The position numbers and the translations under genes are program-made. Source: an uncultured Phycisphaerales bacterium (GTDB lineage: Bacteria > Planctomycetota > Phycisphaerae > Tepidisphaerales > Tepidisphaeraceae). From it: a DNA stretch of 64,000 bases. The notes under the pieces are model-generated. The model was not told the origin of the DNA and did no database searches. It saw only the letters and a program-made list of their open reading frames with translations. The stretch lies in NCBI GenBank assembly GCA_963755915.1, contig CAVWLP010000003.1:1344001-1408000 (forward strand), read 5' to 3'. Of the stretch, positions 1-64,000 are shown one piece after another. How positions within the stretch are numbered: the first letter of the stretch is position 1; the number at the start of each line of letters is the position of its first letter.

Positions 1-24
1 GACGATGCCGACTTCTAATGCCAT
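1..24 (-). CDS. N-terminus of a gene running off the window, possibly YchF-family ATPase
   Basis: Minus strand reads MALEVGIV directly after the amtB stop; resembles the YchF start (MxxxxGIVGLPN). Only 8 codons are visible. Confidence 0.4.
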
Positions 25-27
25 AAT

Positions 28-1182
28 TTACATCTCGCGCAGATGGTAACTCTTGATAGTGGTCTGCTGAAAATCAGGGTAGGCGTTAAGGTCATACTCG
101 GAGAGGTCGAGCCCTTCAAACTCATCCGCTTCGGAGCAGCGGATGCGCGTGACCAGTTTCAGACCAAAGAAAACACCCCCCGCGGCGGTGAGGGTGATGA
201 CAGCAACGATGATCAGAGCAACGAGCTGAGCGCCGAGATGGTCGAAGCGCTGGGAGAAGCTGCCGGGCTGGAGGAGGGCGATGGCCAGTGCGCCCAGGAG
301 CCCGCCGATGCCGTGGATGGCGATTCCGCCGGCCGGGTCGTCGACGTGGAAGTTCATGTCGAGCTTGACGACGGCGAAGGGGATAATCAGGCCGGCGACT
401 GCGCCGGTGAAGACGGCGCGGGAGGGAGTGAGCAGATCCGGCGCGGCGGTTATGGAGACGAGTCCGCCAAGGAGAGCGGCGTAGACGAGGAAGATGTCAT
501 GTCTGCCGTAGCGAATGGCGCAGTAGATGAAAGCCGCGACAACCGCGGCGGCGGCGGCGAGGGAGGCGTTGAGCGCGGCGTCGGCGGGGCTGGCGGACGC
601 ATATCCAGCGACGTACGGGAGCCAGGCGATGAAGATGAGTAGCAGTCCGACGGTGGCGAGGGGGAGATTGTGGGCGACGATGGCGTTGGTGGAGCCGTCG
701 CGGTTGTATTTTCCGATTCGCGGACCGACGGCAATACAAGCCACTAGCGCCGCGCAGCCGGCGGAGAAGTGGATGAAGGTTGCCCCGGCTTCGTCGATGA
801 AGCCATTGGTTACAAGCCAATTGGACTGGAGGATTTTCCAGAGAATAGGCGTGAGGAGCCCGGGCAAAAGCAGAGCGCCAGCGATAGGAACAACGGATCG
901 GGACCGTTCGATCGTCGCCCCCGAGACAACAGCCGGAGGGAGCAGAAACGTGGCGGCGATAAAGAGGGAGGCGGAGCCAACGGGGTGGGCGATTTCCTGC
1001 CAGGAGCCGTGGATGGCGGCTCCGATGGCCCACCAGGCGAGGAGTCCGAAGGCGATTTCGACGACGGAGCGAAAGAGGGTGGAGGCGGTGTTCTTGGATC
1101 GAGAGAGCCCGGCGGCGTAGACGGCGAAGGCGGCGCGAAGCAGCAGAGCGGCGGCGCCAAGCATCAACCAGGGATCGATCAT
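28..1182 (-). CDS. amtB: Ammonium transporter (Amt family)
   Basis: Polytopic membrane protein with Amt motifs: SGATIER, FIDEAGATFIH, VGPRIGKY, DDPAGGIAIHGIGG, EADEFEGLDLSE. Start taken at MIDPW. Confidence 0.9.
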   Translation of the reverse strand: MIDPWLMLGAAALLLRAAFAVYAAGLSRSKNTASTLFRSVVEIAFGLLAWWAIGAAIHGSWQEIAHPVGSASLFIAATFLLPPAVVSGATIERSRSVVPIAGALLLPGLLTPILWKILQSNWLVTNGFIDEAGATFIHFSAGCAALVACIAVGPRIGKYNRDGSTNAIVAHNLPLATVGLLLIFIAWLPYVAGYASASPADAALNASLAAAAAVVAAFIYCAIRYGRHDIFLVYAALLGGLVSITAAPDLLTPSRAVFTGAVAGLIIPFAVVKLDMNFHVDDPAGGIAIHGIGGLLGALAIALLQPGSFSQRFDHLGAQLVALIIVAVITLTAAGGVFFGLKLVTRIRCSEADEFEGLDLSEYDLNAYPDFQQTTIKSYHLREM

Positions 1183-1430
1183 GAAGGGGGATTTGTACTG
1201 GAAGGCTGGGGGAGTTGCGAGTTGCCAACCGCAGCCGGAGGCGAGGAGCGGTACACCGCGCCGGCCGGAGGCCGTTGAGCAGGATGCTTTCATCCAGTTG
1301 GGAGGCGCGTAACGGGTTGTGGGTGCGAAATTTGAACCTTGTGGGGGGGACACTATAATGCGCCCGCGCGGTCGGGATCGTTTTTAGTGGGCCGGCTTTG
1401 CGCGATGCAATGGAAAGGAGCTTCGGGCCG

Positions 1431-3085
1431 ATGGCGGACGAAGGGCAGATAATTCGCGGGATCGACTGGCGTCAGACACTTCCATTCACGCACATTTTTC
1501 GATCGTTTCGGATTGCAATCCACCCGACGAAACTACTGCTGGGATTGGCGCTGCTGATGAGCATTTATTTTGGGGGCAGGATTCTGGACGGATTCTGGCC
1601 CCTGCGCGGCGCGCGCTGCCAGGGGAGATTGAAGAATACCAGGCGATCCTCGACGGCACCGACCAGACCACCCTCCCGGTCTGGCGACAGCAGACGCGCG
1701 AGGCGATGGACGAGACCTACGCGCAGACCCTGATTACCTATCAGATCATTCCGCAGCAGAGCACAGAAACATCCGACGACTATCACGCGCGGGTGCTGGA
1801 GGAAGCGCGCAAGGGGAACTACCTCAACAAGGTGAAAGAAAAAATCGACGAGGAGCGCAACGCGGAAGTGGCGGCGGCAAAGGCGCAGTATACGGACCTG
1901 TCCAAGCGGAAGGGGGCGATCTTCGATGCCTACGGCGCGGCGGACACGCAATGGACTTCCGTTCGAGCCGTCGAGGGGAACGGGCTGTTTATCACATTTT
2001 TTGAATTTGAGATTCGGGAGCTTTCCCTGGTGGTGGACGGCGTGAAGGGGAACGATTGGCTGGCGCCGGGGGGAGTGAAGGACCACCTGTATAACTTTTT
2101 CGCGGTGGGTCCGATCTGGCTGGGGTGGCATCACACCATATTTTTCGTGATTTTCGCGGCGATATTTTTGCTCGCCTGGGCGCTGTTTGGGGGAGCGATC
2201 AGCCGAATCGCGGCGGTGCACGTGGCGCGGGATGAGAAGATTTCGCTGAGGCAGGCGATGAATTTCGCGGTGGGGAAGCTGCTGTCGTTTGCGTCGGCGC
2301 CGGTGATTCCGCTGGCGATCATCGTGGTGATCGGGCTGATCGTGGCGATCGGATCAATCATCGGCAACATACCGTTCCTGGGGCCGATCGTGGTTGGGGC
2401 GCTCTTCTTTATCGCGCTGCTGGCTGGATTCGTGATGACGCTGGTGCTGCTGGGGACGGCGGGCGGGTTTAACCTCATGTATCCGACGATTGCCGTCGAG
2501 GGGTCGGACAGTTTTGACGCGATCAGCCGGAGCTTCAGCTACGTGTATGCCCGACCCTGGCGGATGCTTTTTTATTCGCTGGTGGCGCTGGCGTATGGAG
2601 CGGCAACCTATCTGTTTGTGCGGATGTTCATCTGGCTGACGCTGGTCCTCACGCATCATTTCGTCGGGATGGGACTGGTGATCTCGGCAGACAACGGGGC
2701 CTATCTGCTCGACACAATGTGGCCGGGCCCCGCGAACACGGGACGGTTGGCGTTTGCATCCAATTACCAGGCGCTGTCGGCAGGGCAATCGATCGGGGCA
2801 TTTTTTATCAATTGCTGGGTGATGCTGCTTGTTTCGTTCCTCGGAGCGTTCGCGCTGAGCCTCTATTTTTCCGCGAATACCATCATTTATTATCTGATGC
2901 GCAGCGAAGTGGATTCGACGGAGCTTGACGACGTTTACCTGGAACAGGCGGAGGAGGAACTGGAGCCGGCGCTGAGCGCGGTGACGGCGACAGTGATGAC
3001 AGAGACGACGATTGTGACGGATTCGCCCGACGCAACGGGGGATGAACCGGGCTCCGAAGCGCCGCCTGCAGCGCCGTCAGCCTGA
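1431..3085 (+). CDS. Conserved multi-pass membrane protein (frameshift near 1600-1620)
   Basis: ORFs 1398-1733 and 1706-3085 join into one protein with many TM segments and an acidic C-terminus; AAGGAG upstream of ATG 1431. Confidence 0.75.
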
Positions 3086-3167
3086 GTGACTGGGTTCTTC
3101 GCTACTGATTGACTGGATTCTTCTCTACTGCTCTACTTTCCACTGCTCTGCGATCGCGCAAAGCGCC

Positions 3168-3241
3168 GCACCCGTAGCTCAATTGGACAGAGCATCGGTC
3201 TTCGGAACCGAGGGTTGCAGGTTCGACTCCTGCCGGGTGCA
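3168..3241 (+). tRNA. tRNA-Arg, anticodon TCG
   Basis: Cloverleaf: GCACCCG acceptor stem, GCTC/GAGC D-stem, TCGGT-CTTCGGA-ACCGA anticodon arm, GCAGG-TTCGACT-CCTGC T-arm, CGGGTGC-A end. Confidence 0.95.
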
Positions 3242-3290
3242 TTAGGAGTGACAAGGACTTACGACGGTCCTTGTGCCTGTAGACCACCGT

Positions 3291-3314
3291 TCCGTACTAA
3301 ACTCCGTACTAAAC
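3291..3314 (+). repeat. Tandem TCCGTACTAAAC x2, probable integrase arm-type binding sites (left end)
   Basis: The same motif occurs twice at 10507-10528, next to the other att copy. Confidence 0.7.
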
Positions 3315-3409
3315 TCAGGCCCTCGCTGAAAAAAATCAGCTGAGGGCCGCGAGTGCCAGACCTTGCGGTCGAGCCTTTTTCCAAAGGCCTTTTGACCGGA
3401 GATTTGGCA

Positions 3410-4318
3410 ATGTCGCGTCCCAACAAAATCTGGTTCCGTAAGGATATCGGCTGGTGGATGATCACCATTGGCGGAAAGCGCATCCGCCTGGCTGAAGGGC
3501 GGGAGAACAAGAAGCAGGCCCAGCAGAAATTCCATGAGCTGGCGGCGGAGCGTCCGCAGAAGCCGGAAGGCACGACCGCCCGCGTGGCCGACGTCATTGA
3601 AGCGTTTCTCGCCTGGAGCAAGATTCACCTCAGCGAAAACACCAACCGTAACTATCTCTGGTATGGCCAGACATTTTCCGAGCATTCCGGCTATCTGCCG
3701 GTGATCGAACTCAAACCCATTCACCTGACCCGCTGGCTCGACGAGAAGGGATGGAACCAGACGACGCAGCGGAACGCCCGCCGCTCGATTCACCGGGCCT
3801 TCGCCTGGGCTTGCGAGGAAGGCATTCTCAGCCGCAACCCGCTGCAGGGGATGAAATGCCCCAGGGCCAAGACCCGAAAACGATTCATGTCCGACGAAGA
3901 ATACCGCGCCCTGATGAGGAATTCCGCCCATGATTTCAAGCAACTGCTCTTCTCCCTTCAGCAGACGGGCTGCCGGCCGAAGGAAGCCCAGACGCTGACA
4001 TGGGAGCAGGTGCGAGAAGACCGGTGGGTGCTGACCGAACACAAGACCGCCTACAAAGTGCAGAAGCCCCGCGTCATCTACCTGAGCCTGCCCATGCGGA
4101 AACTCATGACGGTGCTGCGACGGCGAAGCACCAGTCCGTATGTGTTTCTCAACAGGCGTAAAAAGCCTTGGAACAACAATTCCATCCGGCTGCGAATTCA
4201 GCGATTGAAAATAAAATTGAAACTTCCGGAGGATCTGTGCGCCTACCTGCTCCGCCATGCGTTCGGAACCAACGCTATCCCTATGAACCAGGACACGACC
4301 GGGAGCGCCCTATACTAA
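3410..4318 (+). pseudogene. Tyrosine recombinase/integrase, C-terminally truncated
   Basis: Has TGCRPKE (catalytic R) and YLLRHAFGT (box II-like). The chain then ends in unrelated sequence without the LGH...Y catalytic segment. Confidence 0.85.
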
Positions 4319-4351
4319 ACGCAATCAATCCCTACTGAGAACACCACCGAT

Positions 4352-4828
4352 GTGGTCGGCGCACTCAGGACGAAGAAGCCATACGATGTGATCGCCATGT
4401 GGCACGTGATCGAGCATCTACCCGATCCGTGGGTGACTTTGCGGGCAGCCAATGAAAGATTGAATGTTGGCGGAATTCTTGTCCTGGCCGCGCCCAATCC
4501 GAACAGCTTTCAGTTTCAAACTCTCCGACGGCGTTGGCCGCATCTTGACGCGCCGCGTCATTTGATGCTGATCCCTCCCCGAGTTTTGATCGAGACGATG
4601 GCCTCTGCCGGAATGCAACTGGAAATGATGACCACACTGGACGAAGGGACTTGCGCGTGCAATTTGTTTGGATGGGTTTTCTTCTTTTCAAACCTTTACC
4701 CCCAGCCCGGATTGCTCAACCGAGAACTGCGGAAGTTTGGGCATAGACTCGCTCGGTTGGTCAGGCCAATCGAGAACATAGAAGGCAAAGGTAGCGCGTA
4801 CACCATGCTGTTCAGGAAAACGGCATAA
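4352..4828 (+). pseudogene. C-terminal part of a class I SAM-dependent methyltransferase
   Basis: YDVIAMWHVIEHLPDP...GGILVLAAPN motif typical of Methyltransf_23-like proteins from polysaccharide loci; the N-terminal SAM-binding GxG motif is absent. Confidence 0.75.
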
Positions 4829-4879
4829 CGCTGGAGCAATTGGCGACATCGAGGCATAATTGCGAGACGCATCCGCGCT

Positions 4880-6151
4880 TCACTGTTTCCTCAAATCCCA
4901 TTCCAGATAGGGTCGGACCGCTCCGGGGATTGGATGGGAGTGATTAGGCCTGGTGACCGTCCCTTCGCGCGAATCGACCACGTTGAACGAAAGACTGTTC
5001 CTTTCGTCGCAATGAACTGTGATTCCTTCGTCGAACGAGGAAATCGCGATCCTCACAAAGTAGCTGCCCTCGTTGAGGAAGTTACCCGGAATTGCACAGC
5101 GTGAGACGAAGATGCCCTTTTCGAAGCGTAACTTTCGCGTATCGTGGGTGACGAAGGCACATTCCCCGCCCGCCGTGTAGAAATGGAAGTTAGACACCAG
5201 CGCAGGGACATCGTTTCGAAGGACTTCAAACGTCATCTCAACCACGACCGGATCGGCGATATCAATTTCCAGGGCTACTTCGTCCCTGTCATTCTTTATT
5301 TCGCCTTTCAGCAAGGGGACAAACCTGTCGCCGACGTGCCGACCGGTGAAATCGGCGCTGGCCGGTGATGACTGCCCGCTTGTGTAATAGTGCATCACCA
5401 CTTCTGAGGTGGGTCCATCCTTCAGCACCATACCTGATTCCAAGAGAATCGCCCGGTTGCACAGGGATGTGATCGTCGGCATGCTGTGACTTACGAAAAT
5501 CACCGTGCGCCCTGCGTTGCCGATTTCTTCCATCTTGCCTAGGCATTTTTTCTGAAACTGAATGTCGCCGACGGCCAATACCTCGTCGACGATCAGAATC
5601 TCCTGCTCGAGGGTGGCAGCGACCGCAAATGCGAGGCGGACATACATGCCGCTGGAATAGCGCTTGACCGGTGTGTCCAGAAACTTCGCCACGCCGGCGA
5701 AGTCGACAATCTCATCGAACTTGCGTTTAATGTCTGCGCGGCTCATGCCGAGTATGGCCCCGTTGAGAAAGATATTCTCCCTTCCGGTCAGTTCGGGATG
5801 GAAGCCGGTTCCCACCTCCAGCAAACTGGCGACGCGCCCTCTGATCGTGATGCGCCCGGCCGTCGGTTCCGTGATACGCGACAGGACCTTTAACAGCGTC
5901 GATTTGCCCGCGCCATTTCGTCCGATGATGCCCAGGCGGTCTCCTTCATGGATGGCGAAAGTTACGTCCTTGAGCGCCCAGAATTCTTCCCGCACCTGCC
6001 GGTCGCGATCAGCTCCCGGATGAACGAGCCCTTTCACTGCACGTTTAACGCTGTTTGCCAGCACATCGCGCAGGGCCGTGTAACGCTCCTGGCGTTGATG
6101 GCGAATGGTGTATCTCTTGGAAAGATTCTCGACGGTGAGGATGGCTGCCAT
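4880..6151 (-). CDS. wzt: Polysaccharide ABC exporter ATP-binding subunit (Wzt-like, with C-terminal domain)
   Basis: Walker A GRNGAGKST, LLEVGTGFHPELTGREN, YSSGM signature, ILIVDEVLAVGD. Confidence 0.9.
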   Translation of the reverse strand: MAAILTVENLSKRYTIRHQRQERYTALRDVLANSVKRAVKGLVHPGADRDRQVREEFWALKDVTFAIHEGDRLGIIGRNGAGKSTLLKVLSRITEPTAGRITIRGRVASLLEVGTGFHPELTGRENIFLNGAILGMSRADIKRKFDEIVDFAGVAKFLDTPVKRYSSGMYVRLAFAVAATLEQEILIVDEVLAVGDIQFQKKCLGKMEEIGNAGRTVIFVSHSMPTITSLCNRAILLESGMVLKDGPTSEVVMHYYTSGQSSPASADFTGRHVGDRFVPLLKGEIKNDRDEVALEIDIADPVVVEMTFEVLRNDVPALVSNFHFYTAGGECAFVTHDTRKLRFEKGIFVSRCAIPGNFLNEGSYFVRIAISSFDEGITVHCDERNSLSFNVVDSREGTVTRPNHSHPIPGAVRPYLEWDLRKQ

Positions 6152-6327
6152 TGCATTTAGCTCTACTCCGCTTACCACCAATCACCTGAGAAGTCGTCAA
6201 TAAACTGATGCCCCGCAGGGAACCTCCCCGCACCCCTTCGCTGGCGGACCGAATCTGATGCGTCGGGTCTCGCTCCAGTTGCGCACGCCTTCGCGGAAAT
6301 CCCCGCTCAGACTCGGGGTCCCAGTTT

Positions 6328-6429
6328 AGCGACCGCTGCTCGCCGTCAAGGTCCCTCCCCAAGGGTCCCCTCCCTCCGGGCCGCTCCACCTTCCGGGGCT
6401 TCGCCCCTGACTGCTGCGCCACGGTCGCT
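6328..6429 (+). promoter_or_regulatory. Large imperfect inverted repeat upstream of ardC (Frpo/ssi-like ssDNA promoter candidate)
   Basis: AGCGACCG...GTCAAGG pairs with CCCTGAC...CGGTCGCT, with internal hairpins such as GGGGCTTCGCCCC. Confidence 0.55.
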
Positions 6430-6525
6430 GCCATTCCCTTCCCCCATCGAGGCTGAGGCGGGTGTGTGGTTGGTCCACAACCCAAAGACCTTCGGTCACT
6501 AAGTTTTTTGGAAGGAGTGTGCGTT

Positions 6526-7395
6526 ATGTCATCGTTCGATCTCTATCAATCCGTCACCGACCAGATTGTCGCCATGCTGGAAGCTGGCGTTGTCCCTTGG
6601 CGTTCACCAATCCTCGGACGATCCAAGGCCGGGTATCCCAAGAATCTCAACACTGGCAAACCGTACCGCGGCGTCAATGTCTTCCTGCTGGCGTTCACGG
6701 CTTTTGCCAAGGGGTACGGCTCGTCTTATTGGCTCACGTTTAACCAGGCCAAGGAGCGTGGCGGAATGGTCAAGAAGGGCGAGAAATCTTCGATGGTCGT
6801 TTTCTGGAAGCAGTACGAAACGACCGACAAGGAGACTGGCCAGCCGACCACCGTGCCGGTCATGCGGTATTACAACGTGTTCAATGCCGAGCAGGTTGAC
6901 GGCATCGAGATTCCCGACGCGGTGAAATTTGAGCCGATCGACTTCCAACCGATTGAAGCGGCCGAGCAGATCGCCGCTGGATATGTCGGCGGGCCAGCCG
7001 TCGGACATGACGGCGGACAGCAGGCGTTTTATCGTCCTGCCCTCGATACCGTCCACATGCCGGAGCGGACCCGTTTTGCTTCGGCGGAGGAATACTATTC
7101 GACGCTGTTTCATGAGCTTTCCCATTCGACCGGGCATAGCTCACGGCTGAATCGGAAGCTGGACACCAATCCCAAGCCGTTCGGTTCACCTGATTACGGC
7201 AAGGAGGAGCTTGTCGCGGAAATGTCCTCAGCATTTCTGTGTTCGTACGCCGGGATCCAGCCGACGGTGATTGAGAATCAGGCCGCATACCTTGCCGGAT
7301 GGCTCAAACAACTGAAATCCGATAAGAAACTGGTTGTCTCCGCCGCCGGGCATGCCCAGCGGGCAGCCGACTGGATTCGCGGCGAGAGAGGTTAA
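6526..7395 (+). CDS. ardC: ArdC-family antirestriction/ssDNA-binding protein with zincin-like C-terminal domain
   Basis: PWR..., YRGVN, WLTFNQA, VKKGEKS, YYNVFN, HELSHSTGH, EELVAE motifs; GAAGGAG RBS. Confidence 0.92.
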   Translation: MSSFDLYQSVTDQIVAMLEAGVVPWRSPILGRSKAGYPKNLNTGKPYRGVNVFLLAFTAFAKGYGSSYWLTFNQAKERGGMVKKGEKSSMVVFWKQYETTDKETGQPTTVPVMRYYNVFNAEQVDGIEIPDAVKFEPIDFQPIEAAEQIAAGYVGGPAVGHDGGQQAFYRPALDTVHMPERTRFASAEEYYSTLFHELSHSTGHSSRLNRKLDTNPKPFGSPDYGKEELVAEMSSAFLCSYAGIQPTVIENQAAYLAGWLKQLKSDKKLVVSAAGHAQRAADWIRGERG

Positions 7396-7447
7396 CCATT
7401 TCCCATTTTGGCCATGCCGCGTACAACAACTTGACGCATTCCAAAAA

Positions 7448-7960
7448 TCAGACGCGAACGATAGACGCGCCCAATCCTGTTCGGCGACGACGGGCCATCA
7501 GGCTAAGAACGCCCAAGGCCAAAACACTAAGCGAGGCAGGTTCCGGAACCGCAGTGCCGGAAACTTGCACGTCGAAAAAGCCGCTGTTATCGCTGTACTC
7601 ATCGTCATTCACGCCAAGTTGCAATTGCGAAGCGCCACTTGGCACCGTTACCGTCGCCGACAATCCGATGGGGAATGGAGTGCCGACGATATCGCCGCTG
7701 GAGTCCGCGAATGTTCCAACCAACTCCGACAAATAAATCGGATACTCCGCCGACGGCATGTAGAAGCTGGGAAACACACCGAATCCGTTCCCCGTCCCAT
7801 CGTTGGCGGCGAAATTCGTATTGCCTTGAGCATCGACAGGCGAAAATCCGGGACCCGCTACCTCGGTGCCGCTAAGGTACGTGATCGTCAACTGCTGGGA
7901 TGGCGACACGGAAATGCCGCTGGCACTCGTAATGATCGTTGGCGACGTTTGATCATTGAG
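7448..7960 (-). pseudogene. 3' fragment of a PEP-CTERM sorting-domain protein
   Basis: Ends VPEPASLSVLALGVLSLMARRRR; no signal peptide or own start, fused to the LuxR fragment. Confidence 0.75.
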
Positions 7961-8109
7961 GCCAGCGCCGCGGCAATCTGCTTGTCGCAGTGATTGCGCA
8001 GAATCAGTTCCACGATACGGATTTGCTGCGGTGGCAGCTGGAGCGTCTCCATCAATTGCTGCCATTTTTCAGCCGGAAGTGGGAGATCTGGGATGTTCTG
8101 TTCAGCCAT
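7955..8109 (-). pseudogene. N-terminal fragment of a LuxR-type HTH regulator
   Basis: LPPQQIRIVELILRNHCDKQIAAAL is the start of a LuxR HTH; the recognition helix is missing. Confidence 0.6.
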
Positions 8110-8129
8110 GACGATGCCCCGAAATAAAA

Positions 8130-8277
8130 GAGCGTCGAACCAAGGCCGCTCAGACAAGGCCCGCCAAGGCCTACGAAGAACGTACCTTGGCCGACGCCCC
8201 AATCGGGGCGCGGCTCAAGGCACTGCCTCTTCGTTTCAAACTTTGGCGGTTTAGTCTGAAGCAGCGTCTTGACGCTC
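8130..8277. promoter_or_regulatory. Second large imperfect inverted repeat (ssDNA promoter/origin-like)
   Basis: GAGCGTCGA...GCTCAGAC pairs with GTCTGAAGC...TTGACGCTC; a TTGACG hexamer lies in the stem. Confidence 0.5.
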
Positions 8278-8481
8278 GCGCGTCAATTTCAAATTGTCGT
8301 CCTGTCGTCTAAACGACGTACGGACCCGAATATCATAGGCAAATCTGTGCCAATCCGACACAGCGGATGCCGTGATCATTTTTCCGTGGTGCGTTTACGA
8401 TTTATCAACGATTTCGTGGCATGCTGGTTTTTCCGTCACCTTTTCCGGCGGAATTCATCAACTACAACCCAAGGGGGATTT

Positions 8482-8919
8482 ATGCCACGCAAGAAAGACG
8501 CAGCCCGCGAGGCCGCACAAATCGAAACCAGCGCTACCGCCACGGCGATAGCAGAACCGAACAGAAAAACCGCGCCACTGCCGATAGCGCGTCCTGCCTA
8601 TATCGACGGACCGCCGGTGACGGAAGATGGCAAAGTCATCACGTCCGCCGACCCGGAAGCCAAGAATTGGGGCGATCCATACAAGGCAATCGTGTCCACC
8701 GCGACCTTTGAAATGGGTGAGAACCGCCGCTTCAAACAGCGCGTCTTTACCTTCAAGGAAAAGCCGTCGGAGGACGTTTTGGCAGCGCTCAAGGACAATG
8801 GCTTCACTTACCGTGCCAATGAGAAGGCGTGGACGATCCAGGCGAATCCAGATACCCGCAGGCTTTCTGAGGAACTGGCCGAACAATTCGCCGGCTCGTC
8901 ACAGGCTTTGAGCCGGTGA
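8482..8919 (+). CDS. Hypothetical protein (mobile-element associated)
   Basis: Clean 145-aa ORF with GGGGGA RBS; the C-terminal ALKDNGFTYR...KAW motif resembles small mobile-element proteins. Confidence 0.65.
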   Translation: MPRKKDAAREAAQIETSATATAIAEPNRKTAPLPIARPAYIDGPPVTEDGKVITSADPEAKNWGDPYKAIVSTATFEMGENRRFKQRVFTFKEKPSEDVLAALKDNGFTYRANEKAWTIQANPDTRRLSEELAEQFAGSSQALSR

Positions 8920-9326
8920 CACGTCGCGGCCACAGCGGGCGAAGTTTTGATCCGCAGCAGTTCCAGATCGACTGGAGCAGGGCAAATGCCTCGCCGCCAG
9001 AATCGCGGGCAAGAACGGAAGGCCCGGCCATCCAGCCGCCTTCCGTTCGGGCCGACGGTTTGACGTTACGGCTTAAATGGGATTTCCGCACGACGTTCCC
9101 GGAGCCGACCGAACAGGCCATTGAGGTCGGCACGATCAGCGCCGAGGACCTGCACCCCGAGGGTATCCGCAGCATCCACGAGGAGCAGACCCGCGAAATG
9201 CTGGCGACGCTGCCTGTCTGGTGTTTATCGAACTCGCTGAATTGGTTCCTGCGGATGCGGTCGAAAATTTATGTCTCGAAATCGCCCAATTTATTTCGAT
9301 TGCTCCGACTGATGGCAGTGCAATAG
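8916..9326 (+). pseudogene. Hypothetical protein, probably truncated/chimeric near 9210
   Basis: Overlaps the previous stop (GTGA); composition shifts abruptly at ~9210. Confidence 0.45.
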
Positions 9327-10450
9327 GCTGGCCAGCACTTTTGCAGCGCCGCTCCATTCTCGCTCGCCATTATTTCGACCATTTCTCCTGTCAGGGCGTA
9401 GGCCCCAACTCGGAACGGCTCGCCGTGTTCAGCTGGTGGCTCGCGGACCGAGTGGAATCGGTTCTCACCACGAATCAAGAGCTTGCGAACAAGCTTACCG
9501 AGACCTTTATTGCGGAGTCTATCCATTGGTCCACCATCGGCGCGGACCTCATACATCCGCGATTGGAATTGTCCGATTTTGCATGCGCTACGAAATTTCT
9601 TTCGCCCACATGGATATTGGCCTTGCAGTGTCAATTACATGGCCGTGTTGGAGCGATCGCAGATCAGAAATTGCTCTCGCTGCTACAGCGCGCGTTGGAA
9701 AAAATGATAAAGGCGCTCGGCACAACGGATGAAAAGGCCCCGTCAGATCCCATCGGTCTTGGGTTAGCCAGGAGCAATTTGACGATGTTCCCGGCGTCCG
9801 CAAAGTCCCCTGACCATTGCGTTTATGGCTTTGACGCCGGAGTGGGGGAGGTTGTCGACGCATGGACGAAAATCACGCAAGATGAATCGACAAAGAAACT
9901 GCTCGAATTTTCAAAGCAGGCGCGGGATGTTAACACCCAACCGAATAGCCTGATTGACGCGCTACGCCAACTCAGTGATCGCAATGAAAGCGACCAAGTT
10001 TTCGTGTCCGGTGTCTTGCGATCGCAAGTAATCCAGGGACTAGCACCGCGGGATGAGGTGTGGAATTTGCTTGTGCAACAGGAATGGCGAGAAAAAACGT
10101 TCAATGGCTTGGTACAGCATGCCCTTGAGCTGTTTTTGGAATCTCTTGCGGAACTCCAAGCTCAGGCTGACGATCGATGGAGGGTTAACTTACCTCACAT
10201 ATTGGCCGCTGCCTGCGAATCCGCAAAGGACACAACGCGACAGCGGCTCCTATTCGCGCAAACCGTTATCACCTCAGCGGCGACGAATACAGATAGCGCG
10301 ATTCGACGTTTGCTGACGGGTCCACAGCGACACCAGTTAATCTCAGAACGCGAGTTCTGGCGAGACCAACTTCGCGGCGCAATTCCCAATGTGCTGCCGT
10401 GGGTAGTGGGAAGAATCAGATCAATTCTACCCGCGCTTGACAGCCTTTAA
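9221..10450 (+). CDS. Hypothetical helical protein, probably a C-terminal fragment of a larger gene
   Basis: 409-aa ORF with lower GC and no clear RBS/start. Confidence 0.55.
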   Translation: MFIELAELVPADAVENLCLEIAQFISIAPTDGSAIGWPALLQRRSILARHYFDHFSCQGVGPNSERLAVFSWWLADRVESVLTTNQELANKLTETFIAESIHWSTIGADLIHPRLELSDFACATKFLSPTWILALQCQLHGRVGAIADQKLLSLLQRALEKMIKALGTTDEKAPSDPIGLGLARSNLTMFPASAKSPDHCVYGFDAGVGEVVDAWTKITQDESTKKLLEFSKQARDVNTQPNSLIDALRQLSDRNESDQVFVSGVLRSQVIQGLAPRDEVWNLLVQQEWREKTFNGLVQHALELFLESLAELQAQADDRWRVNLPHILAAACESAKDTTRQRLLFAQTVITSAATNTDSAIRRLLTGPQRHQLISEREFWRDQLRGAIPNVLPWVVGRIRSILPALDSL

Positions 10451-10609
10451 CATGTCCATGATTTATAATCGTTATTGCGCCAATCGCAATGTTCGATGCG
10501 TCATTGCCGTACTAAACACGTACTAAACGCTTGAAAAACATGTAAAAATATGTAATCTATACAAATCGTAACGCTCGTATTCGCAAGCGTTTCTGGCTTA
10601 ACGGAATAA

Positions 10610-10650
10610 CTTCGGAACCGAGGGTTGCAGGTTCGAGTCCTGCCGGGTGC
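10610..10650 (+). repeat. att site: duplicate of the tRNA-Arg 3' half
   Basis: CTTCGGAACCGAGGGTTGCAGGTTCGA(G/C)TCCTGCCGGGTGC matches 3200-3240. Confidence 0.95.
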
Positions 10651-10710
10651 GTTGAGTCCAAACCTTGCGGTCGAGCCTATTTCCAAGTCTCTTTGGCCCG
10701 AGATATGGCG

Positions 10711-11033
10711 TCAATGCCGGCTGCGTCCGCCGCCGCTGGCGGCGCCTTTGCCGCTGCGGCCATCGCCGAAGGCGCCGCTGCGGTTCTCGCGGGCTTTGGC
10801 CTCGCTTACTGTCAGTGTACGGCCGGCGTGCTCCTTGCCGTTGAGCGCGGCCGTGGCCGCCTGGGCCTCGACTTCGTTTTCCATTTCTACGAAGCCAAAA
10901 CCCTTGCTTTGGCCGGTGTCGCGATCGTCGATGATTTGCGCCTGTTCACGACTCCGTGTGCCGCGAATAATTGCTGCAAATCCGAGCTGCTGGTCTGGTA
11001 GTTCAGATTTCCGACATAGAGTTTTTTGCTCAT
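10711..11033 (-). CDS. RRM RNA-binding protein, copy 1 (1-nt frameshift near 10942)
   Basis: KKLYVGNL (RNP2), then KGFGFVEM (RNP1) in another frame, Gly-rich tail. Confidence 0.88.
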
Positions 11034-11298
11034 AAATTTGCCTTCTTTCAAATCCCGTTTGCCGGCGGCCAACGTCGAGCTATGATCGTTGCATGGCCAA
11101 AGACGTCGATCGGTTGCAGGCGAAGGTGGTTATTACGGAACTGCGTAAGAGTGCCGGTCGATTGGTGGCGCGCTCCCGGCAACTGGCTGAAGAAGCTCTC
11201 CAGTTGAAACAGCGAGCCGATGATTTGGAGCAATTGGTTAAGCAACACGATAATCGTAAAAAGTAATTTCTGCCGTCATTCCTGGATCGTCTTCCAGC

Positions 11299-11568
11299 TC
11301 AATACTTCGAAAACGAATGATGCCGAAGCGAATGCCAGGCGATTAGCACGGCGATTGCCGCGAAACCGGCGAACATAAGGGCGTGGCCGTTGAAACCAGT
11401 TACTTCAGCTCCGCTGAAAAGGCTATAGAGCCAGCCGCCGACCAGTCCGGCTCCGCCGGCCATTGCAATGCCCATCTTGGGATCGTCATCTTTAATATTA
11501 AGAGATTTGCTGGCGATGAACCCGAAGATGAGACCCAAAACAATCCAGCCCATGGTTCCGAGAAACAT
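11299..11568 (-). CDS. GlsB/YeaQ/YmgE-family small membrane stress protein
   Basis: Three Gly-rich TM helices (WIVLGLIFGFIAS...GAGLVGGWL). Confidence 0.8.
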   Translation of the reverse strand: MFLGTMGWIVLGLIFGFIASKSLNIKDDDPKMGIAMAGGAGLVGGWLYSLFSGAEVTGFNGHALMFAGFAAIAVLIAWHSLRHHSFSKY

Positions 11569-11970
11569 GTTGCGCTCCTAGTGAGGGACAAGGACGTTTA
11601 GAAACGGTCCGAAGGCGCGAAGTCGAAGAAGAGCCCGCGCCAAACGGCAATCGGGCAACCGATTCACCAGTTCAAATGTGAAGGGGCGGCAGGAGTGTCG
11701 TGTTGGGTCAGTCTACAAAGCGCGCCATGACAACGCCACCCTAAAGTCTCGGGATTGGCGCAAAAGAGCGATAATTCCGGGGAGGTATTGGACATGGCGC
11801 ATTTATCCGATATACTCCCTGTACAACATCCTGTCTCGATCCCTCTCAGAATCTCACCTTAACGGTATAGACACTGGACGTAACGAGCTCGGTTGTAGCG
11901 CACTGACTGGTCCTTATTTCGGCGTCTGCCGTTGACCCTTTGGTACGCACGTTTACCAAAGGATATTTCC

Positions 11971-13338
11971 TTGAGTTTTAGTGAATTGTCATTGTCGGCG
12001 CCGATTCTTCGCGCCGTTGTTTCAGAAGGATACACGATTGCCACGCCGGTACAGGCGCAGGCGATTCCACACGCGCTGCGCGGGCGGGACGTTTTGGGTT
12101 GTGCCCAGACGGGCACGGGAAAGACGGCGGCGTTTGCGCTGCCGATTTTGCATCGGCTGTCGAGCGTTGCCCAAGGCGGCGGCGTGGCACGGCCGCGATG
12201 TCTGGTGCTTTGTCCGACGCGCGAACTGGCTACGCAGATTGGCGACAGTTTTCGCGTTTACGGGAAGCATGTGGGGCTTAAATATGCCGTCGTTTACGGC
12301 GGCGTGGGCGTTGGGCCGCAGGCGGAGATGCTTCGGCGGGGAGTGGATATTCTGGTCGCGACGCCGGGACGGCTGCTCGACCTGCTCGGACAGCGATTAG
12401 CGGATTTGCGCAGCGTCGAGATTCTCGTGCTGGATGAAGCCGATCGAATGCTGGACATGGGGTTCATCCGCGATATTCGAAAAATTATTGCCGGTTTACC
12501 GGCTCGGAAGCAGACGATGCTTTTTTCGGCGACGATGCCGCCGGAGATTCGGCAGTTGTCGGGTTCGATTTTGCGGGATCCGGCGACGGTACAGCTCTCC
12601 CCGGCCTCGTCCACGGCGGAGCGGATCGATCAGTCGGTTTATTTCGTCGATCGAGCCACAAAGCCCGGGCTGCTGGCGCAACTGGTGAACGATTTGCCGA
12701 TTTCCAGGGCGATCGTTTTCACGCGTACCAAGCACGGCGCGGATCGGCTGGTTCGCCGGCTGCACGAAATGGGAATCGCCTCCGAGGCGTTTCATGGCAA
12801 CAAGAGCCAGAACCAGCGGCAGCGGGCGCTGCAGAATTTCCGCAAGGGCAAAACGAGTCTCCTCATCGCTACGGATGTCGCCTCGCGCGGAATCGACGTG
12901 GATGGGATCACGCACATTGTGAATTATGATCTGACCCACGAGCCGGAAACTTATGTTCACCGCATCGGCAGAACCGCCCGCGCAGGCGCCAGCGGTACGG
13001 CGATCTCGTTTTGCGATGCCGAGGAAATGCCGAATCTGAAGGCAATTGAAAAGCTCCTTCGATGCCAGATTCCGGTTAAGACGGCGAAGGGAGTGGTGCA
13101 GAGGCCGGCGCAAAAGCACGCGCAAAGACCCATGCCTCAAGTTCAACAGGCGACTCGAATGGAAAGCCCGAATATCGAGCCTCAGCCGAAGCGTCATCAG
13201 CATGCCCCGCATCCGGCGGCGACGAATCCGCGGCATCCGGGCCAATCGCGGCGGGGGCATTTCCGGGGGAATAATTCTGGGGGGAATCATTCTCGTGGAA
13301 GCCATCCCCATGGGCGAAGGCTGATTCCGGCCTTTTGA
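11971..13338 (+). CDS. rhlE: DEAD-box RNA helicase (RhlE-like)
   Basis: Q motif, AQTGTGKT, PTRELA, TPGRL, DEAD, SAT, HRIGRTAR; basic C-tail; TTG start after AAAGGA. Confidence 0.92.
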   Translation: MSFSELSLSAPILRAVVSEGYTIATPVQAQAIPHALRGRDVLGCAQTGTGKTAAFALPILHRLSSVAQGGGVARPRCLVLCPTRELATQIGDSFRVYGKHVGLKYAVVYGGVGVGPQAEMLRRGVDILVATPGRLLDLLGQRLADLRSVEILVLDEADRMLDMGFIRDIRKIIAGLPARKQTMLFSATMPPEIRQLSGSILRDPATVQLSPASSTAERIDQSVYFVDRATKPGLLAQLVNDLPISRAIVFTRTKHGADRLVRRLHEMGIASEAFHGNKSQNQRQRALQNFRKGKTSLLIATDVASRGIDVDGITHIVNYDLTHEPETYVHRIGRTARAGASGTAISFCDAEEMPNLKAIEKLLRCQIPVKTAKGVVQRPAQKHAQRPMPQVQQATRMESPNIEPQPKRHQHAPHPAATNPRHPGQSRRGHFRGNNSGGNHSRGSHPHGRRLIPAF

Positions 13339-13386
13339 CCGGCCCAAGATGTCCCGCGCGCTGGTATGATGGCGCGGGACAACTTG

Positions 13387-14859
13387 ATGCTGATAGAATC
13401 CCTGTTCCTTCACGCCCAGCGTCAACCGGAGGCCTTGGCCATCATCGATGACCAGGGCGAATGCAGCTACAGACAACTTGCGGTGATGGCGGCGGGATTC
13501 GCGAAATATATTTCATCGCAGACGGATCTTCCGCGCGTCGGGTTGCTACTGCCGTCGGGAAGGGGATTCGTCGCCAGTTTTTATGGAACGCTTCTGGCCG
13601 GCAAGGCGGTGGTTCCGATCAATTTTTTGCTGGGCGGGGCTGAAATCGGGCACTGCATTCGGGACAGCGGGATCGACACTGTGGTGACGATTCCACAGCT
13701 TGCCGGTGCGGTGAAAAAGACGGGATTGAAGATTATCGATCTGACGCGGCTTCCACCGGCACCTGCGCCGACCGCGGGGGCAGAGCTGCCACCCTTTCCA
13801 TCCACGGACACGGACGCCATGGCAGTGCTGATGTACACGAGCGGTACCAGCGGATTGCCCAAAGGTGTGCCGCTGACTTTCGGCAACCTTCAGAGCGACG
13901 TGGATGCGGCCATCGCTTACATGGATTTCCAGACCCGGCACAAATTCCTGGGGATCATCCCGCTGTTTCACGTCTTCGGAATGATCGCGATGATGCTGGC
14001 GCCGATCCAACTAGGAGCGACGGCGGTTTATATGGCGCGATTCAGTCCGCTCGGCGCGGTGAAGGCAATCAAAGAGCATGGGATATCGCTCGTGCTGGGC
14101 GTGCCGAGCATGTTCGCGGCGATGGCCCGGCTCAAAGAGGCCTCGGCTGACGATTTCAAGACGATCTTCGCGATGATCAGCGGGGGTGAGCCGTTGCCGG
14201 CGGCTCTTTATGAAGCGTTTCGATCCCGGTTTGGCGTGACTTTGCATGAAGCCTACGGGATGACGGAGACGAGCCTGGCGATTTCCGTCAACACGCCACA
14301 GCATCAAAAGCGGGGCAGTGTGGGCAAGACGATTCCGGGCATGGAAGTCGCGTTTCTGGATGATGAAGGGAAGGCTGTGCCTCCGGGAGAGCCGGGCGAA
14401 ATCTGTGTGAAGGGCCCGATGGTGATGAAGGGGTATTTTAATCTTCCTGGTGAAAACGCCGCGTCGTTCACCCCGGATGGATATTTCAAGACGGGCGATA
14501 TTGGGGTGCTCGACGCCGAGGGGTTTCTTCACATCACCGGACGCAGAAAGGATTTGATCATAATCGCCGGCGAGAAGGCGGCTCCGACCGAGATCGAGCA
14601 GATTCTGATGGCTCATCCCGGCGTGGCGGAGGCCGCGGTGGTGGGAAAGAAGGATGCGAGCCGGGGGGAAGTCGTGCTGGCTTTCATTATTCCGCGGGAA
14701 GGAAGCACTCCAACCCTGGAAGACCTTCGCGAATTTTGCCGCCGGCAGGGCCTAGCGCAGTGGAAGGCGCCGCGGGAAATGCGGATTGTGAAGGATTTTC
14801 CTCGTTCTCCGACGGGCAAAGTGCTTAAGCGGGTATTGGCCCTGGGCGTGCGGGATTGA
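13387..14859 (+). CDS. AMP-binding enzyme, long-chain fatty acid--CoA ligase-like
   Basis: YTSGTSGLPKG, YGMTE, TGD, GRRKDLI, PRSPTGK. Confidence 0.88.
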   Translation: MLIESLFLHAQRQPEALAIIDDQGECSYRQLAVMAAGFAKYISSQTDLPRVGLLLPSGRGFVASFYGTLLAGKAVVPINFLLGGAEIGHCIRDSGIDTVVTIPQLAGAVKKTGLKIIDLTRLPPAPAPTAGAELPPFPSTDTDAMAVLMYTSGTSGLPKGVPLTFGNLQSDVDAAIAYMDFQTRHKFLGIIPLFHVFGMIAMMLAPIQLGATAVYMARFSPLGAVKAIKEHGISLVLGVPSMFAAMARLKEASADDFKTIFAMISGGEPLPAALYEAFRSRFGVTLHEAYGMTETSLAISVNTPQHQKRGSVGKTIPGMEVAFLDDEGKAVPPGEPGEICVKGPMVMKGYFNLPGENAASFTPDGYFKTGDIGVLDAEGFLHITGRRKDLIIIAGEKAAPTEIEQILMAHPGVAEAAVVGKKDASRGEVVLAFIIPREGSTPTLEDLREFCRRQGLAQWKAPREMRIVKDFPRSPTGKVLKRVLALGVRD

Positions 14860-14886
14860 TTTGGGTTATCGCGCGGGGCAACGAGG

Positions 14887-15267
14887 TCATCGTTTTTTTG
14901 TCTCGCGGAAAACGGATGCCGAGGCCAGGGTGAACAAGATCACCTCTTCGCCGGTAATGGTGCTGATATCGTGATGAAGGCTTATGACCTTTATGCCGGT
15001 GACGTCCTGGATCATAGCTTCCATGCGCGGCCTGGCGGTTTCAACCAGATGCGTTCGCACCTGCTTGAGAAGGTCTCTTCCCTTCTCTGCGGGTAATGTC
15101 TTGACCAGTTGCTGTTCGGCCGCGGTTAGAACGCCCTTGAGACGAACGACAAGCAGATCATCGATTAGATGAGCCCGGATCTCCTTGGGTCCGCGTCCCA
15201 TGTACTGCTGTTCAAACTGGCCCAATCCCTCGCAAACCAGGGCTTCGATTTCTCCTTTGGTCATCAT
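14887..15267 (-). CDS. DUF2294 / MpsC-family protein
   Basis: GRGPKEIR...LKGVLTAAEQQL...GRDLLKQVR...LHHDIST.TGEE pattern typical of DUF2294. Confidence 0.85.
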   Translation of the reverse strand: MMTKGEIEALVCEGLGQFEQQYMGRGPKEIRAHLIDDLLVVRLKGVLTAAEQQLVKTLPAEKGRDLLKQVRTHLVETARPRMEAMIQDVTGIKVISLHHDISTITGEEVILFTLASASVFRETKKR

Positions 15268-15656
15268 CGCCAAACGTCGCCGGCGAAGCGACGCCTCCGT
15301 TCAACGCGGTGTTTGGCTTGTATTATACCTCCGGTCGGATCAATTCTCATTTACGTTGCAAGGTGTTGCGAGGCGGCCGCGGAGGTTGAAACGACGACTG
15401 GGCCGGTGGTGCAGGTTTTCACCACGGGTACGATAGTGCAGGTTTTTCAACTTGCGCGGGGCATCTCCAAAACAGCGTGGAATAAAATTCCAGGCCGGAA
15501 AAAAAACTGAGCAGCGCCGTTGTTCTGCGCCTACATTCGTGTTACGATTCTTTAGCTTCGAGGCCCAGCAGCGGGCTCGAGGATAGGCCTAAAATCGAAT
15601 CGCCGGACGACAAGATGATGGGCAACCTGGCACTGCCAGGAGGCCAACCAATAAGT

Positions 15657-15709
15657 AAGCCGACGTAAACGAAAGCCAATGGGGGGGCTTCGTTTACGTC
15701 GGCTTTTTT
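15657..15709 (+). terminator. Intrinsic terminator in the 5' leader of the acyl-ACP desaturase gene
   Basis: AAGCCGACGTAAACGAA(A)GCC...GGCTTCGTTTACGTCGGCTT followed by a T-run, ~45 nt before the ATG. Confidence 0.8.
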
Positions 15710-15752
15710 GTTGGCTACACGCGCCCGACCCGGCGCGGCAAAGGAAGAGGAG

Positions 15753-16745
15753 ATGACGGTAGAATCGCCCGCCCAAATTCAGATCGAAATGCTCCGAGGC
15801 CTCAAGAGTGAGGTGGCGGACAATTTGCTCCTCTCGCCGATCGATGAGGCCTGGCAGCCGAGCGATTACCTTCCCGATCTGAGCGCGGACGATTGGGTCA
15901 TTCAGGTGCAACAATTCAAAGACCATGCGAAAGATTTGGATGACGAACTTCTCGTCGTTCTGGTCGCGGACATGGTCACCGAGGAAGCGCTGCCCAGCTA
16001 TTCGATAGCGCTGAACCTCCTGGCGGAAGATCCTACCGGCACCAGCGACTGCCCCTGGGCCCGATGGATGCGGGGATGGACGGCGGAGGAAAATCGGCAT
16101 GGAGACCTGCTCAATGCCTACCTCCGGCTCACCGGACGGGTCGACATGCGGGCGGTGGAAGTCACCATTCACCATTTGCTGAACAATGGGTTCAATCCCC
16201 AGGCGTATCCCGATCTCTATGGCGGCCTGGTTTACACGGCGTTTCAGGAACGCGCCACGAAGCTGTCCCATGCGAATGTGGCCCGCCTGGCTGAAGCGCG
16301 GGGTGACGCCAATTTGAGTCGGATTTGCCTCAAAATCGCCGGCGACGAAGCACGGCATGAGGCGTTCTACACCCGAATCATGTCACGGGTGATGGACGAA
16401 GACCCGGAGGGGGGGCTGTTGACGTTTCGCAGCATGATGCGGCGAATCATCGCCATGCCGGGACGACTGATGTTTGACGGAAAAGACCCATCTCTTTTCG
16501 ACCATTTTGCGTCGGTCGCGCAGCGCACCCGCATCTACACGATCCGAGATTATGCGGCGATCGCCGACCATCTCCTCAAGACCTGGCGGGTGGCGGACCG
16601 CTGCGTCTCCGGAAAGGCGGCCCGCGCCCAGGAATATCTGTGCGGATTGCCTCGCCAATACGAGGAAATGGCCCAAAAAATCGAGCGAAAACTGGAGGCA
16701 GAGCCGCGCTACCCCTTCAGTTGGATCTATGATCGGGTTGCTTAA
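15753..16745 (+). CDS. Soluble acyl-ACP desaturase (diiron, DesA1/stearoyl-ACP type)
   Basis: WQPSDYLP, TEEALPSY, WTAEENRHG, FQERAT, DEARHE diiron motifs; GAGGAG RBS. Confidence 0.93.
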   Translation: MTVESPAQIQIEMLRGLKSEVADNLLLSPIDEAWQPSDYLPDLSADDWVIQVQQFKDHAKDLDDELLVVLVADMVTEEALPSYSIALNLLAEDPTGTSDCPWARWMRGWTAEENRHGDLLNAYLRLTGRVDMRAVEVTIHHLLNNGFNPQAYPDLYGGLVYTAFQERATKLSHANVARLAEARGDANLSRICLKIAGDEARHEAFYTRIMSRVMDEDPEGGLLTFRSMMRRIIAMPGRLMFDGKDPSLFDHFASVAQRTRIYTIRDYAAIADHLLKTWRVADRCVSGKAARAQEYLCGLPRQYEEMAQKIERKLEAEPRYPFSWIYDRVA

Positions 16746-17020
16746 CCCGAATGAACAGTATATGAGATTCCATCGGCAAGCTGAACGTCAAAATGGTGGG
16801 CGCGTAAGCCTATTTGCGCCGATACAATATTCGTTGGCAGCATGAATCTCATAGATGTTGACAATAATTTAACGGGCTTGCGAGTGCCCACGGTTGTTTT
16901 GGGCCGTCAGGACGCATATAATCGTGCCAGGACATCCGTTAACAAGTAGCGTTTTGCGACCCTTCTTTTGGCCCACACTACTCCGCCTGCCCTGCCGAAT
17001 TACTTTGTGAGGAAGATTCG

Positions 17021-18196
17021 ATGAACCAGGTACCTTCCGACACCATCCAACTTGCGATTCCAGGCAGCGCTCCCGCGTCCAAAGCAGATGCCGCCAAAGT
17101 CAAATTCACCGGCAGCGATCGATTTATCCGCGAATTGCGGCGTCGAGTCGACGCCTATTTCGAACGAACCGGACATTCCCGCCGCGATTGCCCGCAGATG
17201 TACTTCAAGACGGCGACGATCCTGGCCTGGTTTTTTGGCTCTTACCTGCTGCTTCTGTTTTTCGCCTCAAGCTGGTGGACGGTGCTTCCGCTGACGGTGA
17301 TCCTGGGATTGTCGATCGCCGCCATTGGTTTCAATATTCAGCATGACGGCGGTCACAGGGCCTATTCCAATCGGCAATGGGTTAACAAGATCATGGCGCT
17401 GACCCTGGACATGATGGGCGGCAGCTCCTACCTGTGGGATTGGAAGCACAACTCGATTCACCATACCTATCCCAACATCGAGGGACAGGATGATGATATC
17501 AACCTCGGTTTTCTGGGAAGACTTTCGCCGCAACAGCCACGGCTGAAAATCCACCGCCTTCAGGGAATTTACCTCTGGTTCCTCTACGGTTTCATGGCAA
17601 TCAAGTGGCACTTGATCGACGATTTCTACCAGGTCTCCCGAGGACGCATTGGCACGCACAAAATTCCACGACCCAAAGGCAAGGACCTGGTCATTTTCAT
17701 CGGCGGCAAAGTTGTATTCGCCTCATTGGCATTCGTTATTCCGATGCTGCTGCACCGGTGGTATGACGTCTTGTTCGTGTATGTCGGAGCCGCCTTTGTC
17801 AGCGGTGTCGTGCTGAGCGTCGTGTTTCAGTTGGCCCATTGTGTCGGGGAAGCTGACTTCCCGATACCCATCCACGATGCCGAAGGCAAAGAGCGAATGG
17901 AAACCGACTGGGCCGTGCACCAGGTGCAGACCACCGTCGATTTCGCCAGGAGCAACCCAATCCTTTGCTGGTTCCTTGGCGGCCTGAATTTCCAGATCGA
18001 GCATCACCTCTTCCACAAGATTTGCCACGTGCACTATCCGGCGCTGTCGAAGCTGGTCGAGGAAGCGTGCAACGAATTCGGCCTGAAGTATGCGGAACAC
18101 AAAACAATGTTCTCCGCGGTAGGCTCGCATTTCAGATGGCTTGTGGAAATGGGGCGCCCGCCGGTTGCTTTGGCGGATCCGATGCCCCAACCATGA
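17021..18196 (+). CDS. Membrane-bound acyl-CoA/fatty acid desaturase
   Basis: His boxes HDGGH, HNSIHH, QIEHH. Confidence 0.93.
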   Translation: MNQVPSDTIQLAIPGSAPASKADAAKVKFTGSDRFIRELRRRVDAYFERTGHSRRDCPQMYFKTATILAWFFGSYLLLLFFASSWWTVLPLTVILGLSIAAIGFNIQHDGGHRAYSNRQWVNKIMALTLDMMGGSSYLWDWKHNSIHHTYPNIEGQDDDINLGFLGRLSPQQPRLKIHRLQGIYLWFLYGFMAIKWHLIDDFYQVSRGRIGTHKIPRPKGKDLVIFIGGKVVFASLAFVIPMLLHRWYDVLFVYVGAAFVSGVVLSVVFQLAHCVGEADFPIPIHDAEGKERMETDWAVHQVQTTVDFARSNPILCWFLGGLNFQIEHHLFHKICHVHYPALSKLVEEACNEFGLKYAEHKTMFSAVGSHFRWLVEMGRPPVALADPMPQP

Positions 18197-18209
18197 TTGA
18201 TGCCGACCG

Positions 18210-20012
18210 TTAAGTCGGCTCATCTACGCCCGACATCATGGCCCGTTGCAACAGGAAATCCCACTGTGCGTTCGTCGTCCTGGGGATCGCCACCACGCGC
18301 TCGATCAAGACGCGGCTTGAAGCGCTGAGATGGTCGGAAGACGCCATTGCGAGCGCCGAACTGCTCAGGTCGTTGACCAGCAGATGAAAGATCACCGAAA
18401 CGATCTCCAGCGGCACGCCGGAATAAACAGCATTTTCCGCGACCAATTGCCCATACGCGATCGTCGCCATGCCTTGTCCCAACGCAATGGCCGTCTGCGC
18501 ATTCGCCTCCGGTCTACGGGATTGGCTTCGCGCAAATAATCGAAACGCCTTGGCCTGCCGGGCGAAAATGCGCACGTTCGATACCGATTTCAGCGGCCGA
18601 TACGCCTCCAGACAGCGGCGAAACCTGATCGAATTGATTTGCCCGCTTCGGGCCCCCATCAGATAAATATTTTCCGAACCGGTCCCATGTCCCCGGTTGA
18701 ATTCAAGAACCGGCAGATTGAGATCGGCGTCATTAAAATATCCAGCTATGAACTGCGCCGTCAGTTCCAGGTTGATGTGTACGCTGCCTTCCAGGCTTGG
18801 AATCAACTGCACGTCCCGCAACGCCATTTCGAAATAGGTGTCCGATTCAAACGCCTTGGCGCCCATGCATTCGCTGAGCAGAGAAATGACCTTGACGCCT
18901 TCGGTGCTCACCCGCGCCTTCTGAACGGCGCAAAAGAGCAGATACCGCCGATCATCCGCGTTCGCGGCTTGCACGTAATCGAGCGCACGGTAGGCGTATA
19001 ATTTCATCGCCGTCAGGCGCGCATAGGCCTGCCCCACCGCCGATCCAATATGCGGCATATCGATGACGGGTTTGCCGTAGAGCACACGCCGGGTCAGATG
19101 CGCCAGTGCTTCTTCAAACGCGCGCTCGCAGATGCCGATCGAGCCGAAGCCAAGAAAGAATTTTCCTAGGGTGACGGTGCCGAGCACCGCGTCCCAGGCC
19201 TCCCTTCCCTGGGCGATCAGATCGGCTTCGGGAAGCTGGTGATCTTTGACCTCAAATTCCCCGACGAACGCCGAGCGTATGCCCAGCGTCTCGATTTTCC
19301 GCGCTCGTCCGAATCCCTTCGACTGCGCCGGCCGCAGGGCGAAGAGAATCGGCGTGGCCCGCCGGGCGCGATTTGCATGCCGATCATCCGCTTTTCGCGC
19401 CAGGATGGAGATGATCGAAGCGCAATTCGCATTGCCGATGTAATATTTCGATCCGCCGGCGATCAGACGTCCCGGCTCGCCAGCGGCAACGGTGAATTCG
19501 CTCGCCAGCAAATCCGAACCATGCTCTTTCTCGGAGATACCGAATGCGAATAACGCCCCTTTTTCCAGGGCCGCGACAGCCTCACGCTTCAAGGCGTCAT
19601 TCGATCCCATCAGGATCGCGAAGAGACCCAGAAACGTCACCTGCAGACTGTACCCATGCGCGGGGCTGAAGTAGGCGAAAACTTCCAGGAAGCGGGTGAG
19701 CCTGGGCACGTCGAATTCGTTCCCAGTCGTGGAATATTTTTTTGGCGAGAGGAGTGAGGCGTAGAGTCCGTGAGCTTTCTGGAAGGCGATCCAATCTTCA
19801 TACCACTGCCGGCTCTGGTCCTCGTCTTTAAGAGCCCGCAGCCCCTTGTTCTCGAAGAACTCCACCAGCTTTTGCAGCGAGGGATCGCGAAAAAAAATAT
19901 TGGCGGCACTGGATCGCCGCCGGGTGGAAAAGATCAGTGGATAGATCGCATCGCGGATGGCGGCGGTGGATTCACCGTGAGCTGGGCCGCCAGGCTCGAT
20001 GGGCTTATCCAT
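18210..20012 (-). CDS. Acyl-CoA dehydrogenase family protein
   Basis: FGISEKEHGSD, GSKYYIGNA, RVLYGKPV, EGSVHIN motifs. Confidence 0.88.
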   Translation of the reverse strand: MDKPIEPGGPAHGESTAAIRDAIYPLIFSTRRRSSAANIFFRDPSLQKLVEFFENKGLRALKDEDQSRQWYEDWIAFQKAHGLYASLLSPKKYSTTGNEFDVPRLTRFLEVFAYFSPAHGYSLQVTFLGLFAILMGSNDALKREAVAALEKGALFAFGISEKEHGSDLLASEFTVAAGEPGRLIAGGSKYYIGNANCASIISILARKADDRHANRARRATPILFALRPAQSKGFGRARKIETLGIRSAFVGEFEVKDHQLPEADLIAQGREAWDAVLGTVTLGKFFLGFGSIGICERAFEEALAHLTRRVLYGKPVIDMPHIGSAVGQAYARLTAMKLYAYRALDYVQAANADDRRYLLFCAVQKARVSTEGVKVISLLSECMGAKAFESDTYFEMALRDVQLIPSLEGSVHINLELTAQFIAGYFNDADLNLPVLEFNRGHGTGSENIYLMGARSGQINSIRFRRCLEAYRPLKSVSNVRIFARQAKAFRLFARSQSRRPEANAQTAIALGQGMATIAYGQLVAENAVYSGVPLEIVSVIFHLLVNDLSSSALAMASSDHLSASSRVLIERVVAIPRTTNAQWDFLLQRAMMSGVDEPT

Positions 20013-20217
20013 GGCTCGTCAAGGCAGAACGCCTTCGGGACGGAGTTCGCCGCTGCGTCTGGTCGCGGCTATAGAGCGATACCGGCAAACCCCGGTTGAT
20101 CGTCGAAAGCCGGGGCTTGACGCCGGTTGTTAAATCACGACCCAGCGTGACCCAATCTTCCACGGTTCGAAGACCGCTCTCTGCGTACATTCTCAAAACT
20201 TTATCTGACTGATACAT
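20005..20217 (-). CDS. Small hypothetical protein
   Basis: 70-aa ORF with AAGGAG RBS; stop overlaps the acyl-CoA dehydrogenase start. Confidence 0.6.
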   Translation of the reverse strand: MYQSDKVLRMYAESGLRTVEDWVTLGRDLTTGVKPRLSTINRGLPVSLYSRDQTQRRTPSRRRSALTSHG

Positions 20218-20270
20218 GACTGTCTCCTTCAATCGCTTTGAATACAACCATGGGCGGGAACACTATTTTC

Positions 20271-20620
20271 TCACGCCTCGCGGACAAGATTTCTTCGATG
20301 CGCGCCAACCGGACCGATTTCTTTGAGCGTGAGTTCACCGGCGTTCATCGTTGCGCTCAGGAAGCAGCTCTTGCGCACGATATCCACAATGATGCCCGTC
20401 CAGGCATAGTCCAGGTACTGCTGCGCACGGCGGCGCGAGACCACCAGTTACATCGATAGTAATTCCCGAATACACGCACGCATTTCACGAAATCCAGCGG
20501 CTCCCGTGCCACCGTCCGCTCGATTTCCCGCGACAGGTCCTTCTCTGATGGATTTTCCTGGCTCGTCGATTCGGCAGTCCTGCGGGCAGGCTGCTCTTGA
20601 GCTGATTGTTCATCCATCAT
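20271..20620 (-). CDS. Hypothetical protein (frameshift near 20400)
   Basis: AAGGAG RBS; VKCVRVFGNYYRCNWW, then continues in another frame (IVRKSCFLSATMNAGELTLKE) to a stop at 20271. Confidence 0.6.
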
Positions 20621-20715
20621 GCACTCCTTCGCGGAATAATTTGAAATGTTTCAATACCTCGCTTCGGCAACCCCTAGAGTTTAGCGCAACTGGCCTGATA
20701 CAGCACAAAAGGAAG

Positions 20716-21330
20716 CTATTGAGGCGTGCCTTCCCATTGCCTGGCGGCCAGTTCACACAGGCTTTCGATCATGCTCACCTGAAGACTGTCCGGTTCGTTG
20801 GCCTGGAGTGTCAACTTCACCGCTTTTCGGTTCCATCCCGTCATATGTTTGACGAAATCCGGCGGGTTCGACGGGTTATTCACGTCCATCTGCTCAATCG
20901 CAAGAACATGTTTGGGCGAACTGGCGGGTGAATACTGGGCGCCATTTTTGACCAGCAATTTCGCACTGACGGCCTTGGCCAACACGTTCGGCAGATAGAC
21001 CGCGAGCGATCCATCGCGATTGTCTTCCAGCGCGAAAACCTGCATGCGGTATTTTCCATCGGCGATGAAAAACCGCACCACCTGCAATCCGACGGTGCTG
21101 ATCGCCTTGGGCGCCAATTCCCCGAGCTTCACAACCAATCGCCGCCAGAGCTTGCCATGCGCGGTATCAGCCTCTCCATCGCACACCGCCAGATGCTTTT
21201 CGATGTTGACACGATCGCGCGCTCCGGTCTTGGCGAGCAATTCTTCGAGTCGCGCGTCGATGCCCGGCACCTGCGATGCATTCATCAGCATGGAAACTCC
21301 TTGCGAGGCAATAAAATCGGCGGTGAGCAT
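20716..21330 (-). CDS. Hypothetical protein
   Basis: 204-aa ORF with GAGGAG RBS, directly downstream of RRM copy 2. Confidence 0.7.
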   Translation of the reverse strand: MLTADFIASQGVSMLMNASQVPGIDARLEELLAKTGARDRVNIEKHLAVCDGEADTAHGKLWRRLVVKLGELAPKAISTVGLQVVRFFIADGKYRMQVFALEDNRDGSLAVYLPNVLAKAVSAKLLVKNGAQYSPASSPKHVLAIEQMDVNNPSNPPDFVKHMTGWNRKAVKLTLQANEPDSLQVSMIESLCELAARQWEGTPQ

Positions 21331-21388
21331 GGCGCTTGCTCCTCACCGCCGATATGTTTTAGCGATTCGACTGAACGGGGCGGCCGAT

Positions 21389-21750
21389 TCAATACCGGCT
21401 GCGGCCACCACCGCCGCCACCATATCCACCGCCGCCGCCTTTGCTGCGGCCACCGCCGCCGCCGCCATATCCACCACCGCCACCGCCGCCACGGGGCCGC
21501 TCTTCGCGGGGCTTGGCTTCGTTCACGGTCAGGGCACGGCCACCGACTTCCTTGCCGTTCAGCGCGCCGATGGCGGCCTTGGCTTCTTCATCGCTGGCCA
21601 TCTGCACAAACCCGAAGCCTTTGCTTCGGCCAGTTTCGCGATCGGCGATAATTTCGGCATCTGCACCGCGCCATGAGGCGAAAACAGTTGTTCCAGTTCC
21701 GAACCTGTGACGTTGTAGCTCAGGTTCCCGACGTATAACTTGCTTCCCAT
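21389..21750 (-). CDS. RRM RNA-binding protein, copy 2 (1-nt frameshift near 21659)
   Basis: SKLYVGNL / KGFGFVQM / [12 protein letters not shown] plus GGGY tail. Confidence 0.9.
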
Positions 21751-22107
21751 ATGGGTAGTTCCTCTAAAGGGCTTTTGCGCCGACTCGATAATTCCGCGAC
21801 GCACCGGAAGTGGGCCAAGGGGCCCGTTGGTAGGAAAGCGAGGGAGAGACTTAGGACGGGAACTGAGATGTTTATCAGCGCTCGTGCCGAGAGACTCGGT
21901 CGTCGAACTTACCGGCTCCATTCTAGCAGGTTTGTCAGGCAAAGTCCATTCCAGTTCGGTGGGCAATCGTCTCTGTCCGCGATTTAGCAGTGGATTGCCC
22001 GGTAATTCGCGCTACGCTTCATTATCGACTGTTGCCATTTCCAAACCTTCATGGAGCGTGAAGGCTTTCGTGATTCGTCGCGTTATTCTATGGAGAGGGT
22101 GTGTCCT

Positions 22108-22299
22108 ATGTCAGCTTCAGATCAAGCAGTTGTGGATTTCCTGAGCGACTGTACCGGATCGGCCCCGCATAAGCTGAAAGTCGCCCTAACGCTGGCGGAA
22201 TCGATGGTGTGTGAACTGAAGTTAAGCCTCGGCGAATGGGAACTGACGGTAAAAAACTTGCAGGCCGTCAAAACCGCGGCTGAATGGGCAATGAATTAG
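22108..22299 (+). CDS. Small hypothetical protein, weakly ACP-like
   Basis: 63-aa ORF; ends ELTVKNLQAVK, like ACP C-termini, but has no DSL motif. Confidence 0.3.
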   Translation: MSASDQAVVDFLSDCTGSAPHKLKVALTLAESMVCELKLSLGEWELTVKNLQAVKTAAEWAMN

Positions 22300-22411
22300 T
22301 CCGGAATGTGAAGCTGTGCCTGTCAAGGCGTCTGCACCAACTGGATCAGCATTCTACTCCCCGCCGCTCTTCTCCGCATGATATGATCCTCGCCTTACTC
22401 TCAGGAGGATC

Positions 22412-24094
22412 ATGTCCAACGTCTCGATGTCGAAAATAAAATCGCGTCCCCGCATCCACACTCTCGCCCTTCTGGCAATCCTCGCCCCACTGCTCTCGGT
22501 AATCGGCTGCGACAAATCCTCTCCATCGGTCGACGCTGCTCCCCCCACCACGTCACCTTCCGCATCAATGCCCCCCGCAGCAACGTCCCCCGCATCAACC
22601 TCCGCCGCAGCGGATGTCCCCGGCGGCTACAGCCTTGCCGCCTCCACCGATTCCGGAAAATCGCTTGTCACCCAGAAGCCCAATATCGCCTCCGTGCAGG
22701 CTGCCCTGATGTCTACATTCCCCGATCTGGAAACCTATTTCGGCAACCGCCCGCAGATCGGCTCCGCTTATCAGGACGCACATGATTCCACCAGCGGCGG
22801 CGCAACCTTCAGCGCGATCTATCACAACCAGCCGGTTCGCGGCATCGTCTCCTGCAAGCTCCACGACGGCGGCGCCGCCGTTGCCGTCGTCTTCGGCCGC
22901 ACCGATGCCCCAAAATCCGACTGGGAAAAGCTGATGAAGCCCGCGCCTGCGGCCCAACCCCCCGCCGCAGCTTCCCCTACCGGAGCTGCGCCCGCCGCTC
23001 CCGTCGCCGCCACTCCCGACGCCTCCACCCCCAGCATCCCGCTGAATGAATATGATTACGCCGACGGCACCGGCAGCGTTGGCCTCGCCGACGGCTGGAC
23101 CACCAAGTCTCAGTCCGCCTGCGATCCCACGGCCATTACCGGCCCCGCCGACCAGATGGTCGTCCTCCACAACAGCGCCAACGTCTCCACCCCCGATTCC
23201 ATGGCCGTGAGACAGCGGCAGAACCTGCTGGCGATGCAGGCCCAGAACTCCGCCAACTACGCGCGGATGGGAATGAATCTCCCCGCCCCCAAGCCGCTGC
23301 CGCCTCTGCTCGTCGCCCCCTTCACCGACCCGGTCACCGCGATTCAGAACATGATTCCCCAGTTCAGCAAACGCAGCGAATTTTATAACGGCCCATCCGT
23401 CGCCCTCGACAAAATCCTCTCCTCGCAGGATCTCCCCTGTGCGTTGCCGAACGGGAAACGCGCCCTCATCGACTACACTTTCACCCGCACACAAAACGAC
23501 CAGTCCACGTTAATGCGCGTCCGGATCATGTTGGTGGTCGCTCCCATTGGCCAGGAAGACCCTCCCACCTCCTGGATGTGGTTCTGCGCTAAGGGTATGC
23601 AGGCCCCGGATGCCACCTTCGATCGCGATCTGCCCATCATGCAGGCGATCGCCAATTCCGAGAAGGTCAACCAGGACCGCGCGATGCAGGTGGTGCAGGC
23701 CCGCAATCAGCAGATGCAGCAGATGTCCAAGCAGATGGCGGCTGCCGCCAACGCTCAGATGCAGGCGCAGTATCGCCAGTTCCAGCAGGACCAGCAGACC
23801 CGTGCCGACATCCACCAGCAGTATATGGCCCAAACCCAGGCCGGTTACGACGCCCACAACGCCCAGTTCGCCAACTACGAATGGCAGCGATCGCGCAGCT
23901 CCGCCGACTTCGATGAATCGATCATCGGCACCCGCACCATCTACGACACCGTCACCGGCGAAAGCGGCTACGCCAACCTTTCGGATGTCAACGGCGTCGT
24001 CGATTCGCTCAACCAGGCGGCGCTCGATCCCAACCGATTTGTTCAGATTCCCCTCCGCGACCAGCTTTACCCGAACCCGCCGCCGAGTAAGTGA
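22412..24094 (+). CDS. Lipoprotein of unknown function with Pro/Ala linkers and a Gln-rich C-terminal helix
   Basis: Lipobox LLSVIGC; AGGAGG RBS; 560-aa ORF. Confidence 0.75.
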   Translation: MSNVSMSKIKSRPRIHTLALLAILAPLLSVIGCDKSSPSVDAAPPTTSPSASMPPAATSPASTSAAADVPGGYSLAASTDSGKSLVTQKPNIASVQAALMSTFPDLETYFGNRPQIGSAYQDAHDSTSGGATFSAIYHNQPVRGIVSCKLHDGGAAVAVVFGRTDAPKSDWEKLMKPAPAAQPPAAASPTGAAPAAPVAATPDASTPSIPLNEYDYADGTGSVGLADGWTTKSQSACDPTAITGPADQMVVLHNSANVSTPDSMAVRQRQNLLAMQAQNSANYARMGMNLPAPKPLPPLLVAPFTDPVTAIQNMIPQFSKRSEFYNGPSVALDKILSSQDLPCALPNGKRALIDYTFTRTQNDQSTLMRVRIMLVVAPIGQEDPPTSWMWFCAKGMQAPDATFDRDLPIMQAIANSEKVNQDRAMQVVQARNQQMQQMSKQMAAAANAQMQAQYRQFQQDQQTRADIHQQYMAQTQAGYDAHNAQFANYEWQRSRSSADFDESIIGTRTIYDTVTGESGYANLSDVNGVVDSLNQAALDPNRFVQIPLRDQLYPNPPPSK

Positions 24095-24901
24095 GTGCCG
24101 AAGCGAATTCCTTCGCCGCGCGATTCTTTCCGGTCTACTCCTCTACTTTCTAGAGCATTTTCATTTCAATCGTAGCGTCTGCGTTGCTTTGGGCGAGGTT
24201 GGCCGCAAGGAAGAACGACGAAGCGGGTTTGAATAGACCCGTTAAGGAGCGATGACGCCGCGGACGACCTCGCCCAAAGCAACCCCGAAGGGGTCGCCGA
24301 AGGCGACGCGGACGCTACGAGTGAGATGAAACTGCTCTGGTGTTCCTCTTTCTCGCGCAGCGCTGGGCCTTCAAGACAAAATTGGACAGTCCGCAACAAG
24401 ATGGGATGGATAGATAAGCTGGATAAGGCAAAAGCGAGGCCTTTGCCCCTAGCTGACCACATTGGTGGATTTCTGATTTTCCCCTCCCCTGGTGCTGCGG
24501 CGGAGGGCGGGGGTTGGGGCGGGGGAGGGGTCGCGGACGTCGCCTCCTTAACCCTCGTAATGGCGCGCAGATTAGCGCGCTCACTAATGAAGGGAGGGAC
24601 TGCATTAGCTTTCGCCTTGCGGTTTCGTTCGCTTTCGGGGCAACGATTTCTTGGAACGCGCAAGGTAACGATGCACCATTTGATCAAACATCCGCGGAAA
24701 CTCGATCATGAAAATGTGCGTGTCCTTGTCTTGGAATTCTTCCATAAAAGGACCGTGCATCATCATGTCGCGAAAGCGGTGTCACGGGGCGCGCCAAAAC
24801 CAGCCAGGGCGGGGCGCTTCAAAACCGGCCAATGTGCTGACGTATTCTATACCGCATCCGTTCTATCCGACGCAACTGTTCCTTGAGTTATTGGTCCCCG
24901 T

Positions 24902-25792
24902 TCACGCCGTCTGGCCGGCGGATACCCCCACATCAGAAGACAACGGCGGCTCTGTCACGGTGTCTTCCGGGGGGGAGCACCCTTCATCGCCGGCGGTACT
25001 CCGCCGTCCTTTTGGATTTGTCTTTTCCGGTGTCCCGGATTGGCCTGCCGTGAGCGAAGTCGAATGGCCCCCATGCCGAAGGCGGTAGCTCTTGCCGGTG
25101 ATGTTGATGATCGTGGCGTGCTGCAGGAACCGATCCAGAATGGCCGTGGCCGCCGGCACGTCGCCGATCAGCTTGGCCCAGTCCTCCAGTGGACGGTTGC
25201 TGGTCATCATCGTCGAGCGGTTCTCGTGCCGGCGCATGACGATCTCCAGCAGGCATTCGCCGCTGCGCCGCGGAAGCTGCTTCATTCCCATGTCGTCGAT
25301 GATAAGCAGATCAGGCTTGAGATACCGGGCCAGCGTCTTGTCCTGGGCTCCCAGATCCTCGTCGCCTAAAAAGTCGCGGGCCAGGTCGAAGATGGATCGG
25401 TACAGGACCACCAAGCCGCTCTTGATCGCCTGGTGTCCGATGGCCTGGGCCAAAAACGATTTGCCCACGCCGGGCGGACCCAGCAAGAGCACGTCACGTT
25501 TGTCACGAATGAACTGGCCGGCGGCCAGATCGTGAATCTGTTTGCGTTTGATGGAGGTGTTGAAGGAGAAGTCGAACTCGTCGAGGTTTTTGGTGTCGCG
25601 GAACATCGCCGCCTTGACGCGCCGGCCGATCTGCCGGCTGGATCGGACGTTCAGTTCATCCTGAAGGATCAGTTCCAAAAACTCACTGTGGTCGAGCCGA
25701 TTGCCGGCCGCCTCGCTCAGGCGAACTTCAAGGCTGCTCGCCAGACCTGAAAGCCGAAGTTGCTTGAGCGTCTGCATCAACGAAGGTCTCAT
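24902..25792 (-). CDS. istB: IS21 helper ATPase IstB
   Basis: GPPGVGKS, LLIIDDMG, TSNRP, AILDR, GKSYR. Confidence 0.95.
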   Translation of the reverse strand: MRPSLMQTLKQLRLSGLASSLEVRLSEAAGNRLDHSEFLELILQDELNVRSSRQIGRRVKAAMFRDTKNLDEFDFSFNTSIKRKQIHDLAAGQFIRDKRDVLLLGPPGVGKSFLAQAIGHQAIKSGLVVLYRSIFDLARDFLGDEDLGAQDKTLARYLKPDLLIIDDMGMKQLPRRSGECLLEIVMRRHENRSTMMTSNRPLEDWAKLIGDVPAATAILDRFLQHATIINITGKSYRLRHGGHSTSLTAGQSGTPEKTNPKGRRSTAGDEGCSPPEDTVTEPPLSSDVGVSAGQTA

Positions 25793-27685
25793 GGGGTGGA
25801 CTCCCTTCGGCTCTGCTCAGGGCAGGCCTGTAAAGGTTGTGCGGCAGGCAAAGCCTCCGCTTGGGTGATTGCGTCGCGTACGAACTGTCCGTAATCGGCC
25901 AGTCCGCGGATGATTGGATGTTCCTGAACAAACTCGAAGTGTTGTTGAACCGGCGCGCCGTTTTGGTGTTCGATGAGCTGCCGCAGGGAGCGCAGGTGAT
26001 ACGCGCCATGCCCCAGAGCAATCTCGCAGGCTCGTTCCACGGCCGGTCGCGGCTGCTGATTGGCCAGCGACAGCAGCCCCATCAACACGCGCACGCCTTC
26101 GATGCCGCGATGCTGAAGCATTGACTGCGCCACTGCGTGGCGTGCGGCCCGATGCATTCGATCCGCTGGAGAAGCCAGGTCGTTCCACGCTCGATGCCGC
26201 TGATCTTCTCCGGCAGGATATGGGCGTCTTGCGTCGAGAACCTGCCCGGCGGACGCTGCGCGTGCAGAGCGATCGCACGCATCTTCTGATCGAACAGCCG
26301 GACCGTGCGCCGTCCCACCGCGCCCAGACCCGCTGGCCCAAAAACTCCGGCGGGACCGAATAGTACGCCCCCTTGATCTCCACGTGCCCGTCGCGGTGAA
26401 CACTGCGCAACGCCTCGGTGAAAAGATCGAATCGCACCGGCGGCAGAGCCAACAGTGCCGGCTTCTCTACCTGCTCGAAGACTTCCTTCACCTGCCGCCG
26501 CGTCGTGCCGTGGATGCGCGTGTCGGCCACGCTCTTCTCCCACGTCAGCAGATGCGCGTTCTGATCCGAGAGCGAGGCGAATTGCCGGCCTTTGAGAGCA
26601 TTGCTCTTCACATAGCCGATGCCCCGCTCGATCTTCCCCTTGTGCCGCGGCGTGTACGGCTTGGTGGGCAGAATGGCGATTCCATAATGTTCGGCGAACG
26701 ACCGGACCTTGGGACACAACTCCGCCTCGAACCAGTCCGCCCGCGTCACCGCCGCGCGAAGATTGTCGATCACCAGCGCTGACGGCATCCCGCCGAAGTG
26801 CGTAAAGGCATTTTCCAGACAACGCAGAAAATCATCGGTCGTCTGCCGCTCCACCGCCTCGGCGTACCCCTTGCGGCTGTGGCTCAGCACAATGCGGAAG
26901 ACCCAGGTTGCTTTGCGTTTGCCGTCAGGACCGACCAGGGCGCACCCCGGCCGAAGTCCACCTGCGCCTCGGCTCCCGGCTCGCATTCCATCCGGCGAAA
27001 GGGCGCCGGCGCGGCAGCCGAGAGCTTCTTGATGAACCGGCGCACGCTGTAATAGCTGCCGGCATAGCCGTGATCGCTGGAGATGTCTTGATAAATCCGC
27101 TGGGCCGTCAGCCCGGCTTCCAACTTCTGAACAATGACCTCACGCCAGGGCGATGCCGTACTGACCGACCCGATGGGCGCGCCGGATAACCCGGTGGGCG
27201 CGCTCTCCGAGCCGCCTGCGGCGAGCACCGTCGAGCCGCCTGCGGCGAGCACCGTCGAGCCGCCTGCGGCGAGCACCGTCGAGCCGCCTGCGGCGAGCAC
27301 CGTCGAGCCGCCTGCGGCGAGCACCGTCGAGCCGCCTGCGGCGAGCACCGTCGAGCCGCCTGCGGCGAGCACCGTCGAGCCGCCTGCGGCGAGCACCGTC
27401 GAGCCGCCTGCGGCGAGCACCGTCGAGCCGCCTGCGGCGAGCACCGTCGAGCCGCCTGCGGCGAGCACCGTCGAGCCGCCTGCGGCGAGCACCGTCGAGC
27501 CGAGGGGCGCGCTGGCCGGTTTTGAATCCGATCCGGGCGCCGCAGGATCGCCGCCCGACAACCGGATGTGGCGTCCAACGGTCTCCCGGTGAACGCCGAG
27601 TTGGCGGGCGATGTTCCGATTGGACCAGCCGCTGCGCAAGTGCCAAAATTGCTTGTACTTCCGCCATCTTGAGTTGATTGGCCAT
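25789..27685 (-). CDS. istA: IS21 transposase IstA (several frameshifts)
   Basis: HTH (SNRNIARQLGVHRETV), EAQVDFG, IDNLR, KGKIERG, RIHGTT spread over several frames; ATGA overlap with istB. Confidence 0.88.
27208..27502. repeat. Perfect tandem repeat, 12 x 24 bp (CGAGCCGCCTGCGGCGAGCACCGT), inside istA
   Basis: 288 bp plus a 7-bp partial unit; encodes (STVLAAGG)12 in the IstA frame. Confidence 0.95.
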
Positions 27686-28820
27686 CCCACCATTGGCTTG
27701 CGGCAACCGCCGAAAGCCAAGGTCGATAACCCAATCTCCTGTGCCTCAAAATGGCCGGTTTTGGTGCGCCCTCAATTGGCCGGTTTTGCGCGCCCATGAC
27801 AAAGCGGTGCAGGCGATGAATTTCTCGCTCGGCACCCTCGACATCGCCGGATTTGATCGCTTCGTAGGTCGCCCGAGCAATCTCGTAAAACCACGGCATT
27901 TCGTCGCGGACCATACTCGCCGCCAGCAGAATGCCGAGCGGATCATCAAATTCTCGCCCATCCATGTGCATTATTTCTTCCAAAATCAGCGGGTGAAAAC
28001 GACGACCCCGGCGCCGACCAAATGGACGAACTGCGTCTGAGATTCGCGCCTCTAATCGCGAGGGCAAATCCTGAAACATCACCTTCACCTCTTCGAAGAG
28101 CTTTGCGGCGGAGCCATCATCGGATTTCTTCGGCGGGGGAACCGCCGAGGCGCTCCCAATATTTTTCAGCAGTTCGGATGTCTTCTTTGAAAACTCGGCG
28201 ACCTGCGAATCGACAATGCTTTTTTGCGGATCGGCGTTTGGAAGGCGTCGAGCGAGCTGTATCACGAGCTTGGAAATCGACTCAAGATCGTCATCACAGT
28301 TTTGAAACTGGGCAAACGGGCCTGTGGATGCCTGCGAAAGGGGAACGCCAAGTGCCAATCCATGTACCGGCGTGTCGAGCTTTCCCTTGGCAACGCCCGC
28401 CTCGTAGAGGATCCAAGGCCGCCCGAGACTGTGTTGAGTAAGCAAGCAAACCACATCAGACGCCTGCTCAAGATTCTTCATGATTTCTGGGTACCACTCC
28501 GAGCCGTATTCAAGTCCTTGCTTCCCAGATTTGTCGGATGACCGAAATGACTTGAGCATTCCGCATGTCACGTTGCTGAGTAGGGAGCTAAAGGCTTCGG
28601 CTAACGCCGCGTCACGGGTGTCATGGCTGATGAAAACGAGCGCTTTGCCGGTGGGCACGGATGGTCCAGTGCTAGCATCGTTGTTGCGCACAGCCTGCTT
28701 TTGAAGCTTCGACATGATTGCCCTCAACCTAATTGTAGCTGAAGCATCGATTTGGCGGCAAGTTTTTGCGAACGAACGAAGGCCAGAGCGACCATATCAT
28801 CGTATCGTGACCACGATAAG

Positions 28821-29330
28821 CTAGATTATTCCGGCTTTCTGAAATTGAGTAATGACCCTCATGAACGCCTTTTCATCGGGGAAGCCTTGAAGATCAGAGA
28901 AAGGACCATTGTTTGACGGAAGCGCAATTGTTGGTCCAACCGCGCCAACCCCGCTCGCCGCAACGATATCCCAAAATGCTTGAGGTACATTGTAGTTTGT
29001 CCGTCCATCCCAGTTACCGTGCTGTATAAATAATCCGGAACTTGCAGTGCTCGTCGAAGTAACTGCAACAGCGAACGGCTGTTGGTCAAGCGCGAAGTCC
29101 TTTTGGTCAACCCGATAAAGGTTGCATACCAATATTGTGGTGTCGTTTGCAGTCGTCGAGGACATGAGAAGCGCTTCGGGGCATTTCGCCTGAAGGGCAG
29201 CGGATATCACCGAGGGGAGTTCGTCCTGACTAAGGACCATGTAGCCAGGATCACACTTAATCTGTTGCTTTAAGGCGATTAGCTCTTGGACTTGCTGATG
29301 TTTAACATCAATCCAATCGTATTTGGCCAT
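28821..29330 (-). CDS. Hypothetical protein, low GC
   Basis: 169-aa ORF with AT-rich codon usage, upstream of and co-oriented with the TIR gene. Confidence 0.6.
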   Translation of the reverse strand: MAKYDWIDVKHQQVQELIALKQQIKCDPGYMVLSQDELPSVISAALQAKCPEALLMSSTTANDTTILVCNLYRVDQKDFALDQQPFAVAVTSTSTASSGLFIQHGNWDGRTNYNVPQAFWDIVAASGVGAVGPTIALPSNNGPFSDLQGFPDEKAFMRVITQFQKAGII

Positions 29331-29548
29331 ACAAAATATTTTATACGGGCTTTCCACGGATTAAACCTTAAACCCTGAATCCGGGACATTCAGACAATCA
29401 CCTATTATTCGACCAACGAACGGGTGGCTTTTCCTCAGCATTTCAAATCTTACAACTGCCCGCAGAAAACTAGGGCCGTCTCCGACGGTCAATCTGCAAA
29501 CGCCGGAGCCCTTCGGCTTTGCTCCAGCGTGAAAGTATATCCGGGGCA

Positions 29549-29597
29549 AAATGGGGTTGGGTTCCGTTCCAGAGAAAACGGAACCTAACCCCTATTT
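29549..29597. repeat. Palindromic REP-like element (copy A)
   Basis: GGGGTTGGGTTCCGTT-CCAGAGAA-AACGGAACCTAACCCC; a related copy lies at 30403-30451. Confidence 0.7.
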
Positions 29598-29786
29598 GCT
29601 CTTAACCCAGCGACGCGTCCAACCGACGGATTCATGGCGGCCATTCATCAAACATTAAAGATGCCGTTGACGCATCGGCCACGCTGGTCCCGTGGCCGTT
29701 GGGTTGCTGTCACCGACTGCCCGGTTCAAAAAAGAAAAGAGCCGCGGTAAAGCGGCCCTTTTCTGCTAATGATTTGCCGTTAACGC

Positions 29787-30135
29787 TTAGCGGCCGCGTG
29801 ACCCGCCGGCATAACCCGAATTGGATCGGTTGCCGTCGGCGTATCCGCGGCCACCGCCGGCGCCACCACCACCGCCGCTGCGGTTTTCCTTCGGCTTGGC
29901 TTCGTTAACCGTCAGCGCCCGTCCGCCGACTTCCTGTCCATTCAGCGCCGCGATCGCCGCCTGCGCTTCGGCCTGGCTACCCATCTCGACAAATCCAAAG
30001 CCCTTGCTTCGGCCCGTGTCGCGATCGGTGATGATTTGCGAGCTCTCGACGGTTCCGTGCGGGGGTGAACATTTCCCCCAGTGCGGCACTTTCCACGTCG
30101 TAGCTCAGATTTCCAACATACAACTTCTTACCCAT
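29787..30135 (-). CDS. RRM RNA-binding protein, copy 3 (extra base in G-run near 30063)
   Basis: KKLYVGNL / KGFGFVEM / [11 protein letters not shown] plus Gly tail. Confidence 0.9.
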
Positions 30136-30402
30136 GTGATTCTCCTTTTTGAGAATGGGCAACAGACCAGGTATTTTACTTTCGAGGTCAAACAAAAGAG
30201 GCCAGAAACATCGGCCCAGACAGGCCGGAGGGATGAGGGTATTAGAGACAGCAGGCAGGAACAAACTGCAGCAGAATCTGATTCGATCAGCGGACCAACC
30301 GAAGCCACTGTATCCGAAAGCCGCGGCCGTGTCCATTTATTTCCCGAATCGGTACGGGTGCAGTCATTTCAGCTGTTTGGCCGGCCGGCCTGACTTCGGG
30401 GG

Positions 30403-30451
30403 AAAAGGGGTCAGATTCCGTTCCAGAGAAAACGGAACCTGGCCCCTTTTT
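30403..30451. repeat. Palindromic REP-like element (copy B)
   Basis: AAAAGGGGTCAGATTCCGTT-CCAGAGAA-AACGGAACCTGGCCCCTTTT. Confidence 0.7.
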
Positions 30452-30488
30452 GCTCTGCGTCGACAACCCCGAGTCGCGAGTTGCAAGT

Positions 30489-30540
30489 AGAAGCGGCGTC
30501 CCGCCGCATTCCCGCATGCCAGCGGCGGGACGCCGCTTCT
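30489..30540. repeat. GC-rich palindrome (REP-like)
   Basis: AGAAGCGGCGTCCCGCCGC...GCGGCGGGACGCCGCTTCT. Confidence 0.65.
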
Positions 30541-30729
30541 GCGATGACACCATAGGGCCACAATAGAATACAGAGAGTGCCAAAGGCCGAATATCGCGTA
30601 CCCTAGTTTTCCCATCTTGCCCAGCTTGTTGCGGACTGTTACCTTTTGTACCCGATGCCCGGCGCACAAAAAAATCATTGGGCGGCGCCATCGCGAGTTC
30701 CGGCACTGCGTAATTCGTCAGGGCCGAGT

Positions 30730-30865
30730 CGAAGTTTGCGCGGCGGCGGGCGGAGGAATAGACGGCATTCAAATGGCGCGAGACGAGTTCGGCGAAGGCG
30801 GCGTGGGAGTCAGCGACGAAGTCGGTGAGGAGCCGGGAATCGGAGGATGGGGAGTGCTGAACCAT
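30730..30865 (-). pseudogene. N-terminal remnant of an ECF sigma factor
   Basis: SDSRLLTDFV...AAFAELVSRHLNAVYSSARR matches the start of ECF region 2; similarity then stops. Confidence 0.55.
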
Positions 30866-30938
30866 CGGCCGTCAATATATGTGTTGCCGCCGGGGGGTTG
30901 GACAGAAATACCAGAGGATTTTCAGGGGGCTGCGGATG

Positions 30939-30972
30939 AAAAGAAAGGGGCCCGCCGGAAGGCGGGCCCCGA
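30939..30972 (-). terminator. Intrinsic terminator after prepilin-like gene copy 1
   Basis: On minus: GGGGCCCGCC-TTCC-GGCGGGCCCC-TTTCTTTT. Confidence 0.85.
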
Positions 30973-31012
30973 TTAGGCTCTGCTTGGTCGGACGCTTCCG
31001 GCAACTACTTGG

Positions 31013-31966
31013 TTAGTAGTTGTAGGAAGTCGGCAGCAGCACGCTGTCGTTGGCTACGTAGGGTGAGCCAACCAGGTCCTGGCCCGTGGTACCCCAGGTG
31101 GGACCGCCGCGGGTGTAGATGTTGTCACGGTCGGTGCCGACGAACGGATTGTTGTCGAACTCGACGTGACCGTCACCGAACAGGACGTTCTGCCCGTCCT
31201 TGCCATGGTTATCGCTGTTGCCGTAACGCATGGCCTGGCTCGAGCTGCTGGTGTTGGGGTACATCACATTGTCGTTGCTGCCGGCGCCGTTGCCGGTGCC
31301 GGGATTGATGTCCGCCGCCACCGCAAACGTCGGCTCCAGACCCTGAACCATCTTATACCCGGAGCCAAGCGCGTTGGTGTCCGGATAGGGGCAGGCATAG
31401 CTGTAGCTCAGGTTGTTCTGGATGTTGGTGAAGTCGATCTGGTTCAAAGCGGTGTTGGTCCCGCCGCCGTACACATCCGCCGTCGCGTTGGAGCTGGGGC
31501 AGACGAACACGGCCGAGGTGATGTCCTCCGTGCGCAGCAGGAGGAACAATGCCTCGGGAACATTGTTGGTGAACGACGTCGAATTGGGGGTCAAGGTACC
31601 CGACAGGTTGAACGGATCGGTCTGGCCCATGCCGACAGCCGGGCTGCCCATTCCACTTACCGAAATGGTGGGGGCGACGGTCAGGGTCATCGTTGCCCCG
31701 CCGGAATAAATCCCGCGGGGATAGGGACCCTTGTTGTCGTTGGAATAGAGCAGGATGGCCTGCCCGATCTGGCGGAGGTTGCTGGCGCACTTGACGCGGT
31801 TGGCCGTTTCACGGGCCCGGTTCAAGCTGGGCAGCAGGATCGAGATCAGCAGGGCGATGATCCCGATAACCACCAGGAGTTCAACCAGAGTAAACCCACG
31901 TGGGGTAAACCCTCGTTTTTCGACGGCACCCGAAGGATCGGGGCTCGTCTGGTACGTACGCTTCAT
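31013..31966 (-). CDS. Prepilin-type N-terminal cleavage/methylation protein (DUF1559 / H-X9-DG), copy 1
   Basis: [25 protein letters not shown]...[23 protein letters not shown]. Confidence 0.93.
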
Positions 31967-32238
31967 ACGAAGCTCCTTTCAGAATGCGTCACATCCAAAG
32001 GCGTATCTGAAGCGATCGTACGGAAGGATAGATATGATAGCCGTATCGTTTGTCCTCGCGGAAAATCTCGAGGAGACGACCCCATCGATCACGGATACAG
32101 ATCTGGAATGTGACATTGGGAAGAATCGCGCCGGCGAACACCGCCGGGCACGCACAAATGGCTTATTTGAAAATCGAACCGATAAACTCCGCCAAAACGA
32201 CTCCAACCTCGGTCGCCCGCTGAGGCGGACGAAGCTTA

Positions 32239-32267
32239 AGTTTAGCTGAAGATGTGGGGGCTGGCAA
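32239..32267 (-). promoter_or_regulatory. sigma70-type promoter for prepilin-like copy 1
   Basis: TTGCCA-N17-TAAACT on minus; the homologous position in copy 2 is TTGACC-N18-TAAACT. Confidence 0.6.
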
Positions 32268-32411
32268 GAAAAATGGGCGGGCGCAACAACAATATCGAGA
32301 TTAATATAATAGCATTATTTACAGATATTTACGAATTAGAAGAGCGGCAGTTTTAAGGCCGAATTTGGGGCGGCGCATATTTTCTCTGGAAACGGGAGCT
32401 GGGAGGTGAGG

Positions 32412-32445
32412 AAAAAGAAAGGGGCCCGCCGGAAGGCGGGCCCCG
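32412..32445 (-). terminator. Intrinsic terminator after prepilin-like gene copy 2
   Basis: Same hairpin and T-run as at 30939-30972. Confidence 0.85.
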
Positions 32446-32486
32446 ATTAGGCTCTGCTTGGTCGGACGCTTCCGGCAACTACTTGG

Positions 32487-33440
32487 TTAGTAGTTGTAGG
32501 AAGTCGGCAGCAGCACGCTGTCGTTGGCTACGTAGGGTGAGCCAACCAGGTCCTGGCCCGTGGTACCCCAGGTGGGACCGCCGCGGGTGTAGATGTTGTC
32601 ACGGTCGGTGCCGACGAACGGATTGTTGTCGAACTCGACGTGACCGTCACCGAACAGGACGTTCTGCCCGTCCTTGCCATGGTTATCGCTGTTGCCGTAA
32701 CGCATGGCCTGGCTCGAGCTGCTGGTGTTGGGGTACATCACATTGTCGTTGCTGCCGGCGCCGTTGCCGGTGCCGGGATTGATGTCCGCCGCCACCGCAA
32801 ACGTCGGCTCCAGACCCTGAACCATCTTATACCCGGAGCCAAGCGCGTTGGTGTCCGGATAGGGGCAGGCATAGCTGTAGCTCAGGTTGTTCTGGATGTT
32901 GGTGAAGTCGATCTGGTTCAAAGCGGTGTTGGTCCCGCCGCCGTACACATCCGCCGTCGCGTTGGAGCTGGGGCAGACGAACACGGCCGAGGTGATGTCC
33001 TCCGTGCGCAGCAGGAGGAACAATGCCTCGGGAACATTGTTGGTGAACGACGTCGAATTGGGGGTCAAGGTACCCGACAGGTTGAACGGATCGGTCTGGC
33101 CCATGCCGACAGCCGGGCTGCCCATTCCACTTACCGAAATGGTGGGGGCGACGGTCAGGGTCATCGTTGCCCCGCCGGAATAAATCCCGCGGGGATAGGG
33201 ACCCTGGTCGTCGTTGGAGTAGAGCAGGATGGCCTGCCCGATCTGGCGGAGGTTGCTGGCGCACTTGACGCGGTTGGCCGTTTCACGGGCCCGGTTCAAG
33301 CTGGGCAGCAGGATCGAGATCAGCAGGGCGATGATCCCGATAACCACCAGGAGTTCAACCAGAGTAAACCCACGTGGGGTAAACCCTCGTTTTTCGACGG
33401 CACCCGAAGGATCGGGGCTCGTCTGGTACGTACGCTTCAT
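32487..33440 (-). CDS. Prepilin-type DUF1559 / H-X9-DG protein, copy 2
   Basis: Identical to copy 1 except NK->DQ; offset 1474 bp. Confidence 0.93.
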
Positions 33441-33716
33441 ATGAAGCTCCTCTCGGAATACGTCACAACCGAAAGTGAAGTCGAGCGATCATTCGGAAAT
33501 AAGAAGATATGATGGCTGCAATCGCGCTCCCAAACGGATCCACCCGGGAGACGATCCCATTGATCGCGGGATACAGAATCGGAATGTGACATTGGGAAAA
33601 AAGATCGCGCCGGCGAACACCGCCGGGCACGCACAAAAGTTTATATATTCAGCTTCTGAATGTTTCCGCCACACATTTTACAAACCCCCCAGCGCAGTTG
33701 CGCGACCGGGACGTTA

Positions 33717-33746
33717 AGTTTAGCGAGAATTGGGGTGCGGGGTCAA
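33717..33746 (-). promoter_or_regulatory. sigma70-type promoter for prepilin-like copy 2
   Basis: TTGACC-N18-TAAACT on minus. Confidence 0.6.
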
Positions 33747-33819
33747 TTAAAAGTTGCCGGGGAAATTTTTTACGGGGGATTTTTCTTGATGGCGAACCTT
33801 AAGACGCTATTAGAAGATG

Positions 33820-34356
33820 CTATTGGGCGGGAGCATCAGGATTGGGGTGCCGCATTTTTTTGGTGGGACGAAGCTTAATTAGCTTTTCGATAACGAGTTC
33901 AGGCAGGACGCCACGTAGCTGGCGTACGTCGCCACCAAGGGAGACCACCTGGCGGATCAGGCTGCTGCTGGTGAGGGCATACTGGTCGCCGGTCATGATA
34001 AAGACGGTTTCAACACCGCCGACGGAGCGATTGGCCAGGGCGAGCTGGAATTCGTAGCGGAGATCGGAGACGTCGCGGATTCCGCGGAGGATAACGGTTG
34101 CCTTGGCGCGTTTGACGAAATCGACGGTTAGGCCGGTGTATTTTTCGACGCGAACGCCGGGGAGATCGCCCAGGAGGGTGCGGATCATAGAGACGCGCTG
34201 GGGGAGGGAGAAGAGTTCGGTTTTTTCAGGGTTGATCCCGACGGCGACGATCAGTTCGTCGAAGAGCCCTACGCCGCGGCGGATGACGTCGAGGTGGCCA
34301 TTGGTGATGGGGTCGAACTGGCCAGGGAAAACGGCGATGCGCGGGGAGCGGGGCAT
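33820..34356 (-). CDS. coaD: Pantetheine-phosphate adenylyltransferase
   Basis: AVFPGQFDPITNGHLDVI, ILRGIR, YEFQLA.ANR, SSSLIR. Confidence 0.95.
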   Translation of the reverse strand: MPRSPRIAVFPGQFDPITNGHLDVIRRGVGLFDELIVAVGINPEKTELFSLPQRVSMIRTLLGDLPGVRVEKYTGLTVDFVKRAKATVILRGIRDVSDLRYEFQLALANRSVGGVETVFIMTGDQYALTSSSLIRQVVSLGGDVRQLRGVLPELVIEKLIKLRPTKKMRHPNPDAPAQ

Positions 34357-34395
34357 GGAGGGGAGATGATAAGGGATGAGGGCGGAGGTTGGGAA

Positions 34396-34478
34396 GAATG
34401 CCGATTGCCAAATGCCGAATGGGCAAGGCAAGCATTTCATTCGGCATTTGGCATTTGGCATTCGGCATTCGGCATTTC
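34396..34478. repeat. Heptamer short tandem repeats (ATT(C/T)GGC) in inverted arrangement
   Basis: GAATGCC/AAATGCC units followed by ATTCGGC/ATTTGGC x5. Confidence 0.75.
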
Positions 34479-34491
34479 TATACTCGGCTTC

Positions 34492-35295
34492 ATGTTAGAG
34501 ATGCGATCGGGCAATCATGGGGTGCGGTATTATTCCTCTATGAAGCTGGAGGCGATTGGGGTGCGGCATGCGTTCAGTACGCGGCTCGGGGGGATCAGTC
34601 CGGCGCCGTTTGATTCGCTGAACCTGGGGAATCCCAATGGGTGCGAACTTCAGGATGATTACGATCGAATCTGGAAGAACTATGCGCGGCTGAGTGCGAG
34701 CATTGATTGCCCCGAGGTGCCACCGCTGCGGGTGCACCAGGTGCATGGGGCGGAGGTGGCGAGCGTTTCGGCGGGGAAGGAGTTTGACACGAACTGCAAG
34801 GCGGACGCGATCGTAAGCGAAGACTCCGAGCGGGTGATTTCCGTGCGGACGGCGGATTGCGTGCCACTGCTGTTTTCCAGCGGTGACGGGCGAATGGTGG
34901 CGGCGGTACACGCGGGATGGCGGGGAATTATGGCGGGGGTGATTCCGGCGGCGATTGGGCGGATGGTTAATCGGGGATGCACGGAGGGATCGATCGTCGC
35001 GGCGATCGGGCCTTGCATCGGACGCAATGCGTTTGAGGTGGGGGATGAGGTGGCGGAGGAATTTCGCAGAGCCTTTGGGGAGAGTGCGGTGGTTGGAATG
35101 TCGCAGGAGGGGAAAGCCGTGATAGACTTGCGGCTGGCGGCGCGGCTGCAGCTTCTGGCGGCGGGCGTGGCAGCGGAGAATATCGAAACGACGGACCGCT
35201 GCACGGTGACGCATCGGGATGAGTTCTACTCGCATCGGCGCGACCGCGGCGTAACGGGGCGAATGGCGGCGATCATTGCGCCCGGCAGGTCATGA
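34492..35295 (+). CDS. pgeF: Peptidoglycan editing factor / purine nucleoside phosphorylase PgeF (YfiH)
   Basis: HAFSTRLGG, SLNLG, HQVHG, TADCVP, HAGWRG, IGPCI, FYSHRR. Confidence 0.92.
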   Translation: MLEMRSGNHGVRYYSSMKLEAIGVRHAFSTRLGGISPAPFDSLNLGNPNGCELQDDYDRIWKNYARLSASIDCPEVPPLRVHQVHGAEVASVSAGKEFDTNCKADAIVSEDSERVISVRTADCVPLLFSSGDGRMVAAVHAGWRGIMAGVIPAAIGRMVNRGCTEGSIVAAIGPCIGRNAFEVGDEVAEEFRRAFGESAVVGMSQEGKAVIDLRLAARLQLLAAGVAAENIETTDRCTVTHRDEFYSHRRDRGVTGRMAAIIAPGRS

Positions 35296-37016
35296 GCCGA
35301 ATCACAAGAATCCGATTACTGCTTCTGATTGCGATTGCGCTGGTCTTTGGCCAGATCGTGACCCACGACTTCGTCGATTGGGACGACGGGGCGCTGATCT
35401 ACAACAATGACAACATGAGAAATCCGACGTTGTCTTCGCTGGCGCATCACTGGAAGCCGAGCGATAAGGCGAACATGTCGATGTACGATCCGCTGGTTTT
35501 CACGTTGTGGTGGGGGATTGCGCATTTTGCGACGTTGGATAGTCCCGACCTTCTGGGCTCGACGCTGAACCCGTATCTGTTTCACGCCGCGAGCCTGGTG
35601 GTGCACTGGTTTTGTGCGTGCCTGGTGCTGGAAATTCTTCTGCAATTGAAGATCAAACCCTGGGCGTCGGCGGCGGGGGCACTGGTGTTCGCGATCCATC
35701 CGCTGCAAACGGAGACGGTCGCCTGGGCGACGGCGATGAAGGATCTGCTGAGCGGTTTGTTCTCGCTGCTGGCGATTTGGCGTTACCTTGTGGCCCTGCA
35801 ATCGGAGGGAAAGCGACGAACCGTGAATTGCTGGATTGCCACGGTCGCGTATGCGGCGGCGGTGCTTTCCAAGCCGTCGACCGTGGTTCTTCCGGTGATG
35901 GCAGCGGCGATGGATCGCGTCCTTTATCGCCGCAGTTGGCGGGGGGTGATGAACTGGTATCTGGGTTTATGGCTGGCGATAGGGATCACGGCGACGATCA
36001 CGGCCTCGGTCGTTCAGAAAATCCAGCCGCAGATATTGTCACCGCCGTGGGCACGTCCATTGGTCGCGCTGGATGCGATTTCGTTTTACCTGGCGAAGGT
36101 GTTTGTGCCGCTGTGGATTCGATTCGATTATGGACGAAGCCCCATGGTGCTGCTGTCGGGTGGCGGGATGCATTATGCGCTTGCCTGGACATGGGTGCTC
36201 CCGGTGGGATTGGCGGTGCTGATCTGGCGAAGCGGGCAGAAGCTGCCGGCGGCGGCGGGTTTGATCTTCGTGATCGGCGTCTTGCCGGTGCTGGGATTGA
36301 AGGCGTTCTCGTACCAATACTACACAACGGTGGCGGACCGGTACGTGTATTTATCGATGCTCGGGGTTGCGATATGCGTGGGTTGGGCGGTGCAGCGGTA
36401 CCAATATCGCTGGGTTTCGATTGCGGCGGCGGTTGTGATTGTGGTACTGGGGGGAATGTCGTTCGTGTATGCGAGCCGGTGGGTCGACACGGAAACGCTC
36501 TATTCTTACGGCCTGACGGGGACGCGCTCGCTGCACCTGTTGACACTGGGGGATTACCAGAGCCATTTGGCCGAACCGTGTTTCCGAAGGGCGCGGCAGG
36601 CGGCAGCGGCGGGAAATTTTGCGCAGGCGACGGAAAATCGGGCGGAAGGAAATTACCATGTGCAGCAGACGGTGGCGCTTTATAAAGGCGCAATTGAACT
36701 GGAGCCGCTTCAGCCCGACGGATACGACCGGCTCGCAAGATTTTACGTGCTAATCAACCATTATTCCGAGGCGATTGAGACGGTGAAGCAGTGGATGGCG
36801 CTGGAACCGCGGATGCTCGAGCCGCTGCGCGAGCCGCCGGGGGAGTTGAAGGCCATGTTGGGGCAGATCTACATCATCAACCGCCAATACCCGGAGGCGA
36901 TTGCCATGCTTAAGCAATCGCAGGCGGAGAAATGGGACCCGGAGGTGGAGAAGATGCTGGAGAGAGCGCAGAAACTGTTGGCGATGTCTGCGACGCAGCC
37001 TTCGACGCGAAAATAG
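35292..37016 (+). CDS. TMTC-like GT-C membrane glycosyltransferase with C-terminal TPRs
   Basis: FVDWDD loop, FAIHPLQTETVAW, SKP, ADRYVY; TPR-like tail. Confidence 0.85.
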   Translation: MSRITRIRLLLLIAIALVFGQIVTHDFVDWDDGALIYNNDNMRNPTLSSLAHHWKPSDKANMSMYDPLVFTLWWGIAHFATLDSPDLLGSTLNPYLFHAASLVVHWFCACLVLEILLQLKIKPWASAAGALVFAIHPLQTETVAWATAMKDLLSGLFSLLAIWRYLVALQSEGKRRTVNCWIATVAYAAAVLSKPSTVVLPVMAAAMDRVLYRRSWRGVMNWYLGLWLAIGITATITASVVQKIQPQILSPPWARPLVALDAISFYLAKVFVPLWIRFDYGRSPMVLLSGGGMHYALAWTWVLPVGLAVLIWRSGQKLPAAAGLIFVIGVLPVLGLKAFSYQYYTTVADRYVYLSMLGVAICVGWAVQRYQYRWVSIAAAVVIVVLGGMSFVYASRWVDTETLYSYGLTGTRSLHLLTLGDYQSHLAEPCFRRARQAAAAGNFAQATENRAEGNYHVQQTVALYKGAIELEPLQPDGYDRLARFYVLINHYSEAIETVKQWMALEPRMLEPLREPPGELKAMLGQIYIINRQYPEAIAMLKQSQAEKWDPEVEKMLERAQKLLAMSATQPSTRK

Positions 37017-37025
37017 CGCGCGGGT

Positions 37026-38025
37026 TTATTGATTCGGGAGGGACTGGTTGGCGTGGAAGGCGCGGCGCTCGATGTCGTAGAGATCGTCGAGAGAAGTGCG
37101 GACATCGATGGCGGGCGGCTCGTTGGGATCGACCTGGGCGTCGCGGCGGGCGATCAACCAGCGGCCCTGGAGAAATTCGAACTGGGTCTGGCAGTGAACT
37201 TGCCGGGGGGATTCATCGTTGATGAAGGCATCGTCGCTTTGCGCATCGGCGCGAGGAGTGAGGCTCGGTGATGCGGGAGCCGCAGTCGTAGCGGATGAGG
37301 ATTTTGGGAGCGTCGGAATCCTGGGGCGGATCGTAGGCGACATTCCAAACGGCGTAGCGGCGGCGGCGCCAGTTGCCGTGGGAATCCTGGAAAAGAGTGG
37401 GATGGGTGCGGACGAAGGCGGCAAAGGCCTCGAAGTTGCGCTGGAAGGATTCGATGGCGAGGTAGTGCTGCGGCGGGGAGGGAGCGGTGGTTGGGTTTGG
37501 GGACTGCGGAGAAACGGCGGTGGTGGGCCCGGCGCGGAGGCGGCGCTGGGCGTCGAGCTCGCCGCGGCGGGCGCGCTCGAGAAGGGACTTGAGGTAGATG
37601 CTTTCGATGTTGCGCTGGCCGAGACGGTCGATGACAAACGTATATTGGGCTGCGGCGCCGGCGTAGTCGTTGTCGACCATGAGAACGTCGCCGCGATTGG
37701 TGGCGTCGCTCAGAACCTGAAGGTTTCGGCTTTCCCACGTGGGGGAGAAGAGATCGAGGCAGATGATGACGAAACCAGCCAGGGCGGTGATGAGGACGAA
37801 CCACCAGAGCACGGAGGGAATTCCGCGGCCGGGAAGCGGGCGGGCGGCGGTTTCCAGGACGGGGACAACGGGCTGGTCGGGCAGGGGCGGCTCGTCGTGC
37901 TCGTCGGTTTCGGGGTTGGGGATATCGTTGAGGGCGCCGCAGACCGGGCAGAATTCGGTGACACCGGCAAATTCCTCGCCGATTTCGAAGGGTTCCCCAC
38001 ACTGGGCGCAGGTGACGGAAATCAC
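37026..38025 (-). CDS. Hypothetical membrane-anchored protein with N-terminal Zn-ribbon (frameshift near 37250)
   Basis: CAQC...CPVC, one TM helix; the C-terminus continues in the frame ending at 37026. Confidence 0.65.
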
Positions 38026-38039
38026 TACCGATGATCCGA

Positions 38040-38717
38040 TCAGGCGGCGGTGGAGATGGACTGACTTTCCCCCGGCGCCATGAAACTCCGCTTCTGACGG
38101 TTCTTGTTGTTGGTGATGACGACGGTTTCCCAGAGGTCGATGCTTTCGAGCTTGAAGCGATAATCGACCTCGACGCCGGTGCGGCGGATGAGGTCCTGAA
38201 GGGGGAGGTCGCTGCGCCAGCCCAGCATCGTGCACAGGGGGCAGAGGAATTTTTCCACCATCGCCAGGAAACGGTTGGTGGATTGGAAATGGTTGACGAT
38301 GACGATGCGCGATTCGGGTTTGCAGACGCGCTGGGCCTCGGTGATGAGGCGGTAAGGATCGCTCACGACGCTGATGACATGGCTGATGAAGACGTGGTCG
38401 AAGGCGTCGTCGCGGAAGGGAAGCTCAAGGGCGTTGGCCTGGAGGAGCTGGGTGGGGGCACAATCGCCGTGAAGGAGTTTTTTGCGGCACTCACGGAGCA
38501 TGCCGGCGGAGAGGTCGATCCCGACGACCTGTGCGTGGGTGGGGTAATGTTCGAGCGAGGCACCGGTGCCGATGCCGAGGTCGAGGACGGTTTGACCCGG
38601 GGCGATGTTCATGTGGGTGATACCACGGGCGATCCGGCGCTGGACGAGCCGGCCGAACGTAATGTCATAGAACATCGAATGGAAATCGTAGATATTTCGG
38701 GTGCTGGATTCCTGCAT
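38040..38717 (-). CDS. Class I SAM methyltransferase, PmtA-like phospholipid N-methyltransferase
   Basis: VLDLGIGTG, GIDLSAGML, VVSDP, IVIVNHF. Confidence 0.8.
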   Translation of the reverse strand: MQESSTRNIYDFHSMFYDITFGRLVQRRIARGITHMNIAPGQTVLDLGIGTGASLEHYPTHAQVVGIDLSAGMLRECRKKLLHGDCAPTQLLQANALELPFRDDAFDHVFISHVISVVSDPYRLITEAQRVCKPESRIVIVNHFQSTNRFLAMVEKFLCPLCTMLGWRSDLPLQDLIRRTGVEVDYRFKLESIDLWETVVITNNKNRQKRSFMAPGESQSISTAA

Positions 38718-38807
38718 GGGCACGAGAGGCTACTCCTTCGGCTACTTCGCTGGGATTCAAATTAGCGAATCTTGGGGGATTTGCCAAGATTGGGGGGTGG
38801 TACACAT

Positions 38808-39539
38808 TCAGTCTGATTGATCCATTCCGGCGGCTGGGGCGTCCATGATCCAAAGCATTTGGCCGCGGATGGGCTGAATCAGTTGAATCGGGAGGTTCTG
38901 GGGATCGGGCGGGCCCAGCAATACCTGCTCGAGGCGCTTGGCCTTGCCGGCGCCGCTGACCATGACAATGACCTGGCGGGCCTGATTGATGAATGGGGCC
39001 GATAATGTGATCCGCCAGACGCCCATTTTTTCGACGCGGTTGGCGACGCAGCGATGGCGTTTTTCGGCGAGGGCGGTGGTGTTGGGGAAGAGGGAGGCGG
39101 TGTGACCGTCGTCGCCCATGCCGAGGAGGACGAGGTCGAGGCCGCCGTCGCCGAAGTTTTGCTTAAGCATTTCGCCGTATTCGACGGCGGCCTGATGGGG
39201 TTCGATTTCGCCTTTCATGCGGTGGACGTTGTCCGGAGGAATGGGGACCTCGGAAAGAAGGGCCTCGTTGGCCATGCGGAAGTTGCTGTCGGGGTGGGCC
39301 GGGGGGACGCAGCGTTCGTCGCCGAAATAGATTTGCCAGTTTTTCCAGTCGATATGGGAGGCGTAGGAGTTTGAGGCGAGGAGCTGATAGAGCGTTTTAG
39401 GGGTGCTTCCGCCGGAGAGGGCGATGGAGAAATTGCCGCGCGCGGCGATGGCGGCTTCGGCGGCGGGGAGGATGACTTCGGCAGCGGCGACGGCAATCTG
39501 GGCGACGTCGGGGACGACTTTGATTTGGCGGTCTGACAT
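38808..39539 (-). CDS. pgl: 6-phosphogluconolactonase
   Basis: IALSGGSTP, FGDERCVP, LGMGDDGHTASLFP. Confidence 0.95.
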   Translation of the reverse strand: MSDRQIKVVPDVAQIAVAAAEVILPAAEAAIAARGNFSIALSGGSTPKTLYQLLASNSYASHIDWKNWQIYFGDERCVPPAHPDSNFRMANEALLSEVPIPPDNVHRMKGEIEPHQAAVEYGEMLKQNFGDGGLDLVLLGMGDDGHTASLFPNTTALAEKRHRCVANRVEKMGVWRITLSAPFINQARQVIVMVSGAGKAKRLEQVLLGPPDPQNLPIQLIQPIRGQMLWIMDAPAAGMDQSD

Positions 39540-39544
39540 TCGAA

Positions 39545-40099
39545 TCACTCTCGCCAGAGGCGGGACAGGGGGATTTCGAGGTCTTCAAAGGGGGGCAGAT
39601 GGACGGTCTGGTTCTTTTCGCCGCGACCCGCGGAAACATATTTCTTGGCCCGAAGTCGAAATGCCTCGATGGTTTTCTCGGCGGGATCGACGATCCAATA
39701 ATTTACTACGCCGGCGGTGCGATATTGAGCGAATTTGTCGACGCGATCTACTTCGACGCTCGATGGACTGATAATTTCTATGGCCAGATCGGGCGGGCCT
39801 TCCATTGCTTTTTTGCCAATCAAATGCCTTCGAGCCTTTGAGAAATACAAGATGTCGGGGCGTCTCACCGTAAACTCATCGAGAATCGTGTTGACCCCCA
39901 GATATAATTCGCCGAGTTTGTTCGCTTCGACGTATTTGCCGATCATTGTGCAAAGTTGAACCGAGGTATATGACTCGGCCGGCGTCAGGCTGGGTCCAAT
40001 CGCGATCTGCCCGTTGAAGAGTTCCAAGCGAACTCCAACCGGGTCTTCGCCCAATTGGAGGAACTGATCGGCCGTCATTTTTGTTGTGCTGAGGACCAT
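39545..40099 (-). CDS. Uma2-family PD-(D/E)XK endonuclease
   Basis: RPDI, PPDLAIEIISPS, DKFAQY, YWIVDP. Confidence 0.9.
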   Translation of the reverse strand: MVLSTTKMTADQFLQLGEDPVGVRLELFNGQIAIGPSLTPAESYTSVQLCTMIGKYVEANKLGELYLGVNTILDEFTVRRPDILYFSKARRHLIGKKAMEGPPDLAIEIISPSSVEVDRVDKFAQYRTAGVVNYWIVDPAEKTIEAFRLRAKKYVSAGRGEKNQTVHLPPFEDLEIPLSRLWRE

Positions 40100-40155
40100 G
40101 GGTGCGCCGCATTCTAGGCCAAATCACAAGGACAATCGACGGGCGATCATGAGCG

Positions 40156-40548
40156 TCAAGGCAACTGCACCTTGTTTTTGGTCGGAGCCGACGGCACGTA
40201 GGTCGCAGTAGGTCGCTCGACTTTTTTTCCGGAGCCAGCAGGCCTGCGTTCAGGATTTTCGCTCGCGTCGTCCGCTCTTTCGTGATGCCAATTGGGCTCA
40301 CTGGTTTGGTCTGGTACGTCGTCGATCGAATTCTGGGCGGCCTGCACGAGGAATGTAGCACCCAACACGCTCATGCCGTCGCCGAGCGGGACGACCCAGT
40401 CATCGGCGTGGCGCTTGGTTTCCCAGGCCTGGTGACCTTTAAAGATTGTGGTGTCGTCGAAGTTATAGGTGGGATCCAACGCGCAGCCAGATAGCGTCAT
40501 TATGGTGGTGGAAAGCACGAAGCTCATGAGGCGTCGATGAGCGCGCAT
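40156..40548 (-). CDS. Hypothetical lipoprotein
   Basis: Lipobox-like LSGC after a hydrophobic stretch. Confidence 0.5.
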   Translation of the reverse strand: MRAHRRLMSFVLSTTIMTLSGCALDPTYNFDDTTIFKGHQAWETKRHADDWVVPLGDGMSVLGATFLVQAAQNSIDDVPDQTSEPNWHHERADDASENPERRPAGSGKKVERPTATYVPSAPTKNKVQLP

Positions 40549-40608
40549 CGAAGTGCTCCTGTTGGCATTTTAACGTGGCTTGGACGGAAATACCCGTGTC
40601 TTTTTGCG

Positions 40609-42142
40609 CTAGCCGATCTGATGCGCCGGCTTGGGCAGGTCATCGTGGATGGTTTGCTGCTTGGGCTGGTCGCCGGCGAAGGTGAAGAGAATCATGTCGT
40701 CGTCGATGCGGGCCTGGAGGTGGACGGGGCGCTGCCAGATTTTGTAGAGGTTGCGGAGGGTTTCGACGGCGAATTTGATTTCGAGGTCGAGGCCGTTGTG
40801 GCGGTGGGCGAGATATAGCTCGCCGCGGCTGCCGTAGTCGCCGTCGACGACGTAGATGAACGGGCGGCCGTGATTGGTGAGATGATAGAGCATCGTCTGC
40901 TTAATGCGGTGCGGATCGCGGCGTGATGATGCGGAGCTGGCCGGTGTGGGGGTCGCGGCCGTACTGGTAGAACTTGTGCTTTTCGATGAATTCGGGGGTC
41001 ATGAATTCGTCGATGAAGTTGACGTCGTTGTACATCCGGCGGACTTCGAAGATTTTTTCGCGGCCGAGGCCGAGGCCCTTGTCCCAGGATTTTTTCTCGC
41101 CGAGGTTGTCGGATTCCTCGTAGGCTTTGCCGAAGCGGCCCTTGTTCCAGCGGTCTTCGATGTCGCGGAAGAGTTCGAGGCCGATCTTGTACGGGTTGAA
41201 ATTGCCGGGCGGCATGTGGACGGTGCCGCTGTGGTGGTCGGCGTAGTCGATGATTTCCCTGGCCTCGACGAAATGCTTGGTCATCAGGGTGCTGTGCCAG
41301 TAGCTGGCCCAGCCCTCGTTCATCACCTTGGTCATGCCCTGTGGGGCAAAATAGTAGGCCTCTTCGCGGACGATGGCGAGGCAATCCATCTGCCAATCAT
41401 CGAGACGGGCGTGCTCCAGAAGATAGTGCAGCACGTCGCGGGTGGGACGGCCGGGGGTGACGTGTTTGAGTTTGGCGCGGTCTTCGCGCATTTTTTTGGC
41501 CTCGGCTTCGAGAAGCTCGGGGGGATTGATCCAGCGGTCGAGGTAATCCTTGGCCTTGAATTTGGAGACGAGCTCCTCGCGGGGGACTTCCTCGGGCTTT
41601 TGCTCGAGGGGGCCGCGGTTGAGGAACATGCTGTGGGCGTCGATGAGGTCTTCGAGGCTGAGGCAAACGTCGAGAAACCTTTCGACGGTGTCGTACCCCT
41701 GCTTTTCGATGTGGCGGCGGATGCGGGTGGCGTGGTTCGCCATCTCATCCATCATTTTGCGGTTGGTCTGGCTGAACCAGAGATTGTTCTTGAAGAAGTC
41801 GGCGTGGCCGTAGACGTGGGCGATGACCAGCTTCTGATCGACGAGCTGGTTTGACTCCTGCAGGTAGGCGTAGCAGGGGTCGTTGTTGATGACCATCTCG
41901 TAGATGCGGCCGAGGCCGTAGAAGTGCTGCTTGCGGAGGCGTTCATATTCGGCGCCGAAGCGCCAGTGGGGATAGCGCTGGGGGAACCCGCCGTAGGCGG
42001 CGATTTCGTTCATCTGCTCGTAGTCGCACATCTCGAAGATGACAGGGAAGAAATCGAGTCCGTAGGAGCGTGCGCGTTCGCGGATTTGTTTTTTGGCGGT
42101 GAGCAGTTCCTGCGGGAATGGTCCGACGGTGTGGGAGGGCAT
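40609..42142 (-). CDS. spoVR: SpoVR-family protein (frameshift near 40915)
   Basis: GGFPQRYPHWRFG, IYEMVINNDP, HVYGHADFF, TKVMNEGWASYWH; C-terminus in ORF 40609-40893. Confidence 0.92.
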
Positions 42143-42272
42143 CTTCTACTAAGATAATATTCGGTCAGGGGGCGGGAGTCACTTGCGTGGTTGGGCTAAA
42201 ATTGAACGGAAAGCCCCGGGATGGCAATCCTGGTGCTAAACTGCGCAAACTCTCCGAGTCGGAAGGACGGGT

Positions 42273-42871
42273 CTATTTCGCGGCAAAAACGCGGCCCAAA
42301 TCAAGGGAAAACCCTGGAAGCTGCGTGGTCGTATATTTCTGGGAGGTCTTAACAATCCTGGGCTTCCATTGTCCGCGCCAGCGAACCAGGGCGGTCATCT
42401 GTTGTTTCTGCGCATCAACGATCCAGTATTCGTCAATACCGAATTCAAGATATTCATCCGGCTTTTCGTGGTAATCACGTTTCGCCGAACTCGGCGAAAC
42501 AACTTCGATCACGATCTGCGGCACCCATAGTGACCACACATCATCAAGGTCCGGTGGCGGCGTACAGTAAACAGAAAGGTCCGGATGTCGCTCTGATTGA
42601 ACCGATGCAATTAGAATTTTGCTTTCCAGCGAACTGCTGATTGTATGAATTATGCCCTTATGTGACTCCTGATAAACAACGAGCTGGTTTCGAATCGCCT
42701 GGACTTGGGCCAGATGCCTGAAGTTGGGCACGTCCACCATCTCGATGACTCCCTTATTGAGCTCAAAGTGTTGCCCATCGCGCAAATCGCTCGATCGAAA
42801 CGATCGAGCGACATTCGGCGGCCGTGGTCCTGGGGCCCAATGGTCACTTGTTTGCGCATCGCCGTCGGCAT
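42273..42871 (-). CDS. Uma2-family endonuclease (frameshift near 42785)
   Basis: RHPDL, IVIEVVSPSS, EKPDEY, YWIVD. Confidence 0.85.
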
Positions 42872-42914
42872 GACAACACCTCAGAGCGAATAGATTATAG
42901 CAAGATCAAATGTC

Positions 42915-45218
42915 TCAGCGGCGATCTCTGCCACCGCGGTCGCCACCACGTCCGCCTCCCCCACCGCCGCGGGGACCGCGGTCGCCGCCACCGCCACCGC
43001 GATGGCCGCCACCATGCCCGCGATCGCCACCGCCGCGGTCGTCGTGGTGGCCGCCTTCGTCGCCACTGCCGACGGGTGCGCCTTCGGGTTCGGGGTCGCT
43101 GATGCCTTCATCCTTCATGGCGGCTTTGCGGCTGAGTTTAATGCGGCCCTGGTCGTCGATGAGGATGACCTTGACGTGAATTTCGTCGCCGATGTTGACG
43201 AAATCGGTGACGTTCTGGACGTAGCGGTCGGAGAGTTCGGAGACGTGGCACAGGCCGTCGGTTTCGGGGGCGATTTCGACGAAGGCGCCGAATTCCTTGA
43301 TGCTGACGACTCTGCCGGTGTAGATCTTTCCGACCTTCACCTCGGCGGTCATGGCCTCGACGATGTCGCGTGCCTTTTCGGCGGATTCCTGGTCGACGGA
43401 GCTGATGAAGACGGTGCCGTCGTCCTCGATGTCGATCTGGGCGCCGGTGTCTTCCTGGAGCTTCTTGATGTTCTTGCCGCCGGGGCCGATGAGCTTGCCG
43501 ATCTTTTCCGGATCGATCTTGACGGTGAGAAGGCGCGGGGCGTATTTGCTGATTTCCGGCCTCGGGCCGGGGAGGACGGCTGCCATCTTGTCGAGGATGG
43601 TCAGGCGCGCCTCGCTGGCGCGCTGGAGGGTGTCGCGGATGATCGTATAGTCGATGCCCTCGGTCTTGATGTCGAGCTGGATGGCGGTGATACCGTCGCG
43701 GGTGCCGCAGACTTTGAAGTCCATGTCTCCGAAATGATCTTCCTCGCCGATGATGTCGGTGAGGAGTGCGGAGCGGTCGCCCTCTTTGACGAGGCCGACG
43801 GAGATTCCGGCGACGGGCTTGGTGATGGGTACGCCGGCGTCCATAAGTGCTAGGCATCCGCCGCAACTGCTGGCCATGGAGCTGGAGCCGTTGGATTCGA
43901 GGATGTCGCTGATGATTCGCACGGTGTAGGGGAACTGCTCGATGCCCGGGAGGACGGCGACGAGGCTGCGTTCGGCGAGCGCGCCGTGGCCGATCTCGCG
44001 GCGGCCGGGGCCGCGGATGGGGCGAACTTCGCCCACGCTGTAGCTGGGGAAGTTGTAGTGGAGCATGAATTTCTGGCTGTATTCGTCAATCAGGCCGTCG
44101 ACGAGCTGTTCGTCGCTGCTGGTGCCGAGAGTGACAGTACACATGGCCTGGGTTTCGCCGCGGGTGAAGACGGCGGAGCCGTGAACGCGGGGAAGGACGC
44201 CGACCTCGCAGGAGATGGGGCGGATGCTGTGGTAGTCGCGGCCGTCGGGCCGGACGCCGGAGAGAATCGCCTCGCGGGTGACCTGCTCTTCGACCTCGAC
44301 GAAAATATTGCGGACCTGCTTTTGTTTATCGCGGGTGGCAAGGATCGATTGATAGCTGGCGTTGGGATCGGTGATGGGCGGGGCCATCTCGGCGATGAGG
44401 TCTTCACGAACCTGGTCGATGGCGTCGGCGCGATCGCTCTTGCCGGCCTTGCCCTTGATCTCGCGGATTTTGTCGGTGACGCGGGCGCGGATGGCGTCGA
44501 CGAAGCCGGCATCGGGATGCTTAATCTCGCCGACTTTCGGCTTGGCGGCCTTGGATTGCAGTTCTTCGATCATGCCGACGATTTCGACGACGGCCTTGTG
44601 GCCGAACTCGATGGCATCGGCGACGACGTCTTCCTTCACCTCGCGGCCGCCGAGCTCGATCATATTGACGAAATGCTTGGTTCCGGCGACGACGAGGTCC
44701 ATGTCGCTGTATTCAAGCTGCTCGACGGTGGGGTTGAGGACCAACAGCCCATCGACGCGTCCGACGCGGGCGTGGGCGGTGGGGGTCAGGAAGGGGATGT
44801 CGCTGATGGCGACGGCGGCGCTGGCGGCGATGCCGGAGAAAATGTCCGGGTCGTTTTCGCCGTCGAAGGCGAGGACGTTGAGATGGATCTGCACCTCGTC
44901 CATGAATCCCTTGGGGAAGAGCGGGCGAAGTGGCCGGTCGATGAGACGGGCGGTGAGGATTTCCTTGGTGGTGGGCCGGCCTTCGCGCTTCATGAACCCA
45001 CCGGGGAATTTACCGGCGGCGGCGCGGCGCTCGCGGTAATCCACCTGGAGAGGGAAAAAGTCGATCCCTTCGCGCGGCTTGGCGCGAACGACGGCGGCGA
45101 AAACAACCGTGTCTCCATACTGGACGGTGACGGCGCCGTCGGCGAGCTTGGCGTAGGTACCGGTCTCGATGGCGAGCGTACGCCCGCCGAGCTGCCTTTC
45201 AACTCGAATGGCTTGCAT
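42915..45218 (-). CDS. pnp: Polyribonucleotide nucleotidyltransferase
   Basis: FFPLQVDY, RLIDRPLRPLF, FTRGETQ, ESNGSSSMAS, GDMDFKV, KH and S1 domains. Confidence 0.98.
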   Translation of the reverse strand: MQAIRVERQLGGRTLAIETGTYAKLADGAVTVQYGDTVVFAAVVRAKPREGIDFFPLQVDYRERRAAAGKFPGGFMKREGRPTTKEILTARLIDRPLRPLFPKGFMDEVQIHLNVLAFDGENDPDIFSGIAASAAVAISDIPFLTPTAHARVGRVDGLLVLNPTVEQLEYSDMDLVVAGTKHFVNMIELGGREVKEDVVADAIEFGHKAVVEIVGMIEELQSKAAKPKVGEIKHPDAGFVDAIRARVTDKIREIKGKAGKSDRADAIDQVREDLIAEMAPPITDPNASYQSILATRDKQKQVRNIFVEVEEQVTREAILSGVRPDGRDYHSIRPISCEVGVLPRVHGSAVFTRGETQAMCTVTLGTSSDEQLVDGLIDEYSQKFMLHYNFPSYSVGEVRPIRGPGRREIGHGALAERSLVAVLPGIEQFPYTVRIISDILESNGSSSMASSCGGCLALMDAGVPITKPVAGISVGLVKEGDRSALLTDIIGEEDHFGDMDFKVCGTRDGITAIQLDIKTEGIDYTIIRDTLQRASEARLTILDKMAAVLPGPRPEISKYAPRLLTVKIDPEKIGKLIGPGGKNIKKLQEDTGAQIDIEDDGTVFISSVDQESAEKARDIVEAMTAEVKVGKIYTGRVVSIKEFGAFVEIAPETDGLCHVSELSDRYVQNVTDFVNIGDEIHVKVILIDDQGRIKLSRKAAMKDEGISDPEPEGAPVGSGDEGGHHDDRGGGDRGHGGGHRGGGGGDRGPRGGGGGGRGGDRGGRDRR

Positions 45219-45456
45219 GAAAAATAACCTTTATGCGGCCCCGGTTTGGTGAATGAATCGAGCCAGAAGATGGGGGGAAGACCCAGTTGCGAGTTTCGAG
45301 TTGGGGATTGCGAGAATTGCCCCCACGGCATTTCCACCGGGGCCATTCGATCGCAACGCGCAACTCGCTACTCGCAACTCATTCGCATCCGTGGCTAAGC
45401 ATATTTGCCGGCCGACCCCTTTACGCCGGGGCTGCATTGGCGGATAGGTAGGCCGG

Positions 45457-45488
45457 CAAACAAAAAGGCACGGCCAATTGCCGTGCCC
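45457..45488 (-). terminator. Intrinsic terminator between rpsO and pnp
   Basis: On minus: GGCACGGC-AATTG-GCCGTGCC-TTTTTGTTT. Confidence 0.75.
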
Positions 45489-45498
45489 ATAAATAACC

Positions 45499-45768
45499 CT
45501 ATTTTCTCAATCCCAGCCGTCCGATGATCTGCTGATATCTGGTGCGGTCTTCCCGCGTGAGATATTTGAGCAATTGATTTCGCCGGCTGACTAGTTTTAA
45601 CAGTCCCCGCCGGGATGAATGGTCCTTCTTGTGCGCGTCGAAATGCCCGCGGAGATGGTTGATCCGCTCGGTGAGCAAAGCGATCTGCACTTCAGGAGAA
45701 CCCGTATCCTTGGCGTGAATTTTGTAATCGGTGACGATTTTCTGTTTCTGCGTGGCCGTGATAGACAT
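45499..45768 (-). CDS. rpsO: 30S ribosomal protein S15
   Basis: [27 protein letters not shown]; 89 aa; upstream of pnp. Confidence 0.98.
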
Positions 45769-45995
45769 CTGAATGATCTCCCAGACACCAGGTAAGCCAG
45801 TTTCTTTATCGCCGCGGGACTGCCCGGGCGTTCCGGCCTGCCGGTCATAAAGGGTTCCGCCACGGGGATTTGGGCGAGAGAAGCCGAGGCCCCCGATGCC
45901 GCACCGGCGGCATAGCGGAAAGAGAGAAAGAGGATATGGGGGATCGCGTGACCGGTCAAGGGCGAGCAATACCCGTTTGGTCACGGCTTCTTCCT

Positions 45996-46040
45996 TTCAC
46001 CCTCCCTGGTACTCCGGGGGGAGGGGTGGGGAGGGGGCTC
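45996..46040. repeat. REP-like element (left flank of nuclease cassette)
   Basis: CCCTCCCTGGTACTCCGGGGGAGGGG...; inverted related copy at 47335-47406 and a diverged copy near 24479-24530. Confidence 0.65.
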
Positions 46041-46135
46041 TCGCAGTTCGTTCCCCGCTGCTGCGATTGCTGAGCCTAATGGCGCGAGTGAAATGCCAAA
46101 TTGAAACGCCCGCCCGCAAAGAGCAAAATACTTAT

Positions 46136-46525
46136 ATGACGCAATACTCAGGGGAATCTCTTCGGGGTTACGGTCGCGAGGCTTACCTGCGCGACCGATT
46201 CAAGTGTCAATACTGCGGCTTTGATGGTCGTGATTTTCTCGGCTGGATGCAACTTTCGGTGGACCACATTGTGCCCCGCGGCGCCGGGGGCGCCGACGAT
46301 CTTGATAACCTCGCGACCTGTTGCCACTCCTGCAACTCGATCACAAGCCGGATGAACTTTGCACCCGCGACTCCCAAGGACGAAATAATTCGACAAAAGA
46401 TTCAGCGTGTGCGAAGCCGCCATCAAGAGTGTCTGGAGTTTTGGAAAGCCAACGTCGTTCAAACTTATTTGCGAGAAATACCACCAGCCCAATCGGAAAG
46501 TCCTATTCGGTCCGCGGTCCTCTGA
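46136..46525 (+). CDS. HNH endonuclease
   Basis: RDRFKCQYCG...SVDHIVPRGAGG.DDLDNLATCCHSCN. Confidence 0.9.
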   Translation: MTQYSGESLRGYGREAYLRDRFKCQYCGFDGRDFLGWMQLSVDHIVPRGAGGADDLDNLATCCHSCNSITSRMNFAPATPKDEIIRQKIQRVRSRHQECLEFWKANVVQTYLREIPPAQSESPIRSAVL

Positions 46526-46553
46526 CCGACGCAACTGCCGGGATCGTGCGGCT

Positions 46554-47030
46554 ATGTCAAACTCAACATTAATTCATTGCACGCAGGCGCTCCGTGACCT
46601 TTGGCCATCACCGCTCGCAACATTGTGGCGGCAACAATATCCAAATATCATTGATGAAGACGATTTGAGGATTACGACACATCAGCCCAGTTATCATTTT
46701 TGCGAATGGTTTGCAGCGATTCATTTATTCCAACGTGATGGCGTGCACGCACTAATCGAAAAATATATTTACGCCAACCATCCGAAGAAGATTTCTCAGC
46801 TGTCGGCGATTCTTGGCCAACAAAAACTAAACCGTCTTATGAGCATCTGCGAAGGACTCCACGTTCAACCCCCGGATCTGTTCCTTTATGTTCCGGGCGG
46901 CACGCGTTGTGGTTTTGCTGAAATAAAAGGGCCAAAGGACCGAATTTCTGACGCACAACTTCAGAGTCACGTTCGAATCTCCGAGGAGCTTGATTTACCG
47001 GTCGAAATCTTCGAAGTCGCAATTCGATAA
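46554..47030 (+). CDS. VRR-NUC domain (PD-(D/E)XK) nuclease
   Basis: PPDLFL...FAEIKGPKDRISDAQ matches the VRR-NUC PDL..E.K..D.LS..Q motif. Confidence 0.82.
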   Translation: MSNSTLIHCTQALRDLWPSPLATLWRQQYPNIIDEDDLRITTHQPSYHFCEWFAAIHLFQRDGVHALIEKYIYANHPKKISQLSAILGQQKLNRLMSICEGLHVQPPDLFLYVPGGTRCGFAEIKGPKDRISDAQLQSHVRISEELDLPVEIFEVAIR

Positions 47031-47334
47031 TCCAAGTAGAATTGAAGGTGTACGGAACTTCGTAATTCGATCGCAAAGCCCTCACTCTTCCTGATCCCTT
47101 TCTGTAAATTTTTGCCCAACCGCACCTTTTTCAAATCGCGTTTATTCGTTTCGGGTTCACGGCGAAGGGGAGGAGAAACTGCTGCGGAACACAATTTATG
47201 CGGCGGTTGGGCGTTTACTATGTGGAGTAGGTGTGCCCCGCGAGGGCCGAATTGCGGTATAACTCTGAGGCCATTGCGGAGATGGATACGTTCATGGTTT
47301 TTAGAAATCCAGTCGGTTGGCTGAAATCCATTGC

Positions 47335-47406
47335 AGCCCCCATCCTCACCCTACCCTCTTCGAGCCTGAGCCTCAGAGCCGAAGGCCGGAGTACCAGGGG
47401 AGGGAA
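47335..47406. repeat. REP-like element (right flank), with a 28-bp palindromic insert
   Basis: Reverse complement TTCCCTCCCCTGGTACTCCGG[CCTTCGGCTCTGAGGCTCAGGCTCGAAG]AGGGTAGGGTGAGG. Confidence 0.65.
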
Positions 47407-47431
47407 TAACACGCAGGGTTGCGGGTCGGGC

Positions 47432-48764
47432 ATGGTGGGCAGTCTTGCAGCGTTCGTGATGCCGTTGCTCTGCCTCGCTGGATTCGTCCGCGGTGGGGAT
47501 AACCAAGCGGCCCCCGCCCTGCCACAGATCTCGCAGCGGGTGTTTGTGATCACCGATTTCGGCGCATCCACAAGGCCCTCAACCGACGCCTCCGCCCTCA
47601 TCCAAAAAGCGATTAACGCCGCCTCGGCGGCGGGTGGGGGGATCGTCGAAGTGCCGAAGGGGGAATTTGTCTCGGGGCCACTGCGGATGGCAAATGGGAT
47701 CGATCTGCGGATCGATGAAGGAGCTACACTGAAAATGCTCCCGATCGATAAATATCCCGGCGGGACCCGCAATCCGCAGAGCTTCATCAGCGGGCAGACG
47801 CTCCACGACATCGCCATCACCGGCAGCGGCACCATCGACGGCCAGGGCGCACCCTGGTGGCCGCTCGTCAAGAAACAGCCGAACATTCGCCGCCCCCGTA
47901 TGATCGCGCTCAGCGGCTGCAATCGCATCCTCATCGAAGGTGTCACCCTGCAGAACTCGCCCATGTTTCACATCGCCATCAGCGGACACTCCACCAACGT
48001 CACGGTCCGCGGCGTAACCATCCTGCGCCCCAGCCTCCACCGACGCCAAAAATCCCAGCCATAACACCGATGCCTGCGATGTCTCCGGCTCCCATGTGCT
48101 CATCGAAAACTGTAACGTGAGCGTTGGGGACGATAATTTCACCTGCGGGGGTGGAACGTCGGACGTGCTGATCCGAAACTGCACCTACGGCTTCGGCCAC
48201 GGTGTCTCCGTCGGCAGCCCGACGGGCGGGGGTGTTTCCGACATCACGGTCGAGAACTGCACTTTCAAGAACACGGAGTGCGGAATCCGCATCAAGTCCG
48301 ACCGCGGCCGCGGTGGGATCGTCCAACACCTCACTTACAGAAACCTTCAGATGACCAACGTCGGCATCCCCATCCTCATCTACGCGGAATACATGGCCAG
48401 GGCGAGGGAATACCGCGACCTGGTCGATATTACCGCGCCCATCGCCACCACCTACCCCTCCCGTGAGATGTCCTCGCGAACCCCCGTCTACCGCGACATC
48501 ACGTTCAGTGACATCACCGCCACTACCGCCCCCGGACAGCGGGCGGGCCTGATTTGGGGTTTGCCAGAGGCGCCGGCTTCTAAAATACTTCTGCATAACG
48601 TGACCATCACGGCGGATAAGCCGTTTGGGATTTACAATGCGAAGGGGGTGCAGATGGAAAACTGCAACATCGTCACGCCGGGGGAGAAGGGGAAGAGCGT
48701 CTCCGTGGGGAATGCGGAGGTGACTTTTTCAGCGGCGGCGACGGGGCCGGATATTCACGAATAA
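47432..48764 (+). CDS. Glycoside hydrolase family 28 (polygalacturonase), frameshift near 48040
   Basis: GTIDGQG..WW, NSPMFH, NTD, GDD, GHG, RIKS motifs. Confidence 0.9.
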
Positions 48765-48937
48765 TCTCCGGCGAGGGGCGAAACGCGCACCGCTAGATGA
48801 GATGACGTTGCGCTTTGGGGGTTGCGGCAAAACGGGATCGTTGCGGGCGCCAATTCAGCAAAAACATTCTTGATCTGGGATCGTCTGCAATGGAGAATGG
48901 TTGTGGACGTTTGGAGCCGCGCGACTCCGGAGGCCAT

Positions 48938-49369
48938 ATGCCGCACGATCTGCGATTGCTTTCGCGAAAATGGTTCGAGGAAGTCTGGAACGAGCGCAGC
49001 GCCGCGGCGATCGATCAGATGGCGGCGGCGGATGTGATCATCTACGGGCTCACGGAAGACGGTCAGCCGGCCCACGGCACCGGGTCGTTCAAGCAATTTT
49101 GGAAATCCTTTCTCTCGGCGTTTCCGGACTTGAAGGTGAGCGTTGAGGACGTTCTGCTTGAAGGCGACAAGACCGCGATCCGGATTGCTTTTGGCGGAAC
49201 CCATAGCGGCGAAGGCATCGGGATCCCGCCGACGAATCGGCGGTTTCGGTGCACGGCTATCATCATCGTCCTCTGGCGCGACGGGAAGATTGCGGAGTCG
49301 TGGAATGAATTCGACGCGGCGGGGATGATGCGGCAACTGCAAAATCCGGGTGCGCAGTTGCGGGCTTGA
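48938..49369 (+). CDS. SnoaL-like ester cyclase
   Basis: FEEVWNE, AFPDL, EGDK, GTHSG..GIPPT, DGKIAESW. Confidence 0.9.
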   Translation: MPHDLRLLSRKWFEEVWNERSAAAIDQMAAADVIIYGLTEDGQPAHGTGSFKQFWKSFLSAFPDLKVSVEDVLLEGDKTAIRIAFGGTHSGEGIGIPPTNRRFRCTAIIIVLWRDGKIAESWNEFDAAGMMRQLQNPGAQLRA

Positions 49370-49537
49370 AAGACGACTTGAACGGCATAAAAGCGCTTCC
49401 CTTCGGGGCGCGGCTAAACGGGCTTGTTTATGTCGCGGGTTGGTCTTTGGTATGATGTGTCGTGCAAGCGCCGGCGAGTCGGGTCCCTCCTGACCCCGGC
49501 GCAACTCGCCATTTCGTTTTCGGCAGATGGAGGCAAC

Positions 49538-50616
49538 ATGTCGGATGACAGCACTCCTCGGCGTCGCCCGGTGGTTTGGGCTCGGCTGTTCGTGGAAATC
49601 CTTTTGGTCGCCGCGATCGCGGTTGTCATATACTTCGAATACGTCCGGCAGACGGCGCCGAAGCATCTGAGGCTGGCGCTGGTGACCTGGACGCAGGACC
49701 CGTTCTGGCAGCCGATGCTGCGCGGGCGCGGGATTATGCGGAGAAATCGAATATTGATCTGACGATCGTGCAGTCGAAGCCTTCGGTGGACGAGCAGACG
49801 CAGGACATCCGGCAGGTGCTGGGGAGCGGGGTGGATGGGATTGCGATCAGTCCCAACGACGCGGGGGCGGAGCATGAGATTTTGAGCGATGCCGCCAGGC
49901 AGGTGCCGATGGTGACTTTTGATACGGATGCGCCGGATTGCGGCCGGAAGCGGTTTGTGGGGATCGACAACTATGCGGCGGGCCGGGTGTGTGCCGGGGA
50001 GATGATCGACGCGCTGCCGGGGGGCGGGCCGATATTGATTTCGGTGGGGAGCGTGACGCAGCAGCATGGGCGCGATCGGCGGCAGGGGGTGATCGATGAA
50101 TTGCTTGGGCGCGGGTTCAATCGAGATCGGGCGCCTGATGCGATCGACGCCAAGTTGCAGGGGCCGAAATATTCGGTGGTTTATACGGCGACGGATGGGG
50201 GCGTGCCGGAGAATGCGGTCGGGGCGATCGCCGCCGGGTTGCGGGCGCACCCGGAGGTGAAAGGGATCATCGGGCTGTTCAGCTACAGCGCGCCGGCGGC
50301 ACTGGCGGCGGTCAAGCAGGTCGGGCGGACGGATCCGATTGCTATTGTCGGGTTCGATGCCAGCGATGAAACGCAGGAGGCACTGGTAGCGGGGACGATT
50401 CACTCGTCGGTTCTGCAGGATTCGTATCGTGCGGGATACGAAACGATGGAGGTGCTTGCGAACGAGGCGCGGGGGGTGCCGCCGGGGCCGGCGGAGCTTT
50501 CGCCGATGCTGTACGTCGGGATCGACGTGCTGACGACGGACAACCTCGATCAGCTCCGGTCGGCGGGAAAGATTACGGCGCCGTCGGCCACGACCAGGCC
50601 GGATGCGTCGTCGTAG
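49538..50616 (+). CDS. Sugar ABC-type substrate-binding protein (frameshift near 49725)
   Basis: DPFW, VDGIAISP, TFDTDAP, VGIDNYAAG, IVGFD. Confidence 0.85.
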
Positions 50617-50867
50617 GCGGGAAATGCATCATCACCGCCCGCTTCGCAGGAGAGCGCGGAGATCGCTGAGAAAGATAGGAGGTTGGGGGGCTGTCGCGTG
50701 GTATAGCGGGTGCTGTTGGCATGTCCCAAGATTTCCCATTTTTTCTCATTTTGGAGGACTTTTTTCGGGGGATCGATGTGCGACGGCGCGGGGTCGGGGG
50801 CCGGTGCGGGGCGGTTCCCGATTTTTCCCACTTTTTCACACTTTTTTGGGCAAACGGGGTGGAGGGG

Positions 50868-50918
50868 ATTTGAAATTTGAGATTTCAGATTTCAGATTTC
50901 AGATTTCAGATTTCAGAT
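50868..50918. repeat. Heptamer tandem repeat (GATTTCA x5 plus degenerate units)
   Basis: Directly visible. Confidence 0.85.
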
Positions 50919-51140
50919 AAGGTACATAGACCCTCCGGCAGAAAAAACATGACGCGTCTATATACAGGTCCAAAAGGTGTACGTTTTGGACCTATTTTTG
51001 AAAATTCTGGGAATTTTTCTGAAAAAATTTTTTGGGGGTCGGTTGCCGTTAATGGGCTGGGCGCGCTGGTAAAACTTTGTCGGAATTTTTTGGTAAACGA
51101 TTACGTCGGTATACTGCGGGAACTGGCGATTGGAGAATTT

Positions 51141-51842
51141 ATGCGTTTTTGGATTGGGATTTTGGGTGCCGTGGTTTGTCTGATGATGGGGGCGGTTGTG
51201 TGGTCGCAGGATGCGGCGGCGCCGGACGATACGAACGTATCCACGGGAATCCAAATGCGGTCCAACGGGCAGCTTGCGATCGGGTCGATCACGGCGGAGA
51301 TCGCTCACTACGCGGACGACTGGAGCGAGACGATGCAGCACGATGCTTACACGCCCAAGGCCACTCCCACGACGCAGCCGGGGGCGTTTGTGCTGGATGG
51401 TCCGTTTGCGATGGATAGCGATACGTTCAATCTCAGCGAGCGGATTACGCCGGATAATGGGGGGATTCATTACGTCGCGGCGGTGACATCGGACAAGGGG
51501 GTGGAAACGAAAGAGCTGTCGCTGCAACTTCAGCTTTCGACGGACGATTTTGGGGGGAAGAAGGTGACGATTGATCAGGATGAGGTGAAGCTGCCGGCGG
51601 ATCCGCAGGCGAAGGGGCAGGCGCAGCTTGCGGCCAAGGATGGGGTGCATGAGATCGATATTCCGACTTCGGATGGGACGCTGGTGATTTCTTCATCGAG
51701 CGGGATGGACATTTATTTGCAGGACAACCGGGAGTGGGATGACGACCACTTTGGGCTGCGGATTCATTTCTCGCCAGCGGAGGGGCCGATCAAGAGCAGC
51801 GGGCTGGATCTGCAAATCAAGGTGAAGGGGGCGGGGAAGTGA
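51141..51842 (+). CDS. Secreted hypothetical protein
   Basis: Signal peptide, GGAG RBS, beta-rich acidic body. Confidence 0.7.
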   Translation: MRFWIGILGAVVCLMMGAVVWSQDAAAPDDTNVSTGIQMRSNGQLAIGSITAEIAHYADDWSETMQHDAYTPKATPTTQPGAFVLDGPFAMDSDTFNLSERITPDNGGIHYVAAVTSDKGVETKELSLQLQLSTDDFGGKKVTIDQDEVKLPADPQAKGQAQLAAKDGVHEIDIPTSDGTLVISSSSGMDIYLQDNREWDDDHFGLRIHFSPAEGPIKSSGLDLQIKVKGAGK

Positions 51843-51912
51843 TGGGTTTTTAAAGAGGGGACCACGATCCGGGGACTGGGGGAAACGCGCACCCCTGCGG
51901 GGTTGCGGCTAA

Positions 51913-52074
51913 GAAGCTGTTTCATAACCTCGCGCGGCCGCTGCTTGCGTCTGGCGAAGGCTGGCGGCGTTGCTCCTCCTCCCCATATTTCCGGTCAATA
52001 TTGTTCGTCGTCGCGCCTTGCCAGCATTCGCCAGCCGCGGCGCATCGGCTCGCGGGAGGTTATGAAACAGCTTC
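51913..52074. mobile_element. MITE (162 bp), 18-bp terminal inverted repeats, TAA target duplication
   Basis: TAA|GAAGCTGTTTCATAACCT...AGGTTATGAAACAGCTTC|TAA; no coding capacity. Confidence 0.8.
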
Positions 52075-52114
52075 TAAACGGGGGGAGGGGATTTTGGAGA
52101 TTCGGGTGGGCGAT

Positions 52115-52810
52115 TCAGGCGCCTACGGCGGCTAATTCTTTTTCGCGGCGAGAGGATTTGTCGGTGGGGGATTTTTCGGTGAGTCCCAGGTTCTGGCGGA
52201 TGGAGGATTGGACGTCGGGGGGAGTCTGGGCGCCGTCGACGCGGACGATTAGTTCCTTTCGGCTGAATAGATCGAGAATGGGCTGGGTTTTGGCGTGGTA
52301 GTCGGCGAGTCGGGCGGCGACGGCTTCTTTGGTGTCGTCGGTGCGGGCGACGAGCTTGCTGCCGCAGACGTCGCAGATGTCTTCCTTCGCGGGGCGGTGG
52401 AAAATCAGGTTGTAGTCGAGGCCGCACTTGGAGCAGAGGCGGCGGTTCATCACGCGTTTGAGGACGGTGTCGTCGCTGACGTCGATCTGGATGACGGCGT
52501 CGATGTCGTAGCTTTCGAGGAAGAATTCGGCCTGGCGGCGATTGCGGGGGAAGCCGTCGAGGATGAAGCCGAAGTTCCAGTCGTGCTGGTCGAGGCGGCC
52601 GCGGACGATTTCCTCGACGATGTCGTCGGGAACGAGCCCCCCTTCCGCGGTGACGCGGGCGATGCGGGCGGCAAGCTTGGTGTGGCTCTGGATGTGCCAG
52701 CGGAAGATGTCGCCGACGCTGATGTGGACTAGGTTGAAATCCTTGGCCAGCAGCTTGGCCTGGGTTCCTTTTCCGCAGCCCTGGATTCCCATGATGACGT
52801 ATTTGAACAT
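52115..52810 (-). CDS. adk: Adenylate kinase (Zn-lid type)
   Basis: GIQGCGKGTQA, HISVGDIFR, FILDGFPR, CSKC...CDVC, RTDD. Confidence 0.9.
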   Translation of the reverse strand: MFKYVIMGIQGCGKGTQAKLLAKDFNLVHISVGDIFRWHIQSHTKLAARIARVTAEGGLVPDDIVEEIVRGRLDQHDWNFGFILDGFPRNRRQAEFFLESYDIDAVIQIDVSDDTVLKRVMNRRLCSKCGLDYNLIFHRPAKEDICDVCGSKLVARTDDTKEAVAARLADYHAKTQPILDLFSRKELIVRVDGAQTPPDVQSSIRQNLGLTEKSPTDKSSRREKELAAVGA

Positions 52811-52881
52811 TGAAACTCCACGAGAGGTGATGCGGGCGATCGCCGTTAAATTCTTCGGCCGATCCCCGCGCTGCCGCAAGG

Positions 52882-53844
52882 CTAAAAGAGTTCGGGAACG
52901 AAATTCTGATCTTCCATGGGGGGGCGAATGTAGTCGGTGGCCGGCGGGCGCGGGGGCAATTCCACCGGCTTGGGCGTGAGATCTTTGTAGGGGATCAGGC
53001 TGAGAAGATGGCGGATGCAGTTGAGCCGCGCGCACTTTTTGTTATCGGCCTTCACGACGCGCCAGGGGGCGGCCTTGATGTCGGTGTGGGAGAACATGGC
53101 GTCCTTGGCCTTGGAAAATTCCTCCCACTGGGAGCGTGACTGGAGGTCCATGGGACTGAGCTTCCAGCGGCGGGTGGGGTCGTTGAGGCGGGACTGGAAC
53201 CGGCGTTCCTGCTCGGCGTCGCTGACGCTGAACCAGTATTTGACGAGCATGATTCCGGAACGGACGAGCATCTGCTCGAATTCCGGGCAGGTTCGGAGGA
53301 ACTCGAGGTATTCGTGGTCGGTGCAGAAACCCATGACGTGCTCGACGCCGGCGCGGTTGTACCAGCTTCGGTCGAAGAGGACCATTTCACCGGCGGCGGG
53401 TAGATGGGGGACGTAGCGCTGGAAATACCAGCAGGTTTTTTCGCGTTCGGTGGGTGTGCCGAGGGCGACGACGCGGCAGATGCGGGGATTGAGGGTTTCG
53501 GTGATGCGCTTGATGACGCCCCCTTTTCCGGCGGCGTCGCGGCCCTCAAAGATGATGACGACCTTCAGTTTTTCCTGCTTGATCCATTCCTGGAGCTTCA
53601 CCAGCTCGATCTGGAGGCGGGCGAGCTCGCGCTCATAGTGCTTGTTTCTGATCTTGTGCCTAGCGGCGCGGAGGTCGCCGTGGTGAATGGGGGAGAGGAT
53701 TTTAAGGCCGCTGGGGTGGGCGACGACACCGGCTTCGTGATGGGGGTCGTGGGAGTGACCGTTGCCGTTGCCGTTGGATTGGATGTCACGGGAGATGTCT
53801 TCGAATCGTTCGGCGTGTTTCTGTTTCTTTTTCTTGAGTTTCAT
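52882..53844 (-). CDS. ppk2: Polyphosphate kinase 2
   Basis: FEGRDAAGKGG, WYFQRY, FDRSWYNRAGVE, RWKLSPMD. Confidence 0.95.
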   Translation of the reverse strand: MKLKKKKQKHAERFEDISRDIQSNGNGNGHSHDPHHEAGVVAHPSGLKILSPIHHGDLRAARHKIRNKHYERELARLQIELVKLQEWIKQEKLKVVIIFEGRDAAGKGGVIKRITETLNPRICRVVALGTPTEREKTCWYFQRYVPHLPAAGEMVLFDRSWYNRAGVEHVMGFCTDHEYLEFLRTCPEFEQMLVRSGIMLVKYWFSVSDAEQERRFQSRLNDPTRRWKLSPMDLQSRSQWEEFSKAKDAMFSHTDIKAAPWRVVKADNKKCARLNCIRHLLSLIPYKDLTPKPVELPPRPPATDYIRPPMEDQNFVPELF

Positions 53845-54177
53845 TTGAGCCACCTTTTTTGATGAGCGCGGCGCCCCCGGAGGGACGGCGATGGTTGAAT
53901 GGTCGAGATCAGATGTCCGCGAATAACAAAAAGCGAGGATGAGATGATCGCGGTTTGGGAGGAGAGCGGTTTTCTTTCGAGGTTCCAGACTGAGCGGGGC
54001 TATATATAGCCAATCGGGCAATTACAAACCAAGAAAAAATCATCAATCTGACACAAAATTTTTACGTGGGGAAAATATTGAGCGGCATGGATGCGGGCCA
54101 CGGATCGGATCGAGGAGGTGAGTGGGTGCCGTCAAATGGATTCGGCGATATGATTTCGCGGAATTGACGAAGGCCGC

Positions 54178-55692
54178 ATGTCGCTGAGGCATTGGATTGC
54201 TCTGGTCCTGATATTGATCGTCGGGGGGATTTTTCGTTTTGTGGGGATCTCGCAGCCGAGCCTTTGGATGGACGAGATCTGGTCGATCGAGATGGCGATG
54301 GGGCGTGGGTCGGTGCATGACAATCTGCCGATGAATGTGATTCGGACGGATCAGCCGGATTTCACGTCGGAGGCGCAGGCGGGGCCGTGGTGGGGCATTC
54401 TTACGCATATGGGCGGGGTGACGCATCCGCCGCTTTATTTCGTGGTTCTGCGGTGGTGGATCGACCTGGCGGGGACGCGCGGCCTGGCGGTTCGGGGTCT
54501 TTCGGCGATTTTCTCGCTGGGGGAAATTCTATTTCTTTTTGACGTCTGCCGGTTGGTGCACGGCCCACGGATTGGGCTTTTGGCGGCGGCGGTTTGCGCT
54601 GTTGCGGTGGGGCAGATTGAGTTTGCGCAGGAGGCGCGGGCGTATCCGATGCTGATGTTCTTTGCGCTGGGGGCGGCGGATGCGATGGTTCGAATCGAAC
54701 GGGCCGGGCCTTCACGTGGGCGAATGATGGGTCTGGCGGTGTTTGCGACGGCGACAGCACTCACCCACTACCTGTCGGCCGGTTTTTTGCTTGTGCTGCC
54801 GGTGTATGCGTTTGTTCGGCTGCGTGGAAAGGGGAGGGTGGAGGCGATTGCGGCACTGGTCGTTGCGGGGGCACTATCGCTGGCGGTTTGGGTGCCGCTG
54901 TTTGTTTTGCAGAAGCATACGCTTCCGTCGCTGACGCCGACGTTTCTTGCGGAGCAGAATGTCGAGCACCATGTTACGTACACGCTGTTTCGCATCGTTG
55001 GACTTCCAGCTCAATTCTTATTTGGCGAAGCCCGTTCGCGCGAGATGGCGCCATGGCTGGTGATGGTGATATTTGGGATCACGATTGTTCTCCCGCCGGC
55101 ACGGCTGGCCTGGCGGCGGGATTTGACGCTCTGGGTTTTGTGGGGCGTGGGGACGATCGGGTTGGTGGCGGGAATGGACCTTCTGCGGCAGACAACATTG
55201 CTGGCTTATTTGCGATATACGATCCTGGCAAGCCCGGCGATTTATGTGGTGATCGCAGCGTTTGACTGGCCGGGGCGAGCTGTTTTCCGCGATGGACTGG
55301 CGATCGCCACGGTCGCTCTGCTGGCGATTTGCGCGACGCAGCGGGCAGTCGACGGCGTGCCGCCGAAGGAGGACTGGCGGCGGCTGGCGAGGGACATTCA
55401 GGGGTTTGCGGCGCCGGGGGATCTGCTGATGTTCCATAATTCGGATCCGTGGATTTCATCAGGGACGTGGTACACGGGGCTGAAGTATTACCAGCCGGAG
55501 TCGAATCATCCGTGGGTGATTCTCAGCGACCATCCGAGCGCGGAATTGTTGGGGGAGCTGCGCGGGCGGCGTTGTTTGTGGCTGATTGGGAAATATCCGG
55601 ACATTGAGGGTGCGGGGCTGCTGCCGGGGTGGCGGCCGCAGATGCTTGTGGAGACGAGCGCGGGGCGGGCGTGCCGGATGGTGCCGCGATAG
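54178..55692 (+). CDS. GT-C (PMT/GT39-like) membrane glycosyltransferase
   Basis: SLWMDE, HPPLYF, AQEARAY, THY motifs; many TMs. Confidence 0.85.
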   Translation: MSLRHWIALVLILIVGGIFRFVGISQPSLWMDEIWSIEMAMGRGSVHDNLPMNVIRTDQPDFTSEAQAGPWWGILTHMGGVTHPPLYFVVLRWWIDLAGTRGLAVRGLSAIFSLGEILFLFDVCRLVHGPRIGLLAAAVCAVAVGQIEFAQEARAYPMLMFFALGAADAMVRIERAGPSRGRMMGLAVFATATALTHYLSAGFLLVLPVYAFVRLRGKGRVEAIAALVVAGALSLAVWVPLFVLQKHTLPSLTPTFLAEQNVEHHVTYTLFRIVGLPAQFLFGEARSREMAPWLVMVIFGITIVLPPARLAWRRDLTLWVLWGVGTIGLVAGMDLLRQTTLLAYLRYTILASPAIYVVIAAFDWPGRAVFRDGLAIATVALLAICATQRAVDGVPPKEDWRRLARDIQGFAAPGDLLMFHNSDPWISSGTWYTGLKYYQPESNHPWVILSDHPSAELLGELRGRRCLWLIGKYPDIEGAGLLPGWRPQMLVETSAGRACRMVPR

Positions 55693-55693
55693 G

Positions 55694-56098
55694 TCAGGTG
55701 GCCGGCGCCGGGGGCGGGGCGAGGAGTTTTTCTACGGTGGCGATGAGCTTGTCGAGCTTGACCGGCTTGGTGAAATACTCGCTGACGCCCTGGCTTTCGG
55801 CGTAGAGCTTGTGGCGGGCGCCCTGGTTGCCGGTGATCATGATGACGAAGGGCTTGGCGTTGCGGGGTTTTTTGGATTTGATTTTTTCCAGGACCATGAA
55901 GCCGCTGCGGCCGGGGAGCATCATGTCGAGGACGACGACGTCGGGCTGATTTTTTTCGGCGAGTTCGACGGCCTTGTTGCCGTTGCTGGCGGTGTCGATG
56001 AGGGCGCCGGTGGGTTCGAAGACGGCCTGCATGCTGGTGAGGATGTCGTTGTCGTCATCGACCAGCAGGATTCGTTTTCCAGTCAGGGTTTCGCTCAT
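55694..56098 (-). CDS. Single-domain response regulator
   Basis: ILLVDDD, LDMMLP, T, KP. Confidence 0.9.
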   Translation of the reverse strand: MSETLTGKRILLVDDDNDILTSMQAVFEPTGALIDTASNGNKAVELAEKNQPDVVVLDMMLPGRSGFMVLEKIKSKKPRNAKPFVIMITGNQGARHKLYAESQGVSEYFTKPVKLDKLIATVEKLLAPPPAPAT

Positions 56099-56286
56099 GG
56101 GTGCCTCTCTCTCTCGTTGGCCCTCGCAATTTCTTGCGGGGCGGCCCCAGCATGGCCATGCTGGGGCTTTATGGGGGGACTGCCGCAGGCGTTACTGATT
56201 TTGTGTGCGGCAGATAGCCAATTTCGGTTACGCGTGGAAAATGTCAAGGGGAATCCATGTGAGGTCCGATAAATGTTGGATCGAAC

Positions 56287-57189
56287 ATGGAAAAAAGTGA
56301 TCCGATTGCCGTCCTGGACAGCGGACTGGGGGGCCTGACGGTTGTCAACGCCCTGCGCCGTACGCTGCCGGCTGAAGATATCCTTTATTTTGGGGACACG
56401 GCGCACCTTCCATACGGGGACAAATCACCGGCGGCTGTCAGTAGATACGTACGGGAGATCGTGCGGTTCTTTTTGCCGATGCGTCCGAAACATTTGGTGA
56501 TCGCCTGTAATACGGCGACGGCGCTGGCGATGTCGACGGTGGCGGGAGAGTTTCCGGAGCTGCCGATCAGCGGGGTGATTGATCCGGGTGCGCGGGCCGC
56601 GGTGGTGGCGGCGGGAACGGAGAGGTTGCCGGCGATTGGGGTGATCGCTACGGAGGCAACCGTTCGGTCGAAGGCGTATGAGCGGGCGATATTGCGGCGG
56701 AGGAATTTGGCGCGGGTGATGCTGCGGCCGACGCCTCTGCTGGTGCCGATGATCGAGGAGGGGCGCACGGGGACCGATCCGTTGGTGGAGAGCGCGCTGC
56801 GGCAATATTTGCAGAGCATGGTGATGCGCAAGGTGAGCGTGCTCGTGCTGGGATGCACGCATTATCCGCTGCTGAAAGGGGCGATCGCGAAGGTGGTGGG
56901 GCCGCGGGTGCGATTGATTGACTCGGCGGAGCAATGTGCGCTCGACGTGGCGCGAAGGCTGCTGCGCAAGGGGCTTTTGCGGGGGTCGATGGGATCGCCG
57001 GATGAGACGACGGTGGATGGGCTCCCCCCTGCCACGACGGGAACACTGCGAAGCTTCGTGACGGATGATCCGGCGCGATTTGCGGCGCTGGCGTCGCGGT
57101 TTCTGGAGATGGAGCTTGAGCGGCCGGAGTTGGTGAACCTTGGCGCGGCCCAGGACGCTGCACCGCCGGCGCTGCGCGCGGCGGGTTGA
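56287..57189 (+). CDS. murI: Glutamate racemase
   Basis: DSGLGG, PYG, ACNTA, LGCTHYP. Confidence 0.95.
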   Translation: MEKSDPIAVLDSGLGGLTVVNALRRTLPAEDILYFGDTAHLPYGDKSPAAVSRYVREIVRFFLPMRPKHLVIACNTATALAMSTVAGEFPELPISGVIDPGARAAVVAAGTERLPAIGVIATEATVRSKAYERAILRRRNLARVMLRPTPLLVPMIEEGRTGTDPLVESALRQYLQSMVMRKVSVLVLGCTHYPLLKGAIAKVVGPRVRLIDSAEQCALDVARRLLRKGLLRGSMGSPDETTVDGLPPATTGTLRSFVTDDPARFAALASRFLEMELERPELVNLGAAQDAAPPALRAAG

Positions 57190-57230
57190 AAATGGAAGTC
57201 TCGGGGGGCTCGTGTTATCGTTCGGCTTCG

Positions 57231-58076
57231 ATGAACGGCTTCGATTGCAACGCATTTTCCTGGCGTGCTTCGCGGGTTGGCGGTTTACTTTTTTATCTGC
57301 TAGCGCTTTTGCTGACGGGTTGCGGGGATTCGCTGTCTGATTCGACGATACCTGGGCCGGTGAGTCCGGGGCTTTATCAGGATGCGGCGGTGGCGAATCA
57401 GCAGCGGTTGGCGGGGGAAGACGTGCGGGTGGTGCCGCTATATAAGACGCCGCTTGAGGCGATTGGGGTCGGGTTTGACGATCTGATCGGCAAGCCGATC
57501 GCGCATTTTTTCGACTATATTACGCATGACAACGCGGCGTTCGCGGCGCGGAAGATGGCGGACCCGAACTCGCCGGACAACCAGCGGGAAGGGATGCTGC
57601 GGCTGACGGATTTTGATTTTGCGCGGAAGGGGATTTACATCCGCGGGTATGCGATTTTGGCGCGGGGCGGGAGCGATTATACGGTGCGGGCGGCGGGAAT
57701 CAGGGCGCTGAACCGGTGCCGGGCGCATGGATATACGGCGATGTTCATGGAAGCACTGGATGACGATCAGGAGACGATTCGCCTGGAGGGGGCGGATGCG
57801 CTGAGCAACATTCCCGATCCGCGGGCGATTCCGCTGCTGGTGGCGCATCTCAACGGGACCGCGCCGGAGCCGAGCGTTGACGTGAGGATCGCCTGCGCGG
57901 ATGCGCTGCGGTGTTATCACACGCACGATGCGATGGAGGCGCTGGCGGACGAATTGGGCGATCAGGAGTTTGGAGTCGCCTGGCAGGCGCGGCAAAGCCT
58001 GGAGCTGCTGACCGGGCAGGATTTCCGGTATGACCGGCAGGCGTGGCTGAACTTCATGACAGCGACGGGCATGTAA
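57231..58076 (+). CDS. HEAT-repeat lipoprotein
   Basis: Lipobox LTGC; repeats VRAAGIRAL / IRLEGADAL / VRIACADAL. Confidence 0.8.
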   Translation: MNGFDCNAFSWRASRVGGLLFYLLALLLTGCGDSLSDSTIPGPVSPGLYQDAAVANQQRLAGEDVRVVPLYKTPLEAIGVGFDDLIGKPIAHFFDYITHDNAAFAARKMADPNSPDNQREGMLRLTDFDFARKGIYIRGYAILARGGSDYTVRAAGIRALNRCRAHGYTAMFMEALDDDQETIRLEGADALSNIPDPRAIPLLVAHLNGTAPEPSVDVRIACADALRCYHTHDAMEALADELGDQEFGVAWQARQSLELLTGQDFRYDRQAWLNFMTATGM

Positions 58077-58088
58077 CCATTTCTCGAA

Positions 58089-59065
58089 ATGCGTGCACTG
58101 GTTTTTGAGCAATCGCTGAAATTCAATCCGCGGCATGCGGAGCCGGCGGAAGCGGGTGGGGATACGCTTATTAAAGTTCGCCGGGCGGGGATTTGCGCGA
58201 CGGATCTTGAGATTGTGCGCGGGTATATGGGGTTTAGCGGGGTGCTGGGGCATGAGTTTGTGGGGGAGGTGGTTTCGTCGCCGAACAAGGAGCTGGTGGG
58301 GCAGCGGGTTGCGGGGGAGATCAATGTGGTGTGCGGGAGGTGCGATCTGTGCGTGTCGGGGCTGTCGTCGCATTGCCGGAATCGGACGGTGCTGGGGATT
58401 CTGAGACATGACGGGGCGTTTGCGGATTTTTTGCGGCTTCCGGCGGTGAATCTGCACGTGATTCCCAAGACGGTGGATGACGATCTGGCGGTTTTCATCG
58501 AGCCGCTGGCGGCGGCGTTTCAGATTCTCAAGCAGATCAAGGTGGATTCGAACGCGGATTCGGTTCGGGGCGGAAGTGGGTGACGGTTCTGGGGGATGGG
58601 AAGCTGGGGCTTCTGGTGGCGCAGGTGCTGCGGAACGCGAACTGCCCGGTGCGGGTTATCGGGAGGCATGCGGAGAAGCTGGCGCTGTGCGAGAAGTGGC
58701 AGATCCGCAGCCGGCCGCTGGCGGATATCGTGCCGCGGCACGATCAGGACATCGTGGTCGATTGCACGGGAAGCGCGGCGGGGTTTGAATTGGCGATGCA
58801 GATGGTGCGCCCGCGCGGGACGATCGTGATGAAGAGCACGGTGGCGGCGGGGAAGCCGATGAATTTGGCGCCGCTGGTGATTGATGAGCTGACGGTTATC
58901 GGCAGCCGATGCGGGCCGTTTCGGGAGGCGATCAAGGCGCTGGCGGAGAAGCAGATCGACGTGGCGAGCTTGATTCATCGGCGATTGCGGCTGGACCAGG
59001 GTCTGGAGGCGATGGACCTCGCGGGGCGGCCGGGCGTGTTGAAGGTCTTGCTGACAATGGAGTAG
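58089..59065 (+). CDS. Zinc-dependent alcohol dehydrogenase (MDR), frameshift near 58570
   Basis: GICATD, GHEFVG, CGRCDLC...HC, GDGKLG in the second frame. Confidence 0.9.
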
Positions 59066-59081
59066 AAAGAACAGGTAAGAA

Positions 59082-59738
59082 ATGCCAAAGGACTTCGCGA
59101 TTGTGCTGAACAACGGCAGTTTGAACAGCGCCGTGGTAACGGCGATGGCGTCGCAGCGATTTCGGCCGATCATGATTTTCGCGGACATGACGAGCGGCGC
59201 CAGCCGCGGGTTCGGGCGGCTTACGATCAGCAGGTGGCGCATTTCAAGCCGTACCGGGAATATTCGGTTCCGATCGCGCACGCAGGATCGGCGGCGCCGG
59301 CGAGCGGGGCGACGGCTGCGGCGACCGATCCGCGGACGGGGGCGAACATCGGGCCGCAGCTCATGGAGCTTTTGCCGGTGCTGTCGCTGGCGGTGAAGTC
59401 GGCGTCGACGCATAACGCGGGGGCGATTTACGTGGGACTTCGCGTCGGGCCGGGCACGGATGAACTGGCGCAGGCGAGCGAGTTTGTGCAGATCTGGAGC
59501 GAACTGATTCAGCTTCCGTGCGGGCTTGCGGATGTGGAATTGCAGACGCCGCTGCTGGAGCTGGAGCCCTGGCAGGTGGTGGATGTGGGGTTTAATGTTT
59601 CAGCGCCGTTTGAGCGGACGTGGAGCTGCCTGGAGCAGACGGCCGAGCCGTGCTGGTCGTGCCGGGGGTGCCGGATGCGCGAGGCGGCGTTTCAGCAGGC
59701 GGGGAAGCCGGATCCGCTGCGCGGGGAAGAAGGTTTAG
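59082..59738 (+). CDS. QueC-like protein with degenerate PP-loop (frameshifts near 59210 and 59720)
   Basis: AIVLNNGSLNS at the SGGLDS position; TWSC...PCWSCRGCRMR Zn cluster. Confidence 0.75.
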
Positions 59739-59773
59739 CGAAGGCTGTTTTCGGGCCTAAGATTCAGTGGAGT

Positions 59774-59994
59774 ATGATTCATCGTCATCTCAATCATCAG
59801 GAGTTTACGGCGGCCGCGATTGACGACATTATCGGCGCGGAAAGCGGGCCGATTGGGAGGAATTACGCCGAGCGGTGATCGCGGACGGCTCGCTGGCGGA
59901 AGTGATCCGAAAAATTTGTGAACCGCACCTGTCAAACATGTACGCACAACGGTATCACTTTTGGAATTACTATGTCCGGGAGCGAATCGCCTGA
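59774..59994 (+). CDS. Small putative antitoxin (frameshift near 59835)
   Basis: MIHRHLNHQEFTAAAIDDII..GKRADWEELRRAV...[10 protein letters not shown]; overlaps the next gene's start. Confidence 0.65.
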
Positions 59995-60676
59995 TTGGGA
60001 AGAGGTTTTGTCGTCCGCGGCGCGGTTGCAGTCGATCCTGCCAGGCGCCGTGCTGGTGGGGGGAACGGCGGCGGCGCTCTTTGCCAAGCATCGATTCTCA
60101 AGCGACGCGGATCATGTCCTTACCGATTGGAGGGCGCGGTTCGATAAGGTGCTGGGCGAGTTGGAGTCGGTGGCGGGCTGGAAGACGGCGCGATTGAATC
60201 GGCCGGTGCAGATTCTCGGCAGTCTAGATGGGATCGAGACGGGGGTGCGACAGCTTATACGCGAGCAGCCGCTGGAAACAACGACCGTCGACTTTCACGG
60301 CCAGATGCTCACGGTGCCGACGGAAGGTGAGATTCTTCGGATCAAGGCGGCGTTGATCCTGAAAAGGAATGCGACGCGCGATTACCTTGATTTTATTGCC
60401 CTGGCGACGCATCTGGGGGATCAGAAAGCCGCGGAAGCGCTGAAGGGTTTCGATCGGCTTTATCCGCAGTCGAACCAGGAATCGGCGCTTCAGCAGTTGG
60501 AGATTCAATTGGCAAATCCAGCGCCGTTCGATCTGAGCGATTTGCGGCTGAGCGAATATAAGCAGCTTGATCCGAAATGGCATAACTGGGCTGATGTGAA
60601 ATCCGCCTGCGCGCGTTTCGCCAAAGACCTCTTCGATCGAATTTCGCAAATGGACGAATCCGAAGGCGGTGCTTAG
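59972..60676 (+). CDS. AbiEii/AbiGii-like nucleotidyltransferase toxin
   Basis: [17 protein letters not shown] (GG..DxD NTase motif), K....RNATRDYLD. Confidence 0.82.
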
Positions 60677-62083
60677 CTTGCCGGCGGCGTTTTCGGCAGA
60701 TGGACCGTGAACGTCGAGCCGTTTCCGGGGGAAGATTGGACCTCGATTCTGCCGCCGTGGTCGGAGATGATTCCGTGGCTGATGCTGAGGCCCAGGCCGG
60801 TTCCCTGGCCGAGGGGCTTGGTGGTGAAGAAGGGGTCGAAGATTCTGGAAATTGTTTCGGGGTCGATTCCAGAGCCGTTGTCGATGACCTGGATGGTGAC
60901 GCCGGCGTCGGAGGGGCGGGTGCGGATGATGACCTTGCCACCGGGGCGGCAGGCGTCGATGGCGTTGACGATGAGATTCAGCAATACCTGATTGATCCGG
61001 GCGGGGGAGCATTTCACCAACGGGAGGGTGCCGAGATCCATTTCCAGCTCGACGCCCTGCTTCTTGGCGCGGCCGGTGACGATGTTGACGGTGGGGGTGA
61101 CGCCGGCGTTGATGTCGGCCTCTTCCATCTTCTCGGCCTGCTTGTCCTGGCGGGCGAAGTCGCTCAGGTCGCGGACGATCTGCTGAATGCGGCTAAGGCC
61201 CTCGTGGGAACGGGCGATGAGGTCGGGCAGGCCGTCGAGGGTGTATTCAAGGTCGATGCGCTGAGATAGCTGGTCGATTTTCTCGGACAGCTCTTTCTGG
61301 TGCTGGACGAGGGTTGGATGGCCCGACTGGTAGAGGAGCATGAGCTGGCGGACGTTTTCGACGTCGCGGCGGAGGACGGCGAGGTTGTTGACGACGAAGG
61401 CGAGGGGATTGTTGATCTCGTGGGCGATGCCGGCGATGAGCTTTCCGAGGGCGGCGAGTTTTTCGCTGATGACGATGCGCTCGTGGGCCTCGCGCAGGGC
61501 CTGGTGGGCTTCCTGTTCGGATTGGACGGCTTTTTCGAGGCGGGCGTTGGATTCCTGGATGGCCTGGGCGCGGCGGTAGATTTCCATTTCCATGGATCCG
61601 GCGCGATTTGAGCTGCTCGGTTAATTTGTCCTGCTCGTCGCCGCGCTGGCGGAGGCGGACGAACTCGGTGACGTCCTCGACGCGGTGGATGATATATTTC
61701 AGCTTGCCGTCCTCGAAGACGGGAGAGTTGACGGGACTCCAGTAGCGGACTTCATAGGCGCCGCCCTCGCTGAGGGGCTTTTGGATGTCGTATTTCTGGA
61801 CGGCCATGGTGTCTGCAACGCGGCCGCGAATGACGCGGTGGAGTGAGGCGGCGAGGTTTCGCACGCCGGTGGCCTGCTTGTCGTTGGGGTTGTCGGGGAA
61901 GGCTGCGAAGACGCCGCGGCCGATGAGGTCCTCGCGGCGGCGCATGGTTGCCGCCAGATAGGCGTCGCTGACGGCGATGATGGTGAAATCCGCATCCGGA
62001 AGCAGGACGAGATAGAGTCCGGGGACTGATTCGAAAAGCGTCTGGTAGTTCAGCGATATTTCCGGGAGGATGGCATTAATCAT
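60673..62083 (-). CDS. PAS-domain sensor histidine kinase (frameshift near 61600)
   Basis: PAS (FESVPG...[17 protein letters not shown]), [32 protein letters not shown]. Confidence 0.9.
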
Positions 62084-62119
62084 TTTCGCTGCCCTCTCAA
62101 ACAAAATGAGCTGCCTCGA

Positions 62120-63286
62120 TCAGGCGGCGGCGGTCTGGGGAGCGCGGGCGGAAAGGGGAATGGCGATGGTAAAGGTCGCGCCCTTGCCCGGCTCGCTTTT
62201 CAGGGTCAATTTTCCGCCGTGCAGTTCGGTGAATGTCTTAACGATGCTGAGTCCCAGGCCCAGTCCGCGGGCGTTAAATTCGTATTCTCCGGAGATGTGG
62301 CGCGAAACGTCGAAACCGGTGAAGAAGGGCTGGAAGATTTTTGAACGGTCTTCCTGGCTGATGCCGCAGCCTTGATCTTCGACTTCGATGAAGGCGCTGG
62401 ACTCGTCGCGCCAGGCCTTGAGCTGGATGGCGGCGCCGTCGGGACTGAACTTGACGGAGTTGAGGAGAAGCTGGTTGACGCAGTCGCGGATTTTGTCGGC
62501 GTCGATGTCGACGGAGCCGAGCTCGCCGGCGATGCGCATCTGGACAACCTGCTTGCGCCTTTCGGCGAAGGGGCGGATGTCGTCAAGAGCCTGGTTGAGA
62601 ACGGACTGCAAGTCGTGCGGCTTGCGCTCGCAGACACCGTCGAAGCGTTCGCTGGAGAGCATGGTGAGGATCTGGTTCATGAGCCTTCGCAGGCGGTCGG
62701 CGGCGCCCTCGATCTGGAGCAGATGCTGGCGGAGGGATTCGGAGACGTCGTTGGCCTGAAGCGCGAGCCGGCTGAAGCCGGAGAGGAGGGCGACGGGCGT
62801 CCTGAATTCGTGGCCGGCGACCCTGATGAATGCCGCCTTCAATTCGTCGGACTGCTTGAGCTCGACGTTGGTGCGCTCGAGGTCTTCGACGAGGCGTTTG
62901 CGCTCGGCGAGAAGATCGTACTGGCTGCACGCCTCGCGGATGATGAGCTGCAATTCGTCGGCGTCCCAGGGCTTGGTGATATAGCGGTAGATCTGGCCCT
63001 GGTTGACGGCGTCGATGACGGCCTTGAGGTCGGCATAGCCGGTGAAAAGAAGGCGGATGATCTGGGGGTATTGGTTGCAAATTTCGGTGAGGAGCTGGAC
63101 ACCGGTCATTCCGGGCATGCGCTGATCGGTCATGGCGACGTGAATTCCACCGTGGTCGAGCCGATCCATCGCCTCGGCGGGGTTGGTGGTGGTGACGACG
63201 TTGTAGTCGAGCCGGAGCAGGTCGCGGACGCTTCTGACGACATCGGGTTCGTCGTCGATGACAAGGATCGTATGGCTTCTGTCCAT
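62120..63286 (-). CDS. Hybrid receiver-histidine kinase
   Basis: IDDEP, TDQRMP, KPWD, GHEFRTP, NSVKF, DQGCG, GLGLGL. Confidence 0.92.
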   Translation of the reverse strand: MDRSHTILVIDDEPDVVRSVRDLLRLDYNVVTTTNPAEAMDRLDHGGIHVAMTDQRMPGMTGVQLLTEICNQYPQIIRLLFTGYADLKAVIDAVNQGQIYRYITKPWDADELQLIIREACSQYDLLAERKRLVEDLERTNVELKQSDELKAAFIRVAGHEFRTPVALLSGFSRLALQANDVSESLRQHLLQIEGAADRLRRLMNQILTMLSSERFDGVCERKPHDLQSVLNQALDDIRPFAERRKQVVQMRIAGELGSVDIDADKIRDCVNQLLLNSVKFSPDGAAIQLKAWRDESSAFIEVEDQGCGISQEDRSKIFQPFFTGFDVSRHISGEYEFNARGLGLGLSIVKTFTELHGGKLTLKSEPGKGATFTIAIPLSARAPQTAAA

Positions 63287-63294
63287 GAAGGCTC

Positions 63295-63822
63295 CTATTT
63301 GCGGGAATCGAGTTTGCGGGAGAGGGTTTGGGCGAGACAGCCCTTGAAGGTCGGCAGCCCTTCGCGTTGCCAGCGATCTTCAATAGCTTCGGCAATTTCC
63401 CGGTTGGCTCTGCACAGGTTGGCGATGGCGTGGAACTCGGGATGGGAGGAAGGGACGGCGACGTGGGCGTCGTGGGCATCGACGCGGAAAAAATATTGGG
63501 AGCCTCCCGGCCAGGTTTCGATCTTGAGCTTCATGTGCGGGTAGCCGCGGTTGCCAAGTCGCAGGTAGTAGCGTGAGGCGCCGTCGGCATTTTCGCGCAC
63601 GAATGGGGGGCGATCGAAGGCCACTGTGCCGGCGCCGTCGAGTTTATCTGTAATGGATTTCACAGACGGGGGGAGGGGGCCGTCGGGATAGGCGATTTCC
63701 AAATAAATCTTCATTGCCTTTTGCACCAAGCCCGTCGGAGGGAGGAAGGTCCCAATTTCAAAGGGATTACTTTCTTGGTTTTGCGACGAAATAACCCCGC
63801 TGTTTGCGCCGATGACCGACAT
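63295..63822 (-). CDS. Hypothetical protein (start uncertain; possibly 63714)
   Basis: ORF immediately upstream of the hybrid kinase; YYLRLGNRGYPHMKL, FRVDAHD. Confidence 0.65.
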   Translation of the reverse strand: MSVIGANSGVISSQNQESNPFEIGTFLPPTGLVQKAMKIYLEIAYPDGPLPPSVKSITDKLDGAGTVAFDRPPFVRENADGASRYYLRLGNRGYPHMKLKIETWPGGSQYFFRVDAHDAHVAVPSSHPEFHAIANLCRANREIAEAIEDRWQREGLPTFKGCLAQTLSRKLDSRK

Positions 63823-63862
63823 GTATCTATCATCGAAGACTTAAACGGTGCGATAAAAAAAA

Positions 63863-64000
63863 ATGTCGGAAAAAACAGAAATTCTGGTTGTGGAGGATGA
63901 CAAAGCGCTGAGTAACCTGACGTGCCGGGTGCTGGAAATGTACGGCTTTTCGGTGCGGGCGGCATTGGATGGGGGCGAGGCGCTGCGGCATGTTGGGCAG
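63863..64000 (+). CDS. Response regulator receiver domain, partial (runs off window)
   Basis: MSEKTEILVVEDDKALSNLTCRVLEMYGFSVRAALDGGEAL. Confidence 0.8.
   Translation, partial: MSEKTEILVVEDDKALSNLTCRVLEMYGFSVRAALDGGEALRHVGQ

Follow-up and report, generated by a model that had tools for sequence, protein, structure and literature searches.

A putative family of conditional-terminator leader RNAs associated with DUF2294 genes of Phycisphaerae and other Planctomycetota

Several described systems place the choice between termination and read-through in the leader of a bacterial transcript. In RAT systems (BglG/SacY/LicT), a conserved short hairpin with internal loops overlaps the 5' arm of a terminator and termination is the default; several copies per genome precede different operons, and the regulator is often encoded beside its target. 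The NAD+-I, xanthine/NMT1 and Li+/Na+ classes are terminator-type ON riboswitches that consist of an extended hairpin with conserved internal loops. Attenuation can also depend on a protein that senses the signal and is encoded in or beside its regulon, as for the ANTAR proteins (AmiR/NasR/EutV) and for PyrR and HutP. ANTAR targets are two small hexaloop hairpins, the second of which overlaps the terminator, and the sites of HutP and PyrR differ from these.

Here, we describe using covariance models, structure prediction and comparative genomics a terminator-bearing leader RNA in a window of 64,000 nucleotides (contig CAVWLP010000003.1, positions 1,344,001 to 1,408,000) from an uncultured Phycisphaerales bacterium; all positions below are those of the window. 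Our preferred reading, to which we assign a probability of about 0.42, is that 15520-15752 is a full promoter-leader unit and belongs to a new family of conditional terminators, present in Phycisphaerae and other Planctomycetota, in which the clamp that permits read-through would most likely be the DUF2294 protein encoded next to it (DUF2294-A). By analogy, the leader would work like the terminator/antiterminator leaders of RAT-CAT, ANTAR, PyrR and terminator riboswitches, and would belong to none of them.

As in RAT-CAT systems, the leader hairpin overlaps the terminator 5' arm, occurs in multiple copies and has a candidate regulator gene beside a target. However, it has no likeness to RAT in sequence or structure and is about twice as long, the neighbouring protein (type A in the window) carries PF10057 only, with no CAT or PRD domains, and the targets are stress genes instead of sugar operons. 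With the riboswitch classes the leader shares a single irregular hairpin, a P1 helix whose 3' strand lies in the terminator, and a place directly upstream of the ORFs it would regulate, whereas its gene set names no single metabolite, its P1 is sequence-invariant, it has no match in Rfam 15, and it is near-obligately linked to a protein gene outside its control. The proposed switch resembles those of ANTAR, PyrR and HutP in that a protein-stabilised antiterminator would compete with the terminator; in contrast to ANTAR targets, the leader is one long irregular hairpin plus terminator, and none of the ANTAR, PyrR or HutP domains occur here. The name MpsC of PF10057 derives from the mpsABC locus of S. 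aureus. Unlike that locus, the one described here has no MpsAB/DabAB context but two paralogs, A and B, that flank a leader RNA. The inorganic-carbon setting that an earlier note on this DNA had brought in is irrelevant here, as the associated genes are of stress and dormancy type and the main target appears to be a second DUF2294 paralog.

The leader between the DUF2294 and desaturase genes

The divergent intergenic region spans 15274-15752, between the PF10057 gene on the reverse strand and the ATG of the desaturase at 15753 (Table 1). The promoter-like hexamers, the hairpin, the core, the terminator and its T-run had been picked out in the earlier note by inspection of the letters, and all of them are found at the positions it gave. 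From the T-run to the desaturase ATG there are 43 nt. The only copy inside the window that our covariance model of the leader (R1, see below) recognises lies at 15593-15713. When 15549-15760 is folded, the predicted energy is -96.4 kcal/mol (z = -5.36), and none of 200 shuffled sequences is as stable.

Table 1. Features of the leader locus, in window positions.
Feature	Position	Strand	Remarks
DUF2294/MpsC type A gene, 128 aa	14887..15273	-	PF10057 126.4 bits against a cut-off of 23, residues 5-117 of 128 (Pfam HMM); divergent from leader; candidate trans-acting partner
DUF2294 type B remnant, last ~35 codons + stop	15400..15510	+	coding remnant ~15400-15507; 32/35 residues identical to C-terminus of G001 type B
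Promoter-like TTGTTC-N17-TACGAT	15520..15548	+	TTGTTC 15520-15525; TACGAT 15543-15548
5' hairpin P0 (TCGAGGCCC / GGGCTCGA)	15559..15581	+	present in MFE fold
Core	15602-15656	+	read in window sequence
Conserved putative sensor hairpin	15603..15663	+	R1 104.8 bits, this copy being part of the seed alignment
P1 basal helix	CCGG 15603-15606 with CCG(A) 15660-15663	+	followed by 3x3 purine-rich loop
P1a	15610-15612 with 15654-15656	+	in sensor hairpin
P1b	between P1a and P2 of sensor hairpin, base to tip	+	covaries
P2	15621-15623 with 15643-15645	+	in sensor hairpin; covaries
P3	15626-15631 with 15635-15640	+	in sensor hairpin; covaries
Predicted intrinsic terminator, ~20-bp stem + TTTTTT	15657..15709	+	hairpin 15657-15705; T-run 15704-15709
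Soluble acyl-ACP desaturase	15753..16745	+	PF03405 409 bits; gene behind terminator

Judged from its sequence, the predicted terminator fits the criteria for intrinsic termination, with a G+C-rich stem-loop followed by a U-run. A generic consensus scan of the window listed neither promoter nor terminator, the former because its hexamers are weak by generic consensus and the latter because loop and stem exceed the limits of the scanner. By itself the promoter call in the window is weak, and it gains weight only because the same -35/-10 layout recurs upstream of other leader copies, where CTTGCT-N17-TAnnAT is conserved at the equivalent position. Many family members also have a GGAGCC..GGCTCC hairpin at the position of P0, and both the hexamers and the 5' hairpin of the window match the placement seen in the family. 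P0 probably lies at the 5' end of the transcript and might serve as a 5' stabiliser.

Spread and structure of the RNA family

How widespread is this leader? A DNA search finds 15591-15715 to be ~70% identical to many sites in relatives, several per genome and often clustered. From 18 copies, the window copy included, we made an alignment (A1) whose RNAalifold consensus is a hairpin plus terminator with compensatory changes, and R1 was built from A1. In the genome to which the window belongs (a MAG), R1 detects 11 copies of the ~120-nt RNA at 85.8-107.6 bits; the other 13 matches score 35.4 bits or less and are mostly antisense readings of terminator palindromes. Copies are found in 12 of 40 other genomes of the same family, with 1-13 copies each, and in 5 of 150 other genomes of a phylum sample that was searched with stricter filters. 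From relatives we gathered 77 distinct full-length copies, and metagenome contigs contain 76 further leader matches. The window copy and its G001 ortholog differ from the consensus at several conserved positions, making the window copy a divergent member of the family. A repeat or mobile element was also considered; an own-genome DNA search with 15540-15752 returned only the query itself and its own palindrome, and the family is not a recent mobile repeat, because its copies are only ~70% alike.

In agreement with the earlier note, which did not recognise a named Rfam motif, a cmscan of 14500-16500 against the 4227 models of Rfam 15 at E values up to 10 gave eight matches, all of 25 bits or less and far below gathering scores. 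These sub-threshold matches include miRNA, snoRNA, CRISPR-DR, STnc240 and ylbH families (ylbH with 15.3 bits against a gathering score of 50). Eight other leader-bearing loci had no match in Rfam 15 at E values up to 0.1. Full-text searches found, in the portion of the literature open to them, neither a function for DUF2294/MpsC/YbcI nor a description of the leader RNA. Neither the RNA family nor its association with DUF2294 appears in Rfam 15 or in that portion of the literature, and in this sense both are previously undescribed.

From base to tip, the consensus hairpin begins with P1 (UCGG with CCGA), followed by a 3x3 purine-rich loop (AYG / AAG), P1a (ACU with AGU), P1b, P2 and P3. The basal helix (UCGGAUGACU / AGUAAGCCGA) is invariant and the distal stems covary: P1b is found as AU in 43, GU in 20 and GC in 11 copies, one pair of P2 as CG in 38 and UA in 34, and P3 covaries as well among the 77 distinct copies. 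In a second alignment (A3), whose fitting to the covariance model biases it towards the structure, the paired cells amount to 93.1% versus 83.4% in shuffles, and 23 of 34 pairs have changes on both sides; sliding the partners cuts pairing to 32-44%. The covariation score is 0.271 versus 0.158 in shuffled alignments, and none of 500 shuffles reaches it. P1 and P1a are sequence-invariant in the 77 distinct copies and therefore untestable by covariation within the main family. In the diverged variant described below, P1a changes from ACU:AGU to AUU:AAU or AUC:GAU, which is compensatory (judged by eye in six sequences). In MFE folds of the isolated hairpin, P1 forms in 77/77 copies, P1a in 75/77 and P2 in 76/77.

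The first 7-9 nt of the terminator stem (AAGCCGACG) also belong to the sensor hairpin, as part of its basal helix and loop: AAGCCGA, which forms the 3' strand of that helix, opens the terminator 5' arm, and alignment columns 73-79 serve both. P1 and the terminator share this strand and are therefore mutually exclusive structures. Changes on both sides are found at 15 of the 22 terminator pairs, and the terminator base, AAGCCGACG:CGUCGGCUU, is nearly invariant. Two hallmarks of terminator riboswitches were thus found, a conserved hairpin that covaries and a platform that is exclusive with the closing helix. The data support a real, conserved, terminator-bearing cis element, which probably acts as a conditional terminator in cis.

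The same architecture could belong to the aptamer of a new ON riboswitch, in which a small molecule or ion would stabilise P1 and block the terminator, and in which the A and B genes would merely be core genes of the regulon or of the neighbourhood. We consider such a riboswitch unlikely. The conserved internal loops, the covarying distal stems and the P1 3' strand held in common with the terminator all agree with it, as do the many copies that a genome has upstream of unrelated genes; its P1, however, is sequence-invariant instead of covarying, and further observations on both sides follow from the neighbouring genes.

For the conditional terminator that we prefer, the alternative to the terminator is the basal helix. 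The earlier note had proposed another fold, in which an upstream segment mimics the terminator 5' arm and pairs with the 3' arm. Across the family, this segment pairs best with the 5' arm, as the basal helix, and therefore mimics the 3' arm. The fold proposed in the note is compatible with the sequences (86.6% of cells) but has no support from covariation, as 260 of 500 shuffles reach its score, and in the window copy it is ~3 kcal/mol worse than the basal-helix alternative. Calculated energies for the window copy are -79.7 kcal/mol for the terminator, -60.3 kcal/mol with P1 enforced and -57.6 kcal/mol with the pairing of the note enforced, the terminator state being ~19 kcal/mol more stable than the P1 state. 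With the native upstream context, P1 is absent from the MFE fold of the nascent transcript, and as modelled the window copy may be weakened.

Linkage to DUF2294 and candidate effectors

The divergent arrangement of a DUF2294 gene and the leader, which the earlier note had pointed out in the window, recurs across metagenome loci, and homologous leaders beside other DUF2294 genes were sought and found. Among 41 genomes of the family, PF10057 is present in 10 (the unpublished G014 included), all 10 of which have the leader, and 28 have neither; as the compared genomes are related, such co-occurrence counts overstate independence. Three family genomes have leader matches without PF10057, and these are degenerate copies only (45.6-79.5 bits). 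In the three such copies that we examined (45.6-62.1 bits), the U-tract is absent, the terminator base is broken and invariant bases have changed; P1a contains a mismatch in a fourth (in G023, 79.5 bits). Among the genomes searched, those without DUF2294 yielded no intact leader.

In the phylum sample, PF10057 occurs in 4 of the 5 leader-positive genomes, the exception being an assembly that is 89% complete. Seven more genomes are PF10057-positive without an R1 match under the stricter filters. With the filters off, six of these seven show a diverged leader that adjoins the DUF2294 gene (E values of 1.8e-6 to 4.1e-3): the leader immediately follows the gene in five genomes and immediately precedes it in one. 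These loci have the same architecture with a near-consensus sigma-70-type promoter.

Two types of DUF2294 can be told apart by their position. Type A (~120-136 bits to PF10057) adjoins a leader without lying behind one, and type B (~60-83 bits) lies behind it. We selected 80 metagenome loci solely for encoding a type A protein, and 68 of them have a divergent leader upstream of A (60/66 where the upstream flank exceeds 330 nt), with a median of 194.5 nt from the A start to the 5' end of the leader. An additional tandem leader is present downstream of A in 6 of 64 loci. A type B gene follows the divergent leader in 29 loci, and many other loci are cut by contig ends. The canonical module is a leader-driven B gene back-to-back with A, and the linkage of the leader to the DUF2294 A/B pair is strong and near-obligate. 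A pairing of A with B could by itself cause linkage, with the leader simply regulating B, which we note as a counterpoint to a DUF2294-A clamp.

What would operate the switch? In the mechanism that we propose, transcription would start a few bases after TACGAT. The 5' hairpin P0 would form first, followed by the ~60-nt irregular hairpin closed by UCGGAUGACU/AGUAAGCCGA, and the 3' strand of this basal helix would also open the 5' arm of a terminator of very high stability. Without an effector, the terminator would displace the basal helix and transcription would stop 43 nt before the desaturase ATG, such that the default state is off; read-through would require a clamp on the basal helix. We propose that this clamp is the divergently encoded DUF2294-A (14887-15273), acting in the manner of a RAT-binding antiterminator. 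Type B, itself leader-controlled, would be the primary target of A and possibly its feedback partner. The same promoter-leader unit in front of many stress and dormancy-type genes would create a regulon, which the desaturase would have joined recently. We infer that termination is conditional, and likewise which way the switch runs and what acts as effector.

DUF2294-A is favoured because it is linked to the leader without being leader-controlled, because intact leaders are unseen without DUF2294, because leader and protein co-vary in other families, and because the recognised helix is sequence-invariant. Type A proteins are ~79% identical across hundreds of 90%-identity metagenome protein clusters, and this identity together with the invariant basal helix would fit a sequence-specific RNA-protein pair. 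Direct binding of the leader RNA by DUF2294-A is a tentative proposal that we place somewhat below even odds. The broader idea that DUF2294 is a new class of RNA-binding antiterminators, in which A opens a terminator-gated stress and dormancy regulon in Phycisphaerae and B feeds back on A, strikes us as doubtful. A riboswitch, on the other hand, has to contend with the finding that type A is not behind the leader and yet is linked to it in 60 of the 66 loci with enough flank, and with the restriction of intact leaders, in the searched genomes, to those with DUF2294.

The type A protein itself has no recognisable RNA- or nucleic-acid-binding feature by pI or fold searches, which counts in favour of a riboswitch. 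Its pI is ~6-8, not basic. The AlphaFold model of DUF2294-A (pLDDT 84.9) consists of a helix, two strands, two helices and two strands. Comparison of DUF2294 with solved structures by sequence gave no match at E values up to 1, and Foldseek of the model against the PDB gave none at an E value of 0.001 or better. A VIA-wide fold search with DUF2294-A gave a best Z of 6.7 and mixed folds, with YslB, V4R, Bet3 and BcsD-like chains at Z ~5-6, below the tool's own meaningful level. The ESM Atlas contains no usable match for DUF2294 outside PF10057, and JGI names close homologs of type A 'uncharacterized protein YbcI'.

Divergent placement of a regulator gene would be just as typical for a DNA-binding factor that acts on a shared promoter region, and this is a second counterpoint to a DUF2294-A clamp. 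DUF2294-A might bind DNA at the divergent promoter region or regulate it indirectly; the leader would then be a common 5' UTR module, made up of a 5' stabiliser and a terminator that is leaky or under other control, with another factor such as temperature, NusA/NusG, Rho or CsrA deciding on read-through. We regard this as improbable. The divergent regulator-target layout with its median spacing of 194.5 nt speaks for such a regulator, and the family has conserved blocks around and upstream of the -35 element. The upstream DNA box is, however, not kept between subgroups and is absent at variant loci, five of which have A in tandem upstream of the leader and no shared promoter region; moreover, the strongest conservation lies in the transcribed hairpin and the terminator base, not in the promoter. 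The near-consensus sigma-70-type promoters of the variant loci, with no other conserved box, suggest regulation in the RNA and are equally in line with a riboswitch. GGA motifs in the leader, a CsrA-family gene behind one copy and the cold- or membrane-type character of some targets (the desaturase, an ice-binding-like protein) also speak for DUF2294-A as a DNA-binding or indirect regulator.

The genes behind the leader

Which genes would a DUF2294-A clamp open? Of the 77 copies, 56 are followed by a co-oriented, Pfam-supported ORF that starts within 260 nt. Measured from the end of the leader to the start codon of the longest ORF, the distance has a median of 37.5 nt and is 100 nt or less in 49 of the 56; this spacing leaves no room for a separate promoter, and the downstream genes must therefore be reached by read-through.

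The same spacing weighs against a reading of the copies as sibling trans-acting small RNAs, each with its own promoter, a ~155-nt transcript and a strong terminator, with downstream expression by incidental read-through. The conserved promoter and terminator and the many copies per genome would suit small RNAs, and the terminated form would leave UCGGAUGACU single-stranded and seed-like. Seed-type complementarity was assessed by counting 9-10-mers of the conserved 5' segment on both strands of the own genome; in this crude test TCGGATGAC occurs 48 times, nine of them inside copies, versus 53 expected. The leader also changes along with its neighbouring DUF2294 gene in other families, and overall we regard sibling small RNAs as very improbable.

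Returning to the conditional terminator, its candidate targets form a broad set. DUF2294/MpsC is the largest cluster behind the leader (10 copies), followed by Transgly_assoc (GlsB/YeaQ; 9 copies), DUF5670 (lmo0937-like; 5 copies) and DUF2934 (4 copies), with DUF3309, DUF3185 and DUF3300 as other small membrane or uncharacterised proteins. KaiC is found behind four copies and SPFH/Band_7 behind three, and YflT, the ribosome hibernation factor family (HPF), CsrA and, as sensors, PAS hybrid histidine kinases also occur. Carbon metabolism is represented by phosphoglucomutase, glycogen phosphorylase, RpiB, class I aldolase, phosphoketolase and GH94, and redox and envelope functions by NDH-2, an SDR and the ice-binding-like protein. 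By their family names, the leader-bearing genes look like a stress and dormancy-type regulon. A riboswitch would be expected in front of transporters or enzymes of one pathway, and with this broad stress set its signal would have to resemble an alarmone or be physical. As weak evidence of action in cis, a metatranscriptome contig from a relative, 90-95% alike, runs across the terminator into the ORF (15604-15774); it comes from a run that contains 5% of the sequence words, and such contigs show no starts, ends or levels.

If our preferred reading is true, the leader would be a new class of cis-regulatory RNA outside Rfam 15, with well above 100 natural examples and clear covariation, and it would give a first functional handle on DUF2294/MpsC/YbcI, a family of thousands of members. 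On the broader idea of a DUF2294 antiterminator class, protein and RNA would together make up the switch, built on a paralog pair and on a promoter-leader cassette that is dispersed. Under our preferred reading, a poorly studied phylum, Planctomycetota (class Phycisphaerae), would wire its regulon for stress and dormancy by attenuation, instead of or alongside an alternative sigma factor; this regulon comprises a ribosome hibernation factor, SPFH proteins, small membrane stress proteins, KaiC-like ATPases and enzymes acting on glycogen and sugars. Such a regulon would grow through the spreading of the cassette, the desaturase having been recruited only in the two closest genomes.

The acyl-ACP desaturase is found behind the leader only in the window and in the sister genome G001. 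Among desaturase orthologs, the leader is present only at 95% identity (G001) and is absent from orthologs that are 80% (L063), 67% (L064) and 64% (L067) identical. The leader is missing at these distant orthologs and is therefore not a desaturase-specific element, and on this distribution the regulon gained the desaturase recently and in a single lineage, that of the two closest genomes. As the sequence comparison with G001 shows, the window formerly carried a complete A/B-leader module. At the site of the type B remnant, G001 has ~505 extra bases, in which lie a second leader copy and a B gene that is intact; relative to G001 the 5' part of B and its own leader copy are missing from the window.

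Genes around the leader and a truncated DUF2294 paralog

The neighbourhood of the leader (window 11932-20012) is of a lipid and cold type, and no leader copy was found upstream of the second desaturase of the window, the membrane fatty-acid desaturase. Of the DUF2294 type B gene, the paralog that lies behind leader copies, the window retains only the C-terminal ~35 codons. As the sister genome G001 is ~505 bases longer at the matching place, where it holds an intact type B gene with its own leader copy, the lineage of the window has undergone a deletion. The desaturase ortholog of G001 (L004:1885-2873 / L066:2501-3061) appears as two overlapping ORFs of 187 and 229 aa, in contrast to one ORF of 330 aa; a frameshift could account for this, as could pseudogene formation or a mistake in the assembly.

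Features at and around the leader and its further copies
Feature	Location	Strand	Basis
DEAD-box helicase	window 11932-13338		
Acyl-CoA synthetase-like AMP-binding enzyme	window 13366-14859		
Truncated DUF2294 type B gene	window 15360-15510	+	comparison with L066/L004 (G001)
Soluble acyl-ACP desaturase	window 15753-16745		
Membrane fatty-acid desaturase	window 17021-18196		
Acyl-CoA dehydrogenase-like gene	window 18210-20012	-	
Leader cluster, own genome	C2:1451994-1454603		
Leader cluster, own genome	C2:2128484-2151570		
Leader cluster, own genome	C3:53675-67147		
Region 3' of variant leader terminator	L089:2018-2100		
Region 3' of variant leader terminator	L091:2000-2080		
Region 3' of variant leader terminator	L090:2062-2166		

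Leader copies elsewhere

The remaining 10 copies in the same genome are grouped in three clusters on C2 and C3, each with 3-4 copies within 3-23 kb. The genes that follow them encode SPFH proteins, small membrane proteins, DUF2294-B and phosphoketolase; one of the phosphoketolase genes, located after C3:67024, appears broken, as its ORF has 51 aa. In another genome, G216, a gene for a CsrA-family protein (PF02599, 43 bits; L078:11067-11357, minus strand) lies immediately behind a leader copy; a connection between the leader and CsrA is conceivable because GGA motifs are conserved within the leader.

Sequences flanking the leader

The stretches beyond the terminator of the variant leader, a diverged form beside DUF2294 genes, are without an Rfam match in L089, L090 and L091. 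In two loci a second conserved stretch (GGCUGAAGUG..GYUGA..GCCC) follows this terminator immediately. L090 contains an additional weak hairpin resembling the leader covariance model R1, with a terminator, upstream of a gene that, judged from its N-terminal sequence, likely encodes a GTP-dependent PEP carboxykinase. A further structured element may be present here.

On the other side, immediately 5' of the -35 element, leader copies are preceded by an A+T-rich block, such as ATATTCCGGCAAT within the genus or ATGATACC...GCGGAACAA at metagenome loci. This block, kept within but not between subgroups, may serve as an operator or UP element, or as the promoter from which the type A DUF2294 gene is divergently transcribed.
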